Shown: positions 1 through 64,000, counted from the stretch's first letter. The stretch is 64,000 bases of DNA from Elusimicrobiaceae bacterium (GCA_045644515.1 JAZRHA010000008.1:305-64304), one strand, 5' to 3'. The notes: a model not told the origin generated them from the letters alone. Numbers and translations are program-made.

Positions 1-646
1 TTTCAAACATTTTATACACAGCAATATATAATGTTATTGGGGCCATAATACCTGATTCTTCATCACTATTCGGATTTGAGTTATCGTCATCCGATATTAA
101 GAAAAAATAATCATAGTTTTTTACAAGTTCTTTCCTGTTAATACCATATTTTTTGGACTCATCTACTTTTGGGTTTTCAGTATTCCAATTTTTGGGCCGG
201 CCCATACCGTTTTCTAGATCTTCTTCGCTATCAGACGGTGTCTCTACATATTTAAGTTCCCATCTGCCTGCATTTTCTTTCGGATTAGAATTTATGTCCG
301 CCATAGCAGGAAAAGCACCTGCTAAACGAAATAAATCATAATAAGATATTTCATCCGGGCCTTCTGTTTGCGGATCACTCTTTTTTATGGTATCTGTCAT
401 ATTTTCCCTAAACACTCTGAACGGGAAAGCACCATTAACATAAGCCACAGCATTTAAGAAGTTAGAATACGAAGTAAGCTCAATAAAAGCAGCACTATCC
501 AAAGCAAACTGGTTGCGGATTTTAAAACGAGAAAGTTTAGCTGTTTCAAATAATAAATAGATAACCAGCAATATTGTGGGTATAAGTAAAATTGCCGGTA
601 AGACAATTTGTGCTTTTCTATTTTTTAAGCAGTTTAGAAACTTCAT
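1..646 (-). CDS. Partial (3' end off-window) membrane-anchored protein with a TadG/TadE-like N-terminus; putative pilus-associated
   Basis: Not in the ORF track because it has no stop in the window. Hand translation of the minus strand from ATG 646-644 to base 2 has no stops: MKFLNCLKNRKAQIVLPAILLIPTILLVIYLLFETAKLSRFKIRNQFALDSAAF... This resembles the Tad_N/TadG hydrophobic N-terminus. The ATG lies 1 nt after the stop of the upstream pilin gene. Confidence 0.5.
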   Translation of the reverse strand, partial: MKFLNCLKNRKAQIVLPAILLIPTILLVIYLLFETAKLSRFKIRNQFALDSAAFIELTSYSNFLNAVAYVNGAFPFRVFRENMTDTIKKSDPQTEGPDEISYYDLFRLAGAFPAMADINSNPKENAGRWELKYVETPSDSEEDLENGMGRPKNWNTENPKVDESKKYGINRKELVKNYDYFFLISDDDNSNPNSDEESGIMAPITLYIAVYKMFE

Positions 647-647
647 A

Positions 648-812
648 CTAACTTAAAATATTACCTATTATCGTAAAAAAACCGCCAACAAGTTCTTTAT
701 GAAAACTTACGGTAAATGCTAAAATAAATGCAACAATAGAGCCAAGCATCAGTAAAAACTCTGCCGTCTGCTGGCCTTTTTTATTTGCAATTATTTTGAG
801 CATTTGTTTCAT
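648..812 (-). CDS. flp: Flp-type / class III signal peptide pilin (54 aa), third copy
   Basis: Below the ORF-track size cutoff; hand translated: MKQMLKIIANKKGQQTAEFLLMLGSIVAFILAFTVSFHKELVGGFFTIIGNILS. It has the same KGQxTxE[YF] plus hydrophobic helix as the pilins at 15128-15535. Its ATG overlaps the response-regulator stop (TAATG). Confidence 0.6.
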   Translation of the reverse strand: MKQMLKIIANKKGQQTAEFLLMLGSIVAFILAFTVSFHKELVGGFFTIIGNILS

Positions 813-1477
813 TATTTATCGGAGGATATTATCCCCAATTTTATTGCTTTAACAACAGCTTCCGTTCTGCTTGTTACGCCAAGTTTATGGAAAGCGCTGT
901 TTAAGTGATTCTTAATAGTTTTAACACTACAATTAAGTTCAATGGCAAGTTCTTTATTGCTAAGTCCGGAGCCAAGCATATCCAAAACTTTAACTTCTGT
1001 TTTTGTAAGCATGGCTTGGGCTGGAGCATTAGGTTCACCCATTTTGCGAAGACCTTGTAAAAGTTTACTCATCATCTGTTGTGGAATCATTAAACCTTCA
1101 GTTGTAAAAGTGCGTATTGAGTTCACAAGTTCCGCTGCCGGCAACATTTTAGATAGATAACCGTTTGCACCTGCTTGTACGGCATCCATAACATGGGCTT
1201 CATCTTCAAAGCTTGAGAGCATTAAGATATTAATATTTGGTTCTACTTTTTTAATATTTTTTGTTGCGGTAATACCATCCATTTTAGGAAGTTTAATATC
1301 CATTAATATCACATCAGGTTTAAGTTTTTTAGCAAGAGCTACAGCTTCCTCGCCGTCAGCAGCTTCACCGACAACGGAAATCCACTTTTCCCCTGTCAAT
1401 ACATCCTTAATACCTTCCCTAAACAAGGTTTGGTCATCTGCAATTAATACCTTTACAATTTTCTTTTTAGTTGCCAT
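812..1477 (-). CDS. NarL/FixJ (LuxR-type HTH) response regulator
   Basis: REC domain (VLIADDQ...DVILMDIKLPKMDG) and C-terminal LuxR HTH (LSNKELAIELNCSVKTIKNHLNSAFHKLGV). SD AGGAGAT lies upstream of the ATG at 1477. Confidence 0.9.
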   Translation of the reverse strand: MATKKKIVKVLIADDQTLFREGIKDVLTGEKWISVVGEAADGEEAVALAKKLKPDVILMDIKLPKMDGITATKNIKKVEPNINILMLSSFEDEAHVMDAVQAGANGYLSKMLPAAELVNSIRTFTTEGLMIPQQMMSKLLQGLRKMGEPNAPAQAMLTKTEVKVLDMLGSGLSNKELAIELNCSVKTIKNHLNSAFHKLGVTSRTEAVVKAIKLGIISSDK

Positions 1478-1485
1478 AATATCTC

Positions 1486-2613
1486 CTATTTCTCAATAAG
1501 TGGCAAAGTGAAACAGAAAGAAGATCCTTTCCCCTTGCCCTCGCTTTCAGCCCAAATTTTACCACCATGGTTTTGTACAATATCTTGCGCTATGGACAAA
1601 CCCAAACCTAAACGCCCGCCACCTGTTGCACTTTGATAGAAACTTTTAAAAAGTTCCTTTGTTAGTTCAGGCTCAATACCATCCCCGGTGTCCTTTACTA
1701 TTACTTTAGCATTTTTATCGTCATTTTTCACTACCGAAATTGAAATTCTGCCTTCTTCCTTAGTATGCCTTATGCCGTTCTCGACGATATTGGATATAAC
1801 TTGCCTTATTCTTTTGGGATCACCAAAAACCATAAATTCGCCATTACTTTCGAAAGTCATCAAAATATTTTTAAGTTTGGCCTTTTCTCTAAAAACTTCA
1901 AAAGCGCTCTTAAGCATAGCGGTTAATTCAAATTCTTGCTTTTCTAAACGGAGTTTTCCCTTTTCAATAGCAGCCCAATCAACAAGATCTTTAACCAAGA
2001 CAAATATTTGCTCTAAACTTTGTTCCATATAGCCCATTTTTTTAGTTTGATCGGCATCAGGTTTCTTTATAGTACGTTGAAGCATTTGAAAACTCATATT
2101 CAATGCCATTAAAGAATTGGACAAATCATGCGATACAATGGAAAAGAATTTACTCTTCATTGTATTCAAATTGCTTAAATCAGCATTTGTTTTTTTAAGC
2201 TCGGCAAGAAGTTGGCGGTTACTTTGTTCCAAGTAAAACTTTTCAAGAGCCATTTTGATTGTCCTTTTAAGATAATCAAAATCAACCGGCTTCATCATAA
2301 AATCATACACACTTTCTTGTACTGCTTTGATTGCTGCATTCAAAGAGGCATGCGCTGTTATCATTATTATTTGACTCTTTTCATTAAAACGTCTGATTTC
2401 ATTTATAAGATCAAGGCCGGTACCGTCCCCTAAGTTATAGTCCATTAAAATAACATGGAAGAAATCCCCTTTAACGAGTTCCATACACTCTTTTGTGCTT
2501 TCAGCCTGATATACATCATAGCCCTCAAGCTCTAAGAGTTCTGCCAAAGTTTCCCTCAAATTATTATCGTCATCTACAACCAATACTTTTGCTTTTTGAT
2601 TATCTGTTATCAT
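1486..2613 (-). CDS. Hybrid receiver-histidine kinase (REC-HisKA-HATPase_c)
   Basis: REC (KVLVVDDD...ILMDYNLGDGTG), H-box (FSIVSHDLSN), G-boxes (DTGDGI, GGGRLGLGLSI). The ORF-track start at 2640 is TTG. I prefer the ATG at 2613 (MITDNQKAKVLVVDDD), 1 nt after the upstream kinase stop. Confidence 0.85.
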   Translation of the reverse strand: MITDNQKAKVLVVDDDNNLRETLAELLELEGYDVYQAESTKECMELVKGDFFHVILMDYNLGDGTGLDLINEIRRFNEKSQIIMITAHASLNAAIKAVQESVYDFMMKPVDFDYLKRTIKMALEKFYLEQSNRQLLAELKKTNADLSNLNTMKSKFFSIVSHDLSNSLMALNMSFQMLQRTIKKPDADQTKKMGYMEQSLEQIFVLVKDLVDWAAIEKGKLRLEKQEFELTAMLKSAFEVFREKAKLKNILMTFESNGEFMVFGDPKRIRQVISNIVENGIRHTKEEGRISISVVKNDDKNAKVIVKDTGDGIEPELTKELFKSFYQSATGGGRLGLGLSIAQDIVQNHGGKIWAESEGKGKGSSFCFTLPLIEK

Positions 2614-2614
2614 A

Positions 2615-4426
2615 CTATTTACCCACGAGTTTAAAAACAAATGTCATCTTTGTTCCTTTACCGACTTCACTTTTTAATTTAAAATCTACTTTATTCCTAG
2701 CACACACCTTTTTTACAACAGCAAGCCCAAGGCCTGTGCCACGCGCTTTTGTTGTGAAGAAAGGTGTGAAAATCTGTTCTTGCAATTCTTCCGGAATACC
2801 AGGGCCGTTATCTGTAACACTTAAAGAAGCATTTTCATCATTTACTTTTTTCGTCTTCACTACCAACATACCGCCTTTAGGCATAACTTCTATTGCATTT
2901 GCAACAACATTTCTTAATGCCTGTTTCATTTCTTCAGTATCAATAGTAATAGGCAAATCTTCACTATAAAAATAAGTTGTAAGTTGTATATTTGGGGGAA
3001 TAGGATAGGAAGACAATATTTCCCTTGCATATAAACTTAAATCTATAGTCGTAAGTATTTGATCACGTGTCCGGGCATAACCCAAAATTTCCTCAATAAT
3101 ACTGTTTGCCTGGTTTATTTCCTCATCAATTACTTTAAAATTTTTTGCTACTTTAACATCTGCACCACTACCTAAACGTGTTTTAATTAAATATACCGCA
3201 TTTTTAATAACAGCAAGCGGATTTTTAATTTCATGACTGACAATAGAAGCCATTTGCCCAATAGCAGCAAGACGTTCTTTTTTAATTAATTCATTTAAAG
3301 CTGTTCTTAATTCTTTAGTACGGCTGCCAACCCGGATTTGAAGCGATTGATTAAGCCCTTCCAAATCTTCCCTTTCCTGACGTAATTCATCAAAACGTAT
3401 TTTAAGGGAATCTAGCATCTTTGCAAATGCTAATGATAAAGCCCCTATCTCATTATCCGGAAAAGGTAAATCAGGTATTTGATCTGCTTTGCCCTGTTCT
3501 ATTTTTCTAAAAGCTCTTGTCATAGTATTTATTGGGGTTATCATTATACTGGAAATATAAATACTCATGAGTAAAGCAAAAAGAAAAACTATAGCAAGAA
3601 TTATAAGTATTTCCTTATAGAAACGTTTATATAAATTTATTAATCCACCTTCAATTTTATTTGATGAATCATAAGTATAAATAAGCCAACCGCTTAAACT
3701 GTTTACTGATAATACTCCTATATTTTCATCAGCCTCCACAGATACAAGAACGCCTTCTTCTGCCCTGGGAGCTAATATTGACATTTCCTTTTTATATGAA
3801 TTGGAATTCCCCTGATTTATTCCTTCTTCAGAAGAATAAATTAAAAAGCCATTTTTTGTAAAAATCAAAATATTTCCATACTCTGAAGGTAAATAATTTT
3901 TTAAATTATCTAAAGGAATTTGTGCGGCAACAAAATGTATTCTATTTAAAAAACTATTCTTTATAGCAATAGCGGCACTTAACCCTTTGTCTTTGACCAC
4001 CCCTAAACTACCGATACTTAAAGCCCCGGTTTGAACGGTATTCTTAATTTCTTGATTGAATTTAAATTTTGGATTTGGCCCAAAATAAGCATATTCTTTT
4101 GCAGATGAGTCAAAAAATGCTAAAGAAATAAACTCCGAACTTTCCTGGATAAAATCAGAAACATCTTTATGACTCAAATTAATATCTGTTCTATCGTGAA
4201 AAGTATGAATAGTTAAAAAATTGTCAAGTAAAATTGAATTATTTTGAAAAAATGAATCAATTCCCTTATCTACAAAAACATTAAAATTTTTTAGGAGATT
4301 TAATTCTTCCTCTTTTAATAATGCTTCTTCAGCATTATGTGTAAAGAAAAAAGATAAAACTAACGGTAATAATGCTACCGTCATTAAAGAGAGAAATATT
4401 AATTGTCTTAGTTGTCCCTTTCTCAT
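2615..4426 (-). CDS. Membrane sensor histidine kinase (periplasmic sensor domain, HAMP, HisKA, HATPase_c)
   Basis: N-terminal TM helix, about 250-aa extracytoplasmic region, second TM, HAMP-like linker, H-box (ASIVSHEIKNPL), N/G boxes (DNGPGIP, GTGLGLAV). Confidence 0.85.
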   Translation of the reverse strand: MRKGQLRQLIFLSLMTVALLPLVLSFFFTHNAEEALLKEEELNLLKNFNVFVDKGIDSFFQNNSILLDNFLTIHTFHDRTDINLSHKDVSDFIQESSEFISLAFFDSSAKEYAYFGPNPKFKFNQEIKNTVQTGALSIGSLGVVKDKGLSAAIAIKNSFLNRIHFVAAQIPLDNLKNYLPSEYGNILIFTKNGFLIYSSEEGINQGNSNSYKKEMSILAPRAEEGVLVSVEADENIGVLSVNSLSGWLIYTYDSSNKIEGGLINLYKRFYKEILIILAIVFLFALLMSIYISSIMITPINTMTRAFRKIEQGKADQIPDLPFPDNEIGALSLAFAKMLDSLKIRFDELRQEREDLEGLNQSLQIRVGSRTKELRTALNELIKKERLAAIGQMASIVSHEIKNPLAVIKNAVYLIKTRLGSGADVKVAKNFKVIDEEINQANSIIEEILGYARTRDQILTTIDLSLYAREILSSYPIPPNIQLTTYFYSEDLPITIDTEEMKQALRNVVANAIEVMPKGGMLVVKTKKVNDENASLSVTDNGPGIPEELQEQIFTPFFTTKARGTGLGLAVVKKVCARNKVDFKLKSEVGKGTKMTFVFKLVGK

Positions 4427-4444
4427 AAAATTTTGAGTTTAAAA

Positions 4445-4470
4445 ATTGGGGCATAATTTTATGCCCCAAT
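4445..4470 (-). terminator. Rho-independent terminator after the pilus assembly operon
   Basis: Perfect 10-bp stem attggggcat/atgccccaat with a 6-nt loop. On the minus strand it is followed by TTTTT. It lies between the stop at 4490 and the next gene start at 4426. Confidence 0.75.
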
Positions 4471-4489
4471 TTAAAAGTACGAAATTACT

Positions 4490-5434
4490 TTAGCATTGGC
4501 CTTGCGGGGCTGCATTGGCTGCTGAACCGCCGTAATTTTGTTTAAAGCCTTCAAGACCTTTAATATTACCTAAAGAACCTAAGTCTGTTACAGTTCTTCC
4601 TTGCCAAATTACTGTAGGTGAACCGGAAACATTATATTCTTCGGTAATTTTCATATCTTCTTTCAATTTTTCTAAACCAAAATTCCAATGCTTAGCAAAA
4701 ATTCTAGGGTTAATACCGGCTTTTTCAGCGGCTTTATCCCATAAGGAACTCTTGTAATCTTTATTTCTTATTTCAAGATATTTCCAGAATTTTTTAGGAT
4801 ATTTTTCACGAATAATAATTTGCCTTACATCTTCTTCCCATTCGGCAGAACCGTGCAAACTGTTAATTTCGCCGTTCCTTTCGCTGGCAATATAGCGGAC
4901 ATTGATTTTTAAGTCTTTAGGAAGTCTGCCAAGTTTCATCAAATCAATAATTTGATTTTCAGCTCTGACTCCATAAGGGCATTGAGACATTACAAACAAA
5001 TCAAGTTCCATAGGCCTTAATGCTTTATTAGCATAAACACCGTTTCTTGTTTGATGTTCAAAAACAAGTTGGCCGTTATGTTCTTTAATTTGACCTGACC
5101 TTATAAATCTGTCAAATTTTTCTTGCACTAAAGCATTTTTTTCAACCAAATATAAAGGCATAAAATCTAAATTTAAACCTTGATATTTGGGATCATTTAA
5201 TGCAGCTGAACGATTAACGGTTGTAACATTTAATTTCGCACCCAAAACTTGCTCTAAACCTGAATTCAAAGCAGAATCCACACCGCCGGTAGAATCATCA
5301 TCCATTATAATAACTGTAACCGGAATTTCTGTAACACTTGATTTTGTTTTAGCAGCATTATTTTTAGGGGTAGCTGCAAAAACAAAACCGAAACATATTG
5401 CTAACATTGCAAAAGCAGCAATAAACTTTTTCAT
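4490..5434 (-). CDS. Secreted thioredoxin-fold (DsbA/GILT-like) protein with a single-Cys CPYG motif
   Basis: Signal peptide (MKKFIAAFAMLAICFGFVFA). The C-terminal half has DsbA-like layout (LFVMSQCPYG...SGSPTVIWQG) but CPYG instead of CxxC. The protein ends in Cys. The assignment is weak. Confidence 0.35.
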   Translation of the reverse strand: MKKFIAAFAMLAICFGFVFAATPKNNAAKTKSSVTEIPVTVIIMDDDSTGGVDSALNSGLEQVLGAKLNVTTVNRSAALNDPKYQGLNLDFMPLYLVEKNALVQEKFDRFIRSGQIKEHNGQLVFEHQTRNGVYANKALRPMELDLFVMSQCPYGVRAENQIIDLMKLGRLPKDLKINVRYIASERNGEINSLHGSAEWEEDVRQIIIREKYPKKFWKYLEIRNKDYKSSLWDKAAEKAGINPRIFAKHWNFGLEKLKEDMKITEEYNVSGSPTVIWQGRTVTDLGSLGNIKGLEGFKQNYGGSAANAAPQGQC

Positions 5435-5452
5435 TTTAATAATCTCCTTTTA

Positions 5453-5752
5453 TTAATTTTCTTCTTTTACTTCTTCTTTGGATACAGGCTCTTCAACAGT
5501 AAATGTTAAACCCCTCATACCGAAAGAACAAAATAAATTGTATGCAAAAGCAGAAATAACAATCAGCACCAAATAAACCATTGTATCTACAAGCGTCCAC
5601 AATATAATCTGCAATATTTGTTGCATAATGCTCATATCCGGCATGCTTGACACTTGTAAAATATAATTTACAAGACATAAGACAAATACCAACAACGGAA
5701 ATGCTGAAAGTATTATCGATTTCAAGTTAATATTTTTTATTTCTATCTTCAT
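5453..5752 (-). CDS. Small integral membrane protein (3 predicted TM helices), unknown function
   Basis: 99-aa ORF with SD GAGGAT, hydrophobic segments and an acidic C-terminal tail (VEEPVSKEEVKEEN). Tightly packed in the operon. Confidence 0.55.
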   Translation of the reverse strand: MKIEIKNINLKSIILSAFPLLVFVLCLVNYILQVSSMPDMSIMQQILQIILWTLVDTMVYLVLIVISAFAYNLFCSFGMRGLTFTVEEPVSKEEVKEEN

Positions 5753-5766
5753 TTATCCTCCTAAAA

Positions 5767-6879
5767 TTATTGTTTTGGTTCCAAAATTACTATAGTTCTT
5801 ATTATACCACCTTTAGAAGCAAGTTGCAAAGCTTTTATTGAAAAGACATGGCTACCGCTTTTTGCGACAGTCCTAAATATCTTACCCGGATTATCCATAG
5901 CCCTACCGACTATGTTTACAATATCTTGCTGCGTGCCGCCAAATATATCCAACAAGTGAACCGGGCCTTCTTTTTGTATCTTCAACTCAAAATTGGCATG
6001 CATAATATTGTTGTTTTCGTCTACGACTATGGCCCTTGTACCTTTGGGTATCGTAACTGCCAAAATAGAAGACCACCACTCCTGTTCATAGTGCAAGCGG
6101 TTTTCCTCTATTTCTTCCTGTTCTTCAAGTTCCTTTTTAACTTTACCTAAAAAATTCTCAACAGCTTGCGCTAATATACCGATTTCATCCCCACGGGAAG
6201 AAAAGTTTAAAACGAAACTCTTAGTGGAAATATTATCTATACCTTCAGCTAGTTGCAAAAGAGGGTTTGTTACACTTCTTATGACAAAGATATATAGCAC
6301 AAAGCCCATTAAAATAAAAATGATTGCAGAACCTATTAAATACCAAGTCAATGCCTTTTTAATTTCTTCTTTCACTTGTTTCCTGGACACATCAATACTG
6401 ATGATACCGGCTATCTTATCCCCTTTGGCTTTAAGAGGTATGGCTATTTCGTAATAATTACCTTCTTTCTTAATTTTTACGCTTGGAAGGCCCGTTCTTA
6501 CCGCTTCTTCTATAGCATTTGTTTCCAAATAACCGCCGCGTTGATAATCTGTAATCGGCATATCAAGTAAATCAAGATTTTTATGCCATCTTACAGTACC
6601 GTTACCGTTAAAGTAAACTATGTTACTTATTCTGCTATCCTGACGAGGCCAAGAAGAAATTATTTCACTTTCAGGAACAGTCAAATAACCTTTTGGTGAT
6701 ACTAAGCCTTCAACCAAAACACTGGCATTTTGACGGACGGTATCAATAACCTGATTTTGTAAATTGAGGTCAAAAACCCTCTTAAACAAATTGAAATATA
6801 ACAAACCACCTACTATAATGGCATATATTGCTACCATCGTAAACCAAATGAACCATCTTGTACTTATTCTTCTAATCAT
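5767..6879 (-). CDS. Membrane HAMP-domain protein with periplasmic sensor-like domain and no recognisable output domain
   Basis: TM1, about 150-aa extracytoplasmic segment, TM2, HAMP (NPLLQLAEGIDNIS...GDEIGILAQAVENF), then about 110 aa of PAS-like region. No kinase, MCP or GGDEF motifs seen. Confidence 0.6.
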   Translation of the reverse strand: MIRRISTRWFIWFTMVAIYAIIVGGLLYFNLFKRVFDLNLQNQVIDTVRQNASVLVEGLVSPKGYLTVPESEIISSWPRQDSRISNIVYFNGNGTVRWHKNLDLLDMPITDYQRGGYLETNAIEEAVRTGLPSVKIKKEGNYYEIAIPLKAKGDKIAGIISIDVSRKQVKEEIKKALTWYLIGSAIIFILMGFVLYIFVIRSVTNPLLQLAEGIDNISTKSFVLNFSSRGDEIGILAQAVENFLGKVKKELEEQEEIEENRLHYEQEWWSSILAVTIPKGTRAIVVDENNNIMHANFELKIQKEGPVHLLDIFGGTQQDIVNIVGRAMDNPGKIFRTVAKSGSHVFSIKALQLASKGGIIRTIVILEPKQ

Positions 6880-6881
6880 AT

Positions 6882-8420
6882 TTACCTGTTACTATATTTC
6901 TCTTCAACTCTTTTTAAACCCAATGCGGCATCTGAATTTTCTGGATTTAAATTAAGAGCCGCTTGCCATTCCTCTTTAGCTTTTTCATAATTACCTTCGC
7001 TAAAAGCTGCCAAACCTAAGCGATAATGCTTAATAGAAGCTTGACGAGCAGCCTCTGAAACTCTTGTAGGAGTTTTATCAACTATTGCTTGTGCAGGGAA
7101 ATCTTCTTGTTCACCTTCTACATCCATATCTATAGGAGGCAATTTCTCACCTGTATTTTCCTTTACTTCACTTATAATCTTTGTTTGTGTTGTGGTTGTT
7201 GTTCCTTCCGGAGTTTCTTCTATATTAGTAACCACAGTTCTGGAAGTCGCAACTTCTTTGTTTTTAGAAGAATTTGCAACCGGCAACACTTCTTGAATCG
7301 TAGCATTATTATTTTCTTCAAAAATAACGGGGCAAGGTTTACATTTTAATTTCGGACAAGGAGGACATTTATCCCCTCTTTCCACCTTAGTCTCGGTAGT
7401 TGATGTTGAACTGCGGGTATTCTTTGCCACATAAGAAATACTTTTAGCTTTCTGTGCACTTCTTATCAACACTGAAATATCTTGCTGGCTGTAACCCCAT
7501 TTTTGAGCTTCTTTCCAATTAGTAATAGCCGTATTATATCTTCTCTCATTATAAGCTTTATTACCGGCATTATAATAACTGTTTGCAATTTCTTCCCTAA
7601 TTTGCAAAATAAATTTTTGTGTTTGTTGTTCACCCGGTTGTATTTCGTGAGCCCTATTAAACTCCCGGTAGGCATCAATAAGTTTGCCTTTTGAATAATA
7701 TTCAAAAGCCTGATCAAGTGCTTTTTGGCTTTCTTCTTTTTTAATTAAATTTTCTACTTCTGCAATCTTTAAATTTAAAGCAGGGTCATCTTTCCTAATT
7801 AACAAGACATTGTACCATTGGTTTAAAGCTTCCTGATAATCCCCTTGTTTATAAGCGTAATAACCTCTTCTAGTATGTATTTTTGTAAATTCATTATTAA
7901 TTCGCTCTATCCAAACACGTGCATCTTCTTCATTGGGGTTTAATGTCAAAATTTCTTCAAATTTATTTTGAGCCTCAACTAAATAACCTTGCTTATATAA
8001 GGAATACGCTTCCTTATATTTCATATCCAAAATTTCTTTTTCCGAAAGAGTTCCATAAGTTGCCATTTTAGTTGCGGTATTAGATAATGTCTTAGCTTTT
8101 TTCATGCTAGGATCTATACTTAAAATAACATCAGAAATTTCTGCAGCTCTTTGATAATCCCCCTGCTTATACATATTATAAGCATTATCATAAACCATAT
8201 TTAAAGTAAAATTTTGTATTCTTTGTTTTTCAAGCTGAACAGTAGAAAGGTACTGCCTTCTCTGTTCTACATTAGCCAAAGTACCAAGTGACATCTTCTG
8301 CAAATCAAGCATTAAACCAGCCTCTTTTCCTGTTTCCCTAAGAGGCCTGTCGGCCGCTCTTGCAAAAGAAAGTGACACTGCAAAAACTAAAAATAAAAAA
8401 GTATAAATGATTTTTTTCAT
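6882..8420 (-). CDS. Secreted TPR-repeat protein (TadD-like position in the pilus operon)
   Basis: Signal peptide. Repeated TPR signatures (YKQGDYQRA, YKQGYLVEA, YKQGDYQEA, GNYEKAKEEW). Central low-complexity linker containing CPPCPKLKCKPCP. Confidence 0.7.
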   Translation of the reverse strand: MKKIIYTFLFLVFAVSLSFARAADRPLRETGKEAGLMLDLQKMSLGTLANVEQRRQYLSTVQLEKQRIQNFTLNMVYDNAYNMYKQGDYQRAAEISDVILSIDPSMKKAKTLSNTATKMATYGTLSEKEILDMKYKEAYSLYKQGYLVEAQNKFEEILTLNPNEEDARVWIERINNEFTKIHTRRGYYAYKQGDYQEALNQWYNVLLIRKDDPALNLKIAEVENLIKKEESQKALDQAFEYYSKGKLIDAYREFNRAHEIQPGEQQTQKFILQIREEIANSYYNAGNKAYNERRYNTAITNWKEAQKWGYSQQDISVLIRSAQKAKSISYVAKNTRSSTSTTETKVERGDKCPPCPKLKCKPCPVIFEENNNATIQEVLPVANSSKNKEVATSRTVVTNIEETPEGTTTTTQTKIISEVKENTGEKLPPIDMDVEGEQEDFPAQAIVDKTPTRVSEAARQASIKHYRLGLAAFSEGNYEKAKEEWQAALNLNPENSDAALGLKRVEEKYSNR

Positions 8421-8429
8421 CCTAAACTC

Positions 8430-9323
8430 CTAAAACGGCATACCCCCATGCATAAAATCAGCAATCATAGGTGATAACATCATAATGAATACAACGGGGA
8501 ATATAAAAATAAATAACGGTATTAACATTTTTGTTGATGCTTGTGCAGCCAATTTTTCTGCTTTATTTAAACGCCTAAATCTTAAATCTGTAGAGAAATT
8601 ACGTAATAATTGCACCAAGCTCGTTCCTAATTCATCTGATTGTATAATCAACCCGACAAAAGATCTAATATCTTGCACCCCTGTTCTTGCGGCTAAACGT
8701 TCCAAAGACTCACGTCTGGAATAACCAAGTTTTGTCTCATTTAAGGTTTTTTCAATTTCAGTTTCAAGTAAAGTTTTTTCTTTAGCAATTTTTACTATAC
8801 GCTCAAAAGCCGTCATATAATCAAGACCTGATTCTATAACCAAAGCCATCAAATCTACCATTGTAGCAAAGTTTGCCAACATGTTTTGCTGACGTTTTTC
8901 AATCTCTGCTTTATAATATAAATCAGGCAAATAAAACCCAAGAGGTATAAAAAATATAACCAATAATGTACCAAAAAGTAAATATAAAATTAGAGGAGTT
9001 GCTATGGCAGAATAAATCTTATAGTAAAGCATATCCACCGGTTGAGGTTTTTCCGGGCTACCTAAAAGAACCCAAATATCTTCTAACGATTTTTCTAGGT
9101 GGAAAAAATCTAAGACATAAAAAGCAACTCTATCAAGTAAATTTTCATCCGGTTTTAATTTAGCAAAAGAAGATGCAGATTTTACTTGCTTTGCTTCCAA
9201 GTCAGAAATATCTTGGTCAGCCGGAGCAGGGGTTAAAAATATAATAACTGAGAGGAAAATACAAATCGTTCCGCCTATAGCTAGCAACAGCAACATCAAA
9301 TGTACCATTCCTAAATTGCTCAT
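8430..9323 (-). CDS. tadC: Tad pilus inner-membrane platform protein TadC (T2SS-F family)
   Basis: T2SSF-domain pattern (cytoplasmic helical domain flanked by TM helices). Follows tadB with a 4-nt overlap. Confidence 0.75.
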   Translation of the reverse strand: MSNLGMVHLMLLLLAIGGTICIFLSVIIFLTPAPADQDISDLEAKQVKSASSFAKLKPDENLLDRVAFYVLDFFHLEKSLEDIWVLLGSPEKPQPVDMLYYKIYSAIATPLILYLLFGTLLVIFFIPLGFYLPDLYYKAEIEKRQQNMLANFATMVDLMALVIESGLDYMTAFERIVKIAKEKTLLETEIEKTLNETKLGYSRRESLERLAARTGVQDIRSFVGLIIQSDELGTSLVQLLRNFSTDLRFRRLNKAEKLAAQASTKMLIPLFIFIFPVVFIMMLSPMIADFMHGGMPF

Positions 9324-10909
9324 ACTTTAATTTCCCCTAACTTGTTGACGGCCTTTATACCAATGAATATCCAAATTATACAAAATAACAACACAACTAT
9401 ACCAATCGGAGTCGTATAAAAGTTTATCATGGTATCAGGTTGGAATACAAACATAACACCCACCATAATCCATGGCATAATACCTACAACTATAGCTTGT
9501 ATCCTTTGCTGGGCGGTCATAGCCTGAAGTTTTTCTTCAAGTTTACTTTCTTCACGGATATTTTCTACGATACGTTCAAAAATTTTAGTTAAATTACCGC
9601 CGACTTGCCTTTGCAAAACTATCGCTTTTACCATATAAGAAAGCAAACGGGATTCCACACGTTCTTCCATCATTTCCAGAGATCTTTCAAACGGGGTACC
9701 CAAATTATAATTTTTTATTACTAAACCAAATTCTTCGGATATGGGTGGACGTAAATCTTTTGATACCATTTCAAAACCTTGCACAATATCCATACCTGAT
9801 TTTAAGGAATTTGAAAGCAAAATTAAAGCGTCCATAAGTTGTTTGTTTATTTTATTACCTCTTTGCCTTTTCAAAACTCTAAGCATAGAGCCCGGCATTT
9901 TAAGCCCCACATGCAAACCTATACCAAAGAAAACACATAAAACCACAAACCCAAAAATACCGCCCAAAGCCATGGCGAACATTATACCTAAGAAAGTAAA
10001 CAAAACAACAGTAGCAACAACCATATATTTTATGTTAATTCTAATAAATTGCCTGTTATAATCATCAACCCAAACAGATGTTTTTTGCAAATATTTATCT
10101 ATAGCACCACTGATAGCATCATTTTGATTATTCATTATCATCAAAACAGCCAAAAAAACAAGTAATGTACCTAACATGGTAAGAATTAGTAACATAACTT
10201 GGTTATTAGGCCTTTTAAAACGCGCTGGTGCTACCGCAAGCCATTGTTTCATCATGACAGTTGAATAGATAGAATTTGAGAGAATAGCAATACCTATAAT
10301 TGATTTCCTGAATTTACTGCGCCATTGTTTTGGAGATACTACGAAAGATTCCCCCACACTTACCATCTCTTTATTAATTAGCTCAAGTGTAGATATTATT
10401 TGCCTTCCGCGCCCTTCCATACTTTCGTAAAAAGCCGGCTCTGAAGCAATAATATCTAATGTAATTAAGAAACGAGTGCGCAGAAAACCAAATTGTTCCA
10501 TAATTTCTTGTGAAGTATAGGCGGTCCCTTCATTTATACCATCAGCTAAAGCTAAATATTCATGAATAATATTGAAAGCCCTTTGCCATATTTGCGCTTC
10601 ACTATAAGATTGAGTGCCGGTTTCAGTATCCTGCTGCCAAATTTGTTTCTTTGCCATTTCCGGTAAAGATTTTTCAAGCCAATCTGGCATCGGTATTGGT
10701 TTGCTTTTACCGCATTGTGAAGGATTAAAAGCCTTTTGATCCGAAGGTTTGTCAACATTTAAGAAATTATATACTGCATATATTTTTTCTTCCGCACATT
10801 TTAAAATTTGTGTTTGTTTATCTGTCAAAACTTGTTGAGCGAAACAAACACTTTGCCCTAATATCAGGGTTGCGATAAGGAAAAATAATACAGTTTTTAA
10901 GTTCTTCAT
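9320..10909 (-). CDS. tadB: TadB-like platform protein (T2SS-F domain) with about 230-aa N-terminal secreted extension
   Basis: The C-terminal 290 aa have T2SSF layout (LRVLKRQRGNKINKQLMDALILLSNSLKSG...). The N-terminus has a signal peptide and a soluble domain not usual for TadB. Confidence 0.7.
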   Translation of the reverse strand: MKNLKTVLFFLIATLILGQSVCFAQQVLTDKQTQILKCAEEKIYAVYNFLNVDKPSDQKAFNPSQCGKSKPIPMPDWLEKSLPEMAKKQIWQQDTETGTQSYSEAQIWQRAFNIIHEYLALADGINEGTAYTSQEIMEQFGFLRTRFLITLDIIASEPAFYESMEGRGRQIISTLELINKEMVSVGESFVVSPKQWRSKFRKSIIGIAILSNSIYSTVMMKQWLAVAPARFKRPNNQVMLLILTMLGTLLVFLAVLMIMNNQNDAISGAIDKYLQKTSVWVDDYNRQFIRINIKYMVVATVVLFTFLGIMFAMALGGIFGFVVLCVFFGIGLHVGLKMPGSMLRVLKRQRGNKINKQLMDALILLSNSLKSGMDIVQGFEMVSKDLRPPISEEFGLVIKNYNLGTPFERSLEMMEERVESRLLSYMVKAIVLQRQVGGNLTKIFERIVENIREESKLEEKLQAMTAQQRIQAIVVGIMPWIMVGVMFVFQPDTMINFYTTPIGIVVLLFCIIWIFIGIKAVNKLGEIKV

Positions 10910-13101
10910 TATTCCGCCTTTGCAAAAGTACTCTCCGGTACTTCAAGACCTTTAGCTTTAAATTCATCAAAGAAAGTGGGCTTTATACCTGTAGCCGTAA
11001 ATTGTCCTTCCACTTTTCCCTCCGGGTTAACACCCGTTTGATTATATCTAAATAAATCTTGTGTTTTAATCTCATCACCTTCTCTACCACAAATTTCCGT
11101 AATATATGTGACTTTTCTCGTACCATCGGAAAACCTTGAAAGTTGAACAACCAAGTTTACGGCAGAGGATATCATTTCCCTAATAGCCCAAATAGGAAGT
11201 TCCGCACTTGCCATCATACACATTGCTTCAAGACGGGTTAAACTATCCCTTGGGGTATTTGCGTGAATTGTGGCCAGTGAACCTTCGTGACCGGTATTCA
11301 TGGCTTGTAACATGTCCAAAGCTTCTGCGCCGCGACACTCACCGACTACGATTCTGTCCGGCCTCATACGCAAACAGTTAATAACTAAATCTTTAATCGT
11401 TATAGCACCCTTTCCTTCCACGTTTGGTGGGCGGCTTTCCAAAGACACCCAGTGTTCCTGTTGCAAACGAAGTTCTGCGGTATCTTCCACAGTAACAATA
11501 CGCTCATCACCGGGAATATAACTTGAAAGGGCATTTAAAAATGTTGTTTTACCTGTACCAGTACCACCGCTGATAATAATGTTTTTGCGGAGTTTGACAC
11601 AGTTTTCTAAGAAGAACATACACTCTTTATTGATAGTACCAAAGCGGTAATAATCTTCAGGCCCGAATGGTTTTTGAGAGAAACGCCTAATTGTAAGTGA
11701 AGGCCCTGAAACCGCAAGCGGTGCAATAATAGCATTAACACGGGAACCGTCTTTCAAACGGGCGTCCACCAAAGGTACTGATTCGTCAATACGCCTGCCA
11801 AGCGGGGCAACAATCCTTTTAATGACTTGTACAACCTGGTCATTATTCCTAAATTTATAACGTGTTAAGGTTAACTTACCTTTTTGTTCAATAAAAATCT
11901 TATCATAAGCGTTTACCATGATTTCGGTAACGGATGGATCCCTCATCAAAGCCTCTAATGGCCCAAGGCCCAAAATTTCATCCAAAAGTTCATTAATGAA
12001 ACGGAGTTTTTGGTCCCTTGATAACTGGACATTAGCCTTTTTCCTTAAAACATCATCAATAATTATGGCAACGCGTTTCCTTGTCTGCTCGTTTTGGGAA
12101 CCTTCCTCGCTAATAACGATACGTTCCACCTCTAAAGTTTTAATAACATCCTTGTGAACTTGTTGTTTTAAACTATCCCAATAAGAAAGTTCCTCACTTT
12201 TATCGGTATGGTTTGGTGCATGGCCTGTACTTACAACACTTAAAGCCTCCCATACTTCCTTGGAATTGGCTTTAAATGCTTCATTTGAAATGGATGTAGT
12301 CCAAGTCTTATCGATAGGGGTAGTTTCTTCTATAACTTTTAAAATGGGACGTAAACCTTCCTGTACCCAAGCAGAATTCCTATTAACTAAAATCTCTATT
12401 TCACGTTTATTGGAAGATTCAAAAACACTTTCTTCCCAAGTTAAATATACCAAAGGCTCACGCCCTAAACGTATAAAAAATTTATTGACTTCTTCATGCG
12501 GAATAGCACCGGGCAAGTTATATTGATTACAAATAATATCCAACCGGTCAATCGGGAAATGAAGTTCTTTAAAATCGGTGAACATACTTACTGTCGTATT
12601 TAAATGCGGACGCGTACAATTTGTAACCCAGAAAATTTTATCAGCGATATCAAACCCAAAAGCTTCCATAGGGAAACTTGAATCAATATCCAAAAATATA
12701 TCAAAATGCTGTTGTAAGCGGGACAAAATAGGTAATAAAACTTTAGGCGTAATTAAGGAAACTTCCTGCCTTGTGGAACCAAGCGGTAAAATACCGACAC
12801 CCACTTGTGTCATGGAAATTTTACCCCTTATAAGCGCAGCGGCAGATTCTATAGCAACATTATCCAAACCAAGTGCTTTAGATAAATCAGCTATTGTAAT
12901 GGGTTTTCTTATTCCCAAATAAAAACCATGCTCCTGCCTAGCAAGCGGATCCAAAGGCACGATAATAACCGGCCTTTTTTGCATCTCCGCCCAAGCAACT
13001 GCCAAGTTCAAAACAAGAGTCGTTTTACCGACACCTTCTTTTGGACCTGTAAATGCAATTACGCGCGGCGTTCCGAAAGCAGGGATTTGTGTATCTGTCA
13101 T
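10909..13101 (-). CDS. cpaF: Fused CpaE/TadZ-like ParA ATPase domain and CpaF/TadA secretion ATPase
   Basis: N-terminus: deviant Walker A of the MinD/ParA type (IAFTGPKEGVGKTTLVLNLA). C-terminus: T2SS-E/VirB11 ATPase with Walker A GGTGTGKTT, Walker B RPDRIVVGECRGAEA and His box GHEGSLATIHAN. Confidence 0.85.
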   Translation of the reverse strand: MTDTQIPAFGTPRVIAFTGPKEGVGKTTLVLNLAVAWAEMQKRPVIIVPLDPLARQEHGFYLGIRKPITIADLSKALGLDNVAIESAAALIRGKISMTQVGVGILPLGSTRQEVSLITPKVLLPILSRLQQHFDIFLDIDSSFPMEAFGFDIADKIFWVTNCTRPHLNTTVSMFTDFKELHFPIDRLDIICNQYNLPGAIPHEEVNKFFIRLGREPLVYLTWEESVFESSNKREIEILVNRNSAWVQEGLRPILKVIEETTPIDKTWTTSISNEAFKANSKEVWEALSVVSTGHAPNHTDKSEELSYWDSLKQQVHKDVIKTLEVERIVISEEGSQNEQTRKRVAIIIDDVLRKKANVQLSRDQKLRFINELLDEILGLGPLEALMRDPSVTEIMVNAYDKIFIEQKGKLTLTRYKFRNNDQVVQVIKRIVAPLGRRIDESVPLVDARLKDGSRVNAIIAPLAVSGPSLTIRRFSQKPFGPEDYYRFGTINKECMFFLENCVKLRKNIIISGGTGTGKTTFLNALSSYIPGDERIVTVEDTAELRLQQEHWVSLESRPPNVEGKGAITIKDLVINCLRMRPDRIVVGECRGAEALDMLQAMNTGHEGSLATIHANTPRDSLTRLEAMCMMASAELPIWAIREMISSAVNLVVQLSRFSDGTRKVTYITEICGREGDEIKTQDLFRYNQTGVNPEGKVEGQFTATGIKPTFFDEFKAKGLEVPESTFAKAE

Positions 13102-13102
13102 A

Positions 13103-13843
13103 CTATTCTACAATCTCCACAGTTACGAAGAGGAATAATGAGCGTTGGTCTTCCATTACGTTACGTGTCCTAAAAAAGGCACCAATCAATGGAATATTAC
13201 CAAGTATTGGCACTCTGTCTTCCGCAATAGAACGGTTACTGCTCTTTAAACCGCCGATAACTAAAGTTTCACCGCTATTTAATTCAACTTCTGTTCTTAA
13301 TTGCCTTTTATTTATAGACGGAACAGAAGTACCATTTAAAACAACAGGATTTGAATAATCAGGATTGGATAATTCAATGCTAAGTTGTACTACAATAATT
13401 TTATTGCGTTCAGGGATAATTGTCGGTAAAACATCAAGTATGATTCCGTAATCTTGAAAATCTACGCCGGCTGAATTGTTTTGCACAGTTGGGTAAGGGA
13501 TTTTGCCGCCCGCGAAAAAACTTGCACTGGTATTTGATCTAGCCATAACTTTTGGATTAGATAAAACCTGCGCTTTACCTTCCGTTTCCATTAATTTCAA
13601 ACGAGTACTTAAAAGTGATCTGCGTTCAAATTCCCCAATGGAAAATACACCTGGGATATTCTTTTCCTGGAAATCAAGCAATTGGTTCCAAGCAAAACCT
13701 TTTGAGGTTGAAAGCGAACCGCTGATTTCCACAATATCAGCACTGACGGCCACGAGATCTGTCTTTTTAGCATAACCTGTTTGCGCAAACAAAGCAAGTG
13801 CCAAAGGCAGAATAAATAATTTTAAGACTTGTTTATATTTCAT
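13103..13843 (-). CDS. cpaC: Minimal secretin (secretin C-domain only, 246 aa)
   Basis: Signal peptide followed almost directly by the secretin domain (LMETEGKAQVLSNPKV...GETLVIGGL...RVPILGNIPLIGAFFR). Confidence 0.8.
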   Translation of the reverse strand: MKYKQVLKLFILPLALALFAQTGYAKKTDLVAVSADIVEISGSLSTSKGFAWNQLLDFQEKNIPGVFSIGEFERRSLLSTRLKLMETEGKAQVLSNPKVMARSNTSASFFAGGKIPYPTVQNNSAGVDFQDYGIILDVLPTIIPERNKIIVVQLSIELSNPDYSNPVVLNGTSVPSINKRQLRTEVELNSGETLVIGGLKSSNRSIAEDRVPILGNIPLIGAFFRTRNVMEDQRSLFLFVTVEIVE

Positions 13844-13853
13844 AATTTATCCC

Positions 13854-14612
13854 TTAATAACTAAATAATTTTGAAAAACTTGAAACTGCCATCGGGTACA
13901 TTTTACTATCCCCACTGGAGCGAACAACTATTGTTACTTCCCCCTCTTCTTTTGCAAGTGCCAAATATTGTGCTTCAAGAGGAGTCAAAGCCAAACTCAA
14001 AACAGAACGGTCAGAAAATGCTGCCGCATTTGCTTCCCTTTCAGAATTTGCCGTCTTACCGGCAGCATCTAAACCTTGGCCTAAATTAGAACCTACACCC
14101 AAGACCAAGATGTTTTGCAAAATTGTTGCGGCCATATTTTCTTTAGCACCGCCTTTTAATGCTGCTTCAAAAGTAAGCAAGATATCAACTTTATCACCTG
14201 GTTTTACTAAATTTGAAACATTGTTATTAACTTCCAAAATAAAAGCGCGGTAATTTGGTGTTACTTTTAAACTGATACCGGCATCAGGGCTTAAGGAGGC
14301 TAAAGCTGACCTTGTTATTTGATCATCTTTAGAAATTGAAATACGGGTAACTAAATTTTCAATATCTGCAATATTATCCCCTTTAGATAAGACAAATGCT
14401 CCCCTTTGTACATATGCAGAAGGAATTTCTTTTGCAGTAATAAAATTTCTTTGCATTACTTTGCCTTCAGGTATATCAACATTAGCTACTGCTACTGTCA
14501 CTGCATTGCTTGCTTTTTGCAAGGAACTTTGTGCCATATTAAGTATCAAGAAATAAATAACCGCTGCAACTACTGCAAATAATAACGGTATTAAAGCATT
14601 TTTTTTGTTCAT
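13854..14612 (-). CDS. cpaB: Flp pilus assembly protein CpaB/RcpC
   Basis: N-terminal TM anchor, SAF-like domain (VTVAVANVDIPEGKVMQ), C-terminal RcpC-type region. Sits in the canonical position between tadE and the secretin. Confidence 0.75.
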   Translation of the reverse strand: MNKKNALIPLLFAVVAAVIYFLILNMAQSSLQKASNAVTVAVANVDIPEGKVMQRNFITAKEIPSAYVQRGAFVLSKGDNIADIENLVTRISISKDDQITRSALASLSPDAGISLKVTPNYRAFILEVNNNVSNLVKPGDKVDILLTFEAALKGGAKENMAATILQNILVLGVGSNLGQGLDAAGKTANSEREANAAAFSDRSVLSLALTPLEAQYLALAKEEGEVTIVVRSSGDSKMYPMAVSSFSKLFSY

Positions 14613-14644
14613 AACTCTCCTTAAAACTACTTAAATATTTCAAA

Positions 14645-15118
14645 TCAGTTAAGTAAGGGCCTTTCTATCGGCATACGGGCATTTGCCTTTAGCCATAAGA
14701 TACCCAACCTTTTTGGCTCACTTGCGAAAACATAACTCGTTAAAGGGTAAGCCAAATCTACCCTATAAACGATATTTACTACCAAATCTTCATTAGGGTG
14801 ATCTTTCACCTGCGGATCATTACTTGTGCGCACAATTTTTGAGGAAAACCTCACCTTCTTACCCGGGTCCGCCATACCGAGCATTTTTGATAATGCTGCA
14901 CGCATTTTGCCTTGCATACGGGTTGCATCTGTCGTACCGCTGTGTTTTTTTACACCGACCATAGAGCCAACCCTTGCAAGCTCGTAAGAAATATGGTGGG
15001 CAATTAAAGTATGATAGGCTATATTACCAAGTTCTAATACGACGAAAATTATCATCATAAAAATTGGTAATACTACAACAAGTTCAATTACTGTTTGCCC
15101 ACCCTTATTTCTTAACAT
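14645..15118 (-). CDS. tadE: TadE-like pseudopilin
   Basis: N-terminus MLRNKGGQTVIELVVVLPIFMMIIFVVLELG matches the TadE-like motif (G-x-x-x-x-E then a hydrophobic helix). Confidence 0.75.
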   Translation of the reverse strand: MLRNKGGQTVIELVVVLPIFMMIIFVVLELGNIAYHTLIAHHISYELARVGSMVGVKKHSGTTDATRMQGKMRAALSKMLGMADPGKKVRFSSKIVRTSNDPQVKDHPNEDLVVNIVYRVDLAYPLTSYVFASEPKRLGILWLKANARMPIERPLLN

Positions 15119-15127
15119 TTCAAAGAA

Positions 15128-15337
15128 CTATACTTGTGATGCAGAACCGGTAATTTTTTCTTTAATTTGATTAAATAATTCCGGCATATAATTTTTAATC
15201 AAAGCACCGACGGCAAATACTACGCCAATGATAACTAAAAGCATTAACAAGTATTCAATGGTGTTTTGACCTTTTTTATTCTTAACACTTTCAATAGCTT
15301 TATTAAAAGCTAAGTGCATTTTTGCGATATATTTCAT
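15128..15337 (-). CDS. flp: Flp-type / class III signal peptide pilin (69 aa)
   Basis: MKYIAKMHLAFNKAIESVKNKKGQNTIEYLLMLLVIIGVVFAVG...; SD GGAGGA upstream. Confidence 0.8.
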   Translation of the reverse strand: MKYIAKMHLAFNKAIESVKNKKGQNTIEYLLMLLVIIGVVFAVGALIKNYMPELFNQIKEKITGSASQV

Positions 15338-15361
15338 ACATCCTCCAATACTTTTAAATTT

Positions 15362-15535
15362 TTACGAATCCAGCTCGTACACTGATAAAATTATTTTTGC
15401 CCCGTTTTCAAACTGCCTGGGCACTATATGGCTATAAAGCTGGTAAAACAAAACAAAGGCAACAAAAAGTGCTGCTGTGGTTAAAATATATTCAACCGTT
15501 GTCTGCCCTTTGTTATTTTTTACCAAATTTTTCAT
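15362..15535 (-). CDS. flp: Flp-type / class III signal peptide pilin (57 aa)
   Basis: Below the ORF-track cutoff; hand translated: MKNLVKNNKGQTTVEYILTTAALFVAFVLFYQLYSHIVPRQFENGAKIILSVYELDS. 174 nt in frame from ATG 15535 to TAA 15362-15364. Confidence 0.7.
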   Translation of the reverse strand: MKNLVKNNKGQTTVEYILTTAALFVAFVLFYQLYSHIVPRQFENGAKIILSVYELDS

Positions 15536-15553
15536 ACAATCCCTTTCAATAAA

Positions 15554-16516
15554 CTAAAACTGCAACCTTACAGATAATTGATGTGCCGTACCTAAAGCAC
15601 CGGACGGCAACATAGCATAATCAATACCTAAACCGTATCCCATAATTTCACTGCTGTAAAACCCAAAACCGAAACTGAGTTTTGAGGTATCGGTAAGGCC
15701 GATTTTATCTGCCAAATCGCCGTCTTCTGCATATCCGGTATTTTCGCGGTTATAGTAACCGACGCGGATATCAAAAACAGCAACTTCAATTAAATCTTCC
15801 GGCAAATGTATTACAAGGCCAATACCGTAGCGGGCTTTATCGTCAACATATTTTACAAGTTCACCGGTTAAAGTATAATACTTGGTGTTAAAAGCAACAC
15901 CACCGCGTAAAGCTGTAGGGACCTCTTTTTTATCCCCTAAATTTTGCCCCATTAAGCCCAAAACTAAGGTGTCATTTCTGCCAAATCTCAAACGCCCGCC
16001 CACGTCAAAGGCCGGGTTAACATGTTTTACACCGACGTTATTTTCATTGATATACTTTGCTGTACCGCCGATATCAAGGAAACCCAAAAATGTTCTTGCC
16101 AAACTAACTGTAGCGACATAATCTTGTATAAATTGGCCGGTATAATTTTGGGGTATACCTTCAATATCGCGTGTTTCCAAACTGCCGAGTCTCAAATAAC
16201 GCAAAGTGAAACCGAGGTTTGTTTTCCCCAAAGGTTGAATATATGCAAGGGCGGTATCGCTAACGCCTTCAAACCATTGCATGTGGGAAACCTGGAATTC
16301 CCTGGTATTTGCCGTTGCAGCACCTGCAGGATTCCAAAATAAAGCCTGCGTTCCGTGGGAAAGTGCCGTAAAAGAGTTACCCAAAGCTTGCCCTTCCGGC
16401 GCACCTGTACCGAGTTTCATAAAAGCACCTGCAGAAGTACCTGCATCGCTATGAATATCAGCTTGCGCAGCAAGCGTTGCAAACATTATTACAAATATAA
16501 GTGTTAATTTTTTCAT
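15554..16516 (-). CDS. PorV/PorQ-family-like outer-membrane beta-barrel protein
   Basis: Signal peptide. N-terminal signature GTSAGAFMKLGTGAPEGQALGNSFTALSHGTQALFWNPAGAA, as in PorV-type proteins. Alternating beta-strand pattern with a terminal aromatic residue (RLQF). Confidence 0.6.
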   Translation of the reverse strand: MKKLTLIFVIMFATLAAQADIHSDAGTSAGAFMKLGTGAPEGQALGNSFTALSHGTQALFWNPAGAATANTREFQVSHMQWFEGVSDTALAYIQPLGKTNLGFTLRYLRLGSLETRDIEGIPQNYTGQFIQDYVATVSLARTFLGFLDIGGTAKYINENNVGVKHVNPAFDVGGRLRFGRNDTLVLGLMGQNLGDKKEVPTALRGGVAFNTKYYTLTGELVKYVDDKARYGIGLVIHLPEDLIEVAVFDIRVGYYNRENTGYAEDGDLADKIGLTDTSKLSFGFGFYSSEIMGYGLGIDYAMLPSGALGTAHQLSVRLQF

Positions 16517-16573
16517 TTTAATTCCTTATAAATTTATTTTACTTCTTTTAAAACCTTGCATTACTTCCTTTTG

Positions 16574-16693
16574 TTCCTCTCCCCTTTACTCGTAAAGGTG
16601 GAGAGGTTAGGGGTGGGGTTATTAAATTTGTATTCCTTATTTTTCAACCCCACCCCCTACCCCTCCACCTTTGTAAACAAAGGGGCGGGGAGT
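16574..16693. repeat. Composite REP-like palindrome: unit F1 (16574-16620), 25-nt spacer, inverted unit R1 (16646-16693)
   Basis: ttcctctcccctttactcgtaaaggtggagaggttaggggtggggtt ... aaccccaccccctacccctccacctttgtaaacaaaggggcggggagt. Each unit is a hairpin plus a GGGGTGGGG tail. The same units recur at 21711-21974, 22336-22449, 35830-35868 and 36602-36648. Confidence 0.9.
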
Positions 16694-16735
16694 ATAAGGA
16701 AATACTACTTCATTTTTTAAAAGAACAACTACCTT

Positions 16736-19700
16736 TTACGGTATTAAAATCTTTATCACTCTTTGTGATTTCTTTGCATTACCTCTCAAAGGATCTAAGG
16801 TCATGATGGCATAATACAATCCGCGTGCAACTCTCTTGCCTGCGTTGTTATTCTTATCCCATTTACACCTCATTGCAAAATTGCGCCCTAGTGCATGGCT
16901 GCCTAGCAAGTCTTGAGAAATTGTACCTCCAGCATTAAGTGGATTGCTATATCCGCCTGCATTCCAATCTGGTGAAACGCCACCATAGACAGTATTGAAG
17001 TCTTCCAATGTTGCCACAGTACCTATTGCATTGACGCATTTATAACCGCTATCCCTTACCAAGTCTCCGGCAATATTATATATCTTAATATTTACTGTTC
17101 CCGGGGCAGGTACTTTGGTTATTTCAAAGAAACCGTTATCTTCCCTTAATGGGTTCGGGTAGAACATTGTAACTTTTGGATCTTTCCAATCAATATCAGC
17201 ATACCAGCTATCACCGTTTACTACGTTGATTACGCTCATATTAATGTATTTATCCCAATCCATAACGACTTCTGATATTTCATCATACTGCCCGGAATAA
17301 TCGATATTTCCGTCGTCATCCTCTCCTGGCTCATCCAATACTGGGTCGCCGGTAATACTGTTCATCCTATAACTATCTAAAACCGTTACAAACCTAAACG
17401 GATATATACCATCCGGTACTTTTTGGCCGGCATAATCTGTACCGTCCCAGATTTCTTCCAAACTTACTAAGTTCGGGCGTACACCAACTATTGCTTTAAC
17501 CAAAACATCACGTGTATCTGTTGAATACACATTACCATAACCTTGTATCGGGTTCTCTAATTCACCGGTAGCTAAGTTTACTATCCTTGTACCAGGTTTA
17601 AAGATTTGGATTGCCGTCTTCATCGGTACTGAGATTTGATAGGCAAATTTCCCTTGGTTCTTGTTTTGGGTTGCAACATCCCAAATATATCTGTCAAATA
17701 CTTGGAAGTTGTTTACCACCAAATTCCTGTTTTCTACAGTTATATTCAAGCCCGGATCTGTTATACCGTCGCTTAAATATGGTTCTGCGGTAAATTTGAC
17801 TTGGTAATTTGCAGTCTTTACATAATTACCTTTTGCGTCTTTACCATCCCAGTACAATGTATTTAGAACATCAGCATCATATATATTATAGTCTACCAGT
17901 GAACTGTTAACAAAGTTTGTTCTTGTTAATGTTCGGCAGGTTACACCTTGAGCATTGTTGCCAAATTCATCATAACAGGCACCGGGTACTGTGCTGATAA
18001 TTTCTACAGTCACACTGCTTACACGGTTTACGCTAAATTCTACTTCATAAGGTGCAAGTTCAACTGTTGCGCTACTGTAATATTGGGTTGGATGTGTTGC
18101 CCTTATATTAATATCGGTAAAGTATACAGGCCCGCGGGATACTGTTATATATCCGGTTACTTTATCAGTTGCGATCATAGCATCTAATGGGTGCCACGGA
18201 CCGTTTAACGGATACACTACTGCGGTATCTGTGCTATAATATTGGGCACCCGGCACTGATGCGCTTGCTATTATAATGTAAGGATATAAACCATCGGGCA
18301 TCATTTCGGTTGCTGTTTGGTTTGCATCTACTTTATAGCCGTCCCAGTAATCTGTTATTGTATAGCCTTCACCTTGGCGTGTGCCTTTAAATTCTTTAAT
18401 TGGATTTATTGGATTAGTATATGCGGCATCATGTATACAACAATCCGGATCCGTTGCCCAAACACTACAATTTTGTGGTTCTTCCGCCGGCCAAGGGCAG
18501 TTAGGACCTGTCGGTATAATTACGCCCTTGTCATAAATTTTTACTGAAGCTTCCATACTCTTTGAAAGCATATAACTTATGCTTGCAAGGCCGCTTGAAG
18601 TATTGCTGCTGCCCAGTTCAAGTAAAGGTGTTGTGGTTACATCAACTATCCTAAACATATCAACAGGGAACTCTATTGTTCTTGTTACCATTTTGGCAGG
18701 GAACAAGGCATCTTTTGCAGTTATCCTTAACATATAGTTACCGGCACTTGCATATCGGCCATTATCGTCAAGACCATCCCAGTAATATGTATTTTTTGTT
18801 AAGGCTTCTTTTACTTCATTTTCTGAAATTGTTTTTACTTTATAAGGTGCACATTTATCCGGCAATGCACCTGAAGGATCACTCTCACAAACACCGGCTG
18901 TATATGTGTCACTTGATGCTATTGTATAAATACCGGCATCTACATAACTATCCCTGCTCAAACTATAGCTGATTACGAACGGATCCAAACCATTTGCTAT
19001 TGGGCTGCTACCGATTGTGGAATATGAAACTGCATCAATAGTTATTTCCGGGTAGCCCCTGTTTATCGGCATTATACCATTATATATCATATAGGTTTTA
19101 ACGCCGCTCCATTTAACATTATTTACATTTACTATATTATTTTCCGGGTCAAAATTGGCACCGCCGTTTGAACCCGAGGAACTGCCATAAGGTATTTCCG
19201 CCCAGAGCAAGTACACATAATCGCCGTCCGGCAATGCACCGCCGTAGGCATAACCTGTGTTAGTTGTACCGGACCCCGGCTTTCCCGGATCTGATCCGCA
19301 GTTTGTTTCATCCCAACACATACCGTCCCATTTGCTATTTACAAGTACCCTGCGTGCTTTTTGTTCGGTATAACTTGCCACTCTCAAACCTGTTGGGGTA
19401 ATAGCAGGTACATTTGTAGTACCTGAAGATGGATGTATAGCAGTTGCACAATCACCTGCGTTTATTACATTACATATATTTAAGTTACTAAATGTTGTAC
19501 CGGGGGTGAAAATTTCAAGGTGTACGGTTGCGGCCTCTGTCAACATATAATCTATTTTGGCATAGGCTGTTGATTCTTTACTTAAACCTGTCACCGCAAT
19601 ATCTGTGATTTTTAACGGGTCCAAACTTAATTGGCGTGTTACTGCACGGGATAAATCTAAATCATTCGGTCCGGTCCATTCATCACGGCTTGAGGCCTGT

Positions 19701-21547
19701 ATGCTTACCATATAATTACCGTAAGGTAATAATCTGCCTTGGTCATCACGCCCGTCCCAGCTGTCTTCATTTGTTATAACTAAATCGTTTTGCGCACCGC
19801 CCTGGAAGCCCTCGCCGTCACGCGGTTGACCAATTACCAAATGGCGGTGGATTTTAAAATAGTTGCCCCATTGTGATGATAATTCAGGGTCAATAATATC
19901 TATTGTAGTTGTAGCATCTTTACTTAATCTATACCTTATTCTATATGGTGCAGTTATCACTGCAGGTGTTGTACCAACTAATGTTGGGCTGCTGCGTACT
20001 GAATGCACATTTGTTACATCAACCTGCATCGGTATTTGTGTGTCACCGGGGTATGCTATCATGTGTTCAATATTTAAATCGCTTGTTACTGAAATACCGT
20101 CACCCGGGTAATTTGTTTTTATTGTTGTTCTAAAACCAAACTGGCCATTACTTTTACCAAATTCACCGTCTATTTCATAACTGCCGTCCCACGGTGTGCA
20201 GAAATGTAATTTTTTTAAACCTGCTCTACAAGCATTTTTAGAAGGAAAAGATTGAACAGAATTACAGTCATCCGGATGATTACAGTGAAAAGAACCAGTT
20301 GGAGGTATCCACTGGCAATAATTATTTGCAGTTCCTGATGTACAATCGCCTTCTAATAAACCTACACAAGGTGAAGGATCTAATGGGGAACAACTAACAG
20401 GATCAGGAGCACAAACATCACTATCACATTGTCCGGTAGCTAAGAAATTAGTAGCACAAATATTTGAATTTTTGTATCTACATCCAACACCTTCTACCCA
20501 CTCACAAATATCTCCATACATACCGGTGCAGTTTACCTCTAATGCACCTTCATCAGCACATCTGTCAACTTGAAGATTGCGGCATCCCGGTCTACGAGAG
20601 CAAACATCCGAATCACATTCCCCATTAGCTATAAAATTGGTACTGCAAATATTTGCATTTTTGTATCTACATCCACTATTTACCCACTCACAAACATGTC
20701 CATACATACCGGTACATATCTGTTGTGTTGTACCTTCCTCGGCACAACTATCTGTAGAATGATTCACACAAGCACCTATATGGTAATCACAGAACTGGGC
20801 ATTACAACTAGACACGTTTTGACAAGTATCTGGCTTAGCCGAACAATGACCGGTACCAGTTGGCCACGTACAATCTTCGCAACAAGATTTCTTTTCTTCA
20901 GGATAAATATTGCAATCTTCACCACTACAAAAGACTGGTACCCCTTTGCATATATTGTCTATATCAGAACCTTGTGCTGGGTACATTGCTATAGTTCTTA
21001 TCGGTGGGGTTGTATCAGGGTTATATGGGTTTGAACCGGCTTGATATTTAAAAATATCAAATAAAATTGTTTGGATAGGAAAGTCCCCACTTGCGATGGT
21101 ATTTATTACTGTCGCGGTACCACTGGAATTGGAACTTTCTGTTAGTCTTACAGGGTTTGAACAAGTGACTTCAGCACATAAAGTTAAACAATGGTTAGGA
21201 TAAGGTGCGGGTGTTGATTCATCAGGGTAAACCTTATCAAATTCAATTAATGCGGAATTTACCCAAGGATCTTCTGAAGCCTGATTATAACCATTTACAA
21301 ACCAATGGTTCGGATTTAAGAAAAATGAACGATTTCCGTACGATTTGGAATTCGGATAATTAGATGGATCTATTTTACATTGATAATTGGCAACTTGGTC
21401 TTGTGTACCAGGATAATAGACGAAATTATTTGTAACCATCGCTGTTTGGGAAAATAAATTTACCGCCCCAAAGATAATAAAACAAAGCACCCCTAAAATA
21501 GGAAATGCCCTAAAAAAAGAAATCCTATTAAATGTAATATTTTTCAT
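16736..21547 (-). CDS. Giant secreted Cys-rich protein with about 7 FlgD-Ig-like modules and a T9SS-type C-terminal domain; putative adhesin
   Basis: Signal peptide; Cys-rich tandem repeats (aa 262-381). Recurrent WDG[RKLT]D..G..[LV]P.G.Y motifs (WDGRDDQGRLLPYGNYMV, WDGLDDNGRYASAGNYML, WDGKDAKGNYVKTANYQV, WDGTDYAGQKVPDGIYPF). C-terminus FYPNPL...VNIKIYNIAGDLVR...ARGLYYAIMTL...RVIKILIP. The ORF-track start at 21553 is TTG. The ATG at 21547 has SD GAGGTG. Confidence 0.8.
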   Translation of the reverse strand: MKNITFNRISFFRAFPILGVLCFIIFGAVNLFSQTAMVTNNFVYYPGTQDQVANYQCKIDPSNYPNSKSYGNRSFFLNPNHWFVNGYNQASEDPWVNSALIEFDKVYPDESTPAPYPNHCLTLCAEVTCSNPVRLTESSNSSGTATVINTIASGDFPIQTILFDIFKYQAGSNPYNPDTTPPIRTIAMYPAQGSDIDNICKGVPVFCSGEDCNIYPEEKKSCCEDCTWPTGTGHCSAKPDTCQNVSSCNAQFCDYHIGACVNHSTDSCAEEGTTQQICTGMYGHVCEWVNSGCRYKNANICSTNFIANGECDSDVCSRRPGCRNLQVDRCADEGALEVNCTGMYGDICEWVEGVGCRYKNSNICATNFLATGQCDSDVCAPDPVSCSPLDPSPCVGLLEGDCTSGTANNYCQWIPPTGSFHCNHPDDCNSVQSFPSKNACRAGLKKLHFCTPWDGSYEIDGEFGKSNGQFGFRTTIKTNYPGDGISVTSDLNIEHMIAYPGDTQIPMQVDVTNVHSVRSSPTLVGTTPAVITAPYRIRYRLSKDATTTIDIIDPELSSQWGNYFKIHRHLVIGQPRDGEGFQGGAQNDLVITNEDSWDGRDDQGRLLPYGNYMVSIQASSRDEWTGPNDLDLSRAVTRQLSLDPLKITDIAVTGLSKESTAYAKIDYMLTEAATVHLEIFTPGTTFSNLNICNVINAGDCATAIHPSSGTTNVPAITPTGLRVASYTEQKARRVLVNSKWDGMCWDETNCGSDPGKPGSGTTNTGYAYGGALPDGDYVYLLWAEIPYGSSSGSNGGANFDPENNIVNVNNVKWSGVKTYMIYNGIMPINRGYPEITIDAVSYSTIGSSPIANGLDPFVISYSLSRDSYVDAGIYTIASSDTYTAGVCESDPSGALPDKCAPYKVKTISENEVKEALTKNTYYWDGLDDNGRYASAGNYMLRITAKDALFPAKMVTRTIEFPVDMFRIVDVTTTPLLELGSSNTSSGLASISYMLSKSMEASVKIYDKGVIIPTGPNCPWPAEEPQNCSVWATDPDCCIHDAAYTNPINPIKEFKGTRQGEGYTITDYWDGYKVDANQTATEMMPDGLYPYIIIASASVPGAQYYSTDTAVVYPLNGPWHPLDAMIATDKVTGYITVSRGPVYFTDINIRATHPTQYYSSATVELAPYEVEFSVNRVSSVTVEIISTVPGACYDEFGNNAQGVTCRTLTRTNFVNSSLVDYNIYDADVLNTLYWDGKDAKGNYVKTANYQVKFTAEPYLSDGITDPGLNITVENRNLVVNNFQVFDRYIWDVATQNKNQGKFAYQISVPMKTAIQIFKPGTRIVNLATGELENPIQGYGNVYSTDTRDVLVKAIVGVRPNLVSLEEIWDGTDYAGQKVPDGIYPFRFVTVLDSYRMNSITGDPVLDEPGEDDDGNIDYSGQYDEISEVVMDWDKYINMSVINVVNGDSWYADIDWKDPKVTMFYPNPLREDNGFFEITKVPAPGTVNIKIYNIAGDLVRDSGYKCVNAIGTVATLEDFNTVYGGVSPDWNAGGYSNPLNAGGTISQDLLGSHALGRNFAMRCKWDKNNNAGKRVARGLYYAIMTLDPLRGNAKKSQRVIKILIP

Positions 21548-21570
21548 AATCAAAAAAACACCTCAAATAT

Positions 21571-21599
21571 ATTTTCGCAACTTTTGAGCAAAATGTCAA
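21571..21599 (-). promoter_or_regulatory. Sigma-70-type promoter of the giant-protein gene
   Basis: Minus strand reads TTGACA (21599-21594), a 17-nt spacer ending in TGc, then GAAAAT (21576-21571). SD and ATG follow within 25 nt. Confidence 0.55.
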
Positions 21600-21710
21600 C
21601 AACTTTTTTAAATCCCCTATACACTCAAAACTTTTTCCCTTTTCCCTGCCCTTATTTTTTAATGTATGTAAGTCATAACCTGGGTTATTAAATAAAACTT
21701 TTTTCCTTTT

Positions 21711-21974
21711 TCTCTTCCCCCCTTTTTAAGGTGGGGAAGTTGGAAGCGGGGTTATTAAATTTGTTTCCTTTTATTCCTCTCCCCTTCCCAAGGTGGAGAG
21801 GTTAGGCGTGGGGTTGTCAAATCTGATTTCCTTTATTTTATAACCCCACCCCCTGCCCCTCCACCTTTCTAACGAAAGGGGCGGGGAGTACTTGAAATAT
21901 TTCCTAATTTAACAAAAATTTACTTCCTATTTTTCCTCTCCCCTTCCTAAGGTGGAGAGGTTAGGTGTGGGGTT
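21711..21974. repeat. Array of four REP-like units (21711-21753, 21774-21815, inverted 21842-21889, 21933-21974)
   Basis: Read directly from the sequence. Unit 21842-21889 is identical over 48 nt to 22402-22449. Unit 21933-21974 overlaps the 3' end of the DUF559 CDS. Confidence 0.9.
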
Positions 21975-22313
21975 GTCTGCAATAGCCTTATATATAACCG
22001 CTAAAACAGTTTGTAAATTAAGAAATATATCTCTGTTCCAAAAACGTAAAACCGTATAACCTTTACTTCTTAAAAATTCATCTCTTACTTTGTCTTTTTC
22101 CTTAGTATGTTGCCCGCCGTCACATTCTATTATCAATTTATTTTTTATTGCAACAAAATCTGCAATATACCTACCGATTTGATATTGCCTTCTAAAATGA
22201 ATTTGTGAAAATTTATCTCGTAAATGATACCATAAAAATCTTTCAGCTTCAGTAGAAGTATGCCTCATTGTTTTTGCTAAATTTTGTATATTTTTACTTC
22301 TCTTTTTAATCAT
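21927..22313 (-). CDS. DUF559 (Vsr-like, PD-(D/E)xK fold) endonuclease-domain protein
   Basis: ERFLWYHLRDKFSQIHFRRQYQIGRYIADFVAIKNKLIIECDGGQHTKEKDKVRDEFLRSKGYTVLRFWNRDIF is the classical DUF559 signature. The last 14 codons (NPTPNLSTLGRGEE) are read from a REP unit. Confidence 0.85.
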   Translation of the reverse strand: MIKKRSKNIQNLAKTMRHTSTEAERFLWYHLRDKFSQIHFRRQYQIGRYIADFVAIKNKLIIECDGGQHTKEKDKVRDEFLRSKGYTVLRFWNRDIFLNLQTVLAVIYKAIADNPTPNLSTLGRGEEK

Positions 22314-22335
22314 TTTTTAAATTTATTTCCTTAAA

Positions 22336-22449
22336 CTCTTCCCCCCTTTTTAAGGGGGGGAAGTTGGAAGCGGGTTTATTAAATTTGTTTCCTTATTTTT
22401 CAACCCCACCCCCTGCCCCTCCACCTTTCTAACGAAAGGGGCGGGGAGT
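22336..22449. repeat. Composite REP-like palindrome (variant unit 22336-22377, spacer, inverted unit 22402-22449)
   Basis: Near-identical direct copy of the outer parts of the 21711-21889 array, with the same attaaatttgtttcctt spacer. Confidence 0.9.
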
Positions 22450-22465
22450 GTAATGTATCACTTTT

Positions 22466-24040
22466 TTATTTTGTTTCCTTCTTTGCCTTATTAAGCCCCT
22501 TTTTGGCTGCTTTATTTTTGGGGTTAATTTTTAAAACGCTTTCATAATTTTTTATTGCATTTTCAAAATCTTTCAAAGCATAATTAACAGCTGCTTTATG
22601 CAAATAAATTTCTTCATCTTTTACTTCAGGGAAACTGCTTAAAATTTTATTTGCTTCCGCAAAATTCCCGGCCTTAAAATAATACCAAGCAAGTGAATCT
22701 TGATAGGCAATTTCACCCGGTTTCAAACTTAATGCTTTGGAAATTAATTTGTAGCCTTCTTCTAAATCTTTTTTGCTGCCTTTATCCACATAAAAATATC
22801 CAAGGAAATTTAAAGCCTGCGCATTATCCGGGTTTATGGTAAGAAGTTTTCTTAAAACTTCTTCCATCTTTTTATACTTTTTTTGCTCATAAAGCACCGC
22901 GGAATAATTGAAAAGTATAAGTTCGTTTTCCGGCACATTTTGCAAAATTTCTTCAAAAACTTTTGAGGCTTTATTATACTTTTTACCGTCTATCAAAGCC
23001 AAAGCATAATAATAAGAAATTTCATTATTGTCAGGGAATTTTTTATGCGCGCTTTCCATTAAATTTAAAAGTTCTTCTTGCTTCGAAAGCATGCTTAAAT
23101 AATAACCGGCTTTAATTTGCATGGCAGGAACTTCGTCAAAATCACGCGCTTTTTTGAGATAGTTTAAAGCGCTTTCATAACGCCCTTGGTTTTGTTCATA
23201 AACCGCAAAATAACGCGCTGCATATGGGTTTTTATCGTCTAAAATAAAAAGTTCTTCAAAATATTTTTTAGCATTATCCTCATCATTTTCCAACACTGCC
23301 AAAGCGCCCAACTTTTCAAGCATTTCTGTGTTTATAAAACCGTCTTTATGCATGGCTTGATAAGTGGAATAAAGTTTTTTTGTGTCCTTTTTTCGCTCGT
23401 AAATTTTAACTAGATTTAGGTAAATTTCTTCTTTATTTCTTACAGTTTTTAAAGATTTTTCCAACACATAAATTGCTTTGTCTTCCTCTTTATTTTTTAA
23501 GTAAATATCTGCAATTTTCAGTTTTATAAAACTTTCCGCTTGCGGGTATTCTTTTGCTAAGTTACTTAAGTAATTTATTGCAGCCTGTTGGTTTTTACTT
23601 GCCAAAATCCCGGCGTAGTGGAAGGATAAATCTAAATTTTCCGGGTTAAGTTTTAAGGCTTTTTTGTATTCGTTTAATGCTTGTGTTAAAGAGCCTTCAC
23701 GCAAATAATAATCACCCAAAAGGGTATGATCTTGCCAAGATTTCTCTTTTAAATTTTCATGCGCAGTTTTGCAAAAATTAAATTCCTCTTTTTTATTATC
23801 AAGCGCAAGGTAACAGTACTCATGTATTATGTGTTTATCTTCGGGGGTTTGGTCCAAAAGTTCTTTAAGAAGTGCAAGGGCCTCTTGTTTATTATTTTCC
23901 TTTTCAAACTTTAAGGCCTGCAAAAATTTATTATAAAAATCTGCCTGTTTTTGTGCATTCTCAGACAACTCAAAATTACCGTCAAATGCAAAAATTACGC
24001 CGGAAAGTAAACATAAAAAAATAGTAGTCTTTATCTTCAT
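22466..24040 (-). CDS. Secreted TPR-repeat protein
   Basis: Signal peptide and many TPR-like A/Y/L heptads (ALNEYKKALKLNPEN, AIKNYESVLKINPKN). Confidence 0.75.
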   Translation of the reverse strand: MKIKTTIFLCLLSGVIFAFDGNFELSENAQKQADFYNKFLQALKFEKENNKQEALALLKELLDQTPEDKHIIHEYCYLALDNKKEEFNFCKTAHENLKEKSWQDHTLLGDYYLREGSLTQALNEYKKALKLNPENLDLSFHYAGILASKNQQAAINYLSNLAKEYPQAESFIKLKIADIYLKNKEEDKAIYVLEKSLKTVRNKEEIYLNLVKIYERKKDTKKLYSTYQAMHKDGFINTEMLEKLGALAVLENDEDNAKKYFEELFILDDKNPYAARYFAVYEQNQGRYESALNYLKKARDFDEVPAMQIKAGYYLSMLSKQEELLNLMESAHKKFPDNNEISYYYALALIDGKKYNKASKVFEEILQNVPENELILFNYSAVLYEQKKYKKMEEVLRKLLTINPDNAQALNFLGYFYVDKGSKKDLEEGYKLISKALSLKPGEIAYQDSLAWYYFKAGNFAEANKILSSFPEVKDEEIYLHKAAVNYALKDFENAIKNYESVLKINPKNKAAKKGLNKAKKETK

Positions 24041-24489
24041 AAATTTAATTTTAGGATTTGTGCATCCTCCCCCATATTATAAAATTTTTTGCGAGTGTTT
24101 ACATTAACAAATTTAAATTTTTTATAAAATTCCTTCGCCGCTGTGTTTGCTGAAGACACTTCCAAAGTAATTTCTTTTACACCTTTCCCTTTTAAAAAAT
24201 TTAAAGTATATGTAAAAAGTTCCGTCCCGTAATGTTTACGTTGCATTTGCGGGCACACGGCGAAATTTGTTATTTCTGCCGTCTCATAAGCAAAACGCAC
24301 AGCACAAAAACCAAGTACGGTTTTTATGTTATTTCGGTCATCACTGATTATAAAAATCTTTGATGTTTTTTGTGTGGCTTCTGTTTGAAAATCACCGGTA
24401 CTCCACGCCGCGGCGGTTTTTGTTTGCACGCAAATTTCAGCCAATGTTTGGGCAGTTTCTCCACCTGAAAAAGTACTTATTTCCCACAT
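24037..24489 (-). CDS. rimI: GNAT acetyltransferase, ribosomal-protein-alanine N-acetyltransferase RimI-like
   Basis: GNAT acetyl-CoA motif (QRKHYGTELF). Canonical tsaE-tsaB-rimI gene order. Confidence 0.7.
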   Translation of the reverse strand: MWEISTFSGGETAQTLAEICVQTKTAAAWSTGDFQTEATQKTSKIFIISDDRNNIKTVLGFCAVRFAYETAEITNFAVCPQMQRKHYGTELFTYTLNFLKGKGVKEITLEVSSANTAAKEFYKKFKFVNVNTRKKFYNMGEDAQILKLNL

Positions 24490-25139
24490 AATTCAAAACG
24501 CGCCGGCTTTAAGTAAAGCGGTGTTAAAACTTCTTCTTTACTTTGTTTGCCTAAATGTTTTTGTGCTGCACAAAGTAAAATTTCAGGCGTCAAAAAATTT
24601 GTTTTTGAGTACGCATAATTTTTGCCGAAATATTTTTTTAAACTCTCTTTTGCACCGGCCCAACCAGCCAAAAACAAAGGTACTTTTTGTGCGCAAAGTT
24701 CTTTATTTAAATCTTCAATATTAAGCCATTTTGGGTTATTTTCACCGATAAAACTTGCAAAATATTCTTCCCTGAAAGCAGGTAAAATTATAATTGCTTT
24801 GCCTTTCGGGTTTTTGGTTTTCCATTTTTTAAAATCTCCACTTTCCAAAATAGCAGGGCCAAGCACATTAAAAATATCGGCACTTGCAATATCTGTGCCG
24901 TTAATTTCCGCCAGCACCGATGCTAGTGTGACACCGATTCTAATACCCGTAAAACGCCCGGGGCCTTTTATAAAAAAGAAGTTTTTCGTATCTTTAAATT
25001 TTTTACCGGCTTTCTTATAAAGTTTTTTAAGTAGCGGGAATAAAAGTTCCTCTTGCTTAATGCCGTCTTTACTCGCAGAATAAATTTTGCCGTCTGAAAC
25101 TAACGCCGCAAGCAAAGGGGCAGTTGAACTATCAAGCAT
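24477..25139 (-). CDS. tsaB: tRNA t6A37 biosynthesis protein TsaB
   Basis: MLDSSTAPLLAALV...FFFIKGPGRFTGIRIGVTLASVLA. The ORF-track start at 25205 is TTG and overlaps tsaE by 50 nt. The ATG at 25139 lies after the tsaE stop; the ATG at 25184 is also possible. Confidence 0.8.
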   Translation of the reverse strand: MLDSSTAPLLAALVSDGKIYSASKDGIKQEELLFPLLKKLYKKAGKKFKDTKNFFFIKGPGRFTGIRIGVTLASVLAEINGTDIASADIFNVLGPAILESGDFKKWKTKNPKGKAIIILPAFREEYFASFIGENNPKWLNIEDLNKELCAQKVPLFLAGWAGAKESLKKYFGKNYAYSKTNFLTPEILLCAAQKHLGKQSKEEVLTPLYLKPARFELCGK

Positions 25140-25155
25140 TAAAGTTAAACCCAAA

Positions 25156-25650
25156 TCATTTTGTTTTGATACTATTTTTTGCATAAATTTTATGTAAAAC
25201 CTCAAGTAAATTTCCTGCCTTTTTGCCTAATGCCTTTAAGGTAATTTTGCGTTTATCTCCTTCAAGCAAAGCAACAGTTATTTCAAGGCGCGAATTTGGG
25301 AAAAAGTTTTTTGCCGGTTCCGGCCATTCCACCAGCAAAACTGCGTTTTCATCTTCTAACATTTCTTCAAAACCAAGGTTAAACATTTCCCCTTCTTCCA
25401 GGCGGAACAAATCAGCATGATACAAATTAAATTTTTTGCCCTTATATTTTTTTAAGAGTGAAAAACTTGCACTTACCGGCATTTTTTTAACCCCAAAAGT
25501 TTTAACAATTTCTTTAACCATCACCGTTTTGCCGGCACCTATCGGGCCCTCAAAAAATAAAATTTCCCCCCCTTTTAAGAGGGTGGCGATTTTACGGGCA
25601 ATGTTTTTTGTCTCCGCAGGGGATAAAGAAGTTAATTTTAAACTTTTCAC
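25156..25650 (-). CDS. tsaE: tRNA t6A37 biosynthesis ATPase TsaE
   Basis: Walker A GPIGAGKT and HADLFRL motif. GTG start. Confidence 0.8.
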   Translation of the reverse strand: MKSLKLTSLSPAETKNIARKIATLLKGGEILFFEGPIGAGKTVMVKEIVKTFGVKKMPVSASFSLLKKYKGKKFNLYHADLFRLEEGEMFNLGFEEMLEDENAVLLVEWPEPAKNFFPNSRLEITVALLEGDKRKITLKALGKKAGNLLEVLHKIYAKNSIKTK

Positions 25651-26087
25651 TATTTAACCTCTAAAATATTATAAACTTCGCCTTCTAAAGTTATTTTTGC
25701 GGAACTTTCATCAAGTGCGGTTTTGCCGTCAACTAAAAAACGGTATTTATATTTGCCCCTAGGTAAAGCAAGATTTAAAGTGAATATTTCAATATCATTT
25801 TCACTCTTATTTAAAGTTAAAGGATATGCACCCCAAGCGTTAAAATCACCAACAATTTGCACTTCTTTTGCCGCCGGTGAAACATAAGAAAATGTTACCC
25901 TTTGCGGTTTTAAATTTTCAACTGCCTTTTCTTGCGCAAATGTTTGTTTATACTTCGGTCGCACAATAATTCGCGGTGAATAAAAATTGTTAAAATGTTG
26001 AAAACTAATTATAAATATCACCACTAAGGCACCGCATAAAAGGCCGTAAAAAATAAGGGCAGGAATATTTAGGGCTTTACTATGCAT
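25650..26087 (-). CDS. Membrane-anchored glycogen-binding (CBM48/AMPK-beta GBD-like) domain protein
   Basis: TM helix then VQIVGDFNAWGAYPLTL...LPRGKYKYRFLVDG. ATG at 26087; the track's first M is TTG. Confidence 0.6.
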   Translation of the reverse strand: MHSKALNIPALIFYGLLCGALVVIFIISFQHFNNFYSPRIIVRPKYKQTFAQEKAVENLKPQRVTFSYVSPAAKEVQIVGDFNAWGAYPLTLNKSENDIEIFTLNLALPRGKYKYRFLVDGKTALDESSAKITLEGEVYNILEVK

Positions 26088-26694
26088 CAAAATACTCCCT
26101 TACAAAAAATTTAGCACCAAGCGAGCCCGCAAGTTTTTTTGCTTTTTCCGCGTCAATACCTTGATTACTGACAACAGATACCGCAACTTCCTTTATGTTT
26201 TTAGCAGCACAACGTACAAAATCTTGCATGGCAAGGAAAGATCTTTCCGCATACTTCGGTGCCGGGCGGACTATTTTAAGCCAAGTTTCATTATCGGTAG
26301 CATTTAAACTGACATTTATCTTATCAATGTACGGTGCAAGTTCTTTTGTAATATCGCGCCCCCAAACTAGTGAACCAAGCCCCAAAGTATTTAGACGTAA
26401 ATGGTAAGCATATTTTGCTTTTAAATTTTTGGCTGTTTCAAGCAAAACAGGGAGTGCCATTGTCGGCTCCCCATAGCCGCAAAAAATAATTTCTTTAGGT
26501 GTAAAACCTGCAGAAATTTGTTTATCAATTTCTGTTAAAACTTCCTCGGCAGTAGGTTCTTTACCACCTAAATCCAAATTATAACCATTAAACATTTTGC
26601 TGCCCTTAGATTTAGCGCAAAACACGCAAGCATTTGGGCAACGGTTGGTTAAATTTATATACAAAGACTCTTTAAACTGATAAACAATAGTCAT
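26080..26694 (-). CDS. Radical SAM protein (small, TatD-associated-type)
   Basis: CPNACVFC (CxxxCxxC) near the N-terminus. The track start at 26709 is TTG. The ATG at 26694 gives MTIVYQFKESLYINLTNRCPNACVFC. Confidence 0.7.
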   Translation of the reverse strand: MTIVYQFKESLYINLTNRCPNACVFCAKSKGSKMFNGYNLDLGGKEPTAEEVLTEIDKQISAGFTPKEIIFCGYGEPTMALPVLLETAKNLKAKYAYHLRLNTLGLGSLVWGRDITKELAPYIDKINVSLNATDNETWLKIVRPAPKYAERSFLAMQDFVRCAAKNIKEVAVSVVSNQGIDAEKAKKLAGSLGAKFFVREYFDA

Positions 26695-26700
26695 ACATAA

Positions 26701-26725
26701 ATTATACAATTTTAATTGGTATAAT
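26701..26725. promoter_or_regulatory. Back-to-back -10 boxes of a 37-bp divergent promoter region
   Basis: Minus strand: TATAAT (26706-26701), 6 nt, ATG 26694. Plus strand: TGgTATAAT (26717-26725), 6 nt, ATG 26732. Confidence 0.55.
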
Positions 26726-26731
26726 TAAGTT

Positions 26732-27268
26732 ATGGCAAAATTACTTTTACTTTCCTGTTGCGCCCCTTGCAGTGCAGGTGTAATTAAGAAACTTGCCTCC
26801 GAAAATAGGCAATTTACCGTTTTATTTTTTAACCCAAATATCGCGCCGCTTGAAGAATACAAACTCCGCCTAGAAGCCAATAAAAAAGTGTGCAAACATT
26901 TTGGTATAGATTTTATTGAATTACCTTATGGCCATGAGGCCTGGTATAAAACAGTTGCCGAGGGTTTTGAAAATGAACCGGAGCGCGGCGCGCGTTGCAA
27001 AAGATGCTTTTTATACCGTTTAAGACAAGCTGCAAAATATGCCAAAGAAAACGGTTTTGACGAATTTAGTTCCGTACTTGGAATTTCCCGCTACAAAGAT
27101 TTAGAAAGCGTAAACGCCGCCGCAGAAATTGCACAAAAAGAATTTAATATTCTTTATAATTTTACAAATTGGCGTAAAAATTCCGGCGAGCAGGAAGGCC
27201 TTAAAATAGCAAAAAAACTTAATTTATACTTACAAAAATACTGTGGTTGCGAATTTAGCAAAAAATAA
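26732..27268 (+). CDS. queH: Epoxyqueuosine reductase QueH (DUF208)
   Basis: N-terminal LLLSCCAPCS motif and C-terminal Cys cluster (CKRCFLYRL, YCGCEF) typical of QueH. Confidence 0.8.
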   Translation: MAKLLLLSCCAPCSAGVIKKLASENRQFTVLFFNPNIAPLEEYKLRLEANKKVCKHFGIDFIELPYGHEAWYKTVAEGFENEPERGARCKRCFLYRLRQAAKYAKENGFDEFSSVLGISRYKDLESVNAAAEIAQKEFNILYNFTNWRKNSGEQEGLKIAKKLNLYLQKYCGCEFSKK

Positions 27269-27276
27269 ACAACTAA

Positions 27277-28767
27277 TTATTCATCGTGATAGATTTCACA
27301 ATTCTGAATATTTAAATTTGCACACAAAGCATTTAAATCGTCTTCCCCTTTTGCAATAAGTAAAACTTTATCACCTTCCTGAAGTTCTGTCGTAGCACGC
27401 GCAATTATATACTTACCAGCACGTTTCAACATGATAGGCAAGGCATTATTTTCAAGCCCTAGTTGACGGATGGTATTGCCATGTTTTAATAATTCCGGCG
27501 TTACCTTAATTTCAGAAGTAATTGCAATATCTTCAGGAACATATACGGCAAAATCTTTATGCTTATAATTTTCATCTATTAAACCAAGCAGACGTGCAAA
27601 TAAAGGAACTGTCGCGCCCTGCAAAACCAACGAAATAATTGTTATAAAAAATACTATATTAAAAATTATTTTCGCAAAAGGCACACCTTCGACATAAGGA
27701 TACGTGGCAAAAATTATAGGTACAGCACCGCGCAACCCAACCCAAGAAATAAATAATTTACCGTTTTTTGTAATTTTCTTAAAGGGCAGTAAACATAAAA
27801 ACACTGTTGCTGGCCTTGCAATAAAAGTCATAAACAAAGCAATAGCAATCGCCAAAGGTGCAATGGAAATAAGTTCACGCGGATTAACTAAAAGTCCGAG
27901 TGCCAAAAACATTACAATTTGACAAAGCCAGGCAACACCATCAAAAAATACTGTTACACTCTTTTTATACGCCACTTTATTATTACCTACGACAAGCCCG
28001 GCAATATAAACTGCCAAATAGCCATTACCATGCAAAGCATCAGTAGCAGAAAATATAAATAAGGAAATTGCCAAAAGTAAAACGGAATATAATGAAGAGT
28101 AATCTAAATTTATTTTATTCATTACGACAATTGCAATCCGCCCCAAAATATAACCCAAAACTATACCTAAAAAGAATTGTATAGCCAAAGTCCAAAGCAT
28201 AACATCAAAGGTTAAATTACTAAGTTTGATAAAACTAATCAGCATAATTGTAAGCATATAAGCCATTGGATCATTACTGCCGCTTTCAAGTTCAAGTAAA
28301 GCACGAACATTACCTTGAATGTGTAAATTCCTTGCCCTTAAAATTGAAAAGACTGAAGCTGAATCTGTTGATGACATTACCGCCGCAAGTAACAAACATC
28401 CCATTAAACCAAGTTCTAATTTCAGAGATGGAAAAATATAAGCAAATACTCCTGTAAATAAAGCAGTTAAAACAACACCAACAGTAGATAAAATTATGCC
28501 TTCTTTCGCAATGGGCTTTATATCACTTCCACGTGTATCCATACCACCTGAAAATAAGATAATACTTAAAGCCACCATACCAATAAATTGTGTTACTTTA
28601 TAATTGGAAAATTGTATACCAAGGCCATCACTGCCAAAAAGCATCCCGACCAGTAAAAATAAAAGTAAAGCCGGTACCCCAAAACGATATCCTGTTTTCC
28701 CAGCTAAGATGCTGACAAACAATAAGATAGATCCAATCAACAAAAAATTTCCTGCACTAAGTACCAT
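27277..28767 (-). CDS. K+/H+ (cation:proton) antiporter, NhaP2/CvrA type with C-terminal TrkA-C domain
   Basis: About 12 TM helices. CPA1-type motifs (ELESGSNDP). C-terminal soluble RCK_C-like domain (LQEGDKVLLIAKGEDD). Confidence 0.75.
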   Translation of the reverse strand: MVLSAGNFLLIGSILLFVSILAGKTGYRFGVPALLLFLLVGMLFGSDGLGIQFSNYKVTQFIGMVALSIILFSGGMDTRGSDIKPIAKEGIILSTVGVVLTALFTGVFAYIFPSLKLELGLMGCLLLAAVMSSTDSASVFSILRARNLHIQGNVRALLELESGSNDPMAYMLTIMLISFIKLSNLTFDVMLWTLAIQFFLGIVLGYILGRIAIVVMNKINLDYSSLYSVLLLAISLFIFSATDALHGNGYLAVYIAGLVVGNNKVAYKKSVTVFFDGVAWLCQIVMFLALGLLVNPRELISIAPLAIAIALFMTFIARPATVFLCLLPFKKITKNGKLFISWVGLRGAVPIIFATYPYVEGVPFAKIIFNIVFFITIISLVLQGATVPLFARLLGLIDENYKHKDFAVYVPEDIAITSEIKVTPELLKHGNTIRQLGLENNALPIMLKRAGKYIIARATTELQEGDKVLLIAKGEDDLNALCANLNIQNCEIYHDE

Positions 28768-28776
28768 TAAAACCTC

Positions 28777-29496
28777 TTACATTTTAAAATTTTCACCTAA
28801 ATATAATTTACGGGCCTTTTCATCATTCAATAGTTTATCAGGGCTGCCTTCAACTAAGATTTTGCCGTCATAAATTAAATAGGCGCGTTCGGTTAAGGGT
28901 AAAGTTTCGCGGACATTGTGATCCGTAATCAAAATACCAAGGCCGCGGCTTTTGAGTTTAAAAATCATTTCCCTAAGTTCTGCCACTGTTATGGGATCAA
29001 TGCCGACAAAAGGCTCATCAAGTAAAATTATTTTTGGGTTGCTTATCATACAACGGGCAATTTCCATACGGCGTTTTTCGCCGCCGGATAATGTCCATGC
29101 TTTTTGTTTGGCAAGCTTTGTAAGGCCAAATTCCGTTAAGAGTTGATCCACCCTATCAGCACGTTTTTTGGCATCGGCTTCAAGACGTTCCAAAATGGCA
29201 AGCAAATTTTCCTCGACAGTTAAACCGCGGAAAATTGTTGGCTCTTGTGCGAGATAGCCAAGCCCACAGCGTGCACGTTCATACATAGGTAAAGCAGTTA
29301 CATCTTTACCGTCAATAAAAACTTTGCCGGAAGTAGCAGCAATAAAACCTACTATCATATAAAATGAAGTTGTTTTACCTGCACCGTTTGGGCCAAGCAA
29401 ACCCACAATTTCCCCGGAATTTATCTTTAAAGATACACCTTTAACTACAAGTCTTTCTTTATATGCTTTTTTTAAATCTACGCCTTTAAGTTCCAT
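28777..29496 (-). CDS. lptB: LPS export ABC transporter ATPase LptB
   Basis: Walker A GPNGAGKTT, signature LSGGEKRR, Walker B ILLDEP. Sits downstream of lptC-lptA. Confidence 0.9.
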   Translation of the reverse strand: MELKGVDLKKAYKERLVVKGVSLKINSGEIVGLLGPNGAGKTTSFYMIVGFIAATSGKVFIDGKDVTALPMYERARCGLGYLAQEPTIFRGLTVEENLLAILERLEADAKKRADRVDQLLTEFGLTKLAKQKAWTLSGGEKRRMEIARCMISNPKIILLDEPFVGIDPITVAELREMIFKLKSRGLGILITDHNVRETLPLTERAYLIYDGKILVEGSPDKLLNDEKARKLYLGENFKM

Positions 29497-29498
29497 AA

Positions 29499-30209
29499 TT
29501 ATTTCCTTGAACGTTTAAAATTTCCCTGTGTTATTAAATCTTTTTCCAAAGTCAGCCAACCTTGAGGTTTACCTGTTGCATTAAATTTACCTGTTTTGGT
29601 ATTTACAACCATTTTATCTGCTTCTAAAGCATAACTACCGTCTTTATTTTTACCAAGTACTATAGGCCTAACTGACAATGCCTCAAAAATTCCGCTGTTT
29701 CTATCAAATGTAATTTCTTCAGCTTTTAAAGTATTTTCTTTATCGCTTAACTGCACTTTGCCGCTTGCTTTAAAGAAATTTGCTTTGTTTGAAAATTCTA
29801 TTTTATTTGCAAGCAAAGTATAAACATTTTCAGGTGTAGTGTAAACTATTTTAACTTGCGATTTTTTTGCACTAGTTGCAAAACCTATATCTTTTTTTTG
29901 ATTATAAAAAACACGCCCTGCATTTAAAGTTATTGTTGTATTATCTTCACTGCGCGATAAAAAGACATTACCGGAAAGTTCATAAGTCTTATCTTTTCTT
30001 TTTGATAATACTTTATCAGCCGCAATTTTATACATTTCGTTTTCATAGTGGACATTACCGATAAACTCCTCTTCAAAAGCATCTTTTCTTATAATCCACT
30101 TATCACTTTTTACCATACCGCCAAGCAACATAGACAAATCTTCTTCCGTCTGGCTATAAATTAACGGGGTGAGTAAAATAAAGATAAAAAGTAAAAATAA
30201 TTTCCTCAT
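29499..30209 (-). CDS. lptA: LptA/OstA-like periplasmic LPS transport protein
   Basis: Signal peptide, repetitive beta-jellyroll-like sequence, position between lptC and lptB. Confidence 0.65.
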   Translation of the reverse strand: MRKLFLLFIFILLTPLIYSQTEEDLSMLLGGMVKSDKWIIRKDAFEEEFIGNVHYENEMYKIAADKVLSKRKDKTYELSGNVFLSRSEDNTTITLNAGRVFYNQKKDIGFATSAKKSQVKIVYTTPENVYTLLANKIEFSNKANFFKASGKVQLSDKENTLKAEEITFDRNSGIFEALSVRPIVLGKNKDGSYALEADKMVVNTKTGKFNATGKPQGWLTLEKDLITQGNFKRSRK

Positions 30210-30724
30210 TTTAATGCTTTTAATCCCTTTAAATCAGGAGGTAAATCTGTAACCTGCTTAAAAATTTCAATATTTGAAAACCCTTTATCTGCTTTAAGTG
30301 CCTTACCTTTAATGGTGATACCGCCGCGTTTTAATACGAAGGGAACATCAGTCCATGCTACTTTAGTTTGTGTGTTGTAATAGAGTTTGGAAGTTGTCAG
30401 TTCTAAATCTTCTTCTTTAGAAATAACTACTACAGATTTGGTAAAAGTTATTATACCGTCTTTAAAAGTTCCTTTATCGGCAGTTAAAACAGCATCACCT
30501 TCTTTTTGATTAAATGTAATTTTAGGATTATCCATTAAAACATCCTGATTATCATAAAAATCTGCAGATGTCGCTTTTAACTGCCAGGAGCTTTCGCCGG
30601 CGGCAGTTTCCCTCATAATAACCCCTTCCGCTCTTTGTGCAGGTATATCAGCACCGTCGCCTGAAGTATTTTTCTGGCAAGCGCTAAGTAAAATTAAAGA
30701 GGTTAAAATTAAAAGCTTTTTCAT
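30206..30724 (-). CDS. lptC: LptC-like LPS export protein (lipoprotein signal LLSAC)
   Basis: MKKLLILTSLILLSAC lipobox. Size and position upstream of lptA. The track start at 30745 is TTG; the ATG at 30724 follows the kdsD stop. Confidence 0.6.
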   Translation of the reverse strand: MKKLLILTSLILLSACQKNTSGDGADIPAQRAEGVIMRETAAGESSWQLKATSADFYDNQDVLMDNPKITFNQKEGDAVLTADKGTFKDGIITFTKSVVVISKEEDLELTTSKLYYNTQTKVAWTDVPFVLKRGGITIKGKALKADKGFSNIEIFKQVTDLPPDLKGLKALK

Positions 30725-30725
30725 T

Positions 30726-31718
30726 TTATTTTTTTGCAAGAGCAATAAATTCTATTAAATTATCCTTATCCAAAAAACCGATAACTTTATTTTTTTTGTC
30801 TACCACAGGTGCATTATCAAATTTGCGCGCATTGATTATTTTTGCCGCTTCAATAGCAGGCATATCTTGGGGGAAAGCAAAAGGGTTTTTTGTCATAACA
30901 TCTGTAATTTTTAAATCTAAAACATCTTGCTTTTTTTGAAGCAAGCGTCTTAAATCACCATCGGTAAAAAAACCTTTTAACAAACCTTTTTTATCAACAA
31001 TAGCTGCGGCACCTGTTTTATTTTTTGTCATAACAAACAAAGCATCTTGTACTGTAGCACCTTCTAAAACAACAGGGTTTTTGCCTTTAAACATAATGTC
31101 CTTAACAAAGTAAGTTAGAAGTTTACCGAGTGTTCCGCCCGGATGGAAAAAAGCAAAATCTTCTTTATGAAAATTTTTTATTTTCATTAAACAAATTGCC
31201 AAAGCATCACCGAGTGCGAGCATTGCTGTAGTGGAAGATGTAGGCGCTAAATTATAAGGGCAAGCCTCACGTTTAATTTTAACTTCAAGGCAAATATCGG
31301 CCATTTTACCGAGTGTAGAATTTTTATGCCCGGTTAAAGCGATAATTTTAATTTTTTCTTTTTTAAGCGGGGTTAAAATTTTACTAAGTTCTTCAGTTTC
31401 GCCGGAAAATGATAAAGCCAAAACTATATCTTTACCTGTTATCATACCAAGATCACCATGCAAGGCTTCTGTGGGATGCACAAAAAATGAAGGTGTTCCG
31501 GTTGATGCTAAAGTAGCTGAAATTTTGCGGCCTATATGCCCGCTTTTTCCGATACCGACAACCACAAGCCGCCCGCCCGATTTACTTACAAGCGTAACCG
31601 CTTTAACAAAATTTTGGCCTAAAATTTTGGAAGTATCTTTAAGGGCAGTTTCTTCTGAAATAAAAACTTCTTTTGCAATTTTTAAAATATCTGCGCTTTG
31701 CAGGTTTATTTTAGCCAT
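30726..31718 (-). CDS. kdsD: Arabinose-5-phosphate isomerase KdsD/KpsF (SIS + 2 CBS domains)
   Basis: SIS motifs (GRLVVVGIGKSGHIGRKISATLASTGTPSFFVHP) and a C-terminal CBS pair. Confidence 0.9.
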   Translation of the reverse strand: MAKINLQSADILKIAKEVFISEETALKDTSKILGQNFVKAVTLVSKSGGRLVVVGIGKSGHIGRKISATLASTGTPSFFVHPTEALHGDLGMITGKDIVLALSFSGETEELSKILTPLKKEKIKIIALTGHKNSTLGKMADICLEVKIKREACPYNLAPTSSTTAMLALGDALAICLMKIKNFHKEDFAFFHPGGTLGKLLTYFVKDIMFKGKNPVVLEGATVQDALFVMTKNKTGAAAIVDKKGLLKGFFTDGDLRRLLQKKQDVLDLKITDVMTKNPFAFPQDMPAIEAAKIINARKFDNAPVVDKKNKVIGFLDKDNLIEFIALAKK

Positions 31719-31876
31719 GGGGTAACCTCCGCTGAAATTGTTCTTTTGTGATAAGGTTTAGGTAATTTGTCTGTTACTCTACTTACGGCAAAAAACAATG
31801 CAAGCAAAACAGCATAAATAATAAGAACTGCCTTTAAAGTTTTAGATAAAGTTTCCTTTAATTCATCTTTTGGCAT
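31706..31876 (-). CDS. Candidate 56-aa single-TM small protein bridging kdsA and kdsD (speculative)
   Basis: Hand translated: MPKDELKETLSKTLKAVLIIYAVLLALFFAVSRVTDKLPKPYHKRTISAEVTPWLK. It fills an otherwise 139-nt gap in a tight operon and overlaps both neighbours out of frame. Confidence 0.25.
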   Translation of the reverse strand: MPKDELKETLSKTLKAVLIIYAVLLALFFAVSRVTDKLPKPYHKRTISAEVTPWLK

Positions 31877-32700
31877 TTTGTAACCTCATCAATCGCAATC
31901 ATTTGCTTTATAACTTCTTTTAATTCTGTTAAATTTAAAGTATTAGCTTTATCGGAAAGTGCTTTTTCCGGGTGCGGATGTGCTTCAAAAAACACGCCGG
32001 CAATACCGGCTCCAGCCGCGGCACGTGCCAAAGTTAAAGCGACGGTTTTGTCCCCTCCTGTTGAACCCACACCTGCAGGCTTTTGCATGGAATGAGTTAA
32101 ATCAAAAATAACAGGGTAACCGCTGCGGCGCATAATTTCAAAACTGCGCATATCAACCACCAAATCACCGTAACCGAAACTTGCCCCGCGCTCCGTAAGC
32201 AAAATATTTTTATTGCCTGTACTTTCAATTTTTTTGATTATTTCACTAACACCTTGCGGTGCTAAAAATTGGCCTTTTTTGACGTTTATAACTTTCCCTG
32301 TTTTTGCGGCTGCCAAAACCAAATCTGTTTGACGGCAAAGAAAAGCCGGGATTTGCAAAATATCTGAAACTTTGGCAACCTCTTTTGCTTGATAAGGCTC
32401 ATGAATATCAGTTAAAATAGGCACATTATATTTTTGTTTAACTTCAGCGAGCAAAGCAAGCCCTTTATCTAGCCCGACACCGCGGTAAGCATTAATTGAA
32501 CTTCTGTTTGCTTTATCAAAAGATGCTTTAAAAATGAAAGGAACTTTTGCCTTTTTCATTAAAGTACAAATTTGTTTTGCGGTATCTAAAAACACTTTTT
32601 CGCCTTCAATAACACAAGGCCCACCGATAAAAACTAAAGGTAAAGTGTTTGAAAATTTTATTTTGCCGACTGTTACTGTTTTTTGTTTTATATTTTTCAT
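31858..32700 (-). CDS. kdsA: 3-deoxy-8-phosphooctulonate (KDO-8-P) synthase KdsA
   Basis: Conserved KdsA blocks (FKASFDKANRSS, LQIPAFLCRQTDL, ERG..FGY..LVVD). Confidence 0.9.
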   Translation of the reverse strand: MKNIKQKTVTVGKIKFSNTLPLVFIGGPCVIEGEKVFLDTAKQICTLMKKAKVPFIFKASFDKANRSSINAYRGVGLDKGLALLAEVKQKYNVPILTDIHEPYQAKEVAKVSDILQIPAFLCRQTDLVLAAAKTGKVINVKKGQFLAPQGVSEIIKKIESTGNKNILLTERGASFGYGDLVVDMRSFEIMRRSGYPVIFDLTHSMQKPAGVGSTGGDKTVALTLARAAAGAGIAGVFFEAHPHPEKALSDKANTLNLTELKEVIKQMIAIDEVTKCQKMN

Positions 32701-32702
32701 AA

Positions 32703-33344
32703 TTAACGGTCCAAACTTATAATTTCCTTGAAGGTTAATAATTTTTTGAAAATCGTTTTAAAAGTTTTTTCGGACATATCCGTTACAAGTTTTATAACAA
32801 GTTTACCCTCAACTTTATAAAAATGACTTTTAATTACGGTTACGCCTTCGCTTTTAAGGACATCTTCAATTTTCGTAACGATTTGGATATCAGGTTCGCA
32901 TTTAATTGTGATATATTCAAAAGTTTTTACCGACTCAAAAGTATTTAAAATTTTACTACGGAAAACTTGCAAAATTAAAGCTAGAACAACGGCAAAACCT
33001 GCAATAGCAAACTCTCCGTAACCTGTTGCCATACCGATAGCGGCAACAACCCAAATACCTGCTGCAGTTGTTAAACCGGAAATTTTATTGCCTTCCCTGA
33101 TAATTGAACCTGCACCCAAAAAACCTACGCCGGTTACGATTTGGGCTGCAATTCTTGCCGGGTCCCCACCGTAATATTGTGCAGACATTAAGGAAATTAA
33201 AGCAAATATAGTTGAGCCCATACAAATCAAAGTGTTTGTGGAAAACCCGGCCGGCTTTTCATGATACTGCCTTTCAAAACCGACGATAGCACCTAAAAAG
33301 AAAGATACTGTTAAACGAATTAATGCACCTGTTAAAGTTATCAT
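32703..33344 (-). CDS. mgtC: MgtC/SapB family membrane protein
   Basis: MgtC N-terminal membrane domain (GAIVGFERQYHEKPAGFSTNTLICMGS...GVGFLGAGSIIREG) and C-terminal ACT-like domain. Confidence 0.8.
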   Translation of the reverse strand: MITLTGALIRLTVSFFLGAIVGFERQYHEKPAGFSTNTLICMGSTIFALISLMSAQYYGGDPARIAAQIVTGVGFLGAGSIIREGNKISGLTTAAGIWVVAAIGMATGYGEFAIAGFAVVLALILQVFRSKILNTFESVKTFEYITIKCEPDIQIVTKIEDVLKSEGVTVIKSHFYKVEGKLVIKLVTDMSEKTFKTIFKKLLTFKEIISLDR

Positions 33345-33345
33345 T

Positions 33346-34389
33346 TTATTTCACCTTCGGCAAAAGTTCAAGCAATATAAAATAAACCAACATGCAAGCA
33401 ACACCTATCGGTAAAGCTTGTTTTGCCCACTCCTTACTTTTAATTTTAAATTTTGAAGCACAAATAATGTTGGGGATATTCCCCGGTATTAAGAAACCGC
33501 CTGAAATTATTAAACCCATAAGCAAAAATTCAATTTGGGTATTGCTCATTGTCGGTACAATTTCAGCGGCGGCAAGCGTTGCATTATCCAAGATTGCGGA
33601 AATTGAGTTTGCCCAGTATAAAGCCGCCAAAGGCAGTTTCATAATACTGATTTCAGCCAAAGGCGTAAGCCCGTGGCCGAAGAAAACCAAAGCCATAATA
33701 AACAAATATACTTTTGCGGCGCGGATTAAAATATCTTTTGAACTATCAATTTCAACATGTTGTTGGCTTTTAATCTGCTCATCTTTTGTGCGCCCTGCCA
33801 TATAAGCAAAAAATGCAACACCGGGAATAATCAAATACCAAAGCAAATGAAGCAAATAAAAGAAACCTGCATTGTGCGGTTCGCCGGAAAGTTTACTGAC
33901 AACTATTGTGGAAAGCGGTTCACCGATAGGCGTTAAAATTGCCCCAAGGCCTATCGCAAAACAGCCCATAACTATAACGTGTATCGTATCGCGCCTTGTT
34001 AAACGCAAAGTAGCGGCAATTTCGCAAAGTATTAAAGCGGCGACTATGGCTGTTATTACGCTTGAAAAAAGCCCCAAAACACCGACGAGTAAAATAATAG
34101 TTTTTTTAAGCCCGATTTTAAGTTCAATATGTTCAATAAGATGTGCTATATTTAATCTAAATCTTCTAAAGAGCAAGCCGATAATTAAAACCGCTAAAGA
34201 GATTTTTATAGGTTCTACAAGTGCCATACCCACCAACGGCCAGGACCAAGCCCCTATAGCAGTAACAGCAATAATACCCAGGACAAATAAAAAAGATTCC
34301 AATTGCTGTTCTACGGCGTGGACCGTAAAAGGCAAAAAGAGCGCCAGCAAAATTACTAAGGTTAAAATTATTATTACGAGCGTACTCAT
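33346..34389 (-). CDS. Polytopic membrane protein, putative cation transporter (DUF1646-like)
   Basis: About 10 TM helices, 347 aa, translationally coupled to mgtC. The family assignment is from memory only. Confidence 0.4.
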   Translation of the reverse strand: MSTLVIIILTLVILLALFLPFTVHAVEQQLESFLFVLGIIAVTAIGAWSWPLVGMALVEPIKISLAVLIIGLLFRRFRLNIAHLIEHIELKIGLKKTIILLVGVLGLFSSVITAIVAALILCEIAATLRLTRRDTIHVIVMGCFAIGLGAILTPIGEPLSTIVVSKLSGEPHNAGFFYLLHLLWYLIIPGVAFFAYMAGRTKDEQIKSQQHVEIDSSKDILIRAAKVYLFIMALVFFGHGLTPLAEISIMKLPLAALYWANSISAILDNATLAAAEIVPTMSNTQIEFLLMGLIISGGFLIPGNIPNIICASKFKIKSKEWAKQALPIGVACMLVYFILLELLPKVK

Positions 34390-34427
34390 AAAACTCCCCT
34401 TTTTATATTATACTAAAAAACTACTAT

Positions 34428-34622
34428 CATGACGAACTATATTAATTAGTGTGCATGTTCTTGCAAATTTAAGTGCTTTTTAATTTTTCAACTCCTAGAG
34501 TACCGAGATGTCGCTTCGCTCCACGTTCTTCTTGGTACTCGTCGTCGTAGTAAAAATCAAAAATCATCTTAAATTTGCTGCGTCGCACAAAATGCACTCG
34601 TACGCTTTGGTTCTAAACTCTA
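34428..34622 (-). repeat. Long-palindrome element, copy A (minus orientation; palindrome 34463-34578)
   Basis: Its reverse complement aligns along its length with copy C (39961-40160). Arms are gcaaatttaag/cttaaatttgc. Core is gagtacc-N27-ggtactc. Confidence 0.85.
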
Positions 34623-34683
34623 GAGTTTTTATGAACTTTCCTGAAAAATAAAAGTAGAAATAAAAGCCTTATTATAAAAATTT

Positions 34684-34712
34684 AACCCCCGTTCAATTTT
34701 TAAACGGGGGTT
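34684..34712 (-). terminator. Intrinsic terminator hairpin downstream of the 34734-35678 gene
   Basis: 10-bp stem aacccccgtt/aaacgggggtt with a 9-nt loop, flanked by T/A runs on both strands. Confidence 0.6.
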
Positions 34713-34733
34713 TTGTGTTCTTAAAATACTCTT

Positions 34734-35678
34734 TTATTTTGCTTCCGTTCTTAAACGTTCGGCAAAATTGTGAATATAATCTGCCCTTTCTTCGGTAGTT
34801 AAATTTTGCCAATATCTTGTTTGGGTATAAAGGCGTGCCGACATATTTTCAACATTTGGGTTTTTGGAAGTATAGTATTCAATATCCACAGCATCATATA
34901 AGATTTGCGCGCAATCTTTGCTCTTGTGATAAAATAATTCAAAATCGCTCACACCTTTTTTATCAAAAGAAATAAGTGTTTGGAAAGGACTGTCAAGAAA
35001 CTTATTTTTTGTTTCATAAGGTGTTAAATTGGGACTAAAATAAGGTACGGAAGGGTTTGTAAATAATAAAAATGCTAGCAAGACTGCTACCCCAACCCCT
35101 AAACTTGCATATAAAACGCCCTTTCCAGTATATCCAGAAAGTAATAGGCAAAACATTGTCATGCTCCCTATAAACATGGAACCCACAGCAGAACCCGCAT
35201 AATAACCAAATTTCTCGTCTTTATATGTGTTTTCCGCGTTTATGCCCTCTTGTATTTGATCAAATAAAACCGTATAAAAAGCATCGCGCAACATTTCTTC
35301 TTTGGTTTTATTACCATAATATTCAGGATCTTCGTTTATTCTCTTTACTGCTTCTTCTTTTAAGAAATTTACATAATCTTCACGTTCTTTTAGAAAGGTT
35401 TCATTTTTTTCAAATTCTTCCAAATTCTTTTGATTATTTTCAACGGAAAGTTGATAGCGTTTCTTTATAACCTCAATATCCGGTATACCTTCATAAAGAG
35501 GTTTTTTAGGCTTGATAATTTCTGACATTGAAATAGATGCGGCAATTTCTTTTTTAAGTTCATTTAATTGTGCTACATCTAAATCAGCAACAACATCTGC
35601 TGCCTGCAAAACAGGGGTAGTAGTAAATAGTATAATTACTGCCATTGTTAAACTGATTATTTTGTTTAGTATTTTCAT
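34734..35678 (-). CDS. Hypothetical secreted/membrane protein (signal peptide, coiled-coil-like region, 2 TM helices)
   Basis: 314-aa ORF with SD AAGGAGA. I recognise no family. Flanked by repeat elements on both sides. Confidence 0.6.
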   Translation of the reverse strand: MKILNKIISLTMAVIILFTTTPVLQAADVVADLDVAQLNELKKEIAASISMSEIIKPKKPLYEGIPDIEVIKKRYQLSVENNQKNLEEFEKNETFLKEREDYVNFLKEEAVKRINEDPEYYGNKTKEEMLRDAFYTVLFDQIQEGINAENTYKDEKFGYYAGSAVGSMFIGSMTMFCLLLSGYTGKGVLYASLGVGVAVLLAFLLFTNPSVPYFSPNLTPYETKNKFLDSPFQTLISFDKKGVSDFELFYHKSKDCAQILYDAVDIEYYTSKNPNVENMSARLYTQTRYWQNLTTEERADYIHNFAERLRTEAK

Positions 35679-35782
35679 AAATTCTCCTTGCGATATTTTA
35701 TATTATATATATTTTTAAAAAACAACAAAAGGGCCATTAGGCCTATTAAAAAGTACCCCAAAAACCTATTTAAAGGCCAAAC

Positions 35783-35868
35783 CATGTACCCAAACCCGGC
35801 AAGTATTTTTGAGGAAATTTTAGTTTTATAACCCCACCCCTTTACCCCTCAAACAAAGGGGCGGGGAA
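35783..35868. repeat. Arm module (35783-35826) plus truncated REP-like unit (35830-35868)
   Basis: ggccaaaccatgtacccaaacccggcaagtatttttgaggaaatttt recurs at 36673-36722 and 41878-41930. It is followed by aaccccacccctttacccctcaaacaaaggggcggggaa. Confidence 0.8.
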
Positions 35869-35889
35869 TATAAGGAAATAATTTTAAAG

Positions 35890-36070
35890 TTCAAAACCGT
35901 AGCGTGCGAGAATGGTTTCGCATCGCGTAGCAAATTTAAGATGATTTTTTATTTTCTCCTTGACGACGAATACCCAGAAGTATAGGAGCGTAGCGATTTT
36001 CGGTATTCTAGGAAAGGGAAAATAAAAAAGGGCTTAAATTTGCAAGCGCGTTATATGCGTTTGTGGACAT
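35890..36070 (+). repeat. Long-palindrome element, copy B (palindrome 35930-36043; core hairpin 35968-36008)
   Basis: gcaaatttaag-atgattttttattttctcc-ttgacgac-gaatacc-N27-ggtattc-tagg-aaagggaaaataaaaaag-gg-cttaaatttgc. Confidence 0.85.
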
Positions 36071-36109
36071 AATGCGGGGACACGACACGTCAAAACAAAT
36101 TCCCTATTT

Positions 36110-36118
36110 TGCTATAAT
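36110..36118 (+). promoter_or_regulatory. Extended -10 promoter of smpB (leaderless configuration)
   Basis: TGcTATAAT, then 6 nt (atatat), then ATG at 36125. There is no room for an SD. Confidence 0.55.
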
Positions 36119-36124
36119 ATATAT

Positions 36125-36595
36125 ATGAGTAGAAAAAAAGGTATAGAAGTAATCGCTACCAATCGCCAAGCCATGCACGAATATTTTATTTTAGATACTT
36201 TTGAGGCAGGCCTTGTCTTGCTTGGAGCGGAAATTAAATCAATACGCAACAAAGAATGTTCTTTGAGGGCGGCCTTCGTGCGTGTAGCTGACGGGGAAGC
36301 ACAAATACTTAATTTAAATATTAAGCCTTATGCTTTTAACACTCATACAGCATTAGATCCTACCAGAACACGCAAATTGCTTTTAAACCGCCGGGAAATA
36401 AACAAACTTGCAGCCGCAAGTGAAGTTAAGGGGCAAACAATAGTTCCGCTTGAACTTTATATCAAAGACGGTTGGGCAAAAGTTAAAATTGCTTTGGCAA
36501 AAGGTAAACACTTGTACGACAAACGCAAAACATTAAAAGATAAAGCCGTTGCACGTGATATGGAACGCAATTTCAAAAATAAATTTAAGTTGTAA
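36125..36595 (+). CDS. smpB: SsrA(tmRNA)-binding protein SmpB
   Basis: IATNRQAMHEYFILDTFEAGLVLLGAEIKS... and C-terminal basic tail; typical SmpB. Confidence 0.95.
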   Translation: MSRKKGIEVIATNRQAMHEYFILDTFEAGLVLLGAEIKSIRNKECSLRAAFVRVADGEAQILNLNIKPYAFNTHTALDPTRTRKLLLNRREINKLAAASEVKGQTIVPLELYIKDGWAKVKIALAKGKHLYDKRKTLKDKAVARDMERNFKNKFKL

Positions 36596-36601
36596 ATGTA
36601 T

Positions 36602-36648
36602 AACCCCACCCCTAACCCCTCCACCTTTGCAAGCAAAGGGGAGAGGAA
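36602..36648. repeat. REP-like unit 6 nt downstream of the smpB stop
   Basis: aaccccacccctaacccctccacctttgcaagcaaaggggagaggaa; same family as 16646-16693. Confidence 0.85.
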
Positions 36649-36672
36649 TTACAGGAAGTATTTTTTATTAAA

Positions 36673-36822
36673 GCCAACCTGTGCATATAACCCCGGCAAG
36701 TATTTTTGAGGAAATTTTGATTTTTTCTGCGACGACTAGTACCGCGAAGTATAGGAGCGTAAGCGACGTATCGGTACTTTAGGAGCTGAAAAATCAAAAT
36801 TTACCAAAAAGAATTAGCCGGC
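36673..36822 (+). repeat. Long-palindrome element, copy D (palindrome 36712-36802, alternative arms)
   Basis: Perfect 14-bp arms aaattttgattttt/aaaaatcaaaattt around the core tagtacc-N-ggtactt. The core loop gaagtataggagcgtaagcga is conserved with copies B and E. Confidence 0.85.
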
Positions 36823-36910
36823 ACAAAATGTAAATTGCAAATTTCCTATCTTGAACAATAATAAGTTGTAATTTGATATACTATATATATACATCAATCA
36901 AGGGGATTTT

Positions 36911-39460
36911 ATGAAAATTCATTCATTTAAAGTTACACCGGATTTGCCGGATAATATGAAATTTTTGGAAGAACTTTCCAACAATATGTGGTTTGCGTGG
37001 AATTGGGACGCAATCAATTTATTTGTCAAAATAGACGAAAAACTTTGGGAACAAAGTTTACGTATGCCAAAATGGCTTATGGCAACGGTTTCACAAAAAC
37101 GCTTGGAAGAACTTAGCAAAGATAAAGATTTCATTGCACAACTTAATTATGTAGAATCTCTTTACAGAAATTACCAAAAAGAACAAAATACTTGGTTCAA
37201 TAAAATTAAAGGCCAAGGGAAAGACAACTTTTTAACGGCATACTTTTCAATGGAATACGGTATCGGCGAAGGTTTACCTATTTATTCCGGCGGTCTTGGT
37301 ATGCTTTCAGGCGACCATATTAAAAGTTCAAGCGACCTCGGGTTACCTTTAATCGGTGTAGGTTTGTTTTATCAAAAAGGTTATGTAAAACAAGTTTTAA
37401 ATAAAGACGGCTGGCAAGGCGAACAATACCCGGAAAATGACTGGGCACACATGTCCGTTGAACCTATATTAAAAGCAGATGGTAATCATTTGACTGTAGA
37501 TATTCCACTCGGCCGCGAAACAATTAAAGCAATGATTTGGCGCGTGCCTGTCGGCCGCACTTCCTTATTTTTACTTGATACTAATTTACCGGAAAACCCA
37601 CCCCAACATAGAACTATTACCGAACAACTTTACGGCGGTGATAGGGAAAACAGAATTAAGCAGGAAATTGTCCTCGGCGTAGGTGGTGTAAAAGCATTAA
37701 AAGCACTAGGTTTAAAACCGACAGTTTACCATATTAATGAAGGGCACTCCGCATTTTTGCTTTGCGAACGCATTATTGAAATTATGCAAGAACGCAAAAT
37801 TTCCTTTGACGAAGCACGTGAAATTGTTTGGGCAACTTCAGTTTTTACCACTCACACACCTGTTATTGCAGGTAATGAACATTTTGATTTTAATTTGGTC
37901 AAAAAATTTATGGAACCTTATGTAATGCAACTCGGCATCGGCTGGGACAGATTTTTAGATTACGGTAAAGAAACACCGGAATCCCCCATGTTTTGCATGA
38001 CTGTTTTTGCTTTAAAACTTTCCGCTTACTTAAACGGTGTTGCAAAATTGCACGGTAAAGTTTCCCGCGAAATGTGGCATAAAGTTTGGCCTAATTTAAA
38101 TGTAAACGAAGTGCCGATAACAAGCATAACAAACGGTGTACACTCGGCAAGTTGGGTAAGCCATGAACATAATGATTTATACAAAAAATATTTGGGTAAT
38201 ACTACAAACCCGTTAGATAATTTTGACCAAAATGTTTGGAATAAAGCATATGATATTCCTGCCGATGAACTTTGGAATACACATAATATACGTAAAGACA
38301 AACTCATTAAACATATCCGCGCAAAAGCAGTGCGCCAAGCACACCGCATGGCAGCAAGTTTGCAAACAGTAAAGATTGCGGAAAATGTTTTGGAAGAAGG
38401 TGTTTTGACTATCGGTTTTGCACGCCGTTTTGCCACTTATAAACGTGCGACATTGCTTTTTAAAGATCCTGAAAGATTAGCAAAAATCGTTAATAATCCA
38501 AACAGACCGGTTCAGTTTGTTTTCGCCGGTAAAGCACACCCGGCAGACAGTGCAGGTAAAGAATTTATCAAAAAAATATTTACCTATATGCTTGACCCTA
38601 GATTTAAAGGTAAAATCGTTTTTGCCGAAGATTATAACATGAACCTTGCCCGTTATATGGTTCAAGGTGTTGATGTTTGGTTAAATAACCCGATTAGGCC
38701 TATGGAAGCATCCGGCACAAGCGGTATGAAAGCCGCTTTAAACGGTGCTTTGGCCTTATCAATCCTTGACGGATGGTGGGATGAAGTCGGCCCATGTGAT
38801 TTCAGTTGGTCAATCACCGGTTCTGATACTTATAAAGACGATAATGAACGCGATGAAGTGGAAAGCCAAGCACTTTATAACTTGCTTGAACAGGAAGTTA
38901 TCCCGACATATTATGATAGAGATGCCGACGGCTTACCGCAAAAATGGATCAAAAAGATGAAAGATTCCATTTCAAAAATAGTACCTTTCTTTAATACACA
39001 CCGCATGGTGCAAGAATATTATGATAAATTCTACACCAAAGCCCATTATTACGGAAGTATGTTAAACACCACAGGCCGCACCGCAGAAGTTGCCGCATGG
39101 CGCAAAAAAATTGCAGACAACTGGCCGCAAGTATCAATTACAGATACAACAGGCCAAATTGACGGTGAAGTATTAGTCGGCCAAAAGATAAAAATTAAGG
39201 CTGATGTTACTTTAGGTTCTTTAAAACCGCAAGATGTTGTGGTACAACTACAAGTCGGTACACGCGGTATGGGCGGTGCTTTTGAAAGTTCAAAAGATAT
39301 GGCAATGAATTTTGTAAAACAGGAAAACGGCATATATAAATATGAACTTGAATTAAAGCTTGAAACAAGCGGTCGTCAAGATTATGTTTTAAGAATTTTG
39401 CCTTTCAACGCAAATGTACCCCATCCGTTTACTCCGCTTTTTGTACGTTGGGAAATTTAG
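36911..39460 (+). CDS. glgP: Alpha-glucan (glycogen/maltodextrin) phosphorylase, GT35, archaeal/Thermotoga-type
   Basis: 849 aa. YFSMEYGI...GGLGMLSGDH, EASGTSGMKAALNG (PLP-Lys region). SD AAGGGGA. Confidence 0.9.
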   Translation: MKIHSFKVTPDLPDNMKFLEELSNNMWFAWNWDAINLFVKIDEKLWEQSLRMPKWLMATVSQKRLEELSKDKDFIAQLNYVESLYRNYQKEQNTWFNKIKGQGKDNFLTAYFSMEYGIGEGLPIYSGGLGMLSGDHIKSSSDLGLPLIGVGLFYQKGYVKQVLNKDGWQGEQYPENDWAHMSVEPILKADGNHLTVDIPLGRETIKAMIWRVPVGRTSLFLLDTNLPENPPQHRTITEQLYGGDRENRIKQEIVLGVGGVKALKALGLKPTVYHINEGHSAFLLCERIIEIMQERKISFDEAREIVWATSVFTTHTPVIAGNEHFDFNLVKKFMEPYVMQLGIGWDRFLDYGKETPESPMFCMTVFALKLSAYLNGVAKLHGKVSREMWHKVWPNLNVNEVPITSITNGVHSASWVSHEHNDLYKKYLGNTTNPLDNFDQNVWNKAYDIPADELWNTHNIRKDKLIKHIRAKAVRQAHRMAASLQTVKIAENVLEEGVLTIGFARRFATYKRATLLFKDPERLAKIVNNPNRPVQFVFAGKAHPADSAGKEFIKKIFTYMLDPRFKGKIVFAEDYNMNLARYMVQGVDVWLNNPIRPMEASGTSGMKAALNGALALSILDGWWDEVGPCDFSWSITGSDTYKDDNERDEVESQALYNLLEQEVIPTYYDRDADGLPQKWIKKMKDSISKIVPFFNTHRMVQEYYDKFYTKAHYYGSMLNTTGRTAEVAAWRKKIADNWPQVSITDTTGQIDGEVLVGQKIKIKADVTLGSLKPQDVVVQLQVGTRGMGGAFESSKDMAMNFVKQENGIYKYELELKLETSGRQDYVLRILPFNANVPHPFTPLFVRWEI

Positions 39461-39481
39461 TAATTTACAGGAAGGTGCGTT

Positions 39482-39931
39482 TTGAATATTGTTCTTATTA
39501 ACCCGGAAATTCCGTTTAATACGGGCAATGTCGGCCGCACTTGCGTGGCAACAAATACTCATTTATTCCTTGTCGGCAAACTCGGATTTAAGATTTCCGA
39601 CAAGGAAATACGCCGCAGCGGCCTTGATTATTGGCCCAAATTAAAATATACCGTTATACCTACTTGCGATGAATTTTTTGACAGTTTACCTAAAAATGCA
39701 CGCTTGTTTTTCTTCTCCACAAAAGGCAAAAAATGTTTTTGGGATGCTAAATTTGAAAAAGATGATTATTTAATTTTCGGTTCGGAATTTTGCGGGTTTC
39801 CGCGTGATTTTTACACAAAGTATGCCGACAGATTATACACTATCCCAATGCCGGGGGAAGTACGTTCCCTAAACCTTTCTACCTCAGCCGCGATTTGTTT
39901 ATATGAAGCCTTAAGACAAACAAGGAAATAA
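39482..39931 (+). CDS. trmL: tRNA (cytidine/uridine-2'-O)-methyltransferase TrmL (SpoU/TrmH family)
   Basis: (M)NIVLINPEIPFNTGNVGRTC...LIFGSE..G...LNLSTSAAICLYEALRQ. TTG start with SD AGGAAGG 7 nt upstream. Confidence 0.85.
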   Translation: MNIVLINPEIPFNTGNVGRTCVATNTHLFLVGKLGFKISDKEIRRSGLDYWPKLKYTVIPTCDEFFDSLPKNARLFFFSTKGKKCFWDAKFEKDDYLIFGSEFCGFPRDFYTKYADRLYTIPMPGEVRSLNLSTSAAICLYEALRQTRK

Positions 39932-39960
39932 TCAATAAAAATAAAGTAAAATATTTGTAA

Positions 39961-40160
39961 GTGCACGGGATTTTAAAACCAAAGCGTATGGGAATGATTT
40001 TGTGCGACGCAGCAAATTTAAGATGATTTTTTATTTTTCTTTGACGACGTGTACCAAGAAGTAAAACGAACGGAGTGAGTTTGCGGTACTCTAGAAAAAG
40101 AAAAATAAAAAAGGGTTTAAATTTGCAAGAACATGCACACTATTTAACGTAATTCGTCAT
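39961..40160 (+). repeat. Long-palindrome element, copy C (palindrome 40012-40126)
   Basis: Closest relative of copy A, in the opposite orientation. Core gtgtacc-N-ggtactc. Confidence 0.85.
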
Positions 40161-40175
40161 AACGAATAAAACATT

Positions 40176-41366
40176 ATGAACCCAAAAGTTATTTTATTGA
40201 TTCTTTTTTTAATAAACCTGTTTAATTACATTGACAGGCAGGTGCTTTTCGCCGTCTTTCCGTTACTTGCAAAAGATTTAAATTTAAATGATGCGCAACT
40301 TGGTTTACTCGGTTCAGTTTTTATGATTGTATACACTTTAACTGCACCGGTTATCGCATATTTTGCAGACCGCTCACCAAGGCAAATTTGGGTTTCCGTT
40401 TGTGCGGCTTTGTGGAGCGGTGCAACCGCGTTTACTGGTATGGCAAAAAACTTTTTTCATATTGCAATTGCTCGTAGTTTTATAGGTGTGGGTGAGGCCG
40501 GGTTTACAAGTGTTTCCCCCTCCCTTACGGCGGAAGGTTTTAGTAAGGAAGTACGCGCACGCATACTTGCAATTTTGGGGCTTGCCTTGCCGCTTGGCAG
40601 CGCGCTTGGATATTTGCTGGGCGGCTTAATCGGCCAACATTACGGATGGCGCATGGCATTTTATATTTTAGCTGTTCCGGGTTTTTTACTCGCTTTTTGG
40701 GCCTTGTTTTATATTAAAGATAAACGCAAAACGCAAGACAGTAAAAAAATAAAAATCTCAAATTACTTACAATTTTTTAAAAGCAAAAGTTTTGTTTATT
40801 TATGTTTAGCGGAGGCTATGGCAACTTTTACTTTGGGCGGCCTTGCGGCGTGGATGCCCACATATTTCCACCGCTACTTCGGCTTTAGTATAGCAGAGGC
40901 AGGCACAAAATTCGGTTTAATGATAATTATTGCAGGGCTTATCGGCACTTTGGGCGGCGGTGTACTTTCGGACTTTTTGATTAAGAAAACAAAACGCGCT
41001 TATTTTTATACTACTTTGCTTGGTTATATGATGGCTTTGCCGCTTGGGCTTTTTGCACTTTTGTGCGAGAGCCAAACTATATCCCTTATTTGTTTTGGTG
41101 CGGCAATGAGTTTTGTATTCTTGCAAACAGGTGCTTTAAATGCGGCAATTATCAGTTTGACTTCACTTGAAATAAGGTCTATGGCATTTGCCTTCAATAT
41201 TTTTATTATTCACGCTTTGGGGGATGCAATTTCCCCAATGACTATCGGTAAAATTTCGCAAGCATTTGATTTACAACTTGCGGTTTTTATAGCCATAGTA
41301 TTTTTAATACCTGCCATTGTGTTTTGCTATTTTTCCGCGCGCACTTTTAAAGGGCAAGAACTTTAA
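40176..41366 (+). CDS. MFS transporter
   Basis: 12 TM helices and an MFS loop motif (ADRSPRQIW). Substrate unknown. Confidence 0.8.
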   Translation: MNPKVILLILFLINLFNYIDRQVLFAVFPLLAKDLNLNDAQLGLLGSVFMIVYTLTAPVIAYFADRSPRQIWVSVCAALWSGATAFTGMAKNFFHIAIARSFIGVGEAGFTSVSPSLTAEGFSKEVRARILAILGLALPLGSALGYLLGGLIGQHYGWRMAFYILAVPGFLLAFWALFYIKDKRKTQDSKKIKISNYLQFFKSKSFVYLCLAEAMATFTLGGLAAWMPTYFHRYFGFSIAEAGTKFGLMIIIAGLIGTLGGGVLSDFLIKKTKRAYFYTTLLGYMMALPLGLFALLCESQTISLICFGAAMSFVFLQTGALNAAIISLTSLEIRSMAFAFNIFIIHALGDAISPMTIGKISQAFDLQLAVFIAIVFLIPAIVFCYFSARTFKGQEL

Positions 41367-41372
41367 AAAATA

Positions 41373-41381
41373 TGTTAAAAT
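41373..41381 (+). promoter_or_regulatory. Extended -10 promoter of the DtxR-like regulator (leaderless configuration)
   Basis: TGtTAAAAT, then 6 nt, then ATG at 41388. Confidence 0.45.
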
Positions 41382-41387
41382 TGTTTT

Positions 41388-41750
41388 ATGGGTGTTACGG
41401 AATCTAAAGAAAATTATTTGGAAATCATACACATTTTGGCCGCCAAGCAAAAAGAGGTGCATGCCGTTGATATCGCAAATTACCTCGGTTTTGCCAGGGC
41501 AAGCGTGAGTATTGCTTTAAAAACACTTAAGGACGAAAAATATATTGCGATAGACGATAAACTGCACATCACCCTAACCCCAAAAGGCAAAGCCGTTGCA
41601 AAAAAAGTTTACGACAAGCACAAAACACTTTCCACCTGGTTTATGTTTATGGGTGTGGACGAGAAGACTGCACTTAAGGATGCTTGCAAGATTGAGCATA
41701 TAATATCGGAAAAAACTTTCAAAGCAATTAAGAGGTTTCTCAAGAAGTAG
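41388..41750 (+). CDS. DtxR/MntR-family metal-dependent transcriptional regulator (short form)
   Basis: ESKENYLEIIHIL...VHAVDIANYLGFARASVSIALKTLKDEKYI is a winged-helix region typical of DtxR/MntR. Confidence 0.75.
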   Translation: MGVTESKENYLEIIHILAAKQKEVHAVDIANYLGFARASVSIALKTLKDEKYIAIDDKLHITLTPKGKAVAKKVYDKHKTLSTWFMFMGVDEKTALKDACKIEHIISEKTFKAIKRFLKK

Positions 41751-41770
41751 GAAGTCTGCAATTTGAGTTT

Positions 41771-42028
41771 TTTGCTAGCGGCGTCTTTCTGGTAAATTTT
41801 GATTTTTACTGCGATTTTACAAGAGCGTAAACCCGTAGCGTGTGAGAATAATATCGCGCCGCGCAAAATTAAATAAAGCCAAACCGTGTGCATAAGCCTA
41901 GCAAGTATTTTGGAGATAATTTAAATCTTTTCTTTGACGACGAATACCCAGAAGTATAGGAGCGGAGCGACTTTCGGTATTCTAGGAAAAGAAAAATTTA
42001 AATTAGCCCAAAAGACGCCGCTAGCAAA
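41771..42028 (+). mobile_element. MITE-like composite element, copy E, bounded by perfect 18-bp terminal inverted repeats
   Basis: tttgctagcggcgtcttt (41771-41788) and aaagacgccgctagcaaa (42011-42028). The interior holds arm modules shared with copy D and 35783-35826, plus the core palindrome 41917-42005. No coding capacity. Confidence 0.7.
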
Positions 42029-42081
42029 TAATGAAAACTGCAAATCATTCCATTCGTAAAGACACAATGCGTAAAATAAGA

Positions 42082-42087
42082 TATAAT
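42082..42087 (+). promoter_or_regulatory. -10 box upstream of dnaB
   Basis: TATAAT, then 8 nt, then ATG at 42096. No SD in between. Confidence 0.4.
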
Positions 42088-42095
42088 ATATAAGT

Positions 42096-43493
42096 ATGAT
42101 AAACGAAAAATTACCCCCACAAGCATTAGACGCCGAAATGGCACTCCTCGGATCCATGATGATTGAGCAAGATGCACTTGAACGCGCTGTCGGTATAGTC
42201 AGTGCAGAACATTTCTATAAAACCGCACATCAAAAAATCTTTACGGCGATGAAAACCCTCTCCGATAAAGACCAGGCGGTTGACCTTATTACAGTAACCG
42301 AAGAACTTAAACGCGAAGGCTTTTTGGCCGAAATCGGCGGGGAAAGGTATTTGGCGGAACTTATGTCTAAGGTTTCCACTGCAGCACATGTGGAACATTA
42401 TGCCAAAATCGTTTATGATACGGCACTTGTCAGGGAACTTATAAAAATTTCCACTTCCACCGTTGAAAGTTGCTATAAAGATACGGACCAGGAACCAAGC
42501 AATTTAATTGACGAGGCGCAGAGCAAACTTTTCACTTTAAACCAAAAGCAGGTTAAACAGGGGCTTGTTTCCACAAAAGACATGTCCCAAGAAGCGATGG
42601 ACCAAATTGAAAAACTTATCGTCAATAAAGACCCCATTAAAGGTGTGCCGACAGGTTTTACGGAGTTTGATACAATGACAGGCGGCCTAAGGAAAGGCGA
42701 CCTTATTATACTCGCAGCCCGCCCTTCTCAAGGAAAAACCGCAATGGCATTAAATATTATTCAAAATGCACTTGATAAAAATTTCCCGGTTGCATTATTT
42801 TCTTTAGAAATGGGGCGCTTTCAAATTTACCAAAGAATGGTTTGCACCGCCGCGCAAGTTAGTTTACATAATGTAAGTACGGGCGTTTTCCAAAAATCAA
42901 GGTGGCGTGAACTTTCAACAAAAATTCAAAAACTCGGAGAACAACCGCTTTTTATTGACGATACCCCGGCCGTAACTATAACAGAAATACGCATGCGCGC
43001 AAGACGCTTAGCCCGCGAACTGCAAAAAGCCGGCAAAGAACTTGGCCTTATTGTAATTGACTATATCGGCCTTATCCGCAGCGGCAAGGCAAAAGTGGAA
43101 TCCCGCCAACAGGAAGTTTCAGAAATTTCAAGAATGTTAAAAGAACTTGCAAGAACTATGAATGTCCCTGTTCTTGCCCTTTCCCAACTTAACAGAAATA
43201 CCGAAAAGGGCCGCGCGGATAACCGCCCTCAACTTTCGGACTTAAGGGAATCAGGCTCTATTGAACAAGATGCTGACGTCGTCGCCTTAATACACCGCGA
43301 AGGTTACTATAAGTGGAACGATGAAACTTTAAGAAATAAAGCAAACCTTATCTTAGCAAAACAACGCAATGGCCCGGTGGGTACTATTGACCTTAATTGG
43401 TATAGCGAATATACTTTGTTTACCAATCCGGCCCTTGTAAGTGATGAAGAAGCCGCCGTAGCTATGGCAGCCCCGGGCGATATACCGCTATGA
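42096..43493 (+). CDS. dnaB: Replicative DNA helicase DnaB
   Basis: LPPQALDAEMALLGSMM, Walker A ARPSQGKTA, Walker B LIVIDYIGL, QLSDLRESGSIEQDADV. Confidence 0.95.
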   Translation: MINEKLPPQALDAEMALLGSMMIEQDALERAVGIVSAEHFYKTAHQKIFTAMKTLSDKDQAVDLITVTEELKREGFLAEIGGERYLAELMSKVSTAAHVEHYAKIVYDTALVRELIKISTSTVESCYKDTDQEPSNLIDEAQSKLFTLNQKQVKQGLVSTKDMSQEAMDQIEKLIVNKDPIKGVPTGFTEFDTMTGGLRKGDLIILAARPSQGKTAMALNIIQNALDKNFPVALFSLEMGRFQIYQRMVCTAAQVSLHNVSTGVFQKSRWRELSTKIQKLGEQPLFIDDTPAVTITEIRMRARRLARELQKAGKELGLIVIDYIGLIRSGKAKVESRQQEVSEISRMLKELARTMNVPVLALSQLNRNTEKGRADNRPQLSDLRESGSIEQDADVVALIHREGYYKWNDETLRNKANLILAKQRNGPVGTIDLNWYSEYTLFTNPALVSDEEAAVAMAAPGDIPL

Positions 43494-44587
43494 TACCGAT
43501 CCTTCGCCCTACGATTGCGGAAGTAAATTTAGCTGCTTTAAAAAATAATCTTTTAAAAGCTAAAGGTTTAATTGCGCAAAGAGGGCAAGAAAATTCAAAA
43601 ATTTTACTTTTGGCAAAAGCAAATGCTTACGGGCATGATGCCGGGCTTGTTTCCAAATACGTGCAAGATAATAAACTTGTTGATTTTTTGGGTGTTGCTT
43701 CTATAGAAGAAGGTATGGAACTGCGCCAAAAAGGCATAACTTTGCCTATTTTAGTTCTTGGCAGTATTTGGCCTTTTGAATGTTTTGAATATGCCATAAA
43801 AAATAAATTATCTGTTGCAATAGCAAGTGTAAGAGCGGCAAAATTTTTGGCGGAACTTTCCGCAAAACTAAAACTTAAAGCATACGCACATGTAAAGCAG
43901 GAAACAGGCATGAACCGCATAGGTTCGCGCAGGCCTGCAGCAATAGAAATACTTAAAATTTTAAACGCTGCGCCTTTTGTGGAAGTGCAAGGAACTTTCA
44001 GCCACTTCGCTAAAGCAGATGACGCGGAATATTCCAAGCAGCAATTCACTTATTTCACAGAACTTTTGCAAGATGCAGAAAACTTAAATTTAAATACGGG
44101 TTTGCGGCATTTATCTGCATCCCAAGCATTTTTAAATTTCCCAAAAGCGCAATTTGATATGGTTCGCCTTGGCCACCTTGCTTATGGGTTGGAGCCGGGC
44201 TTTGAGCCGGTGCTATCTTTAAAATCTAAAGTAGTGTTTATAAAAGATATTAGGGAAAATGTGTCTGTGGGCTACCAAAGAACATTTATTACCAAAAGGC
44301 CCTCAAAAATTGCTACTATACCTATAGGGTATGGCGATGGTTACCCACGCGCTTTATCAAATAAAACGGAAGTAGAAATTTTGGGTAAGCGTTGCCCGCA
44401 AGTGGGTAATATCACTATGGATATGATGATGGTTGATATTACCGAACTTGGCGATATAAAAATCGGCACCGAAGTAACATTAATAGGCAAAAATTTGCCT
44501 GCTTTGGAACTAGCCGAAAAATGCGGAACCATTGATTATGAGATATTAACATCTATTGCGCGCCGCGTTCCGCGTATAGGGGTTTAA
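43490..44587 (+). CDS. alr: Alanine racemase
   Basis: PLP-Lys motif LLAKANAYGHD; C-terminal motifs VGYQRTF and IPIGYGDGYPR. ATGA overlap with dnaB. Confidence 0.9.
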   Translation: MIPILRPTIAEVNLAALKNNLLKAKGLIAQRGQENSKILLLAKANAYGHDAGLVSKYVQDNKLVDFLGVASIEEGMELRQKGITLPILVLGSIWPFECFEYAIKNKLSVAIASVRAAKFLAELSAKLKLKAYAHVKQETGMNRIGSRRPAAIEILKILNAAPFVEVQGTFSHFAKADDAEYSKQQFTYFTELLQDAENLNLNTGLRHLSASQAFLNFPKAQFDMVRLGHLAYGLEPGFEPVLSLKSKVVFIKDIRENVSVGYQRTFITKRPSKIATIPIGYGDGYPRALSNKTEVEILGKRCPQVGNITMDMMMVDITELGDIKIGTEVTLIGKNLPALELAEKCGTIDYEILTSIARRVPRIGV

Positions 44588-45364
44588 ATGTTTAAAAAGA
44601 CGGGGAAATTTGTAATTTTCTTTTTTACTCAATTCGGCCAAGCAACCGAAATGATTAAAGATGCCGCTTTTTGGTTTATCAAAACCCCGCTTGAAGTTAA
44701 TCAAACTCTCCAACAAATAGTAAAAATAGGTGTTGAAAGTATACCTGTTATTTTGATGACGGGTTTATTTGTGGGTATGGTGCTTGCTTTGCAGGCAGGG
44801 AACACCATGCAAAGTATTTTAAGCGAACCTTTGTATATCGGTTTGCTTGTAAGTTTTTCCTTAGTTCGTGAACTTGGCCCGGTACTTACCGCCTTTGTGC
44901 TTTCGGGCCGCGCAGGTGCTGCAGTTACTGCCGAAATCGGCACAATGAAAGTTACCGAACAAATTGATGCTTTAAGCACACTCGGAACAAATGCGATAAG
45001 ATATTTAGTTATCCCGCGTTTAATTGCTTTTACCGTATCAATACCGATACTTACAATATTTTCAATTTTAATGGGTATCCTCGGCGGGTATATAGTAAGT
45101 GTTGAAGGCTTAGGTGTTCCTTCGAGCACTTATATAGGGGATATTACCACATATTTAGGCGTAGATGATTTAATGCACGGCCTTATAAAAGCGACTTTCT
45201 TTGCTTTTACTATCGGCGTAATTTGCTGCTATAAAGGGCTTAATACAAGGGGCGGTGCGGAAGGTGTGGGTAAATCTACAACGGGTGCTGTGGTCGTCAG
45301 CATGGTAATGATTTTAGTTATTGACTACTTCTTAACAGCGATTTTACACGCTTTTGGGGTATAA
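44588..45364 (+). CDS. mlaE: Mla-type ABC transporter permease MlaE
   Basis: MlaE/YrbE pattern (VRELGPVLTAFVLSGRAGAAVTAEIGTMKVTEQIDAL). Confidence 0.9.
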   Translation: MFKKTGKFVIFFFTQFGQATEMIKDAAFWFIKTPLEVNQTLQQIVKIGVESIPVILMTGLFVGMVLALQAGNTMQSILSEPLYIGLLVSFSLVRELGPVLTAFVLSGRAGAAVTAEIGTMKVTEQIDALSTLGTNAIRYLVIPRLIAFTVSIPILTIFSILMGILGGYIVSVEGLGVPSSTYIGDITTYLGVDDLMHGLIKATFFAFTIGVICCYKGLNTRGGAEGVGKSTTGAVVVSMVMILVIDYFLTAILHAFGV

Positions 45365-45366
45365 GT

Positions 45367-46125
45367 ATGATTAAAATAGAAAATTTACAAAAACATTTTG
45401 GCCCAAAAAACATTTTAAACGGTGTTAATTTGGAAATTAAAGACGGCGAAGTTACAACTATTATCGGCGGATCAGGTACAGGTAAAAGCACATTAATTAA
45501 ATGTATTATCCGCTTGCTTGAACCGGACGGCGGCAAAATTATTGTTGACGGGAAGGATATAACACATTTAAATAATGAGTTTGAACTTGCAAAACTGCGC
45601 AAGAACTTCGGTTATTTATTCCAGGAAGGTGCTTTATTTGACTCTTTAACCGTTGGGGAAAATGTAACTTTCGGCCTAAAATACTTAACAGATACACCAA
45701 AAAGCGAATATGCTAAAATTGCAAAAGAAAAACTTGCGCTTGTCGGCTTAAAAGATATTGAAAATTTACGGCCTTCGGAACTTTCCGGCGGTATGAAAAA
45801 GCGTGTTTCACTCGCGCGTGTTTTGGCAACAAACCCAAAAGTAATTTTATATGATGAACCAACAAGCGGGCTTGACCCGATAATGTCGGAAATCATCAGC
45901 CAATTGATTTTAGATTTGAAGAAAAAACTTGGTGTAACATCCATAGTTATTACGCATGACATGAAAAGTGCCTTTGAAATTTCAGACACCCTTGCCATGC
46001 TTTATGAGGGTAAAGTGCAACTTGCCGCACCAAAAGCAGAATTTAAAAGAACACAAAACCCTTATGTTAAACAATTTATTGAGGGGTCGGCAAATGGGCC
46101 GATACAGATGAAAATCTCAAATTAA
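45367..46125 (+). CDS. mlaF: Mla-type ABC transporter ATPase MlaF
   Basis: Walker A GGSGTGKST, signature LSGGMKKR, Walker B ILYDEPTSGLD. Confidence 0.9.
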   Translation: MIKIENLQKHFGPKNILNGVNLEIKDGEVTTIIGGSGTGKSTLIKCIIRLLEPDGGKIIVDGKDITHLNNEFELAKLRKNFGYLFQEGALFDSLTVGENVTFGLKYLTDTPKSEYAKIAKEKLALVGLKDIENLRPSELSGGMKKRVSLARVLATNPKVILYDEPTSGLDPIMSEIISQLILDLKKKLGVTSIVITHDMKSAFEISDTLAMLYEGKVQLAAPKAEFKRTQNPYVKQFIEGSANGPIQMKISN

Positions 46126-46135
46126 AGAGGTATTT

Positions 46136-47413
46136 ATGAGTACAGAAACAAAAGTCGGTTTATTTACTTTTATAGGTTTGGCACTATTGGGGCTTTGTAT
46201 TTTTGCCTTGGGCAGTTTTTCTATAACAAAAGGCTATGATATTACCGTACACTTTACGGATGTTTCGGGGTTACCGGCGAAATCAAATGTCCGCTTAAAC
46301 GGTGTTGAGGTGGGTAAAGTAAAGGAACTTAAAATTGAAGGCGGTGAAATTTTGGCCTTGCTTAAAATTAATGAGGGCGTAGCTATTTATAAAGATTCTA
46401 AATTCGCAATAGCAGCCACAAGTTTAATCGGTACAAATTATTTACAAATTGAACAAGGTAACCCAAAAAGCGGTATTTTAGGACCGGGTTCCCATGTAAC
46501 AGGTATGAGTTTACCTTCAATTACAAATATGATAACCGATGCCTTAAATTCCATACAGAACTTAACTTACGGTATAAACGATAATGGCAGGTTCGGTGAA
46601 GATTTACATGCTACACTTCAAAATCTACGTGAACTTTCCAGCAATTTAAATGATTTAGTCTTTTCTTTAAGGCCTTATTTAACAAAATCAATGTCGGAAG
46701 TCAGCGAACTCACAAAAGCATCAAATGAAGTTATGCAAGACCTGCAAACAGGCAAAGGTTTGTTCCCGGCTTTAGTTTCAGATGAAAAAATGAAACAAGA
46801 TGTTGAGCAAACTTTAGCCAATATTAAACAAGTTTCAGCAGACGCAAAAACATTTATCGGCCAGATGGCAAAATTCAAAATTTTCTGGTTATATGATGCT
46901 TATTATCAACCGAAAGGAGGATTAGGCACCTCTGATTTATTTATTAAATTTGTGCCGGGTAACGGTTATACTTATTATAGTGCCGGTGTTGCTAATTTAG
47001 GTAATAAAGACAATATGCCAAAAAATAACAGAGACTTCAGGGATTATAATCAAATTGATGTACGCCTCGGCGTATACAATCAATGGGCCGATTTGGCTGT
47101 TGGTATGATCCGCGGTTCCGGCGGTGTAAGGGCAGCTGTTAAACCGTTCTACAAAGCAAATAATTTTATTGTTAAGAATTTTGCCTTATACGGCGAAGCA
47201 ACTGATTTCGGCCGCAAACGTATTATCAACGGACGTATGTTTGATAAACCTTTCTATGCCGTTGGTGCACAAGCATGGATTAACAAAAATGTAGCTTTCA
47301 ATGTAAGATATAATGATATTGCCGAGGCCTCTGCCTTGCAAATCGGTGCGAATTTATCGTTTGAAGATAAGGAGCTTGCATCCTTGCTCGGCCTTGCAAG
47401 AATGGCAAATTAG
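46136..47413 (+). CDS. mlaD: MCE/MlaD-domain protein with about 230-aa beta-rich C-terminal extension
   Basis: TM anchor and MCE domain (VRLNGVEVGKVKEL), a helical segment, then a long Y/G/N-rich alternating region. Confidence 0.75.
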   Translation: MSTETKVGLFTFIGLALLGLCIFALGSFSITKGYDITVHFTDVSGLPAKSNVRLNGVEVGKVKELKIEGGEILALLKINEGVAIYKDSKFAIAATSLIGTNYLQIEQGNPKSGILGPGSHVTGMSLPSITNMITDALNSIQNLTYGINDNGRFGEDLHATLQNLRELSSNLNDLVFSLRPYLTKSMSEVSELTKASNEVMQDLQTGKGLFPALVSDEKMKQDVEQTLANIKQVSADAKTFIGQMAKFKIFWLYDAYYQPKGGLGTSDLFIKFVPGNGYTYYSAGVANLGNKDNMPKNNRDFRDYNQIDVRLGVYNQWADLAVGMIRGSGGVRAAVKPFYKANNFIVKNFALYGEATDFGRKRIINGRMFDKPFYAVGAQAWINKNVAFNVRYNDIAEASALQIGANLSFEDKELASLLGLARMAN

Positions 47414-47422
47414 TAGGTATTT

Positions 47423-48769
47423 ATGAAATTTAAAACTGTTTATACTTGTCAAAAATGCGGTTTTAACTCCCCAAAATGGCTTGGGCGTTGCCCTGATTGC
47501 GGGGAGTGGAATAGTTTCGCCGAAGAAGTCATACAGGAAGAATCAAAAACAGCAAAAACAAAAAAATCTTTTACGGAATTTTCGTCTGAAATTACACCGT
47601 TAAAAGAAGCAAGCGCAAAAGAAGAAAAACGCACACCGACAGGTATAACGGAATTTGACCGCTTAACTTCCGGCGGCCTTGTTGACGGGCAAATTACATT
47701 GCTTGCCGGCGCACCGGGTATCGGTAAAAGCACTTTGATGCTGCAAATTGCATCAGCCCTATCAAAAAATCAAAAAGTTTTGTATATTTCAGGCGAGGAA
47801 TCTTTGGAACAAATTGCCTCTCGTGCAAAACGTTTGAAAGCTGACGGGGAAAATATCTTTTTGCTTTCTGAAACTAATATTCAGCGCATTTTGGATGCCA
47901 TAAAAAAAGTTGCACCACAAGTTTTGATAGTAGATTCCATACAAACAGTCTATCATCCGGAATTTAATTCTGCCTCCGGCACTTTAAGCCAAGTACGTGA
48001 AAGTGCAGGCGAAATTTTGCGTGCCACAAAACCAAACGGCATAATCACTTTTATTTTGGGCCATGTTACTAAAGACGGCGCACTTGCCGGGCCGAAAGTT
48101 TTGGAACACATGGTGGACACCGTTTTGTATTTTGACAGTGATTCAGATAATATTTTGCGCATACTCCGCGCACATAAAAACCGCTTTGGTTCTACTTCTG
48201 AAATTGCTTTATTTAAAATGACAGCAACCGGCCTTGAAGATGTTTTGGACGCAAGCGCGTATTTTGCGCAAACCTCGCGCAGTAAAAAAATTATCGGCAG
48301 GGCATTTTCAATTGCTTTAGAAGGTACGCGCCCGATTTTAACTGAAGTGCAAGTTTTAACTTCGGTAACGCATTTCCCGTACCCACGCCGAATTGCAACG
48401 GGGCTTGATTTAAACCGCTGCCAAATGCTCTTGGCTGCGCTTGAAAAACATATCGGGCTAAATTTAGATAATAAAGATGTTTATATTTCCCTAACAGGCG
48501 GCACAAAAATTAATGATCCGTCACTAGACCTTGCAATTTGCGCTGCTGTGATAAGTTCCGTTAAAGATAAGCCAATTTCCGGCACTTCCGCTTTTATTGG
48601 GGAAGTGGGAATTTTAGGGCAAGTTGCGCCTGTACCATTAACTGAGCGCCGTATTAAAGAGGCCGCGCGCCTTGGCATGAAAGAAATTTTCACACCAATT
48701 TTAAAAGAAACCCCAAAAGAAAAGGTAGAACAACTTGAAGATTTGTACAGTTTATCTGTAAAATTATAA
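47423..48769 (+). CDS. radA: DNA repair protein RadA/Sms
   Basis: Zn finger CQKCGFNSPKWLGRCPDCGEWNSF, Walker A GAPGIGKST, KNRFG motif, Lon-like C-terminal domain. Confidence 0.95.
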   Translation: MKFKTVYTCQKCGFNSPKWLGRCPDCGEWNSFAEEVIQEESKTAKTKKSFTEFSSEITPLKEASAKEEKRTPTGITEFDRLTSGGLVDGQITLLAGAPGIGKSTLMLQIASALSKNQKVLYISGEESLEQIASRAKRLKADGENIFLLSETNIQRILDAIKKVAPQVLIVDSIQTVYHPEFNSASGTLSQVRESAGEILRATKPNGIITFILGHVTKDGALAGPKVLEHMVDTVLYFDSDSDNILRILRAHKNRFGSTSEIALFKMTATGLEDVLDASAYFAQTSRSKKIIGRAFSIALEGTRPILTEVQVLTSVTHFPYPRRIATGLDLNRCQMLLAALEKHIGLNLDNKDVYISLTGGTKINDPSLDLAICAAVISSVKDKPISGTSAFIGEVGILGQVAPVPLTERRIKEAARLGMKEIFTPILKETPKEKVEQLEDLYSLSVKL

Positions 48770-48772
48770 TAT

Positions 48773-50557
48773 ATGAAAAATAATATAAAAGTTTCTGCAA
48801 TTTGCCCTAATGTTTGCTTGGCTGAAACTAATACAAATGCAAAAAATATAATTAGATTAACTAAACTTGCCGTCAAACAAGGTGCGCAAATTATAACAGC
48901 GCCCGAGCTTTCAATAACCGGCGCAACCTGTGGGGATTTATTTCTAAAACCACTCTTAATTAACAATGCTTTAAAAGCATTAAACACAATTTTAAAAGAA
49001 ATAAAGAAATTAAATGCCGTCTTAATTGTCGGCTTACCTTTGCAGATATCCGGGCAGATAATAAATGCAAGTGCTGTATTATACAAGGGTAAAATTTTGG
49101 GTATTGTTCCGGCTGGAAATTGCGAAATACGCTACTTTACCCCGGCAAAAGAAATTAAGCAAAATAAAATTTTATTACTTGGGCAAAAAATTCCACTTGG
49201 TACAAATTTAATTTTTAAAATGTTTGGAATAACTTTTACAGTTAAAACAGGGCTTGATTTAAATAAACAAATCCCCCCCATGCCAAAAGCGGGAATTATT
49301 TTAAATCCGTCGACAAATTATGAATATTTAGGTAAACAGGAAAGGCTTAAAGATTTAATTTCAACATATTCCGCCGTAAAAAATTGCACTTATGTTTATG
49401 CTTCAAGCGGATTTGGGGAATCATCTGCTGAAGCGGTTTACAGCGCAAATATTTTAGTTTATAATAAAGGCAAACTTATTGCCCAAGCACCGCGCCTAAC
49501 AATGCAAGATCAAATTTTAACTTGTGAAATTAATAATGTTGCCAAAACAAAACCTGCTAAAATTTTATATAAACACGATACAAAACATCCTTTCAGCCCG
49601 GCAAATAAACAAGAATTGCTTGAAGTTTTAGATTTGCAAGCACTTGCACTTGCAAGGCGTTTAGAACAAACAAGAATAAACAAAGTTATTTTGGGTATTT
49701 CCGGCGGGCTTGATTCCACTTTGGCCTTGCTTGCCGCAGTTCACACATTTAAAAAATTAAATTTGCCGCTTAAAAATATTTTTGCTTACACTTTACCCGG
49801 GCTTGGCACGACCAAAAAAACAAAAAATAATGCGGAACTTTTATGTAAAGCACTTGGTGTTAGTTTTGATGAAATTGATATAAAGCCCTCAGTTTTACAA
49901 CATTTTAAAGATATAAAACACAACAAAAATATCGTTGATACCGCCTATGAAAATGCCCAGGCACGCGAACGTACACAAATTTTATTTGATATTTCAAACA
50001 AAATCGGTGCTTTAGTTTTGGGTACAGGTGATATGTCAGAATTTGCCTTAGGTTGGGCAACTTACGGCGGTGATCATCTTTCAATGTATGGTATAAATGC
50101 CGGTATTCCTAAAACTTTAATTCAGGAAATTGTGGCGGAATATGCTAAAAATGCACCGGCAAAAGTTAGCAAAGTTTTAAAAGATATTTTGGCTACACCG
50201 ATTTCCCCTGAACTTAAACCGGCAAGCAAAGGTAAAATCACGCAAAAGACGGAAGATTTAGTTGGTCCATACATCTTGCACGATTTCTTTTTATATCACT
50301 TTTTAGTAAATAATTTGGGCCCAAAAGAAATTTATAAACTTGCGCTTTCCGCTTTCAAAAATGACTTTAATAATGCGACAATTAAGCATTGGCTTGAAGT
50401 ATTTTTTAGACGGTTTTTTAATCAGCAATTCAAGCGTTCTTGCTCAGCAGAAGGCCCAAAAATACTAACAGTATCTTTAAGCCCCCGTACAGATTTAAGG
50501 TTACCGAGTGATGTTTCTTCCGCCCTTTGGCTTGAAGAAATTAAGAAGCTAAACTAA
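48773..50557 (+). CDS. nadE: NAD+ synthetase NadE, long form with N-terminal CN-hydrolase-like domain
   Basis: PP-loop GISGGLDSTLALL in the C-terminal half. Nitrilase-like N-terminal half (ITAPELSITG); see the finding on a missing catalytic Cys. Confidence 0.85.
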   Translation: MKNNIKVSAICPNVCLAETNTNAKNIIRLTKLAVKQGAQIITAPELSITGATCGDLFLKPLLINNALKALNTILKEIKKLNAVLIVGLPLQISGQIINASAVLYKGKILGIVPAGNCEIRYFTPAKEIKQNKILLLGQKIPLGTNLIFKMFGITFTVKTGLDLNKQIPPMPKAGIILNPSTNYEYLGKQERLKDLISTYSAVKNCTYVYASSGFGESSAEAVYSANILVYNKGKLIAQAPRLTMQDQILTCEINNVAKTKPAKILYKHDTKHPFSPANKQELLEVLDLQALALARRLEQTRINKVILGISGGLDSTLALLAAVHTFKKLNLPLKNIFAYTLPGLGTTKKTKNNAELLCKALGVSFDEIDIKPSVLQHFKDIKHNKNIVDTAYENAQARERTQILFDISNKIGALVLGTGDMSEFALGWATYGGDHLSMYGINAGIPKTLIQEIVAEYAKNAPAKVSKVLKDILATPISPELKPASKGKITQKTEDLVGPYILHDFFLYHFLVNNLGPKEIYKLALSAFKNDFNNATIKHWLEVFFRRFFNQQFKRSCSAEGPKILTVSLSPRTDLRLPSDVSSALWLEEIKKLN

Positions 50558-53500
50558 TCTTCAACTTTAATTATAAAACTGTTACTGTGTGCGCTAACTT
50601 CTGGTGCAAACATGCTCTGCATTATGCTTGAACCGACATTAAACACACCGCTTGCCGTAGGGCGCAAAACATATTTAAGTTCATAAGTCCCCACAGGCAC
50701 ATAATCCATAAAGAAATTTGTTTGTGCAAGTTGTAAATCTTCGTAACGTGAAAGGCCGTCCCACACCCAGCCGGAAAGTAATTTTTCTGTGTCAAAAGCA
50801 GCAGGCTTTTTATCTTGAATCATCACAAAATCAAAGTTATGTTCTGCTTTTATAGTTAAGCGAACTTCAATTTTATCTCCGACTTTGATGGTTTCGTTTT
50901 CACGCAGCGGCCTGACGGTATTTTCCTTAATCAAGTAATAAGATTTTGTGATATTTAAAATACCTTTCGGGCTTGCTTCTTGCGGTAAATCGCTTATAAC
51001 TAAATTACTCAAAGTTGCAAAACTCGGCAAAGTTTTTTGTGCTTTTTTGCCTTGCGTTGTTGTGGTATTTTGTGTAATTTTGGCTTTCAAACTTTCATTA
51101 TTTGCCTTCGGTTCATATACGCTGAAAACAGTCTTACTTTCTTTGGCAAGCGGGCCGAAATCAAGTGTATAATTTTGCCCGTTCCAAGCAATATCATAAT
51201 GTTTATTTTGGCTCAAAACACCCCAAGTCTTTATTGCATCAAGCAAACTGTAAACTGCTTTTGCGGCATTTGTAGTACTGCCCCACATTGTTGCTTTTTT
51301 ATTAAAGAGTATCCATTTAATTATACCGTCAATACGTGTGCTGTTCGGATCTACTTCAAGCAACATACGCAATGCCTCAGCGTGTAAATTTAAGCTATCA
51401 TGGAACCATTGCCAAGAGCGTTCTTCCATAGCAAAACTTGTGCCGGTAACGTCATTTTCTTTAGCGGTTTCAAAAAGCATATTGATATATTTTTTTGCTT
51501 TTTGAGGATTGCCTAAACGATGGTAAATAACCGCCATATAAACTTTGCCCAAAGGTGCTAGAATTTCTTTTTGTTTATCAATATAATCGGCCAAAGTTTG
51601 AACTTCTTGACGCGTTTCTTTAACGAGCAAAGTTTTATCAAAAGCACTTATTACATAGGCATAATATATTGCTTCAAAAGGATAAAAAGGTTTTGAAAAA
51701 TCAAATTTTTTATATTCGTTATGCAAATATTTTAAGGCATTTTGCGTAATATCCATCGGCGGTTTTACGCCAAAATATGATGCCTGAGCCAAACGGTCAA
51801 CAACATAAAGCGTTACATATAAACTGCTTTTACCGCCTTTTATCCAGGCAAAACCGCCGTCTGAATTTTGATATTTTTTAAGGTCTTCCGTATACTCTTT
51901 TTGTTTTTTGGCGACGGTGTTAGAATCAAAAATATTTATGAAATTGTTTGACTCACAACCACCCTTTGAAAGATTATACCAAGGGGAAAGTTCTGTGTCT
52001 TTCAGTAATATTTCAGAGGTCTGCTTATTCCACTTTTCCGTTTTTGTTTTACGCGATATTTGGCTGATTGCTTTCTTAAAATTAACGTTTTCATTAAGTT
52101 TGTTTATTATGGCTATCGGCAAATAACGGTCAATAGTGCTTGTTGCGGTTTTAAATGTTTGTTCGGATAATAATGGCATAGCGGATACAATGGGAACTAA
52201 CAAAGAAGTATCCAAAGTTAAATGTGCGGCATTTAAAACTTCTCCTTCTTTTATCGGGGCAAGTTCAAAAGTGTTTGCACCTTCTTTTAACGCAATTGTT
52301 TTGCTTTTGGGTAGATATTGAAGGCTGGTTAAGAGCGGTAAAGTTCTTGTTTCCCCGTCTATCATATTGCCGGAGCGGATAGCCGCGGTAACAGTAATTT
52401 CCCCAAGTTCTTTAGGAGCGGTATAGGCCCAAGTTAAGGTTTTTTCTTCCCCTGCTTTTAAGGAAACCTGTTGCGGTTTAAAAGTATTTTCCGCCGTTTC
52501 ACCGTTCACATTAAGGGTTAAAGAAACCTCACCCTGCAAAGTTCTTTTGCCATTATTTCTAGCTAGGGTTTTTATGACAATTTTATCATTCTGGCGCAAG
52601 AATGTGGGTGTTTCAAGGCGCAAGGTTAATTCTTTACGCGTCTTGAAATTAACTTGCGTTTGCCCTGTTTGCAAGGTTTTGCTAAAGACGATTGCGGCGG
52701 CAGTCCACTCCGTTAAACTATCCGGCATTGTAAAATTAAAGTTTGCTTTACCGTTTTTAAGATCTGCCCTTGGGTTAAAGTAAGCAGTCGGTGCAAAATC
52801 TGAACGTGTAGCATTTGAATCAGGCATACTAACTGCAGATGATGTTTTCATTGCCTTCATATTTATAGAATCTTCCATACCTTCTGTGGCAAAATCATTA
52901 GCAGCATGTCGTGGACCTGCTGACGCTGCATAACTTGATCTTCCGACATACTCCCTGTAAAAATTAATATTATGCGTTTGGAAGGAATTTGAAATATTTC
53001 CACCACCAAAATGTTGTAAATATAATAACGGTAAACTAAAACTATGCGGCTTATAATAATCGAGTGCTTTATCGTAAACGGTTATCATAGCACGCGCATT
53101 TTGCAAAGGTTTACCGTCAACCGTTGCATTTAAATTAAGTTCTGCTTTTTTGCCGGGTTCTAAATTTTCCGGTACATTGAGTTTCACATCTACATCTTTT
53201 CCTACATAAGGCACTTCTATATTAAGTGTTCCGCCGTAACTTGCGTAATCATATACACCAAACCAACGCAAACTTATACCGCCCTGATATTCGGGTAAAA
53301 TGGGTAAAGTTAAAAATTGTAAGGGCTTATTAGATAATTGCATACGTTTTACAAAAAAACCGTTTTTATAAATTTCCACATATTTAGGCCCTTTTGCCTT
53401 ATTTGCACCAAGTAAAATTTTTGCATTTTCACCAACAATATATTTTTTATTTTCAGCAAGCGTGATATTACCTTGCACTTCTAAATTAGGATTTTTACTG

Positions 53501-56079
53501 TCATATACTTGGAAAATAAAATCTTCACTTTCTTCACCATATGCTTTTAATTTTGCACTGTAAACACCTTCTTGTAATATAGGCAGTTTTTGGGAGATTT
53601 CATTACCGTTAAATTCTATCTCAGTACCGAAAACAGGTTCTTTAGCCAAATCATATGTTGCCTCATAATAAGGCTGATCTTTCTTTTGTTTTGCTTTAAA
53701 AACTTCAAAAACTGCCTTGCCTTTTTGTGGTTTACCGGCGGCATTTTGCATTTTTAAAGTCAAAGTGTTTTCAGTATCATTTAAGAAAAAACCTTTAGCT
53801 CTTTCTAGACTAAAAAAGTATTTTTGATTTGCTACATACAAGCTTGTTTCACCTGAAATTGTATGGCCGTTTGTGCCGGTAACTTCTACACTAATAGAAT
53901 ACCTTGCGGGTAAAACTTTTTCCTTTTTGGCTTTTGGGGTAAAAGTTATTTTAAAGTTACCGTCTTTATCTGTTTTAGTTTCGGCATTTATTTGGGGTTC
54001 ATCTTCAAATTCAAAGCCACCCCATCTATAACAGCAAGGGTAAAAAGCGCTTTTTGCAATACTATATTTTACCTTTGCATTTGCTAAAGCCTCGCCGGAA
54101 TAATAAGTGGCTTTACCATTAATAGTAACCGGCTTATTAAAACTATAAGTGCTGTCAGGCGTATTTAAAGTCAAAGTAAATTCTGGCTGCTTAAACTCTT
54201 CCACTTGGAAACTTCCATAACCATGATAACCCATCCTGTGCGGATCTTTTTCATCTGTTCTGACATTTATAGTAAAGTAACCTAGCCTTGTTTCTTTCGG
54301 TATTTTAAAGGTATATGTTGCTTGACCGAAACTATCAAGTGTTAAACTATCCTTAGCAAGCACTTTATAAGAAGTATCACTAACTGTAATAATCCATTTA
54401 TCCTGCCCTTCATAAGTAAAATATTTATTATCTTTCTTTCCTATTACATTGACTACAATTTTCACTTCCTCACCAGGTTTATAAATTGATCTATCTGTAT
54501 TTATATAAACCGATACAGATACCCCTGAATTCCTGGAACTATAACCTTGTTTATTATTAAGATAATCTATCAAAGCATAATTATCCTTATATTTAGCCAC
54601 GATATTTTGTAAAGTGTCCGTAGATTTTACATTTACTTGACCGTTTTTATTTGTTTTTACATTTAATTCACCGATTTTAGTCGGATTATTCCAATAATAA
54701 CCTCTAATTTTATCAGCTTTAATATTAACATTTGGAATTAAATTACCGTTTTGCGCGGAAAGCGTATAAAAATTTATGCTTGTATCTTTATAATTTAAGG
54801 TATTTAAATCGTCTGTATTGACATAATTTGTAGTCAAAAGTGCCAAATCGGTAACATTGATATAAGATCCGTAACTGCTATTGTGATTTCCCTCATAATC
54901 AAGGGAAAAAACATAAAAACCACGTTCTAACCCCGGCAATTCAAATTTAAAATCTTTAGGCGTATACGGTTTATCATAAGTTAAATCTTGAGGATAAACT
55001 TTAAATGGGTCAAGTTCTTTAAGTTTTAGTGGGTTTTCCCTATCTATAACTTGTTCTAAAGAAAGTTTATAAAGTTTAAAATTAACTTGTTTGACATTTC
55101 TTGCCTTAAATTCAAGGGGTAATACAGTATTCGGTTTATAATTTTGAGAAAAACCTTTAGTTAAATAAGCACTTGGGGATTCAAGGCTCTTTACTAAAGA
55201 TACACAAGCCGCCCTAGGGGAACAATATACGGCAAGATCATGCGCTTTTTGATAATCTTCAATATTTTCATACAAACGTGCACTTTCCAAAGCACTAAAG
55301 TATTTACCGTATTCTTTTGCTTCAAAAAAGTATTTTTTATATTTACCGTTATAATTTTTACTAAAGCTGGCAATGGCAGCATAAAATTCTGCCAAATCTT
55401 TTTGTTGTTCTTTATATAATTCAGGTGATGTTTGTGGTTTTTGTTGTTCGATTTTCATATCGATATATTTGAGATGCCAATATTCTCTAACATTACCACG
55501 ATTTTTACCGACCAATTTATATGATTCTTCATATACCTTTTCACGCGGTTTAATATCAACGAAATAACGCACATGGCTATTACCATATCCATAATAAAAA
55601 TCACCGCGATATAAATCATAATCATCCGGAGCTGATCCATCTACCAATACATCATACAGACTCATATAATATACTTTTGTGGTTTCCCTATTTAAATACT
55701 TCTTATAATTTTTATACGGCATATTAACAAGGGTTGTACGCAAATTCCACAAATCTTTATAAGATTCTTTTATGGCGTCTTGTTTTTGTTTGTTGGTAAA
55801 TTTGGTCGGGTCGGTTTTGCTTTCAACTAAATTATTTGCATAGTAAGGCGTGCTTTCAAGCGCTTTAATTTTGGCGAGATAATAAAGCACTCTTTCCTCT
55901 TTATTAGACGGAACTTTCACGGAGTATATCAATTTAAGTGCAGCATCATATTTGTGTTGGTTTATCAAAGTTATAGTTTGTTCAATATCATCTTGTTTTG
56001 TTGTTTGGGTTTGGTTCGTCGCAAAAACAGGCAAGGCCAAAAGCGCTGAAATTAAAAAATAAAATAAAAATTTTTTCAT
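50554..56079 (-). CDS. Bacterial alpha-2-macroglobulin family protein (1841 aa), apparently thioester-less
   Basis: Signal peptide. MG-domain signature TDRSIYKPGEEVKIVV; bait/TED-region motifs SLTEWTAAAIVF and QNSDGGFAWIKGG. The CxEQ position reads LLSEQT. Confidence 0.8.
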   Translation of the reverse strand: MKKFLFYFLISALLALPVFATNQTQTTKQDDIEQTITLINQHKYDAALKLIYSVKVPSNKEERVLYYLAKIKALESTPYYANNLVESKTDPTKFTNKQKQDAIKESYKDLWNLRTTLVNMPYKNYKKYLNRETTKVYYMSLYDVLVDGSAPDDYDLYRGDFYYGYGNSHVRYFVDIKPREKVYEESYKLVGKNRGNVREYWHLKYIDMKIEQQKPQTSPELYKEQQKDLAEFYAAIASFSKNYNGKYKKYFFEAKEYGKYFSALESARLYENIEDYQKAHDLAVYCSPRAACVSLVKSLESPSAYLTKGFSQNYKPNTVLPLEFKARNVKQVNFKLYKLSLEQVIDRENPLKLKELDPFKVYPQDLTYDKPYTPKDFKFELPGLERGFYVFSLDYEGNHNSSYGSYINVTDLALLTTNYVNTDDLNTLNYKDTSINFYTLSAQNGNLIPNVNIKADKIRGYYWNNPTKIGELNVKTNKNGQVNVKSTDTLQNIVAKYKDNYALIDYLNNKQGYSSRNSGVSVSVYINTDRSIYKPGEEVKIVVNVIGKKDNKYFTYEGQDKWIITVSDTSYKVLAKDSLTLDSFGQATYTFKIPKETRLGYFTINVRTDEKDPHRMGYHGYGSFQVEEFKQPEFTLTLNTPDSTYSFNKPVTINGKATYYSGEALANAKVKYSIAKSAFYPCCYRWGGFEFEDEPQINAETKTDKDGNFKITFTPKAKKEKVLPARYSISVEVTGTNGHTISGETSLYVANQKYFFSLERAKGFFLNDTENTLTLKMQNAAGKPQKGKAVFEVFKAKQKKDQPYYEATYDLAKEPVFGTEIEFNGNEISQKLPILQEGVYSAKLKAYGEESEDFIFQVYDSKNPNLEVQGNITLAENKKYIVGENAKILLGANKAKGPKYVEIYKNGFFVKRMQLSNKPLQFLTLPILPEYQGGISLRWFGVYDYASYGGTLNIEVPYVGKDVDVKLNVPENLEPGKKAELNLNATVDGKPLQNARAMITVYDKALDYYKPHSFSLPLLYLQHFGGGNISNSFQTHNINFYREYVGRSSYAASAGPRHAANDFATEGMEDSINMKAMKTSSAVSMPDSNATRSDFAPTAYFNPRADLKNGKANFNFTMPDSLTEWTAAAIVFSKTLQTGQTQVNFKTRKELTLRLETPTFLRQNDKIVIKTLARNNGKRTLQGEVSLTLNVNGETAENTFKPQQVSLKAGEEKTLTWAYTAPKELGEITVTAAIRSGNMIDGETRTLPLLTSLQYLPKSKTIALKEGANTFELAPIKEGEVLNAAHLTLDTSLLVPIVSAMPLLSEQTFKTATSTIDRYLPIAIINKLNENVNFKKAISQISRKTKTEKWNKQTSEILLKDTELSPWYNLSKGGCESNNFINIFDSNTVAKKQKEYTEDLKKYQNSDGGFAWIKGGKSSLYVTLYVVDRLAQASYFGVKPPMDITQNALKYLHNEYKKFDFSKPFYPFEAIYYAYVISAFDKTLLVKETRQEVQTLADYIDKQKEILAPLGKVYMAVIYHRLGNPQKAKKYINMLFETAKENDVTGTSFAMEERSWQWFHDSLNLHAEALRMLLEVDPNSTRIDGIIKWILFNKKATMWGSTTNAAKAVYSLLDAIKTWGVLSQNKHYDIAWNGQNYTLDFGPLAKESKTVFSVYEPKANNESLKAKITQNTTTTQGKKAQKTLPSFATLSNLVISDLPQEASPKGILNITKSYYLIKENTVRPLRENETIKVGDKIEVRLTIKAEHNFDFVMIQDKKPAAFDTEKLLSGWVWDGLSRYEDLQLAQTNFFMDYVPVGTYELKYVLRPTASGVFNVGSSIMQSMFAPEVSAHSNSFIIKVED

Positions 56080-56148
56080 AATATCTCCGTATATAATAAG
56101 GTATATATTTTTATTTTACTATTTTTAAATTTTTGTGTAAAATAAAAC

Positions 56149-56171
56149 ATCCCCGAAAATTTATCGGGGAT
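56149..56171 (-). terminator. Rho-independent terminator after the thrC-DUF4912-GH57 operon
   Basis: Stem atccccga/tcggggat with a 7-nt loop. The minus strand continues GTTTTATTTT. Confidence 0.7.
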
Positions 56172-56194
56172 ATTTAAATTAAGCGGAACAAAAA

Positions 56195-57784
56195 TTACCT
56201 GTAAACGTTGTAGTCAATATCCTGGAAAATATTATCCTTCCACTCAAGTTCTTTTAAATAATTCTCATCAATGCGGTTGCCGACAATCATCTCATAAAGC
56301 GCGGTAAAGCGTTTAACGTGGTCCTTGGTACGTTTGGTGGAATATTCCTTGGCAGTTCCTACCGTCATTAAAAATGCCCAGTCTGAAGACTGCATTAAAA
56401 CAAGTTCCCTCGCACATTGGTTTAAGGCACGCCTTAAAACACCGTCGGCATTTGGAAAGCGGTTTGCAAGTTCTATCATACGCTCCGCCGCTTTAATGAG
56501 GTGGCGGTAAATCCAATCATTTCCGCTGTTAAGCCAAACATCATTGTAGCCTTTATCGCCCCAAGAGGACGGGGAAGGCTGGACAACTTGGTTAACAGGA
56601 TATTTTTCCAAATATTCAAAAGGTGTAATTAACTTGATATCTTTTTGATCATAATAGATTTTTTTGAATAAAAATTCCAAGAAATCTATACCTTCATACC
56701 ACCAATGACCGTAAAGTTCTGCGTCATACATGGAAACAACTAAAGGTTTACGGTCCGTTATAACGCTTGATAAATATTCCACTTGTTTTTGGCGGTTGAA
56801 CATAAAGTTCCCGGCATGGCTTGCAGCAACATCTAAGGCATCACTTGGGTAATAAGGTTGCTTTTGGTTTAAAGCAACTTTACCGGTGATTTTATAGTAT
56901 TTCATGCCGATATTTCTTCTTACGCCGTCACTATGCAAATAGTTTTTGACATAATCGTAATCAAGGTCATAACCAAGATCCCGATAAAATTCGCGGTAGC
57001 GCGGATCGCCGGGATAGCCACTTTCGGCACTCCAAACCTGTTGGGCAGATTCCATATCGCGAGCGAAAGCCGCAACACCTTGAGGGGTATAAACCGGCGC
57101 ATAAATACCGTATTTGGGGCGCGGAACGCCGTGCATAACACCATGTGATTCCATAAAGAAGAACCTTATGCCTTCTTCCTTTAAATATTTATCTACATCG
57201 TAATTATAGGCACATTCAGCGAGCCAAATGCCGCGCGGCGAACGCCCAAAATGTTTGCGGTAATTGTTTGCAGCAATTTTAATTTGAGCTTTAATGCTTT
57301 GCTCTTGTACCTGTAGAGGTAAATAACCGTGTGTGGCACAGCAAGTAATAATTTCAAGTTTACCCATATTTTGGAATTTTTTAAAACCTTCCAAAATGCG
57401 GCCGTGATAATAATTTTCAAAAAGTTCGCGGTATCTGTGGAATTTATCATGGTACATTTTTGCTACATAAGCAAATTCCGTATTTTTTGTGCGCTCAAGT
57501 TCCTTTTCAGATAACTCAATTCTTTGGTTTAAATAATGGCGGAAACGCTGGATAAGAAGTTCATCGGACATCATTTCGCAAAGCGGTGGGGTAAGCGACA
57601 TTGTTACCCTAAAATCCACGCCTTGCGCCGTCAAATTTTCATAGACATTTAAAAGCGGTAAATATGTTTCCACCATCGCTTCAAAAAACCAATCTTCTTC
57701 AAGAAAATCGGGGTACTCCGGGTGGCGGATAAACGGCAAATGGGCATGCAAAACTAAAGAAAGGTAACCCTTTTCCTGTTCCAT
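56195..57784 (-). CDS. GH57-family 1,4-alpha-glucan branching enzyme
   Basis: YLSLVLHAHLPFIRHPEY and WLAECAY, typical GH57 blocks. 529 aa. Confidence 0.85.
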   Translation of the reverse strand: MEQEKGYLSLVLHAHLPFIRHPEYPDFLEEDWFFEAMVETYLPLLNVYENLTAQGVDFRVTMSLTPPLCEMMSDELLIQRFRHYLNQRIELSEKELERTKNTEFAYVAKMYHDKFHRYRELFENYYHGRILEGFKKFQNMGKLEIITCCATHGYLPLQVQEQSIKAQIKIAANNYRKHFGRSPRGIWLAECAYNYDVDKYLKEEGIRFFFMESHGVMHGVPRPKYGIYAPVYTPQGVAAFARDMESAQQVWSAESGYPGDPRYREFYRDLGYDLDYDYVKNYLHSDGVRRNIGMKYYKITGKVALNQKQPYYPSDALDVAASHAGNFMFNRQKQVEYLSSVITDRKPLVVSMYDAELYGHWWYEGIDFLEFLFKKIYYDQKDIKLITPFEYLEKYPVNQVVQPSPSSWGDKGYNDVWLNSGNDWIYRHLIKAAERMIELANRFPNADGVLRRALNQCARELVLMQSSDWAFLMTVGTAKEYSTKRTKDHVKRFTALYEMIVGNRIDENYLKELEWKDNIFQDIDYNVYR

Positions 57785-58662
57785 TAGGCCTCCTCGCGTT
57801 TTGCGCGGATGGTGATAAATCTTTGCTTTTCCTCTTTGGTTTTATGCTGGGCTTTGATAGGCATATCAACATTTTGCCCGGCATTTAAAGGGAAGCGGAA
57901 AGAGAAACTGCCGTCTTCGTTAACACTGATTTTTTCCCCTTTTATATAGACATCAGCATTTTTGCTTGCTTGGCCGTAAATAATGATTTCGCAAGCAGCT
58001 TTTAGCCAAATATCTTCATCAGTTTGAGGTTTGTGTAAAGTATATGAACCCCAAGAAGAAAGATGTGAAGACGGATTTGTATCACGCCCGATTTCAAAGG
58101 CTTTCCAGCGTTGTGCAAAAATGTGCTGCAACTTTTCGCTTGCGCCTGTGCCAAACATATCAGCACCGGACATTTTTAAAATCTTTTCATACTCGCCTTC
58201 AACCATCATCCATTTTTCATCTATTATATTGGAGATTTGGCCTGTCGGCACTGTTGTTTTATTGGAACGGGTTAACAAAATAAACTCCCCGCTAGGTAGA
58301 ATTGCACCGATATCGCAAATATAAGTGCGCCCGCTTGGGACTTGCAAATACCAGCTTCTTGCATCTAAAACAACCGGAACATCAAAATAAGAATTGGCAT
58401 TTGTACCGTCAAAATTTTTATCTGTTATATCATATACGCGGATAACCGTGCGTGCATTATCAAAGACATTTTGCCCCTTTTTATCTTTAATTTGTTCAAA
58501 AGTTTCGTTCACGATTTCCCAAAAAAGGAACATCCAATTTGGATCTTTAGGGAGTAAAAAACTCTCAGTTTTGCCATAATTTTGCGGCAAGTCATATTGC
58601 GCTTCGCGCGCGGCTGCCGTATCAATTTTAATAACGGCGGTAGACGATAATTTTTCGTCCAT
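57784..58662 (-). CDS. DUF4912-like protein (usual partner of GH57 branching enzymes)
   Basis: N-terminal LPQNYGKTESFLLPKDPNWMFLFWEI motif and 1-nt overlap with the GH57 gene. The family name is from memory. Confidence 0.55.
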   Translation of the reverse strand: MDEKLSSTAVIKIDTAAAREAQYDLPQNYGKTESFLLPKDPNWMFLFWEIVNETFEQIKDKKGQNVFDNARTVIRVYDITDKNFDGTNANSYFDVPVVLDARSWYLQVPSGRTYICDIGAILPSGEFILLTRSNKTTVPTGQISNIIDEKWMMVEGEYEKILKMSGADMFGTGASEKLQHIFAQRWKAFEIGRDTNPSSHLSSWGSYTLHKPQTDEDIWLKAACEIIIYGQASKNADVYIKGEKISVNEDGSFSFRFPLNAGQNVDMPIKAQHKTKEEKQRFITIRAKREEA

Positions 58663-58671
58663 AACTCCTCC

Positions 58672-59913
58672 TTAATTTTCTTTCGGTAATAACCCCAAGT
58701 TTACAATTTCATCTAAATTAGGCTTCACAAGATTTTGTGAAATCTGTATAGATTTTGCCGCTGCATCAATATCTTTTAGGCCGTTTCCTCCAACTACGAT
58801 AGCAACGGTTTCATCTTTCTTAATTGCGCCTTGCGCTACCATCTTTTTAAGGCCGGCATAAACTGCCGCGCCGCCCGGTTCTGCAAAAACGCTTGAAGCA
58901 CGTGCAAGTTCCGGAATAGCTGCAATAATTTCCGCGTCACTGACGGTAACTGCGCTCCCCTCTGATTCCTTTAAAGCCTGCAAGGCCAAAAAACCGTCGC
59001 GCGGAACATTTACGGAAATACTGTCTGCAATCGTATTTGCCTGTACAGGTTCAAGTTTCCCGTCATTAAACCAGGCTTTTGTTACTGCGGAACTACCCTC
59101 AGCCTGAACGGCAATCATTTGCGGCATTTTGTCAATAATACCAAGTTTATTGAAATCTTGAAAGCCGCGCCACATACCGCTCAAAATTGTACCGTCACCA
59201 ACGGCAACTAATACTTTATCCGGTGCTTCCCATTGCATCTGCTCGCAAATTTCAAAGGCACAGGTTTTTTTACCTTCCCTTGCATAAGGGTTAAATCCGG
59301 CTGCGCGGTTATACCAATTAAAACGTTCGGTTGCTTTACGGCAAATTTCAAAAGCGTCGTCGTAAGTGCCATCAATTCTTATAACTTCCGCGCCATAAAT
59401 GTAAAGCTGGACAAGTTTCGGCTCCGGCGTATTTTTAGGTGCAAAAATTACAGTTTTTAAATTTATACCGGCGGTAATACAAGCAAGTGAATCACTTGCA
59501 TTTCCGCTTGAAGCATCCGTAATAACTTTTGCATCAACTTCCAAAGCACGCGCGACTGCAACGGCACTTCCCCTATCTTTAATTGAACCGGTCGGGTTTC
59601 TGCCTTCGTCTTTAATCAATAGTTTGCGGATGCCCAATTTTTCGGCAAGTTCATCGGCCTGATATAGCGGCGTCCAACCTACCTGTACCGGCGGTAATTC
59701 GTCGTGATCATCAATCGGAAGTAAGTCTAAATAACGCCATATATTATATGAATGATTATTCTCAAGTACATCATAATCAAAACGCTTTTTGATTAATTTA
59801 TAATCATAATTTATAGCGAGCGGCCCCCCACATGCAGTACAGACATAATCTGACTCACGGGTTTTGTGTTCCTTGCCGCAGATGGCACACTGAAGGTTTA
59901 ATATCTTCTTCAT
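58672..59913 (-). CDS. thrC: Threonine synthase (PLP-dependent, with N-terminal Zn-ribbon)
   Basis: CAICGKEH...CTACGG zinc ribbon. PLP-Lys motif NPTGSIKDRG. Glycine-rich loop GNASDS. Confidence 0.8.
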   Translation of the reverse strand: MKKILNLQCAICGKEHKTRESDYVCTACGGPLAINYDYKLIKKRFDYDVLENNHSYNIWRYLDLLPIDDHDELPPVQVGWTPLYQADELAEKLGIRKLLIKDEGRNPTGSIKDRGSAVAVARALEVDAKVITDASSGNASDSLACITAGINLKTVIFAPKNTPEPKLVQLYIYGAEVIRIDGTYDDAFEICRKATERFNWYNRAAGFNPYAREGKKTCAFEICEQMQWEAPDKVLVAVGDGTILSGMWRGFQDFNKLGIIDKMPQMIAVQAEGSSAVTKAWFNDGKLEPVQANTIADSISVNVPRDGFLALQALKESEGSAVTVSDAEIIAAIPELARASSVFAEPGGAAVYAGLKKMVAQGAIKKDETVAIVVGGNGLKDIDAAAKSIQISQNLVKPNLDEIVNLGLLPKEN

Positions 59914-59978
59914 ATAAATATTTTAACATTTTTATGGGTTTTTTGTCTTTATTTATGGGGCCTCACATCCCCTCAATA

Positions 59979-59987
59979 TGATATAAT
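59979..59987 (+). promoter_or_regulatory. Extended -10 promoter of tRNA-Ala
   Basis: TGaTATAAT ending 9 nt before the first tRNA base. Confidence 0.55.
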
Positions 59988-59996
59988 ATAAGTGTC

Positions 59997-60069
59997 GGGC
60001 GTGTAGCTCAGTTGGGAGAGCGCCTCGTTCGCAACGAGGAGGTCGTCGGTTCGATCCCGATCACGTCCA
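59997..60069 (+). tRNA. tRNA-Ala (anticodon CGC)
   Basis: Hand-folded cloverleaf: acceptor gggcgtg/cacgtcc with G3:U70; D arm gctc-agttggga-gagc; anticodon arm cctcg-ttCGCaa-cgagg; T arm gtcgg-ttcgatc-ccgat; discriminator A. CCA is not encoded. Confidence 0.9.
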
Positions 60070-60088
60070 ATATCTATTTTCCATCATA

Positions 60089-60114
60089 AAACCCCCGCTT
60101 AAAAACGGGGGTTT
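60089..60114. terminator. Bidirectional intrinsic terminator between tRNA-Ala and the convergent TPR gene
   Basis: 9-bp stem aaacccccg/cgggggttt with an 8-nt loop and A/T runs on both sides. Confidence 0.7.
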
Positions 60115-60139
60115 ATAATTTCGTTAATTTTTTAATAGG

Positions 60140-61468
60140 TTATTGCTCAACAGGCTGTTTAACAGGTTTCCCGGGCAAATTAGTTTTTGCCGGTTGCACC
60201 GTTTTTTCTGTTGTTAATTTACCTTTTGCAATAGCCTTATCTAAAGAATTAATTTTCTTTTGTGCCTTTACTGCAATTTTACTTTGCGGGCGGTTTAAAA
60301 TAACTTTACTATATTTTTCCTTTGCTTTAGCAATTTCACCGAATTTCTCAGTAAGTTCAGCCGCACGGTATAAAGCCTCAACACCGTTTTCGGTATTTGG
60401 AAAACGAACTGCAATATCCTCTAAAACATTTCGTTCGGCATAGTTGTCTTTAAGTTTTTTGGCCTGAATTTGCGCTTCTTTTTGTTTAGCCATTACATAA
60501 TATTGTTCATCAGCAGGCATAAGGTCTGCCGCAACTTTTAAAGTTTCCACAGCGGAAGTATAATTTTTTAAATTCTTTTCCTGCACTTCAGCTTTCAACA
60601 TCAAGGCATTATAAGCTTCCAGCTTTTGTCCATCTTTTAAATATCCTTCATAAGCTTTTTGTGCTTTATCTATTGCTATTTCGTAATTTTTTGTGTCGGC
60701 TTCAAGCATAGCAAAATGTTTATAGACAGTGGATATCTCTACAGAATTTGGAAAATCATTTAAAACTTGGTTATAATAACTTTTGGCCTTTTCAAAATCT
60801 TTAAGTTCACTTGCATAAATATCACCCTTCATGCGAAGTGCGGCCGCTTTATATTTGGTTGAAGGGTAAATCTTCCACACTTTATCATATTTTGATAAAG
60901 CGGAAAGATAATTACCGTCATTCCTGTAAGAATCACCGAGTAAAAGTTCAATTTTATCTTTGTTTTCATAAACGGGGAAACGTGTAAAGAACATAGCATA
61001 GTCTTTAAGTAAATGTTCATGTGCATCTTTTAAATTTAATTTATTTGCGGCAGTAAAAAACATATTTAAGCGGTCTTCTGTTGCTTGTGGCAAATTTTTT
61101 GGGGCAAGTGCCCTCATAAGTTCCAATTGTTGTTTGTTTGGAAATTCCGTTACAATTTGATTAGCAAAATTTCTAGGTAATTTTTTTGTAGGGAATTCAT
61201 AAGTATACTTAAGGAGTGTTAAATAGGCCGGTGTATATTGTTTATTTAAATATTCCACTTTTGCCCTTTGAAGCAGTGCATCAGATGCTGAAGGCAAGGA
61301 ATAATTTTGCTCAAGCCAGGAATTTAAATCCCACTCAAGTGCCGATAATTGTTTCTTGTCAGCTGTATTGATTTCATTTTTATAAAATTCAAGTTCCTTT
61401 TCCGCGCTTTGTGCAAAAAGCGGGGCAAGACAAAATAAAAATAATGTTAGAGTTATAATCTTTTTCAT
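60140..61468 (-). CDS. Secreted TPR-like repeat protein
   Basis: Signal peptide and TPR-like repeats (GDSYRNDGNYLSALSKYDKV, YASELKDFEKAKSYYNQVL). Confidence 0.7.
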   Translation of the reverse strand: MKKIITLTLFLFCLAPLFAQSAEKELEFYKNEINTADKKQLSALEWDLNSWLEQNYSLPSASDALLQRAKVEYLNKQYTPAYLTLLKYTYEFPTKKLPRNFANQIVTEFPNKQQLELMRALAPKNLPQATEDRLNMFFTAANKLNLKDAHEHLLKDYAMFFTRFPVYENKDKIELLLGDSYRNDGNYLSALSKYDKVWKIYPSTKYKAAALRMKGDIYASELKDFEKAKSYYNQVLNDFPNSVEISTVYKHFAMLEADTKNYEIAIDKAQKAYEGYLKDGQKLEAYNALMLKAEVQEKNLKNYTSAVETLKVAADLMPADEQYYVMAKQKEAQIQAKKLKDNYAERNVLEDIAVRFPNTENGVEALYRAAELTEKFGEIAKAKEKYSKVILNRPQSKIAVKAQKKINSLDKAIAKGKLTTEKTVQPAKTNLPGKPVKQPVEQ

Positions 61469-61471
61469 ATT

Positions 61472-61966
61472 CTACCTATAATTTGTAAATTGAAGTTCAA
61501 GGCCGAAGTCTTTGCCCCTTAAAAGTGCAATAGTATTTTGCAAAGCATCTTTTGAAGCACTAGAAACACGTAACTGTTCACCTTGAATACTTGCGTTGAC
61601 TTTCAATTTACTTTCCTTAATAATTTTTACAATTTCTTTGGCTTTATCGGCCGGAATACCTTGCTGAATTTTTACTTCCTGTTTAGCACTGCCGCCAAGG
61701 CCGGATTCTATTTTTTGCGGAATAAAATTCTTTAAGGCAATGCCCCTTTTGGAAAGGCGTGTAAGCAAAATGTCATAAAGGGCTTTAACCTTATATTCAT
61801 CTTTGCAGGAAAGTTTTAATTTGTTTTCCTTAGCAAGCAATTCAAGCGTGGGGTTTGCATCCTTAAAATCATAGCGGTTTGAAACTTCCTTTTTTGCAAT
61901 ATTTATTGCTTCTTCAACTATATTTAAATCTACTTTGGATACGACATCAAAAGAAAAATCTGCCAT
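61472..61966 (-). CDS. yajQ: YajQ-family nucleotide-binding protein (UPF0234)
   Basis: MADFSFDVVSKVDLNIVEEAINIAKKEVSNRYDFKD is the YajQ hallmark N-terminus. SD AGGAGGA. Confidence 0.9.
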   Translation of the reverse strand: MADFSFDVVSKVDLNIVEEAINIAKKEVSNRYDFKDANPTLELLAKENKLKLSCKDEYKVKALYDILLTRLSKRGIALKNFIPQKIESGLGGSAKQEVKIQQGIPADKAKEIVKIIKESKLKVNASIQGEQLRVSSASKDALQNTIALLRGKDFGLELQFTNYR

Positions 61967-61982
61967 AATTCCTCCTATATAT

Positions 61983-63098
61983 TTAAATTATAATATTTTT
62001 AAACTTACTGCACAAATAAAAACTGCCGCAAATTAAAATGTTACAGGGCAAGTTTTTGAAATTTACGGTTTTTGGGTTAGTGCAAATTTGCGCGGAAGGA
62101 AAATATTTTTTTAGTTCTGCGGCAGGTACGGCAGTTTGAGTAACTTCGGTTACGATTATATTTTTAAAAAGCGGGTTCAAAATTTTGGACATTGTTTTAT
62201 AATCTTTATCGGCAGAACAGGCAAAAATTAAAGTGTTTTCTTTATTGTAATAAGGCGAATTTTTGTAAATTTTTGCAAGTTCTTTAATGGCTTCCGGGTT
62301 ATGTGCGCCATCTTTAATAATAAATTTACCCCCTCTTTTAAGCACTTCAAAGCGGCAGGGCAAATTTAAATTTAGAGTTTTTCTTTTTAGCCCTAAAATT
62401 CCGGCTGCTGCCAACACAATATTTTGGTTTTCTTCAAGTTTTGTTTTGGCTTTTTTGATTTCAAAAACAGGTGCTTTTTTGCTTGCCGCAATATTTTTAA
62501 TTTCCGCTTTTGCCGACGGTGGCAAAACACCTATTATGCAAGGTATTTTTGGTTTTATTACCCCCCCTTTTTCAAAAGCAATTTGTTTTAAAGTACTTCC
62601 TAAAATTTGTGTATGTTCTAAAGATACGGACGTAATTATACTCAAGCACGGTTTTATAATATTTGTACTGTCTTTACGTGCGCCTATACCGCATTCTATG
62701 ACGGCAAAATCAACTTTTTTATCTTTAAAATAAAGCAAAGCAAGCAAAGTCAAAATTTCAAAAAATTTAAGTTTTACCGTTTCTTTTTTAAGAACTTTTG
62801 AGAGATATAAAGCAAAATCTTTTTTACTTATTTTTTTGCCGTTAATTTGCACGCGCTCGCAAATATCAACAATGTGCGGTGACGTAAACAAACCCGTTTT
62901 AAAACCGTTTAATTTTAAGTTTTTTGCAAGCAAAAAACAAACTGTTCCTTTACCGTTAGTTCCGCTTACATGCACAGTCTTATAAGTCAAATTTTTTAGA
63001 CCGAGTGCGGCGGTGGTTTTCTTAACTTCCGCTAAATTATTTTTTTTATTTCCGTGCCCGCGCGCTTCAAGCAAAGCAAGGGCCTGTTTAAAATTCAT
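61983..63098 (-). CDS. folC: Folylpolyglutamate synthase / dihydrofolate synthase FolC
   Basis: Mur-ligase P-loop VSGTNGKGTV. The track start at 63137 is GTG and overlaps murA. The ATG at 63098 (MNFKQALALLE) follows the murA stop by 1 nt. Confidence 0.8.
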   Translation of the reverse strand: MNFKQALALLEARGHGNKKNNLAEVKKTTAALGLKNLTYKTVHVSGTNGKGTVCFLLAKNLKLNGFKTGLFTSPHIVDICERVQINGKKISKKDFALYLSKVLKKETVKLKFFEILTLLALLYFKDKKVDFAVIECGIGARKDSTNIIKPCLSIITSVSLEHTQILGSTLKQIAFEKGGVIKPKIPCIIGVLPPSAKAEIKNIAASKKAPVFEIKKAKTKLEENQNIVLAAAGILGLKRKTLNLNLPCRFEVLKRGGKFIIKDGAHNPEAIKELAKIYKNSPYYNKENTLIFACSADKDYKTMSKILNPLFKNIIVTEVTQTAVPAAELKKYFPSAQICTNPKTVNFKNLPCNILICGSFYLCSKFKNIII

Positions 63099-63099
63099 A

Positions 63100-64000
63100 T
63101 TAAATTTGTACGGGGTTATAACGTTTAATTTTTGCACCGAGCGCGGTTAATTTTTGCTCAAATTCCTCATAACCGCGGTCAATGTGGTAAACACGCTCAA
63201 CGCAACTTTGCCCTTTTGCCGCCAAAGCCGCAAGTACGAGGGCCGCGCCGCCGCGTAAATCTGAGGCCATAACGGTAGCAGGCGTAAGTTTTGCAACACC
63301 TGTAACTTTTGCAACATTTTTTTCAATAACAATATTTGCACCCATGCGGACAAGTTCCGGCGCGTGCATAAAACGGTTTTCAAAAATATCTTCGCTAACT
63401 TCGGTATTACCTTTTGCCAAAGTCATCAAAGCAAGCCAAGGGGCCTGCAAGTCCGTCGCAAAACCGGGGAAAGGCGCGGTTTTAATATTTACGGGTTTAA
63501 TTGTTTTGGGTGCTTTTATTTTTACCCAATTTGCGCCCGTTGTAATTTTTGCGCCGGCTTCCTGCAAATATTCAAGCAAAATTTCATTATCTTCCGGCAC
63601 GCAATTTTTGACGGTAATTTCGCCTTTAGTTATTGCGCCGGCAATCAAGAAAGTGCCTGTTTGTATACGGTCAGCACAGACGGTGTGCTTCATGCCTTTT
63701 AACTTTTCTACACCGTCAACAATCAAGCGTCCTTGCTGGTCCATACAAATTTTTGCACCCATAGATTTAAGGGCATTTATAAGGTCAAAAACTTCAGGCT
63801 CACGCGCAATATTTTCAAAAACTGTTTTACCTTTAATTAAGCAGGCGCACATCAAAAGATTTTGCGTTGCGCCGACGCTTGGGAAACTTAAAATAATTTT
63901 TGTCGGTGCAAGTTTTTTTGCTTTTAAGACGATATTACCCTCATTTAAAATTACTTTTGCGCCGAGTTTTTTAAAACCCTTTAAATGAATATCAACCGGC
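63100..64000 (-). CDS. murA: UDP-N-acetylglucosamine 1-carboxyvinyltransferase MurA (partial; N-terminus beyond the window end)
   Basis: The frame stays open to base 64000 upstream of the track's internal Met. Motifs: IAREPEVFDLINALKSMGAKI, FPGFATDLQAPW, LRGGAALVLAALAA. Confidence 0.9.
   Translation of the reverse strand, partial: PVDIHLKGFKKLGAKVILNEGNIVLKAKKLAPTKIILSFPSVGATQNLLMCACLIKGKTVFENIAREPEVFDLINALKSMGAKICMDQQGRLIVDGVEKLKGMKHTVCADRIQTGTFLIAGAITKGEITVKNCVPEDNEILLEYLQEAGAKITTGANWVKIKAPKTIKPVNIKTAPFPGFATDLQAPWLALMTLAKGNTEVSEDIFENRFMHAPELVRMGANIVIEKNVAKVTGVAKLTPATVMASDLRGGAALVLAALAAKGQSCVERVYHIDRGYEEFEQKLTALGAKIKRYNPVQI

Follow-up and report, generated by a model that had tools for sequence, protein, structure and literature searches.

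The window, the whole 64,000-nucleotide stretch of DNA that was analysed, contains five copies of an undescribed non-coding repeat of the Elusimicrobiaceae. The best explanation for this family, which we consider probable though by no means secure, is that of a non-autonomous interspersed repeat, a small mobile or recombining element of the ERIC/REP/MITE kind in which the core, and not the ends, would be the recognition module.

Copies in the window and range of the family

The window was searched with covariance model R1 and with the core pattern GACGACNNNTACCNNGAAG. The model returned exactly five copies with scores of 80-90 bits, the next match reaching 15 bits and the reverse strand about 9 bits. 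The pattern matched at 34528-34546 on the minus strand and at 35962, 36731, 40043 and 41936 on the plus strand, where 0.05 matches are expected by chance. Both searches confirm the places of the five copies given in a preliminary description of this DNA, which had also correctly named the neighbouring genes (DUF1646, SmpB, phosphorylase, MFS and DnaB). Its copy spans were somewhat too short, since the full unit measures about 190-220 nt and carries asymmetric 5′ and 3′ extensions. The three interchangeable arm types that it recognised are real, and a fourth arm sequence is found in relatives.

Copy A (34430..34622, minus strand; core match 34484-34555, 90.3 bits) has type I arms (GCAAATTTAAG / CTTAAATTTGC) and a 5′ X-module. 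An intrinsic terminator is located upstream of it (34712-34684, minus strand) and a promoter-like sequence, TCGTCA-17-TATAAT, downstream (34435-34407, minus strand). The other copies are on the plus strand. Copy B (35890..36096; core match 35953-36022, 84.5 bits) is also of type I and is nested in an older type II shell. What remains of this shell is a solo type II 5′ extension with left arm, GGCCAAACC...CCCGGCAAGTATTTTTGAGGAAATTTTAGTTTT (35767..35812, plus strand), as seen from repeat family D1 and the alignment with L101 and L102, and at the other end the type II right-terminal motif AAATTCCCTATTT (36097..36109, plus strand), which immediately precedes the smpB -10 box TGCTATAAT. Copy D (36667..36861; core match 36722-36793, 80 bits) is of type II. 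It forms the second part of a 266-bp block that is unique to the window genome (36596..36861, plus strand) and begins with a G+C-rich REP-like unit (36596 to ~36665). On the plus strand this block is flanked by a 10-bp direct repeat, TAAGTTGTAA, of which the first copy (36586..36595) takes in the smpB stop codon and the second (36862..36871) borders the inserted block on the right. Copy C (39972..40159; core match 40034-40105, 85.8 bits) has type I arms and the apical variant AAAC-GAACGGAGTGA-GTTT. Copy E (41870..42054; core match 41927-41996, 86.3 bits) has type III arms (TAATTTAAAT / ATTTAAATTA). The core consensus proposed earlier fits B and E, while A, C and D differ from it in the apical part.

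Copy E was also observed to be preceded by two further pieces. An extra 5′ X-module in the style of type I, AAACCCGTAGCGTGTGAGAATAATATCGCGCCGCGCA (41827..41872, plus strand; repeat family D7), is fused upstream of it. Before this lies a reversed right-arm remnant (41757..41815, minus strand; I2 and I5), complementary to the right arm and 3′ extension of E; at the orthologous site in L041 a minus-strand element is present.

Beyond the window, the covariance-model census proposed in the preliminary description found 116 further copies, all scoring 65 bits or more, in 99 loci of ten Elusimicrobiaceae MAGs, and no additional weaker matches at E<=0.01 in these loci. The total sample thus comprises 121 cores in ~0.8 Mb (window and ten MAGs). 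All 112 matches to the core pattern come from the ten MAGs and the window, and the hosts are gut and rumen Elusimicrobiaceae. In viral contigs, plasmids and phages no match was obtained. Placement is almost always intergenic, with 2 of 112 copies within a crude ORF call, and no conserved reading frame was seen in the copy alignments. A comparison with Rfam, likewise suggested earlier, matched no family to the elements: a tRNA was the sole family above the gathering threshold in the window, and a permissive scan of 34380-42100 gave matches at chance level only. No match to the repeat turned up in the literature. Species that share no more than 72-77% identity between their genes have the same core subtypes, a recurrence for which purifying selection at the host level would be as good an explanation as ongoing mobility.

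Fold of the core and strand specificity

Each copy consists of a long A/T-rich hairpin surrounding an asymmetric core of 52 nt. The core is made up of a 4-bp helix whose sequence is free to vary while pairing is kept (UA, GC, CG, AU or UG), an invariant internal loop in which GACGAC faces TAGGA, a 7-bp helix, an NNGAA bulge, a short covarying helix and the apex GA-GCGNAGC-GA. The full copies of the window give hairpin folds of 120-135 nt with z = -3.9 to -6.8.

The covariation test on more copies, another check proposed beforehand, yielded a score of 0.302 compared with at most 0.14 in slid controls. Paired cells amounted to 92% (44-57% in slid-partner controls) and double-change cells to 151 (5-40 in slid controls). 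The pairing is therefore much better supported than by the 'one compensated pair' of the preliminary description, which had called its support modest. The G:C/A:T swap at position 3 of the 7-bp stem is itself real, with GC 49, AU 14, GU 2 and other 1 in the census. An otherwise invariant helix shows a rare double change (TATC/GATA), and the pair 37:44 covaries between GC, AU and GU.

In a tally of the core helices from the pair table, G·U accounted for about 74 cells and A·C for about 8. With A·C so much rarer than G·T, folding is confined to the GACGAC strand. Predicted RNA folds are strong, and stronger for the GACGAC strand than for the opposite strand. Folded as DNA by the nearest-neighbour method, the isolated core has no more than ordinary stability (z = 0.2 to -1.7 on the GACGAC strand of the five copies), and the method does not tell the two strands apart.

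The GACGAC strand of each 190-220-nt unit folds into a long hairpin whose A/T-rich arms, of at least four interchangeable sequence types, need only to pair. The sequence-conserved 52-nt core at the tip carries its unpaired boxes, 5′ GACGAC and 3′ TAGGA, at the foot of the 7-bp helix, and we propose that a putative protein would recognise it in trans. The recognised form may be a folded single strand, either DNA exposed in replication or transcription, or read-through RNA.

The apex bears on the choice between these forms. Of the 121 copies, 78 have the heptamer GCGNAGC and 21 have ACGNAGT; copy D has GCGTAAGC. The tip of the hairpin thus carries the exact mini-hairpin DNA motif (GCGNAGC / GCGNNAGC), known from the phage G4 origin, RSF1010 ssiA and the hairpin promoter of N4 virion RNA polymerase (PMC13037366). 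A C(GNA)G triloop with flanking tandem G·A is typical of stable DNA mini-hairpins, whereas RNA usually has GNRA or UNCG loops (PMC13037366). Judged from sequence, the GCGNAGC apex and the strand-specific G·T pairs would suit single-stranded DNA at least as well as RNA.

This raises the alternative of a single-stranded DNA signal, either of the REP/RAYT or IS200/IS605 kind, with an HUH tyrosine enzyme binding and cutting the core, or an ssi/sso-like priming or promoter hairpin used by RNA polymerase or a primase. In this view the GTAG/CGTC tags of REPs would have their counterpart in the unpaired boxes at the foot of the stem. Besides the apex and the strand-specific folding, the minus strand of the core is consistent with such a signal, since it reads 5′-CTAG-stem...stem-GTCGTC-3′, with conserved unpaired boxes at the stem, and so resembles tagged REPs (PMC3733652). 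However, the tags are not GTAG/CGTC in the REP arrangement, the 52-nt core lies inside arms of 30-45 bp, compared with REPs of 20-40 nt, and plasmid or phage relatives are lacking. Together with the evidence from the ends and flanks given below, this makes a DNA signal of this kind rather unlikely.

Turnover, element ends and orientation to genes

Copy D is missing from all four close relatives (L100-L103, SmpB identity 92-96%), in which the smpB stop codon is directly followed by the glgP promoter TTTGCTATACT. At the site orthologous to B, the element of L101 and L102 is of plain type II, and in L100 and L103 only a footprint of ~34 nt is left. In L100, the closest relative, no core copy occurs less than 2.5 kb from smpB, the D site is cleanly empty, and the A, B and D sites are all without a core copy. 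No locus therefore depends on the element, and a necessary regulatory role at these loci is not supported. Orthologous sites among relatives include empty sites, one inverted copy and differing subtypes. Arms and cores recombine, as chimeric arm/core combinations are present, and truncated copies also occur. Several 'empty' sites are deletion footprints rather than naive targets, and the one clean de novo insertion documented is the composite with the REP-like unit. Since it is gained and lost between close relatives, the repeat behaves as a small mobile element and not as a fixed regulatory RNA.

These gains and losses, together with nested and truncated copies, also count against a reading as genes for small RNAs that are transcribed independently, every copy having a promoter and a terminator of its own. 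Such genes would agree with the strongly conserved, covarying and strand-specific structure and with the intergenic copies. On the other hand, there is no conserved promoter inside the element or at its 5′ border and no U-tract terminator at its 3′ border, and the 5′ and 3′ extensions vary between arm types. We regard this explanation as very improbable.

The inverted arms are internal, and the consensus ends are asymmetric (5′ ATTAAATAAAGCCAAACCGTG... versus 3′ ...CTGCAAATTTCCTATTT); those of type I differ again. At the true element ends no terminal inverted repeats were found. A fixed-length target duplication was not observed either, the lengths of flanking direct repeats corresponding to the shuffled-pair background except at D (10 bp) and L012 (20 bp). 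Flanking repeats at chance frequency do not support a classic cut-and-paste or replicative DDE mechanism. In ~0.8 Mb of element flanks we found no transposase or cognate autonomous IS and saw no Y1/HUH gene, including RAYT; there was no transposase between separated arms, and the only multi-copy ORFs near elements were type IV pilin-like paralogues. The earlier classification as an ERIC/BOX/Correia-like modular MITE family thus holds for its modular part, in view of the mosaic structure, interchangeable arms, chimeras, nesting, and gain and loss. It is not supported for a strict MITE, which would call for terminal inverted repeats, target duplication and a transposase. For a single-stranded DNA signal, asymmetric ends without terminal inverted repeats or a regular duplication are as in HUH-mobilised elements, but the flanks surveyed contain no Y1/HUH gene, and the duplications at D and L012 are not a product of HUH insertion. 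In the mobile repeat that we favour, recognition of the core rather than of the ends would underlie both spread and homogenisation.

In tandem-gene spacers, 45 copies are co-oriented with the genes and 14 are anti-oriented. A co-oriented start codon lies at a median distance of 108 nt from the core, and in divergent gaps 18 of 26 copies are nearer the co-oriented gene. The preliminary description had all five copies co-oriented with the downstream gene and 25-95 nt upstream of its start codon. This needs correction for copy C, which ends ~16 nt from the start codon, and for copy B, which lies between divergent genes, so that its orientation carries no information. The bias is real in the wider set, at about 3:1, and is not a rule. 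Promoter -10 boxes sit just downstream of the element ends, from which it follows that the elements are not 5′ UTRs. Copies settle and persist in the spacers between genes, immediately before promoters. Insertion or survival is about three times as frequent where the folding strand corresponds to the sense strand of the neighbouring genes. In 7 of 16 loci, elements that are neighbours within the same 8 kb face in opposite directions (tally of match tables), and within the window orientation follows the local genes. Both observations argue against control by replication direction, and opposite-facing neighbours would be unexpected for a DNA signal whose orientation was dictated by the lagging-strand template.

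Another reading is a cis-acting RNA transcribed by read-through from the upstream gene. Its hairpin would stabilise a 3′ UTR or an intercistronic region, serve RNase III or RNase E as a processing site, or act as an insulator; an RNA-binding protein would bind the core, and mobility would be secondary. An action of this type has been reported for ERIC and Correia elements. Of 41 co-oriented copies, just 9 have an identifiable intrinsic terminator in the interval from the upstream stop codon to the element, so that most of them would be co-transcribed. In addition, 45 of the 59 copies in tandem contexts have the sense strand as their folding strand, only the GACGAC strand tolerates G·U pairs, the RNA folds are strong, particularly on that strand, and the orientations just described argue against control by replication. 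Against this, copy A and L001 are located behind a canonical terminator, about one quarter of the copies in tandem contexts are antisense, L100 has no core at the A, B and D sites, no Rfam family matches, and the apical triloop with tandem G·A is of the DNA mini-hairpin type (PMC13037366). We therefore hold a primarily cis-acting RNA to be a less likely alternative, although an RNA-level effect of the mobile repeat is possible.

Comparison with known systems

Integron attC sites consist of R″/L″...L′/R′ boxes (RYYYAAC...GTTRRRY) and flank gene cassettes next to intI. They were ruled out, as the arm ends lack GTTRRRY and the neighbours are housekeeping genes (smpB, glgP, dnaB).

With REP/BIME (PMC3733652) the family shares a stem with conserved unpaired boxes, a strand-specific hairpin, intergenic location, often downstream of genes, and mosaic clusters with other repeats. 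REP/BIME with GTAG or CGTC tags are mobilised by RAYTs, and CGTC REPs are also without a known transposase (PMC3733652). The core differs in its 52 nt with an elaborate apical domain, whereas REPs have a stem of 8-9 bp and a loop of 4-5 nt, in being embedded in long A/T arms, and in that no RAYT was seen in the element flanks. It is not a REP/RAYT palindrome of 20-40 nt with a GTAG/CGTC tag: it has GACGAC/TAGGA boxes, and the minus-strand CTAG...GTCGTC is similar in the wrong arrangement.

The mini-hairpin sites (G4 origin, RSF1010 ssiA and N4 vRNAP promoter) have in common with the family the GCGNAGC or GCGNNAGC apex with its C:G-closed GNA loop. Each of them is one functional site in the single-stranded DNA of a phage or plasmid, whereas the repeat is chromosomal, with many copies sampled per MAG, and is not linked to the origin of a replicon. 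The BOX elements of Streptococcus pneumoniae are similar in their modular interchangeable sub-elements, predicted stable RNA structure and intergenic location. Their boxA-boxB-boxC organisation with tandem boxB repeats contrasts with paired arms around one fixed core, and there is no sequence relation.

Correia elements (CREE/NEMIS) and other bacterial MITEs are likewise small, multi-copy and non-coding, with long hairpin-forming inverted repeats beside promoters, and one insertion of the repeat, the copy D block, has a flanking direct repeat. Small size, lack of coding and many copies are thus shared with MITEs. Terminal inverted repeats and a fixed target duplication are not: the inverted repeats of the family are internal, its true ends asymmetric, its conservation highest at the centre and not at the ends, and the sampled flanks contain no cognate IS.

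The enterobacterial repetitive intergenic consensus (ERIC/IRU) comprises imperfect palindromes of ~127 bp in Enterobacteriaceae and Vibrionaceae. The family differs from it in occurring in another phylum, in its asymmetric core with a one-strand fold, in at least four unrelated arm sets and in the absence of a TA duplication. The likeness is architectural only, without apparent sequence similarity. Both are non-coding intergenic imperfect palindromes of 100-200 nt, best conserved at the centre, in transcribed spacers. For ERIC, effects on flanking mRNAs have been reported to be orientation-dependent, as cited in PMC2229807 and PMC3733652.

The repeat unit and its one-stranded core

The preliminary description had named five copies of the repeat family, A on the minus strand and B, D, C and E on the plus strand, within 34.4-42.1 kb of the window, and all five were recovered at those places. 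The short core pattern GACGACNNNTACCNNGAAG matches five times, compared with 0.05 matches expected by chance in 64 kb. R1, a covariance model of the core, finds exactly five copies at the same sites with scores of 80-90 bits; the runner-up reaches 15 bits, and a true copy read on its reverse strand ~9 bits. Five-way alignment revealed a common centre between complementary A/T-rich arms, and each full copy is predicted to form a 120-135-nt hairpin (z = -3.9 to -6.8). For all five copies, folding of the opposite strand was weaker than that of the strand carrying GACGAC. The core consensus first quoted fits B and E but not the other copies, and the element spans were drawn too short, as the units measure 190-220 nt and carry asymmetric extensions. 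The neighbouring genes are those originally named, with Pfam matches to DUF1646, SmpB, a glycogen-phosphorylase-like protein, an MFS transporter and DnaB; a SpoU methylase and a DtxR-type repressor were also identified among the neighbours.

From the outside inwards, the unit starts with an asymmetric 5′ extension, followed by an A/T-rich arm of 30-45 bp that is T-rich on its 5′ side and A-rich on its 3′ side. Next comes a 4-bp helix of free sequence (CTTT/AAAG, CTGC/GCAG, ATCT/AGAT, CCTT/AAGG, CAAG/CTTG, TTAC/GTAA and others), and then an invariant internal loop in which 5′ GACGAC is opposed to 3′ TAGGA. Judged by its sequence alone, this loop would fit a K-turn (3-nt bulge, G·A, A·G, C:G). 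The loop leads into a 7-bp helix NNNTACC/GGTANNN, a 5-nt bulge NNGAA, a covarying short helix in two parts (GTG/CAT, AAC/GTT, AGT/ACT, AAT/ATT, GGG/CCT, AG/CT) and the apex GA-[G/A]CGNAG[C/T]-GA. The matching 3′ arm is followed by a 3′ extension unlike the 5′ one.

Support for this structure from covariation had been described as modest, on the basis of one compensated pair, which proved far too low an estimate. Across 66 distinct cores, standard pairs occupy 92% of cells versus 44-57% in controls with partners shifted by 1-3 columns, both sides have changed in 151 cells versus 5-40 in the shifted controls, and the covariation score is 0.302 versus at most 0.14. None of 500 shuffles reached the observed pairing or covariation values. 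One copy carries a TATC/GATA double change in an otherwise invariant section of the 7-bp helix. A tally from the pair table gave ~74 G·U cells versus ~8 A·C cells in the core; the G·U positions are fixed across whole subtypes and the A·C cases are singletons, indicating that pairing is constrained on the GACGAC strand only. A symmetric double-stranded or cruciform role of the core is thereby excluded, leaving single-stranded DNA or RNA of that sense. The corresponding counts for the long arms (A·C 188 versus G·T 91) are uninformative on the strand, because they are dominated by internal loops and a few mismatches shared within arm types.

The same core is common to four arm sets: type I (GCAAATTTAAG...), to which copy B belongs, type II (CCGGCAAGTATTTTTGAGGAAATTTTGA...), represented by copy D, type III (CTAGCAAGTATTTTGGAGATAATTTAAA...) and type IV (CGCGCAGTAGATTTAATGGAATTTTCAA...). 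In the listed loci and the window, 11 of 109 classified copies are chimeras of left and right arms, and core subtypes are mixed across arm types. In types I and IV an "X-module" (AAACCGTAGCGYRCGAG...) is found on the 5′ side and a long extension (...CATAATGCGGAACGTTAACACGTAAAA) on the 3′ side; types II and III show ATTAAATAAAGCCAAACCGTGYGCA... at the 5′ and ...AAAACTGCAAATTTCCTATTT at the 3′ end. The true element ends are not mutual inverted repeats. A type II left arm very often precedes type I copies, and at least nine such arms continue through the 4-bp helix and end at or just past a GACGAC box, showing that elements nest or recombine at the core boundary. On our reading, the asymmetric core, folding on one strand only, is the conserved module, and the arms are an interchangeable chassis whose sole requirement is pairing. 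Five copies contain a 14-16-nt palindrome (GGGTAATTCTACCC / CCGGGTAGAATTACCC) as an insertion where arm and 4-bp helix meet, located in the 5′ arm only (locus L004), the 3′ arm only (L003, L044, L071) or both arms (L068).

Distribution and turnover among relatives

Elusimicrobiaceae are little-studied gut and rumen bacteria known mainly from MAGs. A scan of one genome per GTDB species for GACGACNNNTACCNNGAAG-N16-28-CGGTANTNTAG yielded at least 99 loci from ten assemblies, which, among the matches listed, exclude the window genome. All matches listed come from MAGs of rumen or gut origin that carry the label Elusimicrobiaceae, Elusimicrobium or Elusimicrobia, and among them the nearest relative of the window genome is SGB_3118 (83-91% nucleotide identity over shared genes). 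Listed loci and window together contain at least 112 pattern matches with at least 71 distinct cores. In the listed loci, R1 detected at least 116 copies, each of at least 65 bits and none weaker at E ≤ 0.01. The covariance-model census called for at the outset thus reveals, over the listed loci and the window, a sharply bounded family with few decayed cores. Nine of the 116 copies depart from the search pattern and so offer an unbiased look at variation; the GACGAC, GAAG and TAGGA boxes are seen to vary, albeit rarely.

Comparison with Rfam, likewise suggested at the outset, returned nothing relevant in either the gathering or the permissive scan, and repeats of Elusimicrobia were not found described in full-text literature searches. 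No matches came from viral contigs, plasmids or phages; this speaks against derivation from a phage or plasmid and against an sso origin. No partner transposase or other partner protein was found in the element flanks (~0.75 Mb of listed loci). As candidate partners, the only multi-copy ORFs in these loci encode type IV pilin-like proteins, and the ORFs between separated arm motifs are housekeeping genes. Many copies lie at, or ~100 nt or less from, the ends of MAG contigs (e.g. L008, L016, L027, L049, L066, L075). This suggests that the repeat breaks short-read assemblies of Elusimicrobiaceae genomes, and offers an explanation for their fragmented contigs.

Flank comparisons between MAGs revealed sites filled in one species and empty or reduced in another (L004 versus L043, L030 versus L094, L058/L097 versus L061), an inverted element at one site (L058 versus L097), orthologous spacers with different subtypes (L001 versus L091, L039 versus L078, L050 versus L084) and a core-less derivative (L087). 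Most telling are four metagenome contigs that encode an SmpB with 92-96% identity to that of the window; an exact-protein look-up of the window SmpB returned no record. Downstream of smpB, TAAGTTGTAA runs straight into the glgP promoter, TTTGCTATACT, in all four relatives. In the window the two are separated by 266 additional bases (36596-36861), consisting of a G+C-rich REP-like unit and copy D and followed by a second TAAGTTGTAA; the copy D block is a clean insertion bordered by a 10-bp repeat. On the upstream side of smpB, a plain type II element is present in two relatives. Its left arm and right-terminal motif recur at this site in the window, with a REP-like unit and the type I copy B replacing the type II centre, and the two other relatives retain only ~34-nt footprints that join arm fragments. 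Elements are thus gained by insertion, rearranged by nesting and lost via deletion across the palindrome. They are dispensable at individual loci and are no housekeeping regulator; for the smpB loci this follows from the closest relative, which has a core copy at none of the A, B and D sites and only a footprint at the B site.

A census of flanking direct repeats showed no excess over shuffled pairs, except for D (10 bp) and L012 (20 bp), so there is no regular target duplication. The L012 repeat, a 20-nt exact direct repeat (CCCCTCTTGAAAAGCAGCCC) at ~533-552 and ~776-795 around a type III element, is part of a longer diverged duplication of a promoter region and far longer than a usual target duplication. 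The G+C-rich REP-like unit (TATAACCCCACCCC...GGGGCGGGGAAT...) is a second repeat, located beside or inside palindromic elements (window 35813-35880 and 36596-36665). It acts as an independent small insertion, being present upstream of smpB in one close relative (L101) and absent from another (L102), with flanking 9-nt near-repeats ATGTAA(A/T)AG.

Position and orientation relative to genes

Two of 112 copies in the listed loci and the window fall inside a crude ORF call, and nearly all are intergenic. With ORFs of at least 60 aa and tRNAs taken as genes, among the matches listed and the window, 45 copies between tandem genes are co-oriented with them and 14 anti-oriented; 26 lie between divergent and 16 between convergent genes. 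The tandem counts are 22 versus 7 in the two best-sampled genomes, and 15 versus 5 after clustering orthologous sites by flank similarity, a conservative lower bound from a clustering that over-merged (one cluster of 69) because the flanks contain other repeats. The proposed co-orientation with the downstream gene is therefore real, at ~3:1, but not absolute, and for copy B it is true but automatic, since divergent genes lie on both sides. For 18 of the 26 copies in divergent spacers, the co-oriented gene is the nearer one. Elements tend to adjoin the next gene with their 3′ end, with a median of 108 nt from core to co-oriented start codon; copy C, first placed like the others at 25-95 nt, ends ~16 nt short of its start codon.

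Strong -10 boxes (often TGnTATAAT) occur 6-35 nt past the element end, which places the elements upstream of promoters and not in 5′ UTRs. Provision of a -35 box at fixed spacing was rejected as the distance to the -10 box varies over this range, and TTCCTAT at the right end, considered as a motif of promoter regions in general, shows no enrichment in the window. A recognisable terminator between upstream stop codon and element was found for 9 of 41 co-oriented copies, so most elements would be read through. RNA of the GACGAC sense would then be made from the upstream gene. We regard a mainly RNA-level role of the ERIC/Correia type as rather unlikely. A family of sRNA genes is also unlikely, because a conserved promoter or terminator is absent. 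Copy A and the L001 element stand behind canonical terminators. The one before copy A, at 34684-34712 between a 314-aa gene and the element, is a hairpin (AACCCCCGTT...AACGGGGGTT) with T-runs on both sides and the sole strong terminator-like site in a scan of 34300-42200.

Neighbouring copies within one 8-kb locus point in the same direction in nine loci and in opposite directions in seven, arguing against replication direction as the determinant. In the window, gene direction switches at 35679-36124 (minus-strand genes at 0.8-35.7 kb, plus-strand genes at 36.1-50.6 kb), and all five copies lie within 8 kb of this switch. GC skew merely tracks gene direction at ~35.7-36.1 kb, with no clear origin signal, and a replication origin thus does not account for the clustering of copies. 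At smpB and dnaB (36113-36127, 42082-42098), TATAAT stands only 6-8 nt before ATG and no Shine-Dalgarno sequence is present, so that both mRNAs look leaderless; the ribosome-binding sites of glgP (GGGGA) and of the DUF1646 gene (GGGGAG) are normal. Type IV pilin-like genes (N-terminal GFTLIELLVVV), which make up ~8% of all genes in the listed loci, account for 34 of 100 neighbours on the 5′ side versus 2 of 110 on the 3′ side.

We consider it somewhat probable that the family is a new, structured, non-autonomous interspersed repeat that spreads and turns over in promoter-upstream spacers. This is not mutually exclusive with an RNA-level role or with a single-stranded DNA signal.

The apex and relation to known repeats

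The apical "loop" GAGCGNAGCGA can be read as a helix with two tandem G·A mismatches, two base pairs and a C:G-closed GNA triloop. One of the two base pairs covaries (G:C 53, A:U 9, G:U 3). GCGNAGC is found at the apex of 78 and ACGNAGT at that of 21 of 121 copies in the listed loci and the window, and copy D has a four-base version, GCGTAAGC. By its sequence, the predicted apex is exactly the "mini-hairpin DNA" motif GCGNAGC/GCGNNAGC, whose stability is markedly higher in DNA than in RNA and which has been noted at the phage G4 primase site, at RSF1010 ssiA and in the hairpin promoter of the phage N4 virion RNA polymerase (PMC13037366). When both strands of the cores were folded as DNA with nearest-neighbour models, which omit mini-hairpin and tandem G·A bonuses, neither unusual stability nor a strand difference emerged. 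A single-stranded DNA signal of the REP/HUH or ssi type, for which the core strand constraint leaves room, seems to us improbable. A further, speculative reading of low probability is that of a bacterial mobile repeat of a new kind, recognised via its centre and not its ends, with the hairpin core on single-stranded DNA as the substrate of an enzyme. This enzyme might be encoded by the host or an element, e.g. an HUH-type nuclease, primase or polymerase. The core has REP-like unpaired boxes and the GCGNAGC tip, and any complementary arm pair could act as chassis. If true, recognition of the centre would account for exchanged arm types, for strand specificity and for nesting at the GACGAC box.

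The repeat is a new, clean family from a neglected phylum, notable for its mini-hairpin apex and for an architecture unusual in being conserved at the centre, and is a model of how palindromic repeats retain structure while swapping sequence. Its abundance and sharp definition make it usable as a marker for strain typing and assembly breaks. If the core is a recognition site in folded single-stranded DNA, REP-like tagged hairpins, mini-hairpin motifs and MITE-like spread would be joined in one element; if it is active in RNA, the few phyla in which repeats of this sort influence mRNA fate would gain one more.

The original assignment to an ERIC/BOX/Correia-like MITE family stands in outline, given the gain, loss and nesting of elements, but a classic MITE has terminal inverted repeats and a fixed target duplication, both of which this family lacks. 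The conserved boxes that lie unpaired at the base of the 7-bp helix are reminiscent of the GTAG/CGTC tags of REPs (PMC3733652). However, the minus strand of the core, 5′-CTAG-stem...stem-GTCGTC-3′, has the arrangement of neither REP super-family, and tags and size both differ from those of REPs, so that this is resemblance and not membership. The family likewise lacks the defining features of attC sites and matches no Rfam family. We therefore file it under "bacterial interspersed palindromic repeats".
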